Positions 1 through 32,000 of a DNA stretch of 32,000 nucleotides are shown piece after piece. The notes beneath the pieces were generated by a model. The model ran no database searches. It saw nothing but the letters and a program-made list of their open reading frames with translations, and was not told where the DNA came from. The stretch's first letter is position 1, and each line of letters starts with the position of its first letter. The translations under genes and the position numbers were made by a program. Source of the stretch: Nitrospira sp. (GTDB lineage Bacteria > Nitrospirota > Nitrospiria > Nitrospirales > Nitrospiraceae); assembly GCA_036984345.1 (NCBI GenBank), contig BQXA01000006.1, forward strand, positions 37,586 to 69,585, read 5' to 3'.

Positions 1-529
1 GCTCCATGGCGTCACGATGGAGCAGTTCTATGCCGCGATCAATCGTGTGCAGCCCTCGTTGATCCGTGTCGAAGCGGACGAGCTGACCTACAATCTCCAT
101 ATCATGCTACGGTTTGAAATTGAGCAAGACTTGATCGAAGGCAAGACACAGCCCGAGGACCTCCCCGCAATCTGGAATCAGAAGATGAAGGAGTATCTGG
201 GTATCGTTCCCCCGACGGACGCAGAAGGCGTGCTGCAGGATGTGCACTGGTCGTTCGGCGCCTTTGGTTATTTCCCTACCTATACACTCGGCAATCTGTA
301 CTCGATCCAATTTTTTGAACAGGCCATGCGAGAACTCCCGAATTTGGAAGACGAGATTGCCGCCGGTCAACTGATGGGCCTGCGCCGGTGGCTGGGACAG
401 AAGATCCACCGCTGGGGCCGCATGTTTACACCGGCCGATCTCGCCGAACGTGTAACCGGCTCGACGATCAACCCCGAACCGTTCCTGAACTATGCGAAAA
501 AGAAGTACAGCGAGCTCTACCAGCTTTGA
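1..529 (+). CDS. Peptidase family M32 (carboxypeptidase Taq-like), C-terminal fragment; N-terminus lies upstream of the window
   Basis: The frame is open from the window edge (in phase with nt 2) to TGA at 527-529. The blocks 'ADELTYNLHIMLRFEIE' and 'DVHWSFGAFGYFPTYTLGNLYSIQFF' match the conserved C-terminal region of M32 carboxypeptidases as I remember them. Confidence 0.8.
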   Translation, partial: LHGVTMEQFYAAINRVQPSLIRVEADELTYNLHIMLRFEIEQDLIEGKTQPEDLPAIWNQKMKEYLGIVPPTDAEGVLQDVHWSFGAFGYFPTYTLGNLYSIQFFEQAMRELPNLEDEIAAGQLMGLRRWLGQKIHRWGRMFTPADLAERVTGSTINPEPFLNYAKKKYSELYQL

Positions 530-1113
530 GCGTCGATCGCAGGCCGACTGTCATACCCCAATGCGGCGTTGAGTTTCGTCAACAGGGCAGGAGCCAACGT
601 AAACTCGGCTTGGACCTCGATCCGGTGCGGAACCAGCAGCGTGGTGTGGAAGACGATATCTCGAATCGGAATTTTCGAATCAGGATCTTGCGGGGTGCTT
701 AGCTGAACTGACTCCACGGAGGCCGTGATGGCACCGCTGTCTTGTGATCCATAGACTGAGACCACGGCATCGATGATCTCTTTGATCTTCTCATTCGATT
801 CCACCCCTTCAATGGCCTTGAGGAACAACGGAATCGCTTCTTCCTTTGTCTGATCAGAAACCGTGAAATTTTCGATCCGTCCTTTTCGGCGTAAGGAGGT
901 GAGATCGTTGTCGAGATCTTTACTGAAGGCTCCATAGGCGAACCGAAAAAATTCAAAATGGAATGCCTTGAGTCCCTTCGCAAAGGTTTGAAGTTCGCAG
1001 AGAAAGCAGAGTTGCTGTAACTTCACGTCGCTCAAGTGCCCATACGGCTCTGACAGGTGCAGAACATACAGGAGGAGCGCTCGGTCGACCGTAATCTGAT
1101 TGGGCAGTCTCAA
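517..1113 (-). CDS. Hypothetical protein, weak resemblance to Panacea/DUF4065 (SocA/GepA-like) domain
   Basis: A 198-aa ORF, convergent with the carboxypeptidase (13-nt overlap) and divergent from fur. The segment 'VKLQQLCFLCELQ...FEFFRFAYGAFSKDL' resembles the 'KLQKLLY...yGPv' core of DUF4065. Pattern-level similarity only. Confidence 0.45.
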   Translation of the reverse strand: MRLPNQITVDRALLLYVLHLSEPYGHLSDVKLQQLCFLCELQTFAKGLKAFHFEFFRFAYGAFSKDLDNDLTSLRRKGRIENFTVSDQTKEEAIPLFLKAIEGVESNEKIKEIIDAVVSVYGSQDSGAITASVESVQLSTPQDPDSKIPIRDIVFHTTLLVPHRIEVQAEFTLAPALLTKLNAALGYDSRPAIDAQSW

Positions 1114-1268
1114 CTATATCCCCGTGCTCGTGATCCCGATCGTTGTACCATAGACAGCAACCGACGCGGTCATCAAAATCAAGCGGTCACAAGAGTTCGC
1201 AGAAACACTCTTGACCGGCTCTTCAGTTTCGTCTTTAATTCCGGTCCAGGAGGCTGAGGTCGATCGCG

Positions 1269-1700
1269 ATGTCCAAACATGTCAAAGAAATGGGAGTCCT
1301 CAAGGACCATTTGGGGAAGCACCAGCTGAAATTTACCCGCCAGCGTGAATTGATCCTCGACGCATTTCTGAAACAAGAACACATCACGGCAGAAGAGATG
1401 TACCACCAACTGGCGCGGAAAGATCCCCATCTAGGACTGGCGACCATCTACCGCACGCTGAACCTCTTTTGCGAAGCGGGGCTCGCCCAGGCCCGGCATT
1501 TCGGGACCCAGACACAGTACGACAATATTTCGCACAAGGGCCACCATGATCATCTCATCTGCACCGGCTGTGGGAAAATCGTGGAGTTCGAAAACTGCGA
1601 TATCGAGCGTCTACAGGAGGAAGTCGCGACACGAAACGGCTTTACGATCCAAACCCACCGCCTCGAACTTTACGGACTCTGCTCCCGCTGCCGCCATTGA
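1269..1700 (+). CDS. fur: Fur-family metalloregulator
   Basis: 143 aa with a winged-helix block 'GLATIYRTLNLFCEAGL', the metal-site motif 'HHDHLICTGCGKIVEF' and a C-terminal 'CSRC'. These are typical of Fur/Zur/PerR family proteins. It lies directly upstream of an iron ABC transporter. Confidence 0.9.
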   Translation: MSKHVKEMGVLKDHLGKHQLKFTRQRELILDAFLKQEHITAEEMYHQLARKDPHLGLATIYRTLNLFCEAGLAQARHFGTQTQYDNISHKGHHDHLICTGCGKIVEFENCDIERLQEEVATRNGFTIQTHRLELYGLCSRCRH

Positions 1701-1729
1701 CCCTTGGAACCGTTTCTGGTATTCTTTTT

Positions 1730-1748
1730 GAGACGGGTTATCAATTTC
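1730..1748. promoter_or_regulatory. Weak Fur-box-like site upstream of the iron ABC transporter
   Basis: 'GAGACGGGTTATCAATTTC' matches 13/19 positions of GATAATGATTATCATTATC, the reverse complement of the E. coli Fur consensus. Only the right half is good. It sits 33 nt upstream of the 1781 start. Confidence 0.3.
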
Positions 1749-1780
1749 AAGAGTCTTCCTTAACGGCATAACACAGGATC

Positions 1781-2833
1781 ATGATGAATACACGACGTTC
1801 CCTTTGCACGATTGGTGTCCTTGCACGCTTGGGCTTGATCACGGGGCTTGTTTCGTTCCTGTGGGGTGCCCCTCTCACGGACGTCTTTGCCGCAGACAAG
1901 TTGACGGTCTATTCCGGGCGAGCGGAACGGCTGATCAAACCGGTCCTCGACGCGTTCACCGCGAAGACCGGCATTCAGATCGACTTGCTGTCCTCCGGCA
2001 CAACCGAGCTCGTGAATCGGATGAAAGCGGAAGGCGACCGCAGCCCGGCCGATGTGTTTATTACCAACGATGCCGGAAGTCTGGAGATCGCCCGCACCAC
2101 AGGGCTCCTTCGCCCCTTGAGCATGCGGGAGGTCGAACGAGCCATTCCACCTCAATTCCGCGCGGCCGATAACAGTTGGATCGGCCTCTCCGGACGATTC
2201 TGGATCATCGTGTACAACACGAACCTCGTGAAACCGGATCAGATCAAGTCGTTACTGGACCTGGCCGATCCGTCCTGGAAGGACAAGATCGCCATTCCGA
2301 ATGCCGGGAGCGAATATCTCCAGGCAGGGGTGTCGGTCATTCGAGCGAGCCTTGGCGACGATGTCACGAAAACCTTCCTTGAAGGACTTCGAGATAACGC
2401 AGGCACACAGATCTACCAAAAGAGTTCTCAAATCGTCGAGGCCGTCGCCAAAGGGCAGGTGGCGATGGGTATCGTAAATCACTACTACGTCTATCGACAT
2501 CTCGCGACACAACCGACGGCTCCACTGGGAGTCTTCATGCCCGATCAACAGGACGGCGGGATGGGAGCCATCATGAATGTCGCCGGCATCGGGATCCTGA
2601 AACACACGCCCCGCATCGAGAACGCAAAGTTGCTCGTGGAATTTCTCGTGGCCCAGGCCGGCCAAAAAATGTTCGCCGACCTCGACAAGGAATACCCGCT
2701 CCATCCTGAGGTGAAGGGTGATCCAGCACTCCCCGAGCGGAAGAGTTTCCGAGCGGCGCTTGTGCCGTTGAGCAAGCTCGCTGAACTGCGGGAGCCTACG
2801 ATGCTGCTCATTGAACAAGTCGGAATGCGATAA
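1781..2833 (+). CDS. Fe(III) ABC transporter periplasmic substrate-binding protein (FbpA/AfuA type)
   Basis: 350 aa with a signal peptide. The stretch 'KLTVYSGRAERLIKPVLDAFTAKTGIQIDLL...ADVFITNDAGSLE' is typical of ferric-iron binding proteins. A matching permease and ATPase follow. Confidence 0.85.
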   Translation: MMNTRRSLCTIGVLARLGLITGLVSFLWGAPLTDVFAADKLTVYSGRAERLIKPVLDAFTAKTGIQIDLLSSGTTELVNRMKAEGDRSPADVFITNDAGSLEIARTTGLLRPLSMREVERAIPPQFRAADNSWIGLSGRFWIIVYNTNLVKPDQIKSLLDLADPSWKDKIAIPNAGSEYLQAGVSVIRASLGDDVTKTFLEGLRDNAGTQIYQKSSQIVEAVAKGQVAMGIVNHYYVYRHLATQPTAPLGVFMPDQQDGGMGAIMNVAGIGILKHTPRIENAKLLVEFLVAQAGQKMFADLDKEYPLHPEVKGDPALPERKSFRAALVPLSKLAELREPTMLLIEQVGMR

Positions 2834-2849
2834 CTCTTCGAGCAGATTC

Positions 2850-4433
2850 GTGATTGCCGTACCCCGATCATCTTCCTCAGCCCTGCAATTGCTGGTCATG
2901 GCCAGCGCCGCGCTGATCCTGCTGCCGTTGGGCTACGTGACCACGCTGGCGCTGTCCGCCGACTTGGCGGTCTGGCAGCGTCTCTGGGCGACTCGTGTTC
3001 CCGAACTCCTCTTCAACACGGTATCGTTGGCCGGTGCCGTCGCGGCAATTACGCTCGTGTTGGGCGTATTAACGGCGTGGATGGTCACCCGATTCGAATT
3101 TCCCGGACGTCGCTTCTGGGAAGTGGCCCTCGTACTTCCCTTGGCGATGCCGACCTACGTACTGGCCTATGTGTACAACTATCTGCTGGGATACAACGGT
3201 CCGGTCGAGCAGCTGTGGCAAATGATGGCAGGACCGCAGGCACGAATAGTCTCTCCGCAATGTTTTTGGGGAGTCACCTTCGTCATGGCACTCGACACCT
3301 TTCCGTTCGTGTATCTCCTCACACGCAGCGCGCTCTTGAGCTTCAACGTGTCCTTTGAGGAAGTGGCCCGTAGCTGCGGCGCTTCACCGCTGCGCACGAT
3401 GTTCAGGGTCACCCTGCCGTTATTGCGCCCCTCCATCGTAGCCGGTGTCGCGCTGGTGGTACTGTATGTCGTCTCGGATTTCGGCGCTGTTTCTCTGCTG
3501 CGCTTTCAAACGCTGACCTATGCCGTCTTTCAGCAAATGACCGGCCGATCCGACAATCACGCTGCAAGCATCCTGAGTATCTTGTTGGTGGTGCTGGCGC
3601 TGCTGTTCCTGTTAACCGAACGCTGGTTTCGACGAAAAAGCCGATTCTATCAGACCTCAGGGCGCTATCGTTCGCCCCAACGTATCTCGTGCGGGTGGCT
3701 CTCCGCAGGGCTTGTGACGACTAGCCTTGCCTCCGTCGTCGCTCTGGCCTTCGGCATCCCTGCCTGTCTGTTGGTGACATGGAGCCTCTCCCCTGAGGCG
3801 CAGGCTATTCTAGATGCTCGTTTCTTTGGATTTATTTGGAACAGCACGCTCTTATCGGGTCTGGCCGCGACAGCCGCCGTGATCGTTGGGCTCCCCCTCG
3901 CCTACCTGGCAAGCCGGAAACCGACCTGGCTCAATCTTGGCTGTCTCCAAGCGGCCTATGCAGGATATGTTCTGCCAGGCCCGGTGGCAGCCCTGGCTGT
4001 ATTAGTTCTCTTCTTGAAGATTCTTCCGTTTTTCTACGGAACGGTGCTCGTCTTGATCGTCGCCTACGTCCTGCACTTTCTCCCTGCCGGTCTCCAATCA
4101 CTCGAACCGTCGATTCAACAGATCACGCCCAACCTTGAAGAAGTGTCCCGCACCTTGGGGCTTGGGGTTCGAGAAACTTGGAGGCGCGTCACGCTGCCGC
4201 TGATCCGTAATGGTGTCATCGTGGCCTGGGTCCTTGTTTTTCTCCAAACCATGAAGGAGCTGCCCGCGACATTATTGTTGAGACCTGTCGGATTCGACAC
4301 CCTCGCCATCCGGGTGTGGCTGGAAGCGAGTGAGGAGTATTATCAGCTGGCGGCTCCATCGGCCTTGTTGATCGTACTGGTTGGGTTGCCGGCCCTATTT
4401 TTGTTGCTCTCTCGCGATTGGAGGGCGGCATAG
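2850..4433 (+). CDS. Fe(III) ABC transporter permease, fused double-domain FbpB type
   Basis: About 12 predicted TM segments and two permease-domain halves. The start is uncertain: the track ORF opens with TTG at 2811, overlapping the upstream gene, and GTG 2850 or ATG 2898 are alternatives. Confidence 0.8.
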   Translation: MIAVPRSSSSALQLLVMASAALILLPLGYVTTLALSADLAVWQRLWATRVPELLFNTVSLAGAVAAITLVLGVLTAWMVTRFEFPGRRFWEVALVLPLAMPTYVLAYVYNYLLGYNGPVEQLWQMMAGPQARIVSPQCFWGVTFVMALDTFPFVYLLTRSALLSFNVSFEEVARSCGASPLRTMFRVTLPLLRPSIVAGVALVVLYVVSDFGAVSLLRFQTLTYAVFQQMTGRSDNHAASILSILLVVLALLFLLTERWFRRKSRFYQTSGRYRSPQRISCGWLSAGLVTTSLASVVALAFGIPACLLVTWSLSPEAQAILDARFFGFIWNSTLLSGLAATAAVIVGLPLAYLASRKPTWLNLGCLQAAYAGYVLPGPVAALAVLVLFLKILPFFYGTVLVLIVAYVLHFLPAGLQSLEPSIQQITPNLEEVSRTLGLGVRETWRRVTLPLIRNGVIVAWVLVFLQTMKELPATLLLRPVGFDTLAIRVWLEASEEYYQLAAPSALLIVLVGLPALFLLLSRDWRAA

Positions 4434-4437
4434 GTCC

Positions 4438-5568
4438 ATGATGGATAGATCATTTCACCCAACTCATTCGACTACCGACGAGCCTGACGATCAAGTCCAG
4501 CAGTACCGGCCGACTTCGTCTATCTTGGAGCTCCGTTCCATATCCTGTGCTTACGACCCAAGCCGGCCCGCTATCAAGGATATTTCTTTTTCCATTCGAG
4601 AAGGAGAAATTCTGTGTCTCCTCGGACCGTCCGGCTGCGGCAAGACGACCGTCCTGCGCGCCATCGCTGGCTTCGAACCTGTCCGCTCCGGACAGATTGT
4701 CCTGTCCGACCGATTAGTTTCGTCCTCCACAGAAACCGTGCCGACCGAAGAGCGCCGCGTGGGCATGGTGTTCCAGGAATATGCACTGTTTCCACACCTG
4801 CGGGTGGCCGACAACATCGCCTTCGGGCTCCATCATCTTTCGCGGGCGGAACGGACCTGCCGAGTTCAAGAAATGTTGCGCCTGACCGGGTTGGAAGGGC
4901 TGGAACGCCGATACCCACATGAATTATCCGGCGGACAACAGCAGCGAGTGGCGCTTTCACGAGCACTGGTGCAAAACCCCGTCCTACTCCTGCTGGATGA
5001 GCCATTCAGCAACCTCGACCCCGACATGGCCAGCCGCATGCGACAAGACCTCCATAGTCTCCTCCGTCGGACCAAGACGACCACCATCCTGGTCACTCAT
5101 GATCACGAGGAGGCCTTTGCGATGGCCGATCGCATCGCCGTGCTGAACCAAGGAAAAATTGAACAATTGGACACCCCTGAGCGCATCTACCATCTCCCGG
5201 CTACCCGGTTCGTGGCAGATTTCGTCGGCCAGGCCGACTTTGTCACCGGAAAGATTCGACAGGGTCTCGTGCACACGGAACTGGGAGAGTTTCCCAATAC
5301 CATTGACGGTGCTGAGGGATCGCATGTCATGGTGATGATCCGCCCGGATGATATTCACCTCGTGCCCAATAAGTCGGCCAATTCTCGGATCGTGGCGAGG
5401 CAGTTCAGAGGCTCAGAAAATTTGTATACCATTCAACTTCCATCAGGCCAGTTGGTGCATAGCAGCGAGAGTTCAACCAGCGTGTACCACGAAGGCACTG
5501 CGGTCGAACTTCGTGTATCCGCCACCCACACCGTGCTCTTTCCTGCCGAAGAACAACCTCACGCCTAG
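4438..5568 (+). CDS. Fe(III) ABC transporter ATP-binding protein (FbpC type)
   Basis: Walker A 'GPSGCGKTT', ABC signature 'LSGGQQQRVALSRAL' and Walker B 'LLLLDEPFSNLD'. ATG 4438 follows the permease stop (4431-4433) with GGAGGG 12 nt upstream. The track start at 4381 is TTG inside the permease gene. Confidence 0.9.
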   Translation: MMDRSFHPTHSTTDEPDDQVQQYRPTSSILELRSISCAYDPSRPAIKDISFSIREGEILCLLGPSGCGKTTVLRAIAGFEPVRSGQIVLSDRLVSSSTETVPTEERRVGMVFQEYALFPHLRVADNIAFGLHHLSRAERTCRVQEMLRLTGLEGLERRYPHELSGGQQQRVALSRALVQNPVLLLLDEPFSNLDPDMASRMRQDLHSLLRRTKTTTILVTHDHEEAFAMADRIAVLNQGKIEQLDTPERIYHLPATRFVADFVGQADFVTGKIRQGLVHTELGEFPNTIDGAEGSHVMVMIRPDDIHLVPNKSANSRIVARQFRGSENLYTIQLPSGQLVHSSESSTSVYHEGTAVELRVSATHTVLFPAEEQPHA

Positions 5569-5694
5569 CGAGACAGGAACGGACTCATGCCAAACCCGAT
5601 TGACAGCATCCCCTGGGATCTGGCATGGATGGACCGGTACGCTGGCTGCCAACCCACCGGATTGAGCCTACGTCTCCCAGATTAAGGAGCTGCG

Positions 5695-6126
5695 ATGGAC
5701 GCGTTGAAGCACGCGATTGATTATGGAGTGATCGGCCTTCTCCTGGTCTTGAGCCTCTGGTCCGTGGCAGTCGCAATCGAACGGTGGCTGTTCTACAAGC
5801 GAATCGATCTCTCTCGGTTTTCCAATGCTCAATTACTGGAGATCACGCTCACAAAACGACTGGTGATCATCGGGACCGTGGCCGCCAATGCCCCGTATAT
5901 CGGTCTCCTCGGAACCGTCCTTGGGATCATGTTAACCTTCCATACGATGGGAACCTCAGGTACGATGGCGGTCAACACCATCATGATCGGCTTGAGTCTC
6001 GCTTTGAAGGCGACAGCCGTCGGTCTCCTGGTTGCTATTCCCTGTGTCGTCATGAACAATCTGCTTCGCCGTCGTGTCACCGAGCTTTTGACCGAATACA
6101 AGGCCCAACATGGACCGGAACATTGA
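5695..6126 (+). CDS. exbB: ExbB/TolQ/MotA-family proton channel (short form)
   Basis: 143 aa with 3 TM segments and the motif 'APYIGLLGTVLGIMLTF', typical of the ExbB/TolQ family. ExbD and TonB genes follow. AAGGAG lies upstream of the ATG. Confidence 0.8.
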   Translation: MDALKHAIDYGVIGLLLVLSLWSVAVAIERWLFYKRIDLSRFSNAQLLEITLTKRLVIIGTVAANAPYIGLLGTVLGIMLTFHTMGTSGTMAVNTIMIGLSLALKATAVGLLVAIPCVVMNNLLRRRVTELLTEYKAQHGPEH

Positions 6127-6484
6127 TCAGATCAACGTCATCCCGCTGGTGGATGTCATGTTGGTCCTCCTCGTCATCGTGTTGACCACCGCAACATTTA
6201 TTAGTACCGGACAAATTCCGGTCAACCTGGCAAAAGCGAAAGAAGTGGGAGATCGGAAGGATGTTCCCATCGTCATTTCCTTGACCGCAGATGGGAGCCT
6301 CTTCGTCAATGACTCGCCGATCATGGAGGGTGGCCTTACGGCGGCACTAAGCTCTCAGCCTCGCGAGTCGGCGGTTGTCGTGCGGGCCGACAAGGTTACG
6401 TTGCTGGAGAAGTTTGTTGCCTTGGTCGATGAAATTCGCGGCCTCGGCTTTCAGCAAGTCAGCCTGGAGGTTATTCGACTGTGA
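6110..6484 (+). CDS. exbD: ExbD/TolR biopolymer transport protein
   Basis: 124 aa. 'INVIPLVDVMLVLLVIVL' is the typical ExbD N-terminal TM segment. The gene overlaps the exbB end by 17 nt. Confidence 0.85.
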   Translation: MDRNIDQINVIPLVDVMLVLLVIVLTTATFISTGQIPVNLAKAKEVGDRKDVPIVISLTADGSLFVNDSPIMEGGLTAALSSQPRESAVVVRADKVTLLEKFVALVDEIRGLGFQQVSLEVIRL

Positions 6485-7368
6485 TGGACCACTCGGTTCC
6501 GCTTCCTCATTCGACAGGTCCAGTGACAGCAAGTTGGCTCATCTCATGCCTACTGCACGCGGCATTGGCCATGGCCGCACTGTTCTTCGTTCAAAACCTG
6601 CAACTTGCGCCTCAAGCTGACCCCTTTCAGTGGGACGTCGCGGTAGTCGCGCCGCACTCCAGTTCGGTACAGTCCACACCTGCTGTTCAACCGACATCTC
6701 TACCTACACCGGCCATTCAGCCACCTGCGCCATCACAAACATCGGTTTCTGCAACGAGACAGTCGGTTGAACCAGCAAGAACGGAACCGCCTCCTCCCCC
6801 AAAATCCGAGTCCTGGCCAGATTCCTCTCAAGATCAGCTGTTTCAGTCCGAACCACCGCCATCAACCACAACACCCACTTTCTCAGCTGAGTCACTGTCT
6901 ACCGTCCCTCCGCAGGTTCTGTCATCTACTCCATCCGAGCAGGCCGCCCGTCCGCACGATGAGTCACCTACCGTGACAGATTCGCCACCACAGGTAGCAT
7001 CTCCACTGAATCCTTCATCTCCCACGATGGCTTCCATCTCACCCGTTGATCGAGTCAAGTCGACCAAAGCCGATTACGGATGGCTGGCTGCTATCATGGC
7101 GCAATGGATCGAGGACCTGAACAAGCGATACCCTGCGATGCTTCGCACCGAAGGGGTGGAGGGGAAGGTAACATTGGCGGCAACTCTTCATGAAAACGGA
7201 CGACTCAGCGACGTGCGTGTAGTGAAGAGCTCAGGCTCTACCGCCCTCGATCAAGTGGCAGTAGAAGACGTACGGAACGGCCCACCGATAGATCTCGCCT
7301 ATCCACTCGGCCGAGATCAAATACCGGTGAAGTTTTCCATTAGTTACGACCTGAAAACTGCTCGATAA
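6484..7368 (+). CDS. tonB: TonB energy transducer
   Basis: An N-terminal TM anchor, a long Pro/Ser/Thr-rich spacer and a C-terminal TonB-type domain ('YPAMLRTEGVEGKVTLAATLHENGRLSDVRVVKSSGSTALDQVA'). The ATG overlaps the exbD stop (TGATG). Confidence 0.8.
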   Translation: MDHSVPLPHSTGPVTASWLISCLLHAALAMAALFFVQNLQLAPQADPFQWDVAVVAPHSSSVQSTPAVQPTSLPTPAIQPPAPSQTSVSATRQSVEPARTEPPPPPKSESWPDSSQDQLFQSEPPPSTTTPTFSAESLSTVPPQVLSSTPSEQAARPHDESPTVTDSPPQVASPLNPSSPTMASISPVDRVKSTKADYGWLAAIMAQWIEDLNKRYPAMLRTEGVEGKVTLAATLHENGRLSDVRVVKSSGSTALDQVAVEDVRNGPPIDLAYPLGRDQIPVKFSISYDLKTAR

Positions 7369-7382
7369 CACCCACGACCAGC

Positions 7383-8420
7383 TTAGGGCATACCGAGTCG
7401 ATTCCGGAGCCCTGATGAAACTGTCATCGTTCCCTCAGCATCAATAATGACGGCTTCCACATCTGGTAAGCTTTCGACCAGTGCCATCCCCTCCTCGGGC
7501 CCCAGGACAAAAATTCCCGTATCCAATCCATCGGCCACAACCCCTTCCCTAGCGATGATAGTGACGCTCTGACAGGCCCGTGCCGGCTGCAAGGTCTGAG
7601 GAGACAGGATATGATGATACCGGACTCCGTCCCGCATGAAAAATCGCTCATAGTCTCCAGCGGTGGAGATGGCCTCATCCATTAACTCAAGAATTGCGAT
7701 CAGCTCGCCTTCTTTGCGAGGATGCTTGATCCCTACAGGAAACCCATGACCTTCCGGAGGCATTCCAAACGTTTTGATATCGCCCGATATGGCGACCACT
7801 CCGCCTCTCGCTCCTGCTCGTTTCATCTCCGCCACCGCCCGATCAGCAGCATAGCCCTTGCCAATTCCTCCAATGTCGATTCGCATTCCCTTGCGCGGAA
7901 GGAAAATAGTTTGTGTCACCTTATTCACTTGAATACTCGTCCAATCGACGAGTGGCTTTAACTGTTGCAACTCCAGCTCATCTGGAATGTGCTGTCGTTC
8001 GGTGGCGCTCCAAGCGGCAACAGCAGGACCAAGAGCAATATTAAACCCACCACGGGTCAGCTGCGCCATATCCAGAGAGCGGATCACCAGCTCGAACGTC
8101 TCCTGGCTCACCTTCACAGCTCGAAGGCCGGCTTCCGCATTGACCTGCGACAGCTCAGTATCAGGACGCCAGGTGCTCAATAACTGTTCAAGTCGCTTGA
8201 TCTCATTGAATCCTGCCCGCATAGCCCGTTCACTGACAGACGAATTCGGTGCCACAACTGTGAGGGTAACCAAGGTGCCCATGTGCATCTGAGCGCGTTT
8301 AGCCACTACGGATTCAGATACCGGGTGCGCTGCTCCACAACCGGCCAGCACGGTGATCATGAGACCAAACACCATTCTATTGAACGCCGCACGTGCCCTA
8401 GGTGTGCACATCATGATCAA
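7383..8420 (-). CDS. apbE: FAD:protein FMN transferase ApbE (lipoprotein)
   Basis: 345 aa with the lipobox 'VLAGC' and the ApbE hallmark 'IDIGGIGKGYAADRA', plus 'GDYERFF...RYHHILSP'. It starts 4 nt after the stop of the upstream ORF (8425-9090). Confidence 0.9.
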   Translation of the reverse strand: MIMMCTPRARAAFNRMVFGLMITVLAGCGAAHPVSESVVAKRAQMHMGTLVTLTVVAPNSSVSERAMRAGFNEIKRLEQLLSTWRPDTELSQVNAEAGLRAVKVSQETFELVIRSLDMAQLTRGGFNIALGPAVAAWSATERQHIPDELELQQLKPLVDWTSIQVNKVTQTIFLPRKGMRIDIGGIGKGYAADRAVAEMKRAGARGGVVAISGDIKTFGMPPEGHGFPVGIKHPRKEGELIAILELMDEAISTAGDYERFFMRDGVRYHHILSPQTLQPARACQSVTIIAREGVVADGLDTGIFVLGPEEGMALVESLPDVEAVIIDAEGTMTVSSGLRNRLGMP

Positions 8421-8424
8421 CCTC

Positions 8425-9090
8425 TTACCACCAATGTCGGCGAAACATCCTGGGATATCGTGAATAGGGCATCACTTCGTAGAGCCGTGCTTCCACCTGC
8501 ATTGGTTGTGGAAGTTCTTCGACAATTGGGCGTCCTTTGAAATCTGGATACCGCTCTGTCACCAAGTCCAGGGCCCTTGCGGTTTCTGCGTGGTCAAGAG
8601 CCACAGAAGCTACCACCATTCGGCCATAGCGGGGCGAATCCACTCCGAATTTCCATGTGCCGACGCAGGTCACAGCGGCAGCATCAACCGTAAAGGTCGT
8701 CGAGAGCTCTGCCATGGAGAGAAACGGCCCTTCGCTAATCTGTACCCTGGTGAGTCGATACCTTCCGGGTGGCAGACTGATGGCAAAAGTTTGATCAGGT
8801 GAATCGACCTCTACTTGAAATCGTTTGTGAGATTCCTGGTGCTCCAATTCTAGAAACCGCATTTCTGGTAGATACCGTCTTGCCCTGTCTCCGGTCAGAA
8901 ATGTCACCACACGTCCCACGACCAAGCTGTTTGTCACATCAGTCGGGTCTACCATCGATGATACGTGCCTGGCGCAACTCCATACACCACAAAGGAGCAT
9001 CGGGACGAGGGCATAGAAAACCAATGACTTCTGGTTGATGGACTGGAGAGAAAACCTGCGACCTGAGGAACGTCCAAGGCAGCTATCCAT
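8425..9090 (-). CDS. Hypothetical exported/anchored protein, co-transcribed with apbE
   Basis: 221 aa with an N-terminal hydrophobic segment ('LVFYALVPMLLCGVWSCA'). The block 'GRVVTFLTGD...FAISLPPGRYRLTRV' loosely resembles a carboxypeptidase-regulatory-like beta-sandwich. I recognise no family with confidence. Confidence 0.6.
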   Translation of the reverse strand: MDSCLGRSSGRRFSLQSINQKSLVFYALVPMLLCGVWSCARHVSSMVDPTDVTNSLVVGRVVTFLTGDRARRYLPEMRFLELEHQESHKRFQVEVDSPDQTFAISLPPGRYRLTRVQISEGPFLSMAELSTTFTVDAAAVTCVGTWKFGVDSPRYGRMVVASVALDHAETARALDLVTERYPDFKGRPIVEELPQPMQVEARLYEVMPYSRYPRMFRRHWW

Positions 9091-9105
9091 ATCTCATTTT
9101 CCCGC

Positions 9106-9135
9106 TTGACAATAAAGGATCTCCTGGGATATTAA
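9106..9135 (+). promoter_or_regulatory. Candidate sigma70 promoter for the plus-strand operon
   Basis: TTGACA (9106-9111), an 18-nt spacer, then TATTAA (9130-9135). The -10 element is embedded in the Fur box. On the opposite strand a perfect TATAAT (plus coordinates 9153-9158) could serve the divergent hyp-apbE operon. Confidence 0.4.
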
Positions 9136-9146
9136 TAATCGTTCTC
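9128..9146. promoter_or_regulatory. Fur box
   Basis: 'GATATTAATAATCGTTCTC' matches 15/19 positions of the classical consensus GATAATGATAATCATTATC. It sits in the divergent intergenic region, overlaps the candidate -10, and a fur gene lies 7.4 kb upstream. Confidence 0.6.
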
Positions 9147-9175
9147 AATTTCATTATACTAGTTCGATTGACGCC

Positions 9176-9355
9176 ATGGCCATTGCAAAAGCTCCTTCGT
9201 TAGAACCATGCCACCCCCTGGAGACGCGCTGCGAGTGTGGGCAATTGATCGCCAAAGTCTGCAACCAGGGTCTTGAACTAAAGTGCAAACGATGTAAGCG
9301 CATGGTCGTCATCCCCTTCTCCTCAATCGAGGGTTGGGGAACCGGTCCATCCTAA
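9176..9355 (+). CDS. Small (59 aa) Com-like zinc-ribbon protein, absent from the supplied ORF track
   Basis: Runs from ATG 9176 to TAA 9353-9355. The translation is MAIAKAPSLEPCHPLETRCECGQLIAKVCNQGLELKCKRCKRMVVIPFSSIEGWGTGPS. The pattern 'RCxC..LIAKV....LELKCKRCKR..VI' resembles the phage Mu Com zinc finger (RCxxC..LLaK....iEiKCpRC). There is no obvious Shine-Dalgarno, so coding status is uncertain. Confidence 0.35.
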   Translation: MAIAKAPSLEPCHPLETRCECGQLIAKVCNQGLELKCKRCKRMVVIPFSSIEGWGTGPS

Positions 9356-9486
9356 GGTATTTGCGAAAGGAGGAAGCGCAGTCCTATTTGAAATTGTACT
9401 CATGCGAGTGTGTTGTTTTCTAGAAGACCAGAGACCGTCGAGTCCCGAGTCAAACCCATACACTTACTCATATATGGAGGATACCC

Positions 9487-10977
9487 ATGAAGATGCGGTT
9501 TATCCTCGGGGCTCTTCTGATCATCGGCTTATCGGCATCGCCGGTTTTGGCTGACAATTTGACCCCAGAGGAAATCAAAAAATTGGTTGATGAAGCAGTA
9601 GAAAAACGGCTTCAAGAACATGAACGGATGGAACGGCCGATGGAACGCTTGGAAGAGACAGCCCCTATGGACGAACCCGGGGTTGGTGCTCTTCCTAAAG
9701 TCGGCAAGGAGCGTCGTACAGACCGCCAGGCTCCCTTGTCGTTCGGAACAAGCGGATCAGGCCGGCTTATCTACGCCAAACCTTTCGTGTCATTCCCCAA
9801 AGCGATCGTCGGTGGCTATTTCGACCTTCAATATCGCATTCACCGCCAACCGGTGATTGAAACGGGCTATGGAGATATCAGAAACAATCAAGGTACAACA
9901 AATGGCTTTGACCAACAGCGATTTGTTCCGTTCATCTATGCGGATATTACCGAACATGTGAAATTTGCCTCGGAAATCGAAATTGAACATGGGATCCGCG
10001 GCATCAGCGACAACGAGATCAGTCTGGAATTCGCCCATATCGACTACCTGATTAATGAGAAAATCAACCTGCGAGGAGGTATCGTCCTCATCCCCCTTGG
10101 CAAATTTAACCTCTTGCACGATTCTCCCCTCAACGACTTAACGGATCGGCCGCTTGTCAGCCGGTTGATCATTCCGTCGACCATGGCGGAAACAGGCGCA
10201 GGTTTGTACGGAACGTTCTATCCTGGTCGCACCGGGAAACTAGATTATGAAGTCTACGTGACAACTGGTCCTTGCGGTTATCTCAATGACGGTACGCCCC
10301 GGATAAACGAGGAAAAGGGGACAGCGAATACTCGTCAAAGGAAATGTTTTTCTGATGACGGGTTCGACATCAATAACGGGAAGGCCGTCTCGGGACGTCT
10401 GGCGTTCAGTCCGATGCTGGGTGTGGAAGTCGCTGGATCCGGATATTTTGGAAACCAGTCCCCATCCAGTTATAACCCTCTGAGCATTTTTGCCGTAGAT
10501 TGGACTCTGCAACGGGGACCCTTTGAACTCATCGGTGAGGCAGCCTGGGCCCATGCACGAAACAACACTCGAGCCATCCCTGGAAGCACATTCAATGGAT
10601 TTTCACCGGGGTCCCTTCTAACCGGTGTTGGCACAATAAATCCTCTCGGCCTACCTCCCGAAAGGATGCAAGGCTTTTACATTCAAGGCAATTATCACTT
10701 CATGCCTTCGTTCCTCACGAAACTTTCCCCAAAACGTTTTGGTGAGGGTTCAACCTTCACGGCAGTCATTCGGTATGACCGAGTCAACTTGAACCTAGGC
10801 AACAAGGGTGAAAATGCCGGGGAATTGGAACAAATTTCGTTCGGTTTGAACTATCGCCCTGTCGAGGATGCCGTGGTCAAGATGAGCTATCAGTATCTGC
10901 CGAAATCATTTAACCCAAATGATGGACAGCGCATTCATGATAGTGCCTTTGTTGTTTCAGTCGCATCGTATTTTTAG
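9487..10977 (+). CDS. Outer-membrane beta-barrel protein, porin-like (resembles phosphate-selective porin O/P family)
   Basis: 496 aa with signal peptide 'ALLIIGLSASPVLA', an N-terminal coiled-coil segment, alternating beta-strand pattern and a C-terminal 'VSVASYF' aromatic terminus typical of OMPs. 'FAHIDYLINEKINLRGGIVLIPLGKFN' resembles the Porin_O_P core. GGAGGA lies 5 nt upstream of the ATG. Confidence 0.7.
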   Translation: MKMRFILGALLIIGLSASPVLADNLTPEEIKKLVDEAVEKRLQEHERMERPMERLEETAPMDEPGVGALPKVGKERRTDRQAPLSFGTSGSGRLIYAKPFVSFPKAIVGGYFDLQYRIHRQPVIETGYGDIRNNQGTTNGFDQQRFVPFIYADITEHVKFASEIEIEHGIRGISDNEISLEFAHIDYLINEKINLRGGIVLIPLGKFNLLHDSPLNDLTDRPLVSRLIIPSTMAETGAGLYGTFYPGRTGKLDYEVYVTTGPCGYLNDGTPRINEEKGTANTRQRKCFSDDGFDINNGKAVSGRLAFSPMLGVEVAGSGYFGNQSPSSYNPLSIFAVDWTLQRGPFELIGEAAWAHARNNTRAIPGSTFNGFSPGSLLTGVGTINPLGLPPERMQGFYIQGNYHFMPSFLTKLSPKRFGEGSTFTAVIRYDRVNLNLGNKGENAGELEQISFGLNYRPVEDAVVKMSYQYLPKSFNPNDGQRIHDSAFVVSVASYF

Positions 10978-10983
10978 GAACGT

Positions 10984-11010
10984 GGGGAGGTCGGTCGAGC
11001 CGACCTCCCC
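10984..11010 (+). other. Intercistronic GC-rich stem-loop (no U-tract)
   Basis: 'GGGGAGGTCGG' tcgag 'CCGACCTCCCC' forms an 11-bp perfect stem with a 5-nt loop. It lies 7 nt after the OMP stop and 17 nt before the next start. Likely an mRNA-stabilising or partial-termination element. Confidence 0.5.
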
Positions 11011-11027
11011 AAACACTCGAATAGGAA

Positions 11028-11486
11028 TTGGCCATGCGTATAACTCTTCTCCTTCCATTTCTTGCATTGACGGGTTGCGTTTCATTGAGCGGTAGCCGAG
11101 ATCATACCGTTGTCTGCCCCTACGACACGGTATGGGAAGCAGCATCAGAAACCATGCAAGGCTACTCGGTGAGCTCAGAGAACAAGACGAATGGGACGAT
11201 TGAAACTGCCTGGGTTGAAATGGAGGGGGAAAGACGACCTTACGGTCTCTTCGCGCGTGAGGGCTTCGGCAACCGTGAACGAGCCCGTCTCACGGTCGTC
11301 GTCAAGAACAACAATGGCGTATCCTCAGTGAATGTCCTCGAAACGAGGCAACGCTGGCATGCTAAAGGCGGGGCAACCCAACAAGCAACCAGATGGTGGC
11401 CGGTCGAGCCTTCAGAAGCAGTGCTGGACGAGATTACTACCAAGCTCAATGATCGCCTCAAAGAAAAAGGATGTGCAGGGACCTGA
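11028..11486 (+). CDS. Hypothetical lipoprotein
   Basis: 152 aa with the signal peptide plus lipobox 'LLLPFLALTGC'. I recognise no family. Confidence 0.7.
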   Translation: MAMRITLLLPFLALTGCVSLSGSRDHTVVCPYDTVWEAASETMQGYSVSSENKTNGTIETAWVEMEGERRPYGLFAREGFGNRERARLTVVVKNNNGVSSVNVLETRQRWHAKGGATQQATRWWPVEPSEAVLDEITTKLNDRLKEKGCAGT

Positions 11487-12157
11487 TGATTACCAGCCTT
11501 TTCCTTTTATTCATGACCCTTACCCTATTGCCGTCTCCCTCAAATGGCGCTGAACGGATCTGGGATAATGACCTCAAACGCTTTCTCACCGATCAGGAGA
11601 TGATGATGGCCGAGGTCTACCTTCAGGAAGAAGAGGGACTCAAAATTATGTTCCCGAATTCTGAGCGGGTTCGCAAGGAACTCATCTCGCTTAATCCTGA
11701 GAAGAAGTCCATCATTCAAGAACGTATCGGCTGGAAATTTCCGGAAGAATCATTTGAAGTCTATATCGGAGAATCCGGAACCCAGATTGACGGCTATGCG
11801 GTCGTACAAAATACCATCGGCAAACATAAACCCATGACCTACATGGTCGGTATCGATAATAGAGGCTTCGTCTCAGACGTTGAACTTCTTGTCTTCCGTG
11901 AAGCCCGTGGAAGCGAGGTTCGACAGAAGCGATTCAATGCTCAGTATGAAGGAAAGTCGGTCCTCGATCCGGTGCGCATCAACAAGGATATCATCAATAT
12001 CAGCGGTGCCACGATGTCCGTCAGGTCCATGAGTGCCGGAATTAAACGCGTGCTCGTGCTAATTGATGAGTTCTATCTGAAGCCCGCTGGAATCGGCAGC
12101 GACACACTAGCCGCCAAGAAGGACAAGGGGTTTTTCCCGTCGATATTTGGAAATTAA
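11486..12157 (+). CDS. Secreted FMN-binding-domain protein (NqrC/RnfG/NosR-type FMN_bind), predicted ApbE substrate
   Basis: Signal peptide 'MITSLFLLFMTLTLLPSPSNGA'. The domain block is 'GKHKPMTYMVGIDNRGFVSDVELLVFREARGSEVRQKRFNAQYEGK...DIINISGATMSVRSMSAGIKRVL'. It contains the S-G-A-T-x-S flavinylation core. The ATG overlaps the upstream stop (TGATG at 11484-11488). Confidence 0.8.
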   Translation: MITSLFLLFMTLTLLPSPSNGAERIWDNDLKRFLTDQEMMMAEVYLQEEEGLKIMFPNSERVRKELISLNPEKKSIIQERIGWKFPEESFEVYIGESGTQIDGYAVVQNTIGKHKPMTYMVGIDNRGFVSDVELLVFREARGSEVRQKRFNAQYEGKSVLDPVRINKDIINISGATMSVRSMSAGIKRVLVLIDEFYLKPAGIGSDTLAAKKDKGFFPSIFGN

Positions 12158-12182
12158 TCGAAGCGGACCCCGCGTCCCCGAC

Positions 12183-12692
12183 ATGCGTAACTTCAACCAG
12201 AAATTCAGACTTCGTGATTCCGATCGTCACATTCGGCTCTTATATACGTTGTTTCTGCTCTTGATGTTCGTCGGTTTTTGTTTTTCATTTTTTTGGGCAC
12301 ATAGCATGACCGGATTATCACCGCAAGGCATCGCTGAGCACTACCGAGGATCTGATGCGACCTTCGGCGAGCCGATGTCGTTCCGAGAACTGGCGGAGAT
12401 CACCCACTTCCATCTATTTACGATGCCGGTGGTCTTCATGATCCTGATTCACGTGATGTACCTGACCAGCGTCAGCCATACCCTCAAAGCGATCGTCACC
12501 TGGGCTGGGTTCGGGGGCGTGATGCTTGACCTCGCGTCACCTTGGCTGATCAGCTACGTCTCTCCTAGCTTTGTCCTGTTGATGCTGACCGGTGATACCC
12601 TGATGACGCTTAGTTTTTTGGTCATGATGGTGGTCCCTCTCTATGAAATGTGGATACTCGGACAACCGTTGATGGGAGGGAAGCGCTCCTAA
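12183..12692 (+). CDS. His-rich 4-TM integral membrane protein of unknown function
   Basis: Four hydrophobic helices with His in or near the helices ('FFWAHSM', 'EITHFHLFTMP', 'ILIHVMYL', 'SVSHT'). ATG 12183 is preferred over the TTG at 12147, which overlaps the upstream gene. Confidence 0.7.
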   Translation: MRNFNQKFRLRDSDRHIRLLYTLFLLLMFVGFCFSFFWAHSMTGLSPQGIAEHYRGSDATFGEPMSFRELAEITHFHLFTMPVVFMILIHVMYLTSVSHTLKAIVTWAGFGGVMLDLASPWLISYVSPSFVLLMLTGDTLMTLSFLVMMVVPLYEMWILGQPLMGGKRS

Positions 12693-12750
12693 GAAGCGAG
12701 ACCACCGGCATTAATTCTAGTCTTCTTTAGCGGCCAGCGGTTTTTCACCC

Positions 12751-12793
12751 AGAGCCCAGGATCACACCGATGATCCTGGGCTCTTTGTTTTTT
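12751..12793 (+). terminator. Rho-independent terminator
   Basis: AGAGCCCAGGATC (12751-12763), an 8-nt loop and GATCCTGGGCTCT (12772-12784) form a perfect 13-bp stem. TTGTTTTTT follows. It lies 59 nt after the 12692 stop. Confidence 0.85.
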
Positions 12794-12805
12794 GGAGGTG
12801 ACATT

Positions 12806-13486
12806 ATGCAGTTCGATACCGATGCGGTCGACGTTTCCCAAACGACTGTAATGAGACTTCAACGCATGCTCAAGAAGATCGACCGTGTCTGTCTTCCTCC
12901 AACATCGCGGCGTGATCTGGAGAGCATCCTCGTTCGGCAAGTGGCACACGAATTAGATCGGCTTCTCCCCTGGCAAGCGGGGCATGGACAGGCCACGGCT
13001 GCGATCGCACTGGAGCTCGGACGGGCCCTCCACCTAGAAGACGAAAAGTTGCATCAGCTCAGGTTGGCCTCTCTGCTACACGACATCGGTATTCTCATGC
13101 TTCCACCTTGCCTACAGAGCAGACGGGAGTGGCATGAGCCGGAGTCGTATGTGGCGATGCAGAATCACCCTCGCCTGGGCGCGATGCTACTGGAACCGTT
13201 TTCTTTTCTCCGTGAAGCCACGGTGATGATCGCCCATCACCACGAACGGTGGGATGGCTCTGGGTATCCCTATGGTCTCAGAGGGCAGCTGATTCCGTTG
13301 GGAGCGAGAATTCTCGCCATCGCGGATGCATTCGATGCCATACAGGTTCCCCATGTTCAAGAACGATCGCTCCGCGATCGCATCGCTCTCCGAATCCTTC
13401 GTGTCGCTTCGGGCACGCAGTTTGATCCCATGGTCGTCGAGACCTTAGAAGTCCTGGTTGCCGATGGTTATGCCAGACATGTCTGA
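12806..13486 (+). CDS. HD-GYP domain protein (probable c-di-GMP phosphodiesterase)
   Basis: Motifs 'LLHDIGILMLP' (HD) and 'HHERWDGSGYPYGL' (GYP). ATG 12806 is preceded by GGAGGTG. The track start at 12770 lies inside the upstream terminator hairpin and is rejected. Confidence 0.85.
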   Translation: MQFDTDAVDVSQTTVMRLQRMLKKIDRVCLPPTSRRDLESILVRQVAHELDRLLPWQAGHGQATAAIALELGRALHLEDEKLHQLRLASLLHDIGILMLPPCLQSRREWHEPESYVAMQNHPRLGAMLLEPFSFLREATVMIAHHHERWDGSGYPYGLRGQLIPLGARILAIADAFDAIQVPHVQERSLRDRIALRILRVASGTQFDPMVVETLEVLVADGYARHV

Positions 13487-13535
13487 ATCTCATCTCATTG
13501 GATCCACAGCCGGCGTCCGCCCTACGCCGGCCTCA

Positions 13536-13609
13536 AAGTGGGAGGCCCACCCCTCCCACTTTACCAGGCAAGGGTCCTCGCCTCCCGAGGACCCTTGCCT
13601 CCCATTTTT
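13536..13609 (+). terminator. Tandem hairpins downstream of the HD-GYP gene (probable terminator)
   Basis: Hairpin 1 is AAGTGGGAGG/CCTCCCACTT (13536-13561, 10-bp stem). Hairpin 2 is CAAGGGTCCTCG/CGAGGACCCTTG (13569-13597, 12-bp stem, 5-nt loop). ATTTTT follows 7 nt later, and that offset from the stem lowers confidence. Confidence 0.5.
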
Positions 13610-13763
13610 GCAGAGCAATTCCGAATCGACGAGAGCGCCGTACTTAGCCGCATGAGAAGAATGGAATCATCCACGAAGCGGCTTTCAGACGTAGCTCACA
13701 CGTGTGCATGGGGAGGATGGACGTTAGGTCAAGCTCAATAATCAACATAAGGAATGGTGCAGC

Positions 13764-15500
13764 ATGAGTTCTAACAGTATCGCGAAGCGAATGCAGACCT
13801 CTCTGGCATTGAGTGGCTCAATACTTTTCCTCGCAGGGGTAGTTGCATGCTCCGGAGAGGAAACATCCCCTCCCTCTCCATCTCTTGCCTCCACCGGAAC
13901 TCCCGGTGCTGAAGAGGCGGTCGGTGAACGTCTGTTTCTTGAAACTCGATTCGCCCAATCATTCAAGGTGTCTTTGGATAACGGCGGTAATATCAACGAC
14001 CCGAATATCAGTGACAGAGTCGTTGATACCGTTCAAACCATGGGTGCGCCGATCGACCCAGGGCCGTTCAAGGGTTTGTCCATGAATTGCCGGGCCTGTC
14101 ATTTAGTCGATGACGTGCTGGATTCGCCGGGAGGCGGCATGCGAACTTACACGGACCTTGCGCGACGCAGCCCCCTCCCGGCCAGAGCGGACGGCAAAAC
14201 TGTTGCCGTCCGCAATTCTCCACCTTTGGTCAACTCCACACTCAATCGACCAGGAGGTGTCCTGCTCCATTTCGATGCAGAGTTCAACTCAATAGAAGAG
14301 TTGGTCGCAGCTACCTTCACCGGTAGAAACTTTGGCTGGCTACCTGGAGAACGCGCACAGGCCATTGCCCATATCGCCAAAGTGGTTCGAGGGGATGATG
14401 GCTCCTTTGATCTAACCGACACGGGTTTATCCTACCGGATACTGTTTACCGGAACGAACCCGAACATTCCTGAAGAGTTGAGGCTGCCTCCTGAATTCCG
14501 CGCGTTCGTCGGCTCCTCGACTGACCAGGAAGTATTCGATGCCGTCGTCAAGGTCGTCGCCGCCTATGTCAACGGTCTCCTGTTCTCTCAAACCGAAGAC
14601 AGCGGAGCGCCGATCCGCTCTCCCTTCGATGTGTTCCTCGCAACCAACGGCCTCCCACAAGCCCCGGATTCCAACGAATCTCCCCTCAACTACAGCCGTC
14701 GCCTGCTACAACTGATCAACTCTCGTGAGTCGGCTGGTACGCTTCAGCTTGTCACCTCGAATCCCAATAGAACCGACGGTCAATTCCAGTTTCACACCCA
14801 GCCCTTCTCATTTGGAGCGCAGGAATTGACCGGGTTGAAGATATTTCTCGCGGAACCGGCGGCACTACCTGCCTCCCCAGAGGAACTGGAGATTGGGACA
14901 ATTGGGAACTGCCTTTCGTGTCATGCCGCACCGAATTTCACAGATTTCAAGGCCCATAATACGGGCATCACCCAGAAAGAGTATGACGAGATACCCGGAC
15001 ATGGGAACGGTGCCTTTCTCAATTTATCAATTCCCACACTTGCCACACGAACAGTTGATGATCTGCCGGCCACCGAACAACATCCGACGGCCGGAGAGCG
15101 ATTCCGTGCGGTTCCCGCTCCCGGTACGACGTTGACCGATCTGGGCCTATGGAACGTCTTTGCCAATCCCGACATGCCCGAGCCACAAGACAAGATCCGA
15201 AACATGCTCTGTGACGATGAGCAACCCTGCTCCATCGCTCAGAGCGAGCTTCTGAATCGAGCGATCGCCCGATTCAAGACGCCCGGGCTTCGCGATCTAG
15301 GGCATTCCGCGCCATTCATGCACACCGGTCAATTCGATACACTCGAGGATGTGATCAGATTTTATATTGAGATGGCCGATCTTGCTCGCGACGGCCAACT
15401 TCGGAATGGCGCCACCCAGCTACAGGGTATCTCGCTCATTGAAGAAGACGTCGTGTCGCTCGTTGCCTTTCTTACATCACTGAACGAGGACTATCAGTAG
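13764..15500 (+). CDS. Di-heme cytochrome c peroxidase / MauG-family lipoprotein (enlarged)
   Basis: 578 aa with lipobox 'LAGVVAC' and two heme c motifs, 'CRACH' and 'CLSCH'. The C-terminal block 'FKTPGLRDLGHSAPFMHTGQFDTLEDVIRFY' is typical of the CCP/MauG family. Confidence 0.8.
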   Translation: MSSNSIAKRMQTSLALSGSILFLAGVVACSGEETSPPSPSLASTGTPGAEEAVGERLFLETRFAQSFKVSLDNGGNINDPNISDRVVDTVQTMGAPIDPGPFKGLSMNCRACHLVDDVLDSPGGGMRTYTDLARRSPLPARADGKTVAVRNSPPLVNSTLNRPGGVLLHFDAEFNSIEELVAATFTGRNFGWLPGERAQAIAHIAKVVRGDDGSFDLTDTGLSYRILFTGTNPNIPEELRLPPEFRAFVGSSTDQEVFDAVVKVVAAYVNGLLFSQTEDSGAPIRSPFDVFLATNGLPQAPDSNESPLNYSRRLLQLINSRESAGTLQLVTSNPNRTDGQFQFHTQPFSFGAQELTGLKIFLAEPAALPASPEELEIGTIGNCLSCHAAPNFTDFKAHNTGITQKEYDEIPGHGNGAFLNLSIPTLATRTVDDLPATEQHPTAGERFRAVPAPGTTLTDLGLWNVFANPDMPEPQDKIRNMLCDDEQPCSIAQSELLNRAIARFKTPGLRDLGHSAPFMHTGQFDTLEDVIRFYIEMADLARDGQLRNGATQLQGISLIEEDVVSLVAFLTSLNEDYQ

Positions 15501-15552
15501 AAAATGCATATCACGTGGTAAAAGACTGCCTACTAGTGAGAAAGGTGTGAAT

Positions 15553-15777
15553 ATGAAATCCCGTTGCTCCTCAGATTCGTTCGTTATGACCTGCCGACGC
15601 TGTCACAAATTGATCTGCCACGAAAATCCCCAACTCTGGTGCATACGGTGTCGCGGGATCCACCGCCAACGAGGGCAAGCGAGAGGACTCGCCAGGTCGA
15701 TGAGGATTCGACGAATCAAGGCTTGGTTGAACAGGTTATTGAGAGAACTGAATGGACCACGACTAAACCCCGGATAA
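15553..15777 (+). CDS. Small basic zinc-ribbon protein (74 aa), hypothetical
   Basis: ATG 15553 is preceded by AAAGGTG. The product contains 'TCRRCHKLICHENPQLWCIRCRG' (CxxC...CxxC) followed by an Arg-rich helix. A strong terminator lies 50 nt downstream. Overlapping alternative ORFs exist in other frames. Confidence 0.35.
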   Translation: MKSRCSSDSFVMTCRRCHKLICHENPQLWCIRCRGIHRQRGQARGLARSMRIRRIKAWLNRLLRELNGPRLNPG

Positions 15778-15827
15778 TCGTTCACATTTGCAATTAGCAC
15801 GAAGGCGGCCAACAGGACTACACGTCC

Positions 15828-15870
15828 AGAGCCCATGGTTGTTTACCAACTATGGGCTCTTTCTTTTTTG
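15828..15870 (+). terminator. Rho-independent terminator
   Basis: AGAGCCCATGGTTG (15828-15841), loop TTTAC and CAACTATGGGCTCT (15847-15860) form a 14-bp stem with one G-U pair. TTCTTTTTT follows. Confidence 0.8.
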
Positions 15871-16079
15871 GAATAGGAGACTCCGACTCGGAACAGCGCG
15901 GGCTGGCACCACCGTTCGAAACAGAGATCTCCGATTGCTGAATGGTCTCAGAAAGGAGGGTATCAGCATGACAGGTTGAGAACTCACGTCCGGAATAATC
16001 GCGAGCGTAGATTCACCATATGTTCACAATAACTTGTGATGGCGGACATGGAACCCCATCCGAGGAAAGGAAGAAAAGA

Positions 16080-17516
16080 ATGACTTCACGTGTGATACCA
16101 CCACCTTTTGTGCCCAGTTCATGGCCCATGATTGGACTGTTCGTAATAGGTTCACTCTTTGCTGTGTCAGGGTGCGGCAGCGAAGACCCTTCAGCAACAT
16201 CCGGTACGCCAGCTGCCGTGACGCTCAACAGCGAGACCCTATCTTTCCCCCTATCAAGGGAGGAGGCAGACCGTTTTTTCGTCGTCACCACAACAAGCGA
16301 TGATCGGTATTACGCTGCGGGGTTCACCACGATAGGCGAAGACACTCATATGGCGGTTGCGCGTTTTGAGTCGACCGGTGGTCTTGATACCTCATTCGGT
16401 TCAAACGGAATCGCTACGGTGAACGTAGCCGTCGGCGCCGGTAAAACAGCGGAGCTGGCACGTTCCGTGGTGGTTCAGACCGACGGTCGGATTGTGGTCG
16501 CCGGACCAGTTGAGCATGACACCTCAGCAACCGGGGACGCGGCACGTGATACGGACATTGCCGTGGCTCGCTTCGACACTACCGGTCAGCTGGATCAAAC
16601 CTTCGGAACCAACGGAATCACCCGGCTCGATCTCAGTACCGGAACCATCTCCGGTACGGCTTTTCGTGGAGATACCGCCTGGGGGCTGACACTGTTACCG
16701 GATGACAGTCTGATAGTTGTGGGCGGAAAGCTCGCCGACGGATCCGGCCGTACGGATATCGATTATGCCGTCGTCAAATTGACGGCAGGCGGGGAGGTCG
16801 ATAGGTCATTCGGTACGAACGGCCTCGCCACATTGGATATCGGAACGGGAAACGACAGCCCACGCACCGCGATTGTACAACCTGATCAGAAAATTGTGGT
16901 CAGTGGTCATACGTCCAATGCAGGTGTCGTCACGACCGTCTTGTTTCGCTTGCTGCCGGATGGACAATTCGATACCAGCTTTGGGCGTGAGGGCGTGGTG
17001 AACGTTGCGCTACTCCCATTCATCGCTGAGGCCTATGACGTCGCCTTGCAGGGGGATAATCTGATCATTGCCGGCTATGGGCGTGAGACATCGGCTGGTA
17101 CTGTGGATATCATCAGTGCCCGCTTCTTGGCTGATGGAACCTGGGATAGAACGTACGGCGATGAAGGCATCGCGGTTCTAGATGTGGCCGGTGAAAACGA
17201 CAGGAGCAGAACGCTCAGAATCTTGCCGGACCAGCATGTCCTGATTGTGGGGCAGGCACAACCAACGGCTACAACGCAGGACGGTGTCGTGGCCCTACTC
17301 ACCCCTAACGGGCAGCCCGACACAAGACTAAACGGCAATGGTATGGCACTCATCGATTTCGGCGGGACAGCCGATGCCCTATTCGGATTGACTTTATCAC
17401 TTGATCAAACCAAGGCCGTGGCTGTGGGTTGGAAAGGTGTGATGGATACAGAAAGTGGCCCAACCAACAATGATGACGGACGAGTGGTCCTGCTTTCCCT
17501 CCCACCAACTCTCTAG
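16080..17516 (+). CDS. Delta-60-repeat beta-propeller lipoprotein
   Basis: ATG 16080 is preceded by GGAAAGGAAG, and the lipobox is 'LFAVSGC'. Six units of about 55-60 aa each carry '(L/V/F)D.(S/T)FG.NG(I/L)' (LDTSFGSNGIA, LDQTFGTNGIT, VDRSFGTNGLA, FDTSFGREGVV, WDRTYGDEGIA, PDTRLNGNGMA). Confidence 0.8.
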   Translation: MTSRVIPPPFVPSSWPMIGLFVIGSLFAVSGCGSEDPSATSGTPAAVTLNSETLSFPLSREEADRFFVVTTTSDDRYYAAGFTTIGEDTHMAVARFESTGGLDTSFGSNGIATVNVAVGAGKTAELARSVVVQTDGRIVVAGPVEHDTSATGDAARDTDIAVARFDTTGQLDQTFGTNGITRLDLSTGTISGTAFRGDTAWGLTLLPDDSLIVVGGKLADGSGRTDIDYAVVKLTAGGEVDRSFGTNGLATLDIGTGNDSPRTAIVQPDQKIVVSGHTSNAGVVTTVLFRLLPDGQFDTSFGREGVVNVALLPFIAEAYDVALQGDNLIIAGYGRETSAGTVDIISARFLADGTWDRTYGDEGIAVLDVAGENDRSRTLRILPDQHVLIVGQAQPTATTQDGVVALLTPNGQPDTRLNGNGMALIDFGGTADALFGLTLSLDQTKAVAVGWKGVMDTESGPTNNDDGRVVLLSLPPTL

Positions 17517-17616
17517 TGAGTGGTTCAAGCCGGTGACTGACGGATGAAGCGGAACTCGCACGTCCGTCATCACCGATCAACATGTACAGATGACCGAATT
17601 AATCTCGTGGTTTGAT

Positions 17617-18429
17617 CTACACGGCACTATATCGGAGCTTGTTGTAGAGGCGTTGGCCCAAACGTAGCGTTGGGCCGGCTCCTCCAATCGCCACAGCATC
17701 AACCAGACAATACCAAGCGCCGACTCCACTGGGTGGGTTCCCTTGCGGCCAGCCTAATAGCGGATCGATGGCCGCCCAGTGCCAAGCGCCAACCGCCGTC
17801 CCGAGCAATTCTAACCAGGTAGTGATAAAGAAGGCTGCCAGGTAGACCATCGGAGATCGTCCTATAAGCAACCAGACCAGAAATATAGAGAACAACAGGG
17901 CCCCAACCGCATCTCCGCGTTCGGGATACCCACTAACGCCCCAAATCGACCATGCTCCCCAGACTCCGATCACGAACAGGGTAATCTTTTTAGGATGACG
18001 GATGAATAGACCGGAACGCGCCATAGCGACAGCAGTAAGGTAGACCATCCCATGCCCTGGTGGGACGTAGGCAGGAACATTCTCAAATTGATAGGTGTAG
18101 CCCCCCATGTAAATTGAAGCAAAATGCTCGCCCACCGTTGCAAAGATGACCGCAATGGCCACTTGGACCCTGGTTTCTCTATTCTCACCCAGTAAGAGCG
18201 CAGCGAGAAACACCCATGCGAGAGTTCCTAAGAGATACTGACGTTCAACGCTGGCACTCATCTCGAAAAGTGAACTAAGGCCAACGCAGAGAAATGTGAT
18301 GCCGGCAATCAGGTAGTCGCGAGTCCGGTGTCCATCGGTATTTGTACCGCTCGGGAAATGGCGGAGCGCGATTCGTTCAAGGTTGGTGAACCATGAAAGC
18401 GTACGATTGGTACCTGTACAGGATTCCAT
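17617..18429 (-). CDS. Polytopic integral membrane protein, unknown function
   Basis: A 270-aa ORF with about 7 hydrophobic segments and motifs such as 'GGYTYQFENVPAYVPPGHG'. The start is uncertain, and I recognise no family. Confidence 0.6.
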   Translation of the reverse strand: MESCTGTNRTLSWFTNLERIALRHFPSGTNTDGHRTRDYLIAGITFLCVGLSSLFEMSASVERQYLLGTLAWVFLAALLLGENRETRVQVAIAVIFATVGEHFASIYMGGYTYQFENVPAYVPPGHGMVYLTAVAMARSGLFIRHPKKITLFVIGVWGAWSIWGVSGYPERGDAVGALLFSIFLVWLLIGRSPMVYLAAFFITTWLELLGTAVGAWHWAAIDPLLGWPQGNPPSGVGAWYCLVDAVAIGGAGPTLRLGQRLYNKLRYSAV

Positions 18430-18616
18430 ACGAGGATCAAGGATACTATAGTGTCAAGCTCTTACGCCGGATCCTAGGCTACCCAGTCGTCAAGCTCGTA
18501 GCCCGTAAATCGTTCGTTCAGAATAATACAGGACGACCGAAAAATGGGCAAGACACGGACCTGCAGGATCCATTTCTCATGCGTTCGGACGGAGGAATAG
18601 CGGTTGGAAGATCTTC

Positions 18617-18670
18617 AAAAAAGAAAACGCCGACCCGCTTGGCCATCTTGCGATGGTAGCGGATCGGCGT
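18617..18670 (-). terminator. Rho-independent terminator downstream of amoB
   Basis: On the minus strand, ACGCCGATCCGCT...AGCGGGTCGGCGT forms a 13-bp outer stem with one G-U pair plus inner CCATC/GATGG pairing. TTTTCTTTTTTG follows. It starts 18 nt after the amoB stop. Confidence 0.75.
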
Positions 18671-18687
18671 CATCACTTAGGGAACTA

Positions 18688-19947
18688 CTACATCCCTAGC
18701 TTGGTGAATACCGGAATGACCGGTGCTGAAATTGAGTTGATGAGACGATCACCGGATTCGGTGAAGGACATCAACAACCCAGCAAACCGCTGATCCGGGT
18801 CATGAAGGATATCCACGAGACGTTGAACCTCCCAGAGGACGTCCTTCGACTCAATGTGGATATCGACGGTCTCACCAGGATTGATTGGACCATCATGGTC
18901 CGAAGTCAAACCTTCCTGCGCTACAAGTTCGGCAGGATATTCTGGGTCAAGATTCCGCTGCTGGCCGGTCTTGTTCAGGAACCGGATTCCAGCTGTGGTA
19001 AACTCGCCGATGCTCACCGGCTCGGTGCCGTTGTTTGTAGCATGGAGCACCAGTCGCAGGGCACGACCAGGAACATCGTACTCTGCATGGGTAACTTCCA
19101 CTGAAAAAGGATTCGGCTTGATCGGTAACGGCTTGATCTTGGTTTCACCAGCTTGCAGAGGAACGCTCACAGGATGCCGTCCTTCTGCAGCGAGATACCC
19201 AACCAGCACAACGACCAGCGTGAAGATCAAAACCGCAGTTCCCACTTTTCGATCAATCGGATCCAAGAGAATCTCGTCGCCATAGGCAGCCAAGACTCTG
19301 GCACGGACCAGGTACATTGGCCTGATGGCAAACCAACCTACCCAGAAGATACCGATCGCGATCCAGAACACGTGCCACATGATTCCAGTCATTGAACCCA
19401 TGGTCTCTGAATCGAACGTTTCACCGGTGAGCGTCTTGACCGGATTTACGAAATCCTCATATCGACCGGTGATATCCATCCATCCGCCTGGTCCGGCCAC
19501 AGGACCGGCTCTCTCCACCGCAAGCATTGGATGGATGTGGTGATGACCAGGGAGTCTAGCTTTCAGTTTGACTTCATACGTATAGTCACGACCGATTTCC
19601 AATGGACCGGAATTGAACATCGGTGTGCCATTCATCTTGGAGCTAAGACGCACGAACACTGAACTCGGTGACCCGACGTTCAGGAAGGTCCGCTCCGGCT
19701 TCACGACCGCTCGAGGCCAGTCTTCCGATAGATGGAAGCTGCCCTTGAGGTAGGCGATATCATTAATCGCCGTTGATTTCCCAACCCACTGTGTGTCGTA
19801 CCAATTTACAGTTCTCATCCGGAGAAACGGTTCCTGAGACCGTTCCCCGTGAGCCGATGCGGAGGAAATCAACCCAGGCGCAAACGCCAGCGTCGCCATC
19901 CCGCAAAGACCCAGTATTGATAATTTCAAGACGTGCTTGGCGTTCAT
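18688..19947 (-). CDS. amoB: Ammonia monooxygenase subunit B
   Basis: 419 aa with a signal peptide ending 'SASA|[19 protein letters not shown]', the mature N-terminal His typical of PmoB/AmoB. It has two TM helices mid-protein and a C-terminal cupredoxin-like domain. Its ATG overlaps the amoA stop (ATGA). Confidence 0.95.
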
Positions 19948-20789
19948 GCTTTTCCTCCAGACAGTTTAGCCTTATCTCCATGCGCTAATGTCGCATATGC
20001 GAAAACGTCGTGCACCTTCGTCGTTCGTTGTCTGTCATCCGTCAGGTAGAAGTAGGACGTGCAGAAGAACTTCCCGAACTGCCACCAGAGAATGTAGGTT
20101 AATGACGACGCGAATGCAGCGAAGAAAGCGGAAATCATGGTGCTGTGTCCGCCGAATGTCCGCAATGATCCGACTTCGATCATCCGGATGTATTCAGGAG
20201 TTCCGGTTCGGACGTACATAAAGCCCATGTAGTCAGCCCAGGACAGCAACGCCCCATCGACCACGAGAGGCGTGTGGCTATAGGCGAAGATCGGCCAGTT
20301 AGACGGATAGAACAGTGCCGCGTACATCCAGGCTCCAATCACCGCTGTCAGGGTCCAATTCCTGGTCAGCAGGAGGACGATGTCCAACACCAACGCACTC
20401 GGAATCAATGTGGCCGGCATGACGAAATTCGGAGGATAATTGGACCACCACCACCATGACGTGTAGACGGCGACCCATTTCCCAAAGCCTAGAGCCAAGA
20501 TACAGAGTGTGGCTCCGAACGGCTGCCGATAGTTGACCCAGTTATAGTACTGGAGAGCTGCGCAGAAGGTAATCGTGGTGATTGGAGTTACAATCGGCCA
20601 CCACTGCCGGTCTTTCCAATCTATCCAGAAATCCCAGTCTCCGCACAGTAACGCAGTGTGCATGTGAAACGTCCCGACGATGGTCACGAATAAGATCGGG
20701 ACAAAATAAATGTAGTCGATGTGCCGGGACATTGCGACGCCTTCCGGCGGCAATTTCGAGGCCTTAATAATTTCATCGGTTCTAAACAT
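19944..20789 (-). CDS. amoA: Ammonia monooxygenase subunit A
   Basis: 281 aa. '[21 protein letters not shown]...[16 protein letters not shown]...[11 protein letters not shown]...[24 protein letters not shown]' is collinear with bacterial AmoA as I recall it from Nitrosomonas, but clearly divergent. GGAGGA lies 8 nt upstream. Confidence 0.97.
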
Positions 20790-20901
20790 AACTGAGCTCC
20801 TCCGTCAATTCAGCCGGTTGAGGCTAACCTGGGCTCTTATCCTTTGTACCCCAAAGCTAGCCTCGGATACCGACCATGATTCATGTGGACTGCAACATCA
20901 C

Positions 20902-21720
20902 TTAGTAGCCAGGCTTGGCGTTGGGATCCACCTGGCTGGGGAACGGATCCAGGATGCTCTTCGGCGCATTGTTCCAGATCACGTCCGCCAGGTTCGACAT
21001 GCGGCTCACAATCTGCGCCGCCACGCCCCCGCCGGCCCCGAACAACCCGCACCAGCCCAACGTCACAAAGCCCCAGTGCAATGGCGCCGCAAACAGCTCA
21101 TCCACAAACCAGAACGCATGGCCCCACTCGTTGAGCCCCACGTTCGGCAGAATGAACATCGGCCCCACCACCGCCGCCACCAACGGAAACGACGTCGCCT
21201 GGTTGTACAGCGGCAACCGCGTCTGCGCATACAGGTAGCTCGACACGCCGCACGTGATGTACAGCGGGAACGTCCCGTAGAACGCCACAATGTGGCTCGC
21301 CGTGAAGCTCGTGTCCCGGATGATCACTTGGTGCCATGCCGCATCCTGCTCAAGCGTGTAGCTCCCCGCGTAGTACACACCCCAGATGTAGCACACCAAC
21401 CAGCCCATGAAATAAAAGTACCGCTTCAGCTCCAGCTTCGGGTCCAGGTTCGCGAGGTTGCGATCCCGCGTGACCCAAATCCAGCCCACCGACACGGCAA
21501 AGAAGATGGCGTTCGCGACGATGTTAAACCGCCACAGCCCCATCCACACCGATTCGAACTCCGGGGTCATCGAGTCGAGCCCGTGGGAGTAGCCGAACGT
21601 CCGTTGATACACCACCCAAAACACGCCGATCGCCAACATCGCAAACCAGCCGATCTTGGCTGGCCGCGAGTCGTACCACTGCGAAATGTCGTACCCTCGC
21701 CCCGAACTGTCAGCAGCCAT
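20902..21720 (-). CDS. amoC: Ammonia monooxygenase subunit C
   Basis: 272 aa. '[11 protein letters not shown]...[16 protein letters not shown]...[12 protein letters not shown]...[29 protein letters not shown]' matches AmoC/PmoC. AAGGAGGT lies upstream of the ATG. Confidence 0.95.
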
Positions 21721-22373
21721 ATCCTCTACCTCCTTGTGTTGAATGAAAGAGCGCGACCACTGAATGCCACGTTTACTAGAAAGGATCTTCCAGCAGGCAA
21801 ACTAAGTACTCTGCTGGTTGGACCCGAAAAAGGTGCACAAGTATCTGACAAATATTCGAGACGAGTCAAGCAAAATATCACGCGTGAGACCAACCAAAAG
21901 CCTTGTAAAATGCACACGAAACGGCTCGGCTAGTGTCCGCACGTATACTCCTGCAGGGGACACAAAGTCAAGATCGGTCAAGCTGCGATCTGATATTTGT
22001 GCTGCTTATGAATGACCGACTGTGCTGACAAACACGACTTTGAATTCATGATAAGTTTGACCCGCTACGAAAGAGGGGGACATCCACCGTGACGCAGTGC
22101 GCCAGGGACCTCGAGTGTTTCTGGAGAGCGTCGCTCTTAATGCTACAGTCAATGGTGGGCTCAACCACGTAGGAAGCGACCATTAAAATTTAGAACTTGA
22201 CGGAATCCTTACCAGCGGTAAATCCCTGAAGAGAGAGGACGATCGATTTTTGATCATCGGAGCAAGCGTGTAGGTTGCTTTGCTCGCCAGGCTGGTGCTC
22301 GCCATCGAACATAAGAAAGAAAGCGAGGCTTTGACTTGACCAACGGCGCATGTACCAAAGCTGAGACAACTGG

Positions 22374-22407
22374 TGCCTCGTTCAAGGTGGTCACCTTGAA
22401 CGAGGCA
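22374..22407. repeat. 34-bp palindrome (two perfect 16-nt arms) in the amoC upstream region
   Basis: TGCCTCGTTCAAGGTG gt CACCTTGAACGAGGCA, verified by reverse-complementing the left arm. No flanking U-tract on either strand. Confidence 0.85.
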
Positions 22408-22473
22408 AAGGTTACGAACGAACCAGTCCTTCGCTAGCGGGTCATGATTCGCATTTCCGTTTATATCCAGCAC

Positions 22474-22506
22474 GGCACCCGAGAGAGACCTACTGACTCG
22501 GGTGCC
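22474..22506 (-). terminator. Stem-loop immediately downstream of the amoD/E-like gene cluster (weak terminator candidate)
   Basis: GGCACCCGAG/CTCGGGTGCC forms a 10-bp perfect stem with a 13-nt loop. It lies 25 nt after the stop at 22531. There is no clean U-tract. Confidence 0.4.
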
Positions 22507-22530
22507 TAGGGAGGAGTGTCCTAAGATGGA

Positions 22531-23124
22531 TCAGCCGCCCGCAGGCCGCGTGGCCTCTGAAGGTTTGCGACGATCGCGAAAAGAGAAGAACAAAACCACT
22601 GCGAGACCTACTACAACAGGCACAATGACCATGATGTAATGTGAGAGATGGGACATGATTCCCGTTTCACCAACCGAAAACGGGAGGCGTGACATGTGTT
22701 CCCCATTGTCGCCGACTGAAACCAAGCCAATGAATTTTCCTGGCTTATCAAAATTGTACTTCACATCAATGGATCCGGTCGGATAGACCTTGGGGGGGAG
22801 ATGCGCAACTGTCACGGCCTCAAGATTATCTTCCGATCCGGTGTCGTTGATAATCCGCACTTCGACCGGAAGAGAGCGTAGTTCCTTTTCCACATAGTCG
22901 AAGACCAACACGGCATTTCCCATACCCGGCAACTCCTGACAAAATTGCCGTTCATAGTAGGTGTCCGGTAGATAGGAGTGGAAATACATCTTATAGGGTC
23001 CGATATGAAGGACACAGGTATCCGGAGCCAATTCATGTCCATGCTGAGCCAACGCCGTGAACGGAGCGGCAACGAGTAGAAAAAGACAGTACACCCAAGC
23101 ACGAATCAGAATGTGAGGGGACAT
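22531..23124 (-). CDS. AmoD/AmoE/PmoD-family periplasmic copper-protein paralog 1 (variant metal motif)
   Basis: Signal peptide 'LFLLVAAPFTALA' and a C-terminal TM anchor followed by basic residues. About half the positions are identical to paralog 2 by eye. ATG 23124 is preceded by AAGAGG, and the track start at 23145 is TTG. The motif region 'CVLHIGPYKMYFH' differs from the other two paralogs. Confidence 0.8.
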   Translation of the reverse strand: MSPHILIRAWVYCLFLLVAAPFTALAQHGHELAPDTCVLHIGPYKMYFHSYLPDTYYERQFCQELPGMGNAVLVFDYVEKELRSLPVEVRIINDTGSEDNLEAVTVAHLPPKVYPTGSIDVKYNFDKPGKFIGLVSVGDNGEHMSRLPFSVGETGIMSHLSHYIMVIVPVVVGLAVVLFFSFRDRRKPSEATRPAGG

Positions 23125-23164
23125 GTTTAACCTCTTCGTTATCAAAAAATCACTCGCTGAGCTC

Positions 23165-23749
23165 TTAGGAAGCCGCCTTTTTCTCAGGCTTGCGATCGCG
23201 CATGAAAAAGAAAATTGCTCCTACGATTAGAGTTGCCACCACAGGCACCATATAGATGTTCAGGAACTTTGAAAAGAATTTCGGCTCACCGACCGAGAAT
23301 GGAAATTTTGAGACGTGCTCCTTGTTTTCCCCTACCGTCACGATACCGACGAATTTACCGGGATTCGGGAAGGTATGAGTGAAGTCGATCGATCCATTTC
23401 CGTACACTTTCGGAGGAAGATGAAGGACCGTGATGTTCTCGATGTCCTCTTCAGATCCGGTATCTTTGATGATACGAACTTCGGCCGGAAGGGACCGAAG
23501 TTCTTGTTCGATATAATCCAGCACGACAATCGTCTGGCCTGTCGCTGGGATGTCCTCACAGAACTGTTTATCTTGTGTGTTCTCAGGTTGGTACCCACTG
23601 AAGTGCATCATGTATGGTCCAACCGTGAGCTTACACATATCTTCCGCCATCGACAGCCCCCCGTGCGCATAGGCCTGTGAGGACAAGAGAGCAGTCAACG
23701 CAAATACCGCGCATCCAACTGTCGGCTTCGGGAAAAGAAAAAATTTCAT
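23165..23749 (-). CDS. AmoD/AmoE/PmoD-family periplasmic copper-protein paralog 2
   Basis: Signal peptide 'CAVFALTALLSSQAYA|HGG', the motif 'CKLTVGPYMMH' (C-x7-M-x-H) and a C-terminal TM anchor. ATG 23749 is preceded by GAGAGGGA. The longer track ORF (to 23860) overlaps paralog 3 and is rejected. Confidence 0.85.
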   Translation of the reverse strand: MKFFLFPKPTVGCAVFALTALLSSQAYAHGGLSMAEDMCKLTVGPYMMHFSGYQPENTQDKQFCEDIPATGQTIVVLDYIEQELRSLPAEVRIIKDTGSEEDIENITVLHLPPKVYGNGSIDFTHTFPNPGKFVGIVTVGENKEHVSKFPFSVGEPKFFSKFLNIYMVPVVATLIVGAIFFFMRDRKPEKKAAS

Positions 23750-23801
23750 GGGTGGTCCCTCTCTGGAATAAGGAGTGATTACGTATTGGTCAACATACTG
23801 T

Positions 23802-24389
23802 TTATGACCGACGGCGAGCAGCCCACCAACCCCGGAATCGGCCTGACTTTGAGAGCTCATATCCGATGATCCCCAGGACTAGAAGTAGTGCTAACGGGCC
23901 GAGGGCGGACCGGCCAATTTTTGAGTAGTCAACCTGTTGCACCCGTAACAAATAGGCAGAAGGGCTGAGCCCCTCTGCCGTGATGATCACTTTATACAAA
24001 CCTTTATCCAGATTCGCTTCACCTCGCACGACTCCATCTGGATGGGATGTCGGTCTCCAATAGGCAACCGTTTGCGTCTCGTCCTGATTGTTTTCATTAA
24101 CCCCTCGAATAATTTTGACCCCTACCGGCAGGGTACGAAGGCTTGGATCGACAAGATCCACTACGAGGAAGGTATCACCGACATCCGGAATATCTGTACA
24201 GTATTGAGCTTTTGGCTCAATCTGAGGCTGATACGCACTGAAGTGCACCATGCTGCCACCGATTTTTCGCACACACGGATCCTCTTCAATGGTGACATTG
24301 CCATGAGCGGCAGCGGGAGCTGGACTAATACCCATTGGACTGATGAGCAGGAGAAACAATGATCCTATATAGGTGGCGTATTTAATCAT
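23802..24389 (-). CDS. AmoD/AmoE/PmoD-family periplasmic copper-protein paralog 3 (most divergent)
   Basis: Signal peptide ending 'PAAA|HGN', the motif 'CVRKIGGSMVH' (C-x7-M-x-H), a shared 'Q(F/Y)C.DIP' block and a C-terminal TM anchor. Confidence 0.8.
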   Translation of the reverse strand: MIKYATYIGSLFLLLISPMGISPAPAAAHGNVTIEEDPCVRKIGGSMVHFSAYQPQIEPKAQYCTDIPDVGDTFLVVDLVDPSLRTLPVGVKIIRGVNENNQDETQTVAYWRPTSHPDGVVRGEANLDKGLYKVIITAEGLSPSAYLLRVQQVDYSKIGRSALGPLALLLVLGIIGYELSKSGRFRGWWAARRRS

Positions 24390-24594
24390 AATATTATTGG
24401 CCGTATCTGCTGTTCACAGAGGGTTGGGAACCATCAAAATCTACCACCGTGCGGTTGGCTCTTTCAAGTGGCCAATATTGTTGACTCGGTCTGGCGTGAT
24501 GCGTTAGGGCCGCCGTACGACCTCGCACCTGAGAATGTGAGAATTGGTCTCAACGAAACTGAGAAGTAAACTCGAAATGAATCTATTTCTCGAG

Positions 24595-24624
24595 TTGACG
24601 CTGATCAACAGACGTGCTGATAAT
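24595..24624 (+). promoter_or_regulatory. Candidate sigma70 promoter of the bfr pair
   Basis: TTGACG (24595-24600), an 18-nt spacer, then GATAAT (24619-24624). AAAGGAGG lies at 24651-24658 ahead of ATG 24665. Confidence 0.5.
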
Positions 24625-24664
24625 GTAAATACGTTTGTGAATCCATTTCCAAAGGAGGCCAGTC

Positions 24665-25141
24665 ATGAAAGCAAAAGAGGGAGTCATCACTATCTTAAAT
24701 AAGATTCTGACCGCTGACTTAACCGCCATTAACCAGTATTTTGTCCATGCGAAAATGTGTGACAATTGGGGATACGAGCGGCTCCATCAGAGCGTGCGCG
24801 AACGGAGCATCGACGAGATGAAGGACGCCGATGAGCTTATCGGTCATATCCTGTACCTTGAAGGTGTGCCCAATGTCCAACGCATGAACTCGGTGCAGGT
24901 GGGCGAGACCGTACCGGAGCAGCTGAAGCTGGACTTAAAGGCAGAACAGGAAATGCTGACCTTATTGAATGAAGGGATCGTGCACTGCGCGAAAGTCTCG
25001 GATTTTACGACTCGCCATATGTTTGAGGACATGGCGAAAGATGTTGATGAGCATATCGATTGGATTGAAACTCAACTGGAAACGATCAAGCAAGTCGGCT
25101 TGGAGAACTATCTTGCCGAACAAATCAAGAAAGACTCTTGA
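24665..25141 (+). CDS. bfr: Bacterioferritin subunit, heme-ligand type (Met52 present, ferroxidase site degenerate)
   Basis: 158 aa, collinear with E. coli Bfr without gaps. Position 52 is Met, while positions 18/54/127 are Asp/Asp/Val instead of Glu/His/Glu. Confidence 0.9.
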   Translation: MKAKEGVITILNKILTADLTAINQYFVHAKMCDNWGYERLHQSVRERSIDEMKDADELIGHILYLEGVPNVQRMNSVQVGETVPEQLKLDLKAEQEMLTLLNEGIVHCAKVSDFTTRHMFEDMAKDVDEHIDWIETQLETIKQVGLENYLAEQIKKDS

Positions 25142-25149
25142 GCGAGGAA

Positions 25150-25623
25150 ATGATGAAAGCCAAAGACGGGGTCCTAGACTTCCTCAATCAGGTTCTTAAG
25201 TCGGAGTTGACGGCGATTCACCAGTATCTGCTGCACGCGGCCATGTGCAAGAACTGGGGGTACGAACGACTACACGAATATTATCGCCATCTGGCGAATG
25301 AAGAGGTTCAACACTCCGCAGGTCTTATCGATCATATTCTTTATCTAAACGGTACACCCGCGGTAGCACAGATCGATGCCGTAACGCACGGGGACGATGT
25401 GGCAGCTTTGTTTCGGGTAGACCTCGGATTTGAATGTGAAGATGTTGAGTTACTCCGCACTGCTATTGCGCACTGCACGAAAGTCGATGATTTTACGACA
25501 CGTCATCTACTGGAACACATGATTCAAGATTCAGAAGAGCATGTCGATTGGTTTGAGACTAGACTTCGAACTATCGCTCAGATAGGCCTCGAACGGTTCC
25601 TCTCGGAACAGATCAAGAAATGA
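25150..25623 (+). CDS. bfr: Bacterioferritin subunit, ferroxidase type (Met52 replaced by Val)
   Basis: Collinear with E. coli Bfr when numbered from the second ATG (25153). E18, E51, H54, E94 and H130 are present, position 127 is Ser (with E128/E129 adjacent) and position 52 is Val. The start is ambiguous among TTG 25138, ATG 25150 and ATG 25153. Confidence 0.9.
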   Translation: MMKAKDGVLDFLNQVLKSELTAIHQYLLHAAMCKNWGYERLHEYYRHLANEEVQHSAGLIDHILYLNGTPAVAQIDAVTHGDDVAALFRVDLGFECEDVELLRTAIAHCTKVDDFTTRHLLEHMIQDSEEHVDWFETRLRTIAQIGLERFLSEQIKK

Positions 25624-25762
25624 GTCAGATACGCTTGAGCGATCCAGGGTGGACTTAGACTGTGAACAAGTGGTCACAACCTGTTTCAGATGCTGCCATG
25701 CCCATCAGCGTGGAAGCCATCTGTTATGATACCCACGGAATGCGCGAGGGCACATCTTGATC

Positions 25763-26479
25763 ATGACGTTGCGTGGACATATTGCATCTCTGCAGGTTGG
25801 CTTGCCGAGTACCCCCGAGTGCAAGGATGTCTGCATGTCTTTAAAGCAAACCTGGACCACAGGCTTTTTCAAACATCCCATTCGGGACCCCGTTTGGCTC
25901 GCCACACTTAACCTCGACGGGGATGGGCAGGCGGATCTTGAGAATCACGGCGGAGTTGACAAAGCGGTCAATGTGTATCCTATCGAGCACTACCCGTATT
26001 GGTCGCAAATCCTTTCGGTTCCCGAGCTTGTGCCGGGAGCTTTTGGTGAAAATTTTACGACTGAAGCTCTGTCCGAAGATGACGTATGCATCGGAGATAC
26101 ATTTGAGATCGGCGAAGCGCTGGTCCAGGTATCTCAACCTCGGCAACCATGTTGGAAGCTTGCCCGGCGCTGGGGCATACCGGACTTAGCCGTACGCTTC
26201 CAGAATACCGGTCGGACTGGCTGGTATTTTCGCGTGCTACGAGAAGGTTTGGTCCAAATTGATCAAGGAGTGGTCCTAGTCGCCCGTCCATTCCCACAGT
26301 GGACGATCGCGAGAGCTAATCTTCTGATGCATCATCAGACTGAGGACAGAGATGCAGCGCGTGAGCTTGCGAACTGCCCAGCCCTCTCATCTCGGTGGCG
26401 GATGAAATTGGGTAAGCGCGCTGACACTGGTGTGGTTGAAAGCCACTCCCCCAGGCTGTATGGACCACAGACGGATTGA
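25763..26479 (+). CDS. MOSC-domain protein (YiiM-like molybdenum-cofactor sulfurase C-terminal domain)
   Basis: The blocks 'DGDGQADLENHGGVDKAVNVYPIEHYPYW', 'GAFGENFTTEALSEDDVCIGDTFEIGEALVQVSQPRQPCWKLARR' (containing the invariant MOSC Cys) and 'TGWYFRVLREG' match YiiM-type MOSC proteins. Confidence 0.85.
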   Translation: MTLRGHIASLQVGLPSTPECKDVCMSLKQTWTTGFFKHPIRDPVWLATLNLDGDGQADLENHGGVDKAVNVYPIEHYPYWSQILSVPELVPGAFGENFTTEALSEDDVCIGDTFEIGEALVQVSQPRQPCWKLARRWGIPDLAVRFQNTGRTGWYFRVLREGLVQIDQGVVLVARPFPQWTIARANLLMHHQTEDRDAARELANCPALSSRWRMKLGKRADTGVVESHSPRLYGPQTD

Positions 26480-26557
26480 TTGTTGAACTGAGTCGATTTC
26501 TTTAGGCTACTGGCCCTCACACCCGACCAGCGTACTTCTGGTTCTACCATCAGAACA

Positions 26558-26601
26558 GTACGGGGCTGAACCACCTCTTACTGGATGGCCCAGCCCCGTA
26601 C
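26558..26601. terminator. Hairpin between the convergent MOSC and cycB genes (possible bidirectional terminator)
   Basis: GTACGGGGCTG/CAGCCCCGTAC forms an 11-bp perfect stem with a long (22-nt) loop. There are no clear U-tracts. Confidence 0.35.
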
Positions 26602-26642
26602 TTCAAGTCCACTAGCGAGAACGAGACTTTCTGAATTACGAC

Positions 26643-27236
26643 TTAATCGTCATCATCCTCGTCATCATCTGATTTCTTCTTGACCTCCTTTAGCACTGCA
26701 TGGCCTTGGGCAAGGCTTGCATTGAGGTCATTTTCCGGAACCTTCTTGTGAACCAGATTTTGATGGCAGTCGATACAGGTTGCCCCCTCGCTCTCCATCT
26801 TCGCATGGGCGGCCTTCGCAGAGGCACCCGGCGGCTTGGTGTTCTTATGGCAGGCTCGGCATGTCAAGCTGTCCCATTCTTTAAGCTTCATCCGAGCTCT
26901 AAAGGCAGCCTCCGGCCGATGTTCGTTGAACTTTTCAACGGTTGAATAATCAGTGGTGAATTCCTTGATCAGGAACGGCACACCATCAACCACATGGGTG
27001 TAGACCGCCTTATGGAAGTTGGCCAACCCTTGAGGCACATGGCAATCCTTACAACCAGGATCCATACCTAATGCACCCCAATGTGAAGACTTTTTCAACT
27101 CTTCATAGGGATAGATTTCAGAGTGACAACTTATACAAAACTCTGTTCTCGAAATCGCAGCCTCACCGCCAAAGACAACAGTGAGGAGCCCGATCCCGAG
27201 TGCGGCACCAGCAATTAACGTCCCAGTCTTAGCCAT
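26643..27236 (-). CDS. cycB: Tetraheme membrane-anchored cytochrome cM552 (NapC/NirT family)
   Basis: An N-terminal TM anchor and four CxxCH motifs (CISCH, CKDCH, CRACH, CIDCH). It lies 2 nt downstream of cycA. The C-terminal tail 'KKKSDDDEDDDD' is unusual. Confidence 0.9.
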   Translation of the reverse strand: MAKTGTLIAGAALGIGLLTVVFGGEAAISRTEFCISCHSEIYPYEELKKSSHWGALGMDPGCKDCHVPQGLANFHKAVYTHVVDGVPFLIKEFTTDYSTVEKFNEHRPEAAFRARMKLKEWDSLTCRACHKNTKPPGASAKAAHAKMESEGATCIDCHQNLVHKKVPENDLNASLAQGHAVLKEVKKKSDDDEDDDD

Positions 27237-27238
27237 TT

Positions 27239-27958
27239 CTAGTCGTCTCCACCGTTGTCAGCCTTCACTGGAGGCTTTGCGGTCTTCTGAAACTCCTCGT
27301 GGAACTTCGGAGTGGGTGGGCCAGTGAACGTGCCTGCCAATTTGAAATGCTCATGCAGGGCCTTGTCACTTCGAACGGATTTTTCAAAATCAAAGGCGTA
27401 TTTCTTGTCTACCTTTGGCGTGAACGGAGTGTACGGCTTCTTTGCACCCTTCCAGCCCGATCCTTCGTAATTAAGGTGGCAGGCATTACATTTCTCTTGA
27501 AATTCAAATTCCTGCCCCGCTTCTACAAGCTTTTCTCGATCCATCGTTTTCTGTGATTTCTCGAATGCCTCACCTGCTTTTCGATGGATTTTTCGATAGG
27601 CGCTGCCAGCGCCGTGGCAGGATTCACAACCGACATTCGTGACGAACTTTTCAGGCTCCTCGATCACATACCCACCTTCCTGCCCAAAGCCGTCTACGTG
27701 ACAACCGACACACTCTTTATCCGCCGTATAATCCTTCTTAGGATCAAGCTTTGCCTTCAGCTTAGCTTCCTTCCTAGTGTTCGGTTTCAACGACTCCATT
27801 GCCTTCCCATGGAGGGTCTTATCCCAGGATTCTCCCTGGCTTTTATGGCAGTTATAACACTTCTTTCGACCTTCAAATGTTCCTTGGGCTGAAGCCGTTC
27901 CAGCGACCGCTAGAAAGACCGCTGCAGCGACAAATGCAAACACCATTCGTTGAGTCAC
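27239..27958 (-). CDS. cycA: Tetraheme cytochrome c554
   Basis: Four CxxCH motifs (CYNCH, CVGCH, CESCH, CNACH). The sequence 'FEGRKKC.NCHK.Q..SW..T.H.KAMESLKPN..KEAK.KAKLDP.KDYT.DK.CVGCHVDGFGQ.GGY' is collinear with N. europaea c554 as I recall it. GTG 27958 has AAGGAG 5 nt upstream and yields the signal peptide MTQRMVFAFVAAAVFLAVAGTASA. Confidence 0.9.
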   Translation of the reverse strand: MTQRMVFAFVAAAVFLAVAGTASAQGTFEGRKKCYNCHKSQGESWDKTLHGKAMESLKPNTRKEAKLKAKLDPKKDYTADKECVGCHVDGFGQEGGYVIEEPEKFVTNVGCESCHGAGSAYRKIHRKAGEAFEKSQKTMDREKLVEAGQEFEFQEKCNACHLNYEGSGWKGAKKPYTPFTPKVDKKYAFDFEKSVRSDKALHEHFKLAGTFTGPPTPKFHEEFQKTAKPPVKADNGGDD

Positions 27959-28136
27959 AGCATCTCCTTTCCAATAAATGTATGATGGATATCGACTGAT
28001 TTTCTTACATGGTCCATGCACAAGCGCATAGTCATCCCAATCGTCACTCCACGAGGGAAACGGCTACAGTTTACCATGGAGAAACTCGCAACTGCTACCC
28101 TCATAATCGCTAATTGGATTAAACACCCGGGAAGGT

Positions 28137-29165
28137 CTAAGCGGATGGTATCTTAAAAACCCAATATCCGCCTTGTTTATGGACAACTTGCAAGGCCTCA
28201 AAATCTACCGGCGTAGAATTCATGAGGGGAAGCATATGAGCCAGTAAAACTTTACCCTTCTGAGTTTCATTCAGGAAGTACGCTCGAACAGACTTCTCAC
28301 TAAGTGACTGAAGCGTATAGGTGTTATAGCCGTTCTCCTTCATCCAGCCCTTCACCTGCCCAGCAAGACCATGGACATTACCGGTCAGTGGAAAGTCCTT
28401 AAAAGCCAGATCAATCCGATCCGGATACATCATCGCAAGCTTATAGAGATCCGCTGGATGCACAACGATGTAAGCTTCCCGTGAGCCGGCGACCTGCTTC
28501 AGCAGGTTGGCACCTTTCGAGGCCTCTGATGAGAGTGCGTCGGCGAACGTTTTGAATTTTTCCTGTTCCTCAGTAGCCCCTAGTGGACCCCAGAATTCAC
28601 GTTCGTATTCAGCAATCTCATCTGACCGGTCTTTCCAGTACGAGGGCACAATCAGTGGGTGGGCAAGGTACGAGGTGAACAGTGTGTCTCGTTTCGACAA
28701 TAATTTCAACTGCATCGAGGTATCCCACCATGCCAAAATTATTGCGTCCTTTGGCACATAATTCGCTATATCAGCCGCGAGTGTTCTCAGCTCGGAAAAA
28801 TCAACAGACGCCGTTACAATCGGTTCAGAAACCAGATTCTCCCAATTTAACAAAACGGAGTTACCAACGGGATTTTTCGTTTGATAGGCAATCGCCACAG
28901 GTTTCTCAAGTGATGGAACACGAAGCTCGTATTTACTAATTTTCAAATCCGGCCAAGCATCCAACTGAAGATGGGAAAACTGATTACTCGCCCCTTCCTC
29001 TACGAGCTGATAGGTATAGGCAGCGGGAAGAGGTTTGACCCACAGGTAGAGACACCACACCAGCAGAAAAAAGCCTCCCGTCACCAGGAGGATACCCAGT
29101 GACGGGAGGAATGTGATCCGGGACGGACGCGACATCGATTCCGGTACTGACGATGTCGCGTTCAC
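28137..29165 (-). CDS. haoB: HaoB, membrane-anchored partner of hydroxylamine dehydrogenase
   Basis: 342 aa with a single N-terminal TM ('ITFLPSLGILLVTGGFFLLVWCLYLW'). Its position between haoA and cycA is the conserved haoB (orf2) slot. The start is either GTG 29165 or ATG 29135. Confidence 0.8.
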   Translation of the reverse strand: MNATSSVPESMSRPSRITFLPSLGILLVTGGFFLLVWCLYLWVKPLPAAYTYQLVEEGASNQFSHLQLDAWPDLKISKYELRVPSLEKPVAIAYQTKNPVGNSVLLNWENLVSEPIVTASVDFSELRTLAADIANYVPKDAIILAWWDTSMQLKLLSKRDTLFTSYLAHPLIVPSYWKDRSDEIAEYEREFWGPLGATEEQEKFKTFADALSSEASKGANLLKQVAGSREAYIVVHPADLYKLAMMYPDRIDLAFKDFPLTGNVHGLAGQVKGWMKENGYNTYTLQSLSEKSVRAYFLNETQKGKVLLAHMLPLMNSTPVDFEALQVVHKQGGYWVFKIPSA

Positions 29166-29172
29166 GGCCTAC

Positions 29173-30879
29173 CTACTTCTGACGACGCCGCCAGCTGGCC
29201 ATCGCGAGCGTGCCTGCCAGCATCATGCCGCCGCCAATGCCCCCGAGGGAGAGCTTGCCGGTCTCGCTATCCAGATCGAGCAGACTGTGCTTCATCTGCC
29301 CTTCCAGCTTCGCGACGCGGGCCTGCAATTCCAGCTTCTCTTTCAGCCGCGTATCGTCGTCCATGATTTCTACATACGCCCGGTTCATGGCCGCCCAGCC
29401 GACCGTGTAGGTGTAGCCCCAGTACTGGTGGGCTAAGCTCACGTGCAACTGCACGAGGTGGTCTTCGGCCATTTCGAACAGCTTCAGCTCATTGGCCGCC
29501 GGGTTGTTCCCCTTCGACCAATAGATCTGGAAGAACTGTTCAAAGCCGTCTTGCACCGGCGCCGGCGGAGTCGGCCGGTTGGTCTTCTGGCCGGTCAACA
29601 GACCCGCCTTGTATTGCTCTTCGACGACATGATGGGCTTCGTCGTACTTATCCAAGCCGGAGAAGGTCCCATTGTCCATGAACTCCATCCAGGCTCGGGC
29701 ATAGGTTTCAGAGTGACAGTTGGTACAGGTCTTGATCCACGCATCGTTGCGCTTCTCCGACCATTCGGTCTTGATGTTCTCTCGAATGCCCGGCACGAAC
29801 GGATAGTTGGCCCAGCGCACTTTCCGCACGACGTTGTGGGCGATCTTGCCTTGATACTCCATGTGGCAGTATTGGCAGGTCGGCGCGGTCTCGGCCCCGT
29901 TCTTCATGGCTTCTTTAATCGGCACGTTGAAGTTCCAATGGTCTTTATCCCGCTGGTACTTCAAGCCATGCTTGGAGAGATTGTAGGCTTCCCAGTTGTT
30001 GTGGTCGGCCCCGCTATGGCACTGCGCACAAACTTCCGGCTTGCGGGATTCCGCCACCGAGAACTCATGCCGCGCATGGCAGGTGTCGCACTTGTTCTGG
30101 TTGACGTGGCAGCCGGTGCAGCCATCGGCGATTTCCCGCTGCGACATGCCCGCATACACGTCCACTTCGACGTTGGCTTTGTAGTCCAACGCATGGGACG
30201 GCCGGCCCTTCGGCCACTGATCTTTCGGCCAGATGATGGTGTCCCGCTCGGACTCCCGCTCGGCAAATTCCTGCAAGTGGCAGGTGCCGCAGGTGTCGGC
30301 GGTGGCCAACTTGATGTCTTTGCGGTGATCGGCTTTCTGCTTGGTGTTGATGTCGAAGTGGCAATCGATGCAGCCCACTTCCTTCAGCTTCTCGTTCTTG
30401 CCCAGCTTGCCCATCGAGCGCAGGTTCTCTTCGACGGCTTCGAGCTTGGCCTTCTTGTAGAACGTGGGATCTTTCGGGGTCAGTTTCCGGATCTTATCCA
30501 AGTTGGCATGGGTGCTCTTCTTCCACGCCACGACCCAGCCCGGCGACTCATCGGTGTGACACTTCACACACTCCTGCCGGCTCGCCACTTCCTTGACGGC
30601 TTGCGGCGGCTTGTAGAAGGTGTGCGGATCGAAATATTTGCTGAATGAGATCGGCTGCCAATATTGCCCGTACTTCCCTTTGCCCACGCCCTGTTCCGGG
30701 TCCATGTATCGCTTAATCAGGGCTTCGTACAGCTCCTTCGGCGACGCCGAGCGATCCAGCTTCAACGCCTCGTACGTCTCCTTCGGCACCGACGGAAAAT
30801 TCGCCTGCACGGGCGCGGCCAGCAAGCTCAGGCCGCAGACGACCATCGCATACCTCAGCACATCCTTCACGCTCACCAT
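29173..30879 (-). CDS. haoA: Octaheme hydroxylamine dehydrogenase/oxidoreductase
   Basis: Eight CxxCH motifs (CVKCH, CIDCH, CGTCH, CTGCH, CDTCH, CAQCH, CQYCH, CTNCH). The protein is collinear with N. europaea HAO, including '[10 protein letters not shown]', '[13 protein letters not shown]' and 'GYTYTVGW', the region of the P460 cross-linking Tyr. It ends in a C-terminal TM. ATG 30879 has AAGGAG 5 nt upstream and gives a normal signal peptide. Confidence 0.95.
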
Positions 30880-30897
30880 TTCGACTCCTTCCGTTTG

Positions 30898-30919
30898 ATG
30901 GCCAGTGCGCACTGGCCAT
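30898..30919. promoter_or_regulatory. Perfect 22-bp palindrome in the haoA leader
   Basis: ATGGCCAGTGCGCACTGGCCAT is its own reverse complement. It ends 7 nt upstream of the haoA Shine-Dalgarno (minus strand). Confidence 0.6.
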
Positions 30920-31000
30920 ACCGTGGTCCTCTGGGATCTCAACTCTCTCCTCATTCAGCATCTTGTGTCGTCGTGATGCATCTCTCTATCACAGCGACAC

Positions 31001-31030
31001 CCGGTGGTGAAAGTAGAAAATCACCACCGG
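31001..31030. repeat. Inverted repeat / stem-loop upstream of haoA
   Basis: CCGGTGGTGA aagtagaaaa TCACCACCGG: 10-bp perfect arms with a 10-nt spacer. Confidence 0.6.
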
Positions 31031-31511
31031 ACTCGCCGACCCAGGCCAGAGCCTTCACAAGGAGATGAACTGCTGGAGCAGGCGTTCCAGCCTAACCCTG
31101 GGCTGGGATGTAAATAAGTAGCTAAACGAGCTCTCACAACCTTTTCCTCCATCCACGACTTGAATATCTCCAACAAGTAAACGAAGCAAATATCATTCCG
31201 CGCCTAGCGACACAGAGGTGGTATGCCTTCGCCGAATCTCCTGTCGAATGCCATGCTTCCACATGGGGCTAGAATCAGCTGGTGTACGCGACAAACGGAA
31301 TGCTTTCACTTCAGGCTGAGGCAGGATCACGACAGACCACGAATACTTCCAAGGTAGATCTATAGAAGGTTGTATCTAATTCGATTCAGTATCTGATTTG
31401 ATTCACAATATTAAGGCGAGACCTACGCCGGATCAGTGACAGCCGAGGTGGGGTGAACGTTCTTTCAAGCTATGCGATAGTTCTTGTGTCGCTCCAGGGA
31501 ATTCCTGCGCT

Positions 31512-32000
31512 TTACTCAGGCTCGTAGTTTAGGTTCGGAGAGAGCCATCGCTCGACAGTGCGGAGATCCATTCCTTTACGACCGGCATAGTCGTCGACTT
31601 GATCTTTTCCGATCTTGCCGACGGCAAAGTACTTGGCTTCAGGGTGGGCGAAATAGAACCCACTCACCGACGCTGCCGGCCACATCGCAAAACTGTCTGT
31701 TAGAGTGATACCGGTGTTTTTTTCCACTGACAACAGATCAAACAGTAACCGCTTCTCGGTATGGTCTGGACAGGCTGGGTAACCAGGCGCCGGGCGGATT
31801 CCACGGTACCGTTCACGGATGAGTTCCTCATTCGTCAACCGTTCATCCTTGCCGTAGCCCCATTCTTTCCTTACTCGTGCATGGAGATATTCCGCAAACG
31901 CCTCAGCTAGTCTATCTGCGAGCGCCTTCGCCATGATGGAATTGTAGTCGTCATGGTCTCGATCAAACCGCTTACAGACCTCGTCAAGCCCGATTCCGGC
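31512..32000 (-). CDS. metH: Cobalamin-dependent methionine synthase, C-terminal (reactivation domain) fragment; continues beyond window end
   Basis: '[33 protein letters not shown]...[17 protein letters not shown]...[34 protein letters not shown]' matches the MetH C-terminus. The frame stays open to nt 32000. Confidence 0.9.

Follow-up and report, generated by a model that had tools for sequence, protein, structure and literature searches.

A Fur-box-preceded Nitrospira locus combines a porin-like barrel, a predicted flavoprotein with its transferase, and an uncharacterized four-helix membrane protein

What is the role of a divergent gene cluster that directly follows fur-fbpABC-exbBD-tonB in Nitrospira and encodes a flavin transferase together with several envelope proteins? 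Judged from the 32,000-nt window (the whole stretch of DNA analyzed) and from related loci, the cluster appears to be an iron-regulated envelope set: a porin, a flavin-carrying periplasmic protein, the enzyme that attaches its flavin, and an uncharacterized four-helix inner membrane protein. As a system, the core of this set is previously undescribed, and it occurs beside iron transporters in many bacterial phyla.

Gene content of the divergent locus

On the minus strand, apbE (7383 to 8420) lies 4 nt from an open reading frame (ORF) for a 221-aa protein (8425 to 9090). Five ORFs occupy the plus strand (9176 to 9355, 9487 to 10977, 11028 to 11486, 11471 or 11486 to 12157, and 12147 to 12692), with a TGATG overlap at 11484 to 11488, and an intrinsic terminator closes the operon (12751 to 12794, plus strand; 14-bp stem at 12751 to 12784 with 8 G-C pairs and a 6-nt loop, then a T-run). 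The sequence-only reading had placed these features correctly apart from small start-codon corrections, and the iron genes that it put ahead of the locus (fur, fbpABC-like genes, exbB, exbD, and tonB) were all recovered by Pfam. Its shared control region of 396 bp had to be reduced: because the first plus-strand ORF is a conserved gene, the truly noncoding divergent stretch spans ~85 bp. This ORF (9176 to 9355) encodes a 59-aa zinc-ribbon protein. Across 63 distinct orthologues, its core (residues 16 to 55, with the CxC...CxxC cysteines) shows at least 95% conservation. We take the protein to resemble Com of phage Mu, and it may be an RNA-binding regulator. The exported 221-aa protein, to which sequence assigned no function, was present in 29 loci. 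It is probably a lipoprotein, having an invariant Cys39 behind a hydrophobic segment, and three of seven members gave weak transthyretin-like matches (1.5 × 10−3). Both small proteins were seen in Nitrospiraceae loci only; the 221-aa gene is therefore accessory.

The proposal that the locus encodes both a dedicated flavin transferase and the substrate of that enzyme was upheld by Pfam matches for both proteins, which are even fused in a relative (locus L004). ApbE, an FAD:protein FMN transferase, matched the Pfam profile over its full length (5.2 × 10−80) as well as the NCBIfam model (8 × 10−42); its N terminus bears the lipobox LAGC, and its gene is syntenic in most Nitrospiraceae loci. The predicted substrate is an exported FMN_bind protein (11486 to 12157, plus strand; Pfam FMN_bind, 9 × 10−7). 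Its domain, export, and NISGATMS motif stood as originally described, but its length did not, since comparison with homologues put the start at ATG 11486 and gave 223 rather than 224 aa. Residues D168, I169, G174, A175, T176, and S178 are invariant; the G, A, T, and S of the motif are likewise invariant among distant homologues. SGAT occurs in 51 of 52 distant homologues. The protein is predicted to be flavinylated on Thr176 of ISGAT.

The porin-like barrel (496 aa; 9487 to 10977, plus strand), which has an N-terminal coiled-coil segment in addition to its signal peptide and ends in Phe, was borne out as a remote Porin_O_P relative. This family was matched by 10 of 14 homologues (22.6 bits versus a cutoff of 20.9 for the L008 orthologue), and the porin is homologous to proteins of ~350 to 520 aa in distant loci (E = 7 × 10−32 to 1 × 10−94). 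The adjoining 152-aa lipoprotein (11028 to 11486, plus strand; lipobox LTGC), found in 74 loci and with only weak DUF3576/NlpB matches, accompanies the porin as an accessory protein: its allelic type switches along with the porin type. A similar lipoprotein follows the porin in locus L089, and a lipobox protein is present in L173.

Fur-type operator and iron transporter neighborhoods

The Fur box GATATTAATAATCGTTCTC (9128 to 9146, plus strand) matches the Fur consensus at 15 of 19 positions and overlaps the −10 element of a TTGACA-16-GATATT promoter (−35, 9106 to 9111; −10, 9128 to 9133), confirming its reported position and score. No other site in the 32-kb window reached 15/19 (0.04 expected from shuffles). 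The box is nearly invariant across Nitrospiraceae, being identical in ~47 of 64 loci, and the −35 element plus a 27-nt block show at least 95% conservation across 62 sequences, unlike the flanks; promoter and operator together span 9106 to 9154, where the conserved block ends. This phylogenetically footprinted, Fur-type operator is a candidate Fur binding site. The porin gene's 5′ leader holds a further block (9424 to 9453, plus strand) that shows at least 95% conservation in 57 loci whatever the porin type; folding found no stable structure in it (z = +0.83), and an Rfam search with it gave no match. Fur-like sites numbered 40 in 80 distant metagenomic loci, and 32 of them fell within the 3% of sequence near the 5′ ends of FMN_bind or porin ORFs (2.08 per kb versus 0.016 per kb elsewhere; ~130-fold).

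Synteny across phyla narrowed the set. The "five plus two" genes first proposed did not hold as a conserved unit, given the Nitrospiraceae-only distribution of the 221-aa and 59-aa proteins and the presence of the lipoprotein in few distant loci. By gene content, the recurring core is the porin, the FMN_bind protein, and the four-helix protein (Aq_1264_TM), often with ApbE, in shuffled gene order and with occasional fusions. Named relatives of the four-helix protein belong to Nitrospirota, Nitrospinae, Bacteroidota, Deltaproteobacteria, Planctomycetota, and Binatia. Where at least 900 nt of upstream sequence was available, an FMN_bind gene lay upstream of the four-helix gene, mostly directly adjacent to it, in 41 of 50 distant loci; in 5 of the remaining 9, the contig breaks off inside an adjacent porin gene or shortly upstream of it.

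The link to iron, through both Fur boxes and neighboring transporters, proved much stronger than first claimed and spans phyla. The module adjoins fur-feoAB in a Bacteroidota metagenome-assembled genome (MAG), fbpBC and P19 in Nitrospinae, and FTR1/FtrD-like genes with a MacB-type ABC transporter in a deltaproteobacterial MAG; a cupredoxin gene adjoins it in locus L170. In our view, the locus is best explained, at a probability of about 0.5, as a Fur-repressed, flavin-based redox module of the envelope or periplasm that helps the cell to acquire iron. This is supported by the domains identified, by a flavinylation motif that does not vary, by core genes that are conserved and in some relatives fused, by a Fur box that is likewise conserved, with Fur-like boxes enriched at distant copies, and by the iron transporter neighborhoods.

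The same regulation would also suit an iron-sparing replacement, in which a flavin carrier substitutes for a cytochrome-based one under iron limitation and plays no direct part in uptake. Fur-regulated flavodoxin is a precedent (PMC545781), and flavinylation and cytochromes have been described as functionally redundant (PMC8238504). We regard this explanation as very improbable, as it accounts neither for a conserved, dedicated porin nor for repeated linkage to iron transporters in five lineages. The neighbors bear likewise on the direction of electron flow. FbpABC, P19, FTR1/FtrD-like proteins, and the cupredoxin belong to Fe(III) or oxidase-permease uptake and would fit a ferroxidase-like oxidation of periplasmic Fe(II), with electrons passing via flavin to the membrane and Fe(III) passing to FbpA, P19, or FTR1-type uptake; the eLife paper on such systems says that flow could be reversed. 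However, the module also adjoins FeoAB, a ferrous transporter, and Nitrospira habitats are oxic, with Fe(II) scarce. FMN, moreover, oxidizes Fe(II) only poorly at neutral pH. Reversed flow therefore seems quite unlikely.

The four-helix membrane protein and its possible roles

The last gene of the operon encodes Aq_1264_TM (Pfam PF27139, an uncharacterized family; 12183 to 12692, plus strand). Its ORF opens at 12147, but the start is most likely ATG 12183, giving 169 aa. Of three histidine motifs originally highlighted, THFH has an invariant HxH, LIHVMY keeps its His in ~71% of family representatives, and WAHS is not conserved. The HxH is predicted to sit at the periplasmic end of TM2, with the further, usually conserved His 13 residues deeper; the conserved histidines are confined to one helix. 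An acidic residue precedes the HxH by three positions in 73% of representatives, and about a quarter lack the third His or this acidic residue. A second conserved polar cluster, a His plus the Glu and Trp of PLxEMW, lies at the putative cytoplasmic side. No conserved cysteines were found in the family. An AlphaFold2 model (pLDDT 93) matched no PDB entry in fold, nor did the sequence; there was no similarity to MsrQ, PepSY, DUF4405, or cytochrome b561 and no detectable kinship to known cytochrome b families. The heme b that the sequence-only reading suggested for this protein is thus at most a possibility, and sequence and model assigned it no redox cofactor.

These residues could instead mark a metal handler, either an oligomeric permease for Fe(II) or another metal or a membrane metal site. 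The periplasmic E-x-x-H-x-H, which resembles a 2-His-1-carboxylate site, would bind the incoming ion, to be let go by the His/Glu pair on the inner side, while the flavoprotein would receive electrons from a partner encoded elsewhere. Ferrous transporters, such as VIT1 or FTR1, are indeed common in published flavinylated clusters. Nevertheless, a separate iron transporter already stands beside the module in every lineage, making a second permease redundant; the 170-aa four-helix bundle has no obvious pore; and the flavoprotein would be left without an electron source, unlike in all characterized FMN_bind systems. We consider this role unlikely.

Fusions of Aq_1264_TM to ApbE in two representatives (P0292 and P0352), together with a free and a fused copy in locus L002, raise a different role, in which the protein would export FAD, or present FAD or the substrate protein to ApbE, and have no redox function. 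A MATE exporter adjoins ~10 distant loci, and small membrane proteins of the Listeria electron-transfer locus are reported to traffic flavin (PMC9973259). Such a helper is rather improbable, since the clade of 80 distant loci couples the four-helix gene tightly to FMN_bind with ApbE absent from every locus, and since the conserved residues form His/Glu clusters at both membrane faces without nucleotide- or flavin-binding signatures.

In the favored redox module, we infer flavinylation, topology, the electron transfer role of Aq_1264_TM, the direction of flow, and the porin substrate as follows. When iron is scarce, Fur would leave the operator overlapping the −10 element, allowing transcription of the operon for the Com-like protein, porin, lipoprotein, FMN_bind protein, and Aq_1264_TM. 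ApbE, as a periplasmic lipoprotein, would place FMN covalently on Thr176 of the exported FMN_bind protein, which would dock on Aq_1264_TM. The latter would tie the flavoprotein to the membrane electron pool, either straight from quinol or through a cofactor that the HxH...H helix holds, possibly heme in a dimer. The Porin_O_P-like barrel, aided in Nitrospira by the lipoprotein, would admit iron, probably as an anionic species; in the periplasm, reduced flavin would reduce Fe(III) or an Fe(III) chelate, and the iron could then pass to the neighboring transporter (FbpABC here; FeoAB, P19, or FTR1 elsewhere). Several observations count against this explanation: ApbE is absent near all loci of the 80-locus clade, the porin is present in only about half of the well-flanked loci of that clade, and the cluster lacks a gene for a cytoplasmic or quinone-linked electron donor. 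The features of Aq_1264_TM weigh in the same direction: conserved histidines on a single helix, no conserved cysteines, no recognizable similarity to known membrane electron carriers, and a third His or acidic residue missing in about a quarter of representatives. FbpABC next door takes Fe(III), not Fe(II), which also counts against it.

Relation to known systems

Pfam and NCBIfam profile searches agreed with the earlier judgment that the locus is none of Nqr, Rnf, NosR, FtrABCD/P19, or MsrPQ. The FMN_bind protein shares with RnfG and NqrC its fold, an N-terminal hydrophobic segment, and the SGAT Thr for ApbE-attached covalent FMN (predicted here); unlike RnfG, it scores 16 to 25 bits with NCBIfam RnfG models (cutoffs, 102 to 230), and profile search of the window found no other Rnf or Nqr subunits. 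The porin-cytochrome conduits MtrCAB and PCA likewise couple the gene for a barrel to those for a periplasmic redox protein and an inner membrane partner. These serve as an analogy in gene coupling only, not for a flavoprotein inside the barrel; multiheme cytochromes are absent here, and the barrel family differs.

Flavinylated clusters are known to colocalize with iron transporters (PMC8238504). Close in plan are the PepSY-like/DUF2271/DUF4198/ApbE clusters, such as Caulobacter CC_3059-3063, which is induced 12- to 51-fold by iron limitation or fur deletion (PMC3751524); a related PepSY protein is FoxB of Pseudomonas (PDB 7ABW). They too combine ApbE, a secreted flavinylated protein, and a small inner membrane partner, and assimilatory iron reduction has been proposed for them (PMC8238504), as we propose here. 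In contrast to these clusters, the substrate here is an FMN_bind domain rather than DUF2271, the membrane partner is Aq_1264_TM (no PepSY_TM matches among 51 members), a Porin_O_P-like outer membrane barrel belongs to the core, and DUF4198 is absent, the 221-aa protein being only weakly transthyretin-like. Other flavinylation-associated membrane classes described by the Light laboratory are NapH-like, MsrQ-like, DsbD, NqrB/RnfD-like, and DUF4405 proteins (PMC8238504, PMC11334425). They, too, combine ApbE with a flavinylated protein outside the cytosol and a transmembrane partner, and they often lie near iron transporters; however, four histidines sit at the center of the published cytochromes, whereas Aq_1264_TM has four helices with conserved His on only one. 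Aq_1264_TM matched none of the Pfam families that define the published classes and, on these comparisons, would be a new membrane partner outside all six.

Fur regulation of such a porin was already predicted in 2004: Rodionov et al. described "psp," a hypothetical porin of Geobacter metallireducens and Desulfuromonas that is preceded by Fur boxes, is weakly similar to Porin_O_P (PF07396), has a homologue in Aquifex aeolicus, and was proposed to act in iron transport (PMC545781). There, psp was described as a single gene, and the flavoprotein, ApbE, and four-helix partner were not noted. By that published description, with its upstream Fur boxes and weak Porin_O_P likeness, the porin of the window probably belongs to the psp family, and Aquifex aeolicus, host of a psp homologue, is also the organism that gives Aq_1264_TM its name.

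Gene order and predicted Fur control

The ORF map of the sequence-only reading was borne out by our analysis. On the minus strand, apbE (7383-8420) and the ORF for a 221-aa protein (8425-9090) are separated by four bases. The plus strand carries ORFs for a 59-aa protein (9176-9355), a 496-aa predicted porin (9487-10977), a lipoprotein (11028-11486), the FMN_bind protein (11471/11486-12157), and a four-helix membrane (4-TM) protein (12147-12692). The TGATG stop/start overlap was found at 11484-11488, and the proposed terminator is indeed a G+C-rich hairpin, with a 14-bp stem and a T-run (12751-12794). Pfam matches were also found for the neighbors claimed upstream: fur, an FbpABC-type solute-binding protein, permease, and ATPase, exbB, exbD, and tonB. 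The FMN_bind gene stood, although its start did not: homologs moved it to ATG 11486, giving a product of 223 aa. Nitrospira sp. entries at NCBI match this product at about 100% identity along 98% of its length, which places the window in a Nitrospira. The start of the 4-TM gene is most likely ATG 12183, as judged from homologs, yielding a protein of 169 aa. Downstream of the terminator, the plus strand encodes an HD-GYP protein (12770-13486) and a 578-aa MauG/MbnH-like di-heme protein (13764-15500), both syntenic across most Nitrospiraceae loci. Since the annotated HD-GYP ATG falls inside the terminator hairpin, the true start is probably further downstream.

The predicted Fur box, GATATTAATAATCGTTCTC at 9128-9146, shares 15 of 19 positions with the E. 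coli consensus and overlaps the -10 element of a TTGACA-16-GATATT promoter, in agreement with the sequence-only reading. It is the sole site of such quality within the window (expected number in shuffles, 0.04). Two Fur-like sites of lower quality (13/19) lie at 1730-1748, just 5' of an fbpA-like gene (start 1781), and at 15773-15791, about 250 nt 5' of a DUF5122 beta-propeller gene (start 16020). The Fur-box 19-mer is identical at about 47 of 64 loci. When 62 upstream regions were aligned, conservation of at least 95% was confined to the -35 hexamer and a block of 27 nt (GATATTAATAATCGTTCTCAATTTCAT) that includes the Fur box; the remaining spacer varies. The predicted operator, covering the -10 element and the transcription start, leaves a clear phylogenetic footprint. 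With a consensus site at the promoter that is conserved in orthologous regions, the operon is predicted to be under Fur control.

The first gene behind this promoter encodes the 59-aa protein, in which a CxC...CxxC core is strongly conserved. Because this ORF is a real gene, the shared control region, put at 396 bp in the sequence-only reading, shrinks to ∼85 bp of noncoding sequence. We take the zinc-ribbon core of the 59-aa protein to resemble phage Mu Com. A prophage origin was rejected, since every Nitrospiraceae locus keeps the gene in synteny and behind the Fur promoter. The protein may regulate the operon post-transcriptionally. The porin gene's leader contains a block of ∼30 nt (AGACCAGAGACCGTCGAGTCCCGAGTCA, at about 9424-9453 on the plus strand) with at least 95% conservation across 57 Nitrospiraceae loci, irrespective of porin type. 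The block has no stable predicted fold, and an Rfam search over 7000-13600 returned no RNA family. Possibly it is a regulatory element and the target of the Com-like protein.

The predicted flavoprotein and its proposed envelope partners

Pfam upheld the identities that had been read from the sequence for ApbE (5e-80) and the FMN_bind protein (9e-7). ApbE matched PF02424 (FAD:protein FMN transferase) over profile positions 1-266 of 266 (269 bits; cutoff 25.6), and its N terminus, MVFGLMITVLAGC, bears a lipobox, so that the enzyme is predicted to be extracytosolic. The FMN_bind domain scored 29.9 bits against a cutoff of 22, on a protein with a hydrophobic signal at its N terminus. The motif D-I-x-x-[IV]-[ST]-G-A-T-x-S is kept, and the Thr predicted to be flavinylated is invariant. 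In eight distant sequences, the G, A, T, and S of ISGATMS are all invariant, and SGAT is present in 51 of 52 metagenomic FMN_bind homologs. Given an FMN_bind domain with the [S/T]GA[S/T] motif on an exported protein, we regard this protein as the predicted ApbE substrate.

A remnant of an Rnf or Nqr complex was considered and rejected: RnfG models reached only 16 to 25 bits against the window FMN_bind protein, far under their cutoffs of 102 to 230, and the other subunits are absent from the window. A NosR-like reading was likewise rejected, the protein having neither a fused membrane domain nor an Fe-S domain.

The porin combines a signal peptide with a coiled-coil segment and a C-terminal Phe. 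The window protein matched nothing in Pfam at E up to 1, Porin_O_P (PF07396) included. Porin_O_P was matched by 10 of 14 homologs, and a Nitrospira ortholog (L008) scored 22.6 bits against a gathering score of 20.9 over profile positions 7-329 of 370. An AlphaFold model of the porin from a single sequence was unusable (pLDDT 31). Neither the lipoprotein nor the 221-aa protein received a significant family assignment.

Homologs of the window 4-TM protein at 80 to 93% identity carry the precomputed label PF27139, and through them we assign the protein to this family, Aq_1264_TM, which Pfam named after an Aquifex aeolicus ORF and which comprises 568 representatives (clusters at 50% identity). Only three residues are invariant in a 51-member alignment: the Gly of a periplasmic Y-R-G loop and both His of an HxH motif at the start of TM2. 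Among full-length representatives (n = 118), 73% have an acidic residue three positions before HxH, and 71% have a third His 13 residues deeper. Conservation of the “WAHS” histidine, which the sequence-only reading had put forward as a heme ligand, was not seen in the alignment. AlphaFold2 returned a confident four-helix bundle (pLDDT 93), and the positive-inside rule would place both termini in the cytoplasm and HxH in the periplasm. One clade (L092-L139) carries an acidic, Pro-rich insertion of 30 to 80 residues (GP..LDLPDD) in the periplasmic loop before ELLEVTHFH.

Foldseek with the confident 4-TM model found nothing in the PDB under E = 2. The PDB likewise yielded no meaningful match to the 4-TM protein, the porin, or the 221-aa protein by phmmer or profile search. 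The window 4-TM protein and 51 family members matched no cytochrome b, ferric reductase, PepSY, DUF4405, or transporter family. In the same set, none of the NapH-like, MsrQ-like (PF01794), PepSY-like (PF03929/PF16357), DsbD (PF02683), NqrB/RnfD-like, or DUF4405 membrane classes appeared at E up to 1. A di-heme bis-His cytochrome b should have four conserved His on at least two helices, or fold or sequence likeness to a known cytochrome b; here the conserved His are confined to TM2 and no PDB sequence matched. Bis-His ligation could still come from a homodimer. Speculatively, two hemes held between two protomers would fit the way HxH and the third His are spaced along one helix. DUF4405-like heme-binding sites formed through homodimerization have been proposed for FezC (PMC11334425). 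A metal site or a quinol site would be an equally good reading of the E-x-x-H-x-H cluster.

Conservation in Nitrospiraceae and beyond

Synteny, one of the checks set by the sequence-only reading, was kept in Nitrospiraceae wherever contigs were long enough. In 80 genome loci (4-TM identity 78 to 99%; the genome scan kept only Nitrospiraceae loci), the order is fbpC-exbB-exbD-tonB, apbE and the 221-aa gene on the opposite strand, small59-porin-lipoprotein-FMN_bind-4TM, HD-GYP, and MauG/MbnH-like, with the 221-aa gene found in only 29 loci. Two allelic types of the porin and lipoprotein exist (window 9487-12157 compared with loci L005-L084), with ∼45% and ∼34% identity between types, respectively. 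The divergence of the FMN_bind protein tracks these types (∼70% between types versus >80%), suggesting co-evolution of the three envelope proteins. The 4-TM protein stays at 80 to 95% across porin types, as do the flanking genes. Such allelic cassettes suggest either co-evolving surface-exposed partners or cassette exchange. A Cys pair (TGPCGY...RQRKC) is present in the window's porin/lipoprotein type and absent from the other.

The full gene order thus stood within Nitrospiraceae; beyond them, the conserved set reduces to a core of porin, FMN_bind protein, and Aq_1264_TM, with or without ApbE. Two family representatives (P0292 and P0352) are Aq_1264_TM-ApbE fusions with an extra hydrophobic segment between the domains, which fits a periplasmic ApbE. 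In another locus (L004), an ApbE-FMN_bind fusion is followed by Aq_1264_TM. In L085/L086, L002, and L089, a porin gene (28% identity, E = 7e-32) accompanies those for FMN_bind and 4-TM, with or without apbE, and L170 has the order cupredoxin, porin, FMN_bind, 4-TM, ApbE. In a Bacteroidota metagenome-assembled genome (MAG; L171), fur-feoA-feoB and three more genes precede porin, FMN_bind, 4-TM, and ApbE. In a Nitrospinae locus (L173), fbpB-fbpC and P19 precede porin, FMN_bind, a frameshifted ApbE, and 4-TM; there the ApbE gene is split over two overlapping ORFs (5864-6980 of L173, plus strand), through frameshift or assembly error. In a deltaproteobacterial MAG (L088), the 4-TM gene lies ∼0.8 kb downstream of a cluster of outer-membrane channel, FTR1/FtrD-like, and MacB-type ABC genes, and a partial, degenerate Aq_1264_TM copy (5778-5987 of L088, plus strand) sits just 5' of the intact gene.

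A metagenome scan with a divergent, N-terminally extended 4-TM clade as the query yielded 80 loci. In 41 of the 50 loci with enough upstream sequence, the 4-TM gene is preceded by an FMN_bind gene, mostly as its immediate neighbor; in five of the other nine, the contig ends inside or just upstream of the adjacent porin gene. The porin adjoins in 25 loci, in three gene orders, and none of the 80 contains ApbE. Of the 40 Fur-like boxes (14/19 or better) in the 516 kb of these loci, 32 lie no more than 120 nt from the 5' end of an FMN_bind or porin ORF; such stretches make up 3% of the sequence (130-fold enrichment). A MATE-family transporter recurs beside the FMN_bind/4-TM pair in one distant clade (9347-10837 of L142, minus strand, and about 10 similar loci). 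Since flavin export by MATE proteins is known from Shewanella and E. coli, the neighboring transporter could supply FAD for flavinylation.

Named 4-TM relatives span at least six phylum-level groups, with members from Nitrospirota, Nitrospinae, Bacteroidota, Deltaproteobacteria, Planctomycetota, and Binatia, and Aquifex through the Pfam name. A profile search of a 5.8-billion-protein set for distant relatives returned almost only Nitrospira, and the genome scan gave Nitrospiraceae, so the taxonomy of distant members rests on few named cluster members.

Proposed role and relation to known systems

Together, these comparisons establish a conserved unit of a porin, a predicted flavinylated periplasmic protein, and Aq_1264_TM, with ApbE as its predicted flavin transferase; the unit is under predicted Fur control and physically linked to each lineage's own iron transporter. 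That the module is iron-regulated and flavin-related is well supported by comparative evidence. To our knowledge, in all characterized FMN_bind proteins the flavin shuttles electrons between a partner in the membrane and an acceptor outside the cytosol. By this logic, Aq_1264_TM would connect the flavin with the membrane electron pool, and Fe(III) species let in by the porin would be reduced by the flavin. Rival readings cast the module as a metal permease, a means of flavin trafficking, a system running in the ferroxidase direction, or an iron-sparing carrier. We consider the electron relay the most economical; it matches the FMN_bind logic and the connection of flavinylation to assimilatory iron reduction reported earlier (PMC8238504). 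A regulatory precedent is the PepSY/DUF2271/DUF4198/ApbE cluster of Caulobacter, which is induced 12- to 51-fold by iron limitation and fur deletion (PMC3751524).

A bolder version of the electron relay, which we think unlikely, is that the porin, flavoprotein, and Aq_1264_TM form one trans-envelope complex, with the flavoprotein reaching into or onto the porin and Aq_1264_TM acting as a new homodimeric four-helix electron carrier with two hemes or another cofactor. If so, extracellular or porin-bound Fe(III) would be reduced and mobilized, and the module would be a flavin-based counterpart to porin-cytochrome conduits that serves iron assimilation and occurs in many Gram-negative phyla.

Nitrospira are key nitrifiers of soils, waters, and wastewater plants, with a high iron demand. 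No siderophore or TonB-dependent receptor genes lie beside the cluster in the loci examined. The module would be a concrete candidate for iron acquisition by Nitrospira and other bacteria.

In the literature searched, we found no description of the module and no mention of the Aq_1264_TM family (aq_1264/PF27139); the available part of the eLife supplement text (PMC8238504) holds no Nitrospira or PF07396 entry. Our analysis gives the orphan family PF27139 a context. The window porin probably corresponds to the “psp” gene (Geobacter metallireducens) of Rodionov et al. (2004), a predicted Fur-regulated, weakly Porin_O_P-like gene with an Aquifex homolog that was handled as a lone gene (PMC545781). 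The two share Fur boxes, weak PF07396 similarity, and the Aquifex homolog, and that prediction is here widened to a multicomponent system.

As the sequence-only reading had held, the module is not Rnf/Nqr, NosR, or FtrABCD/P19, judging from family scores and absent subunits or domains. P19 (PF10634) and FTR1 (PF03239) are both missing from the window, and genes of FtrABCD/P19-FTR1 type neighbor the module only elsewhere (P19 in the Nitrospinae locus, FTR1/FtrD-like in the deltaproteobacterial MAG). Extracytosolic flavinylated electron-transfer systems are a theme lately recognized in bacteria. In the flavinylation-associated systems of Meheust et al. (2021) and Huang et al. (2024), the membrane partners fall into six classes. 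The module described here is of the same kind, but Aq_1264_TM falls outside the six classes, and the dedicated porin is new. Aq_1264_TM thus points to a further widespread class of flavinylation-associated membrane partner, the first with its own outer-membrane porin and with clear Fur and iron-transporter neighborhood signatures.
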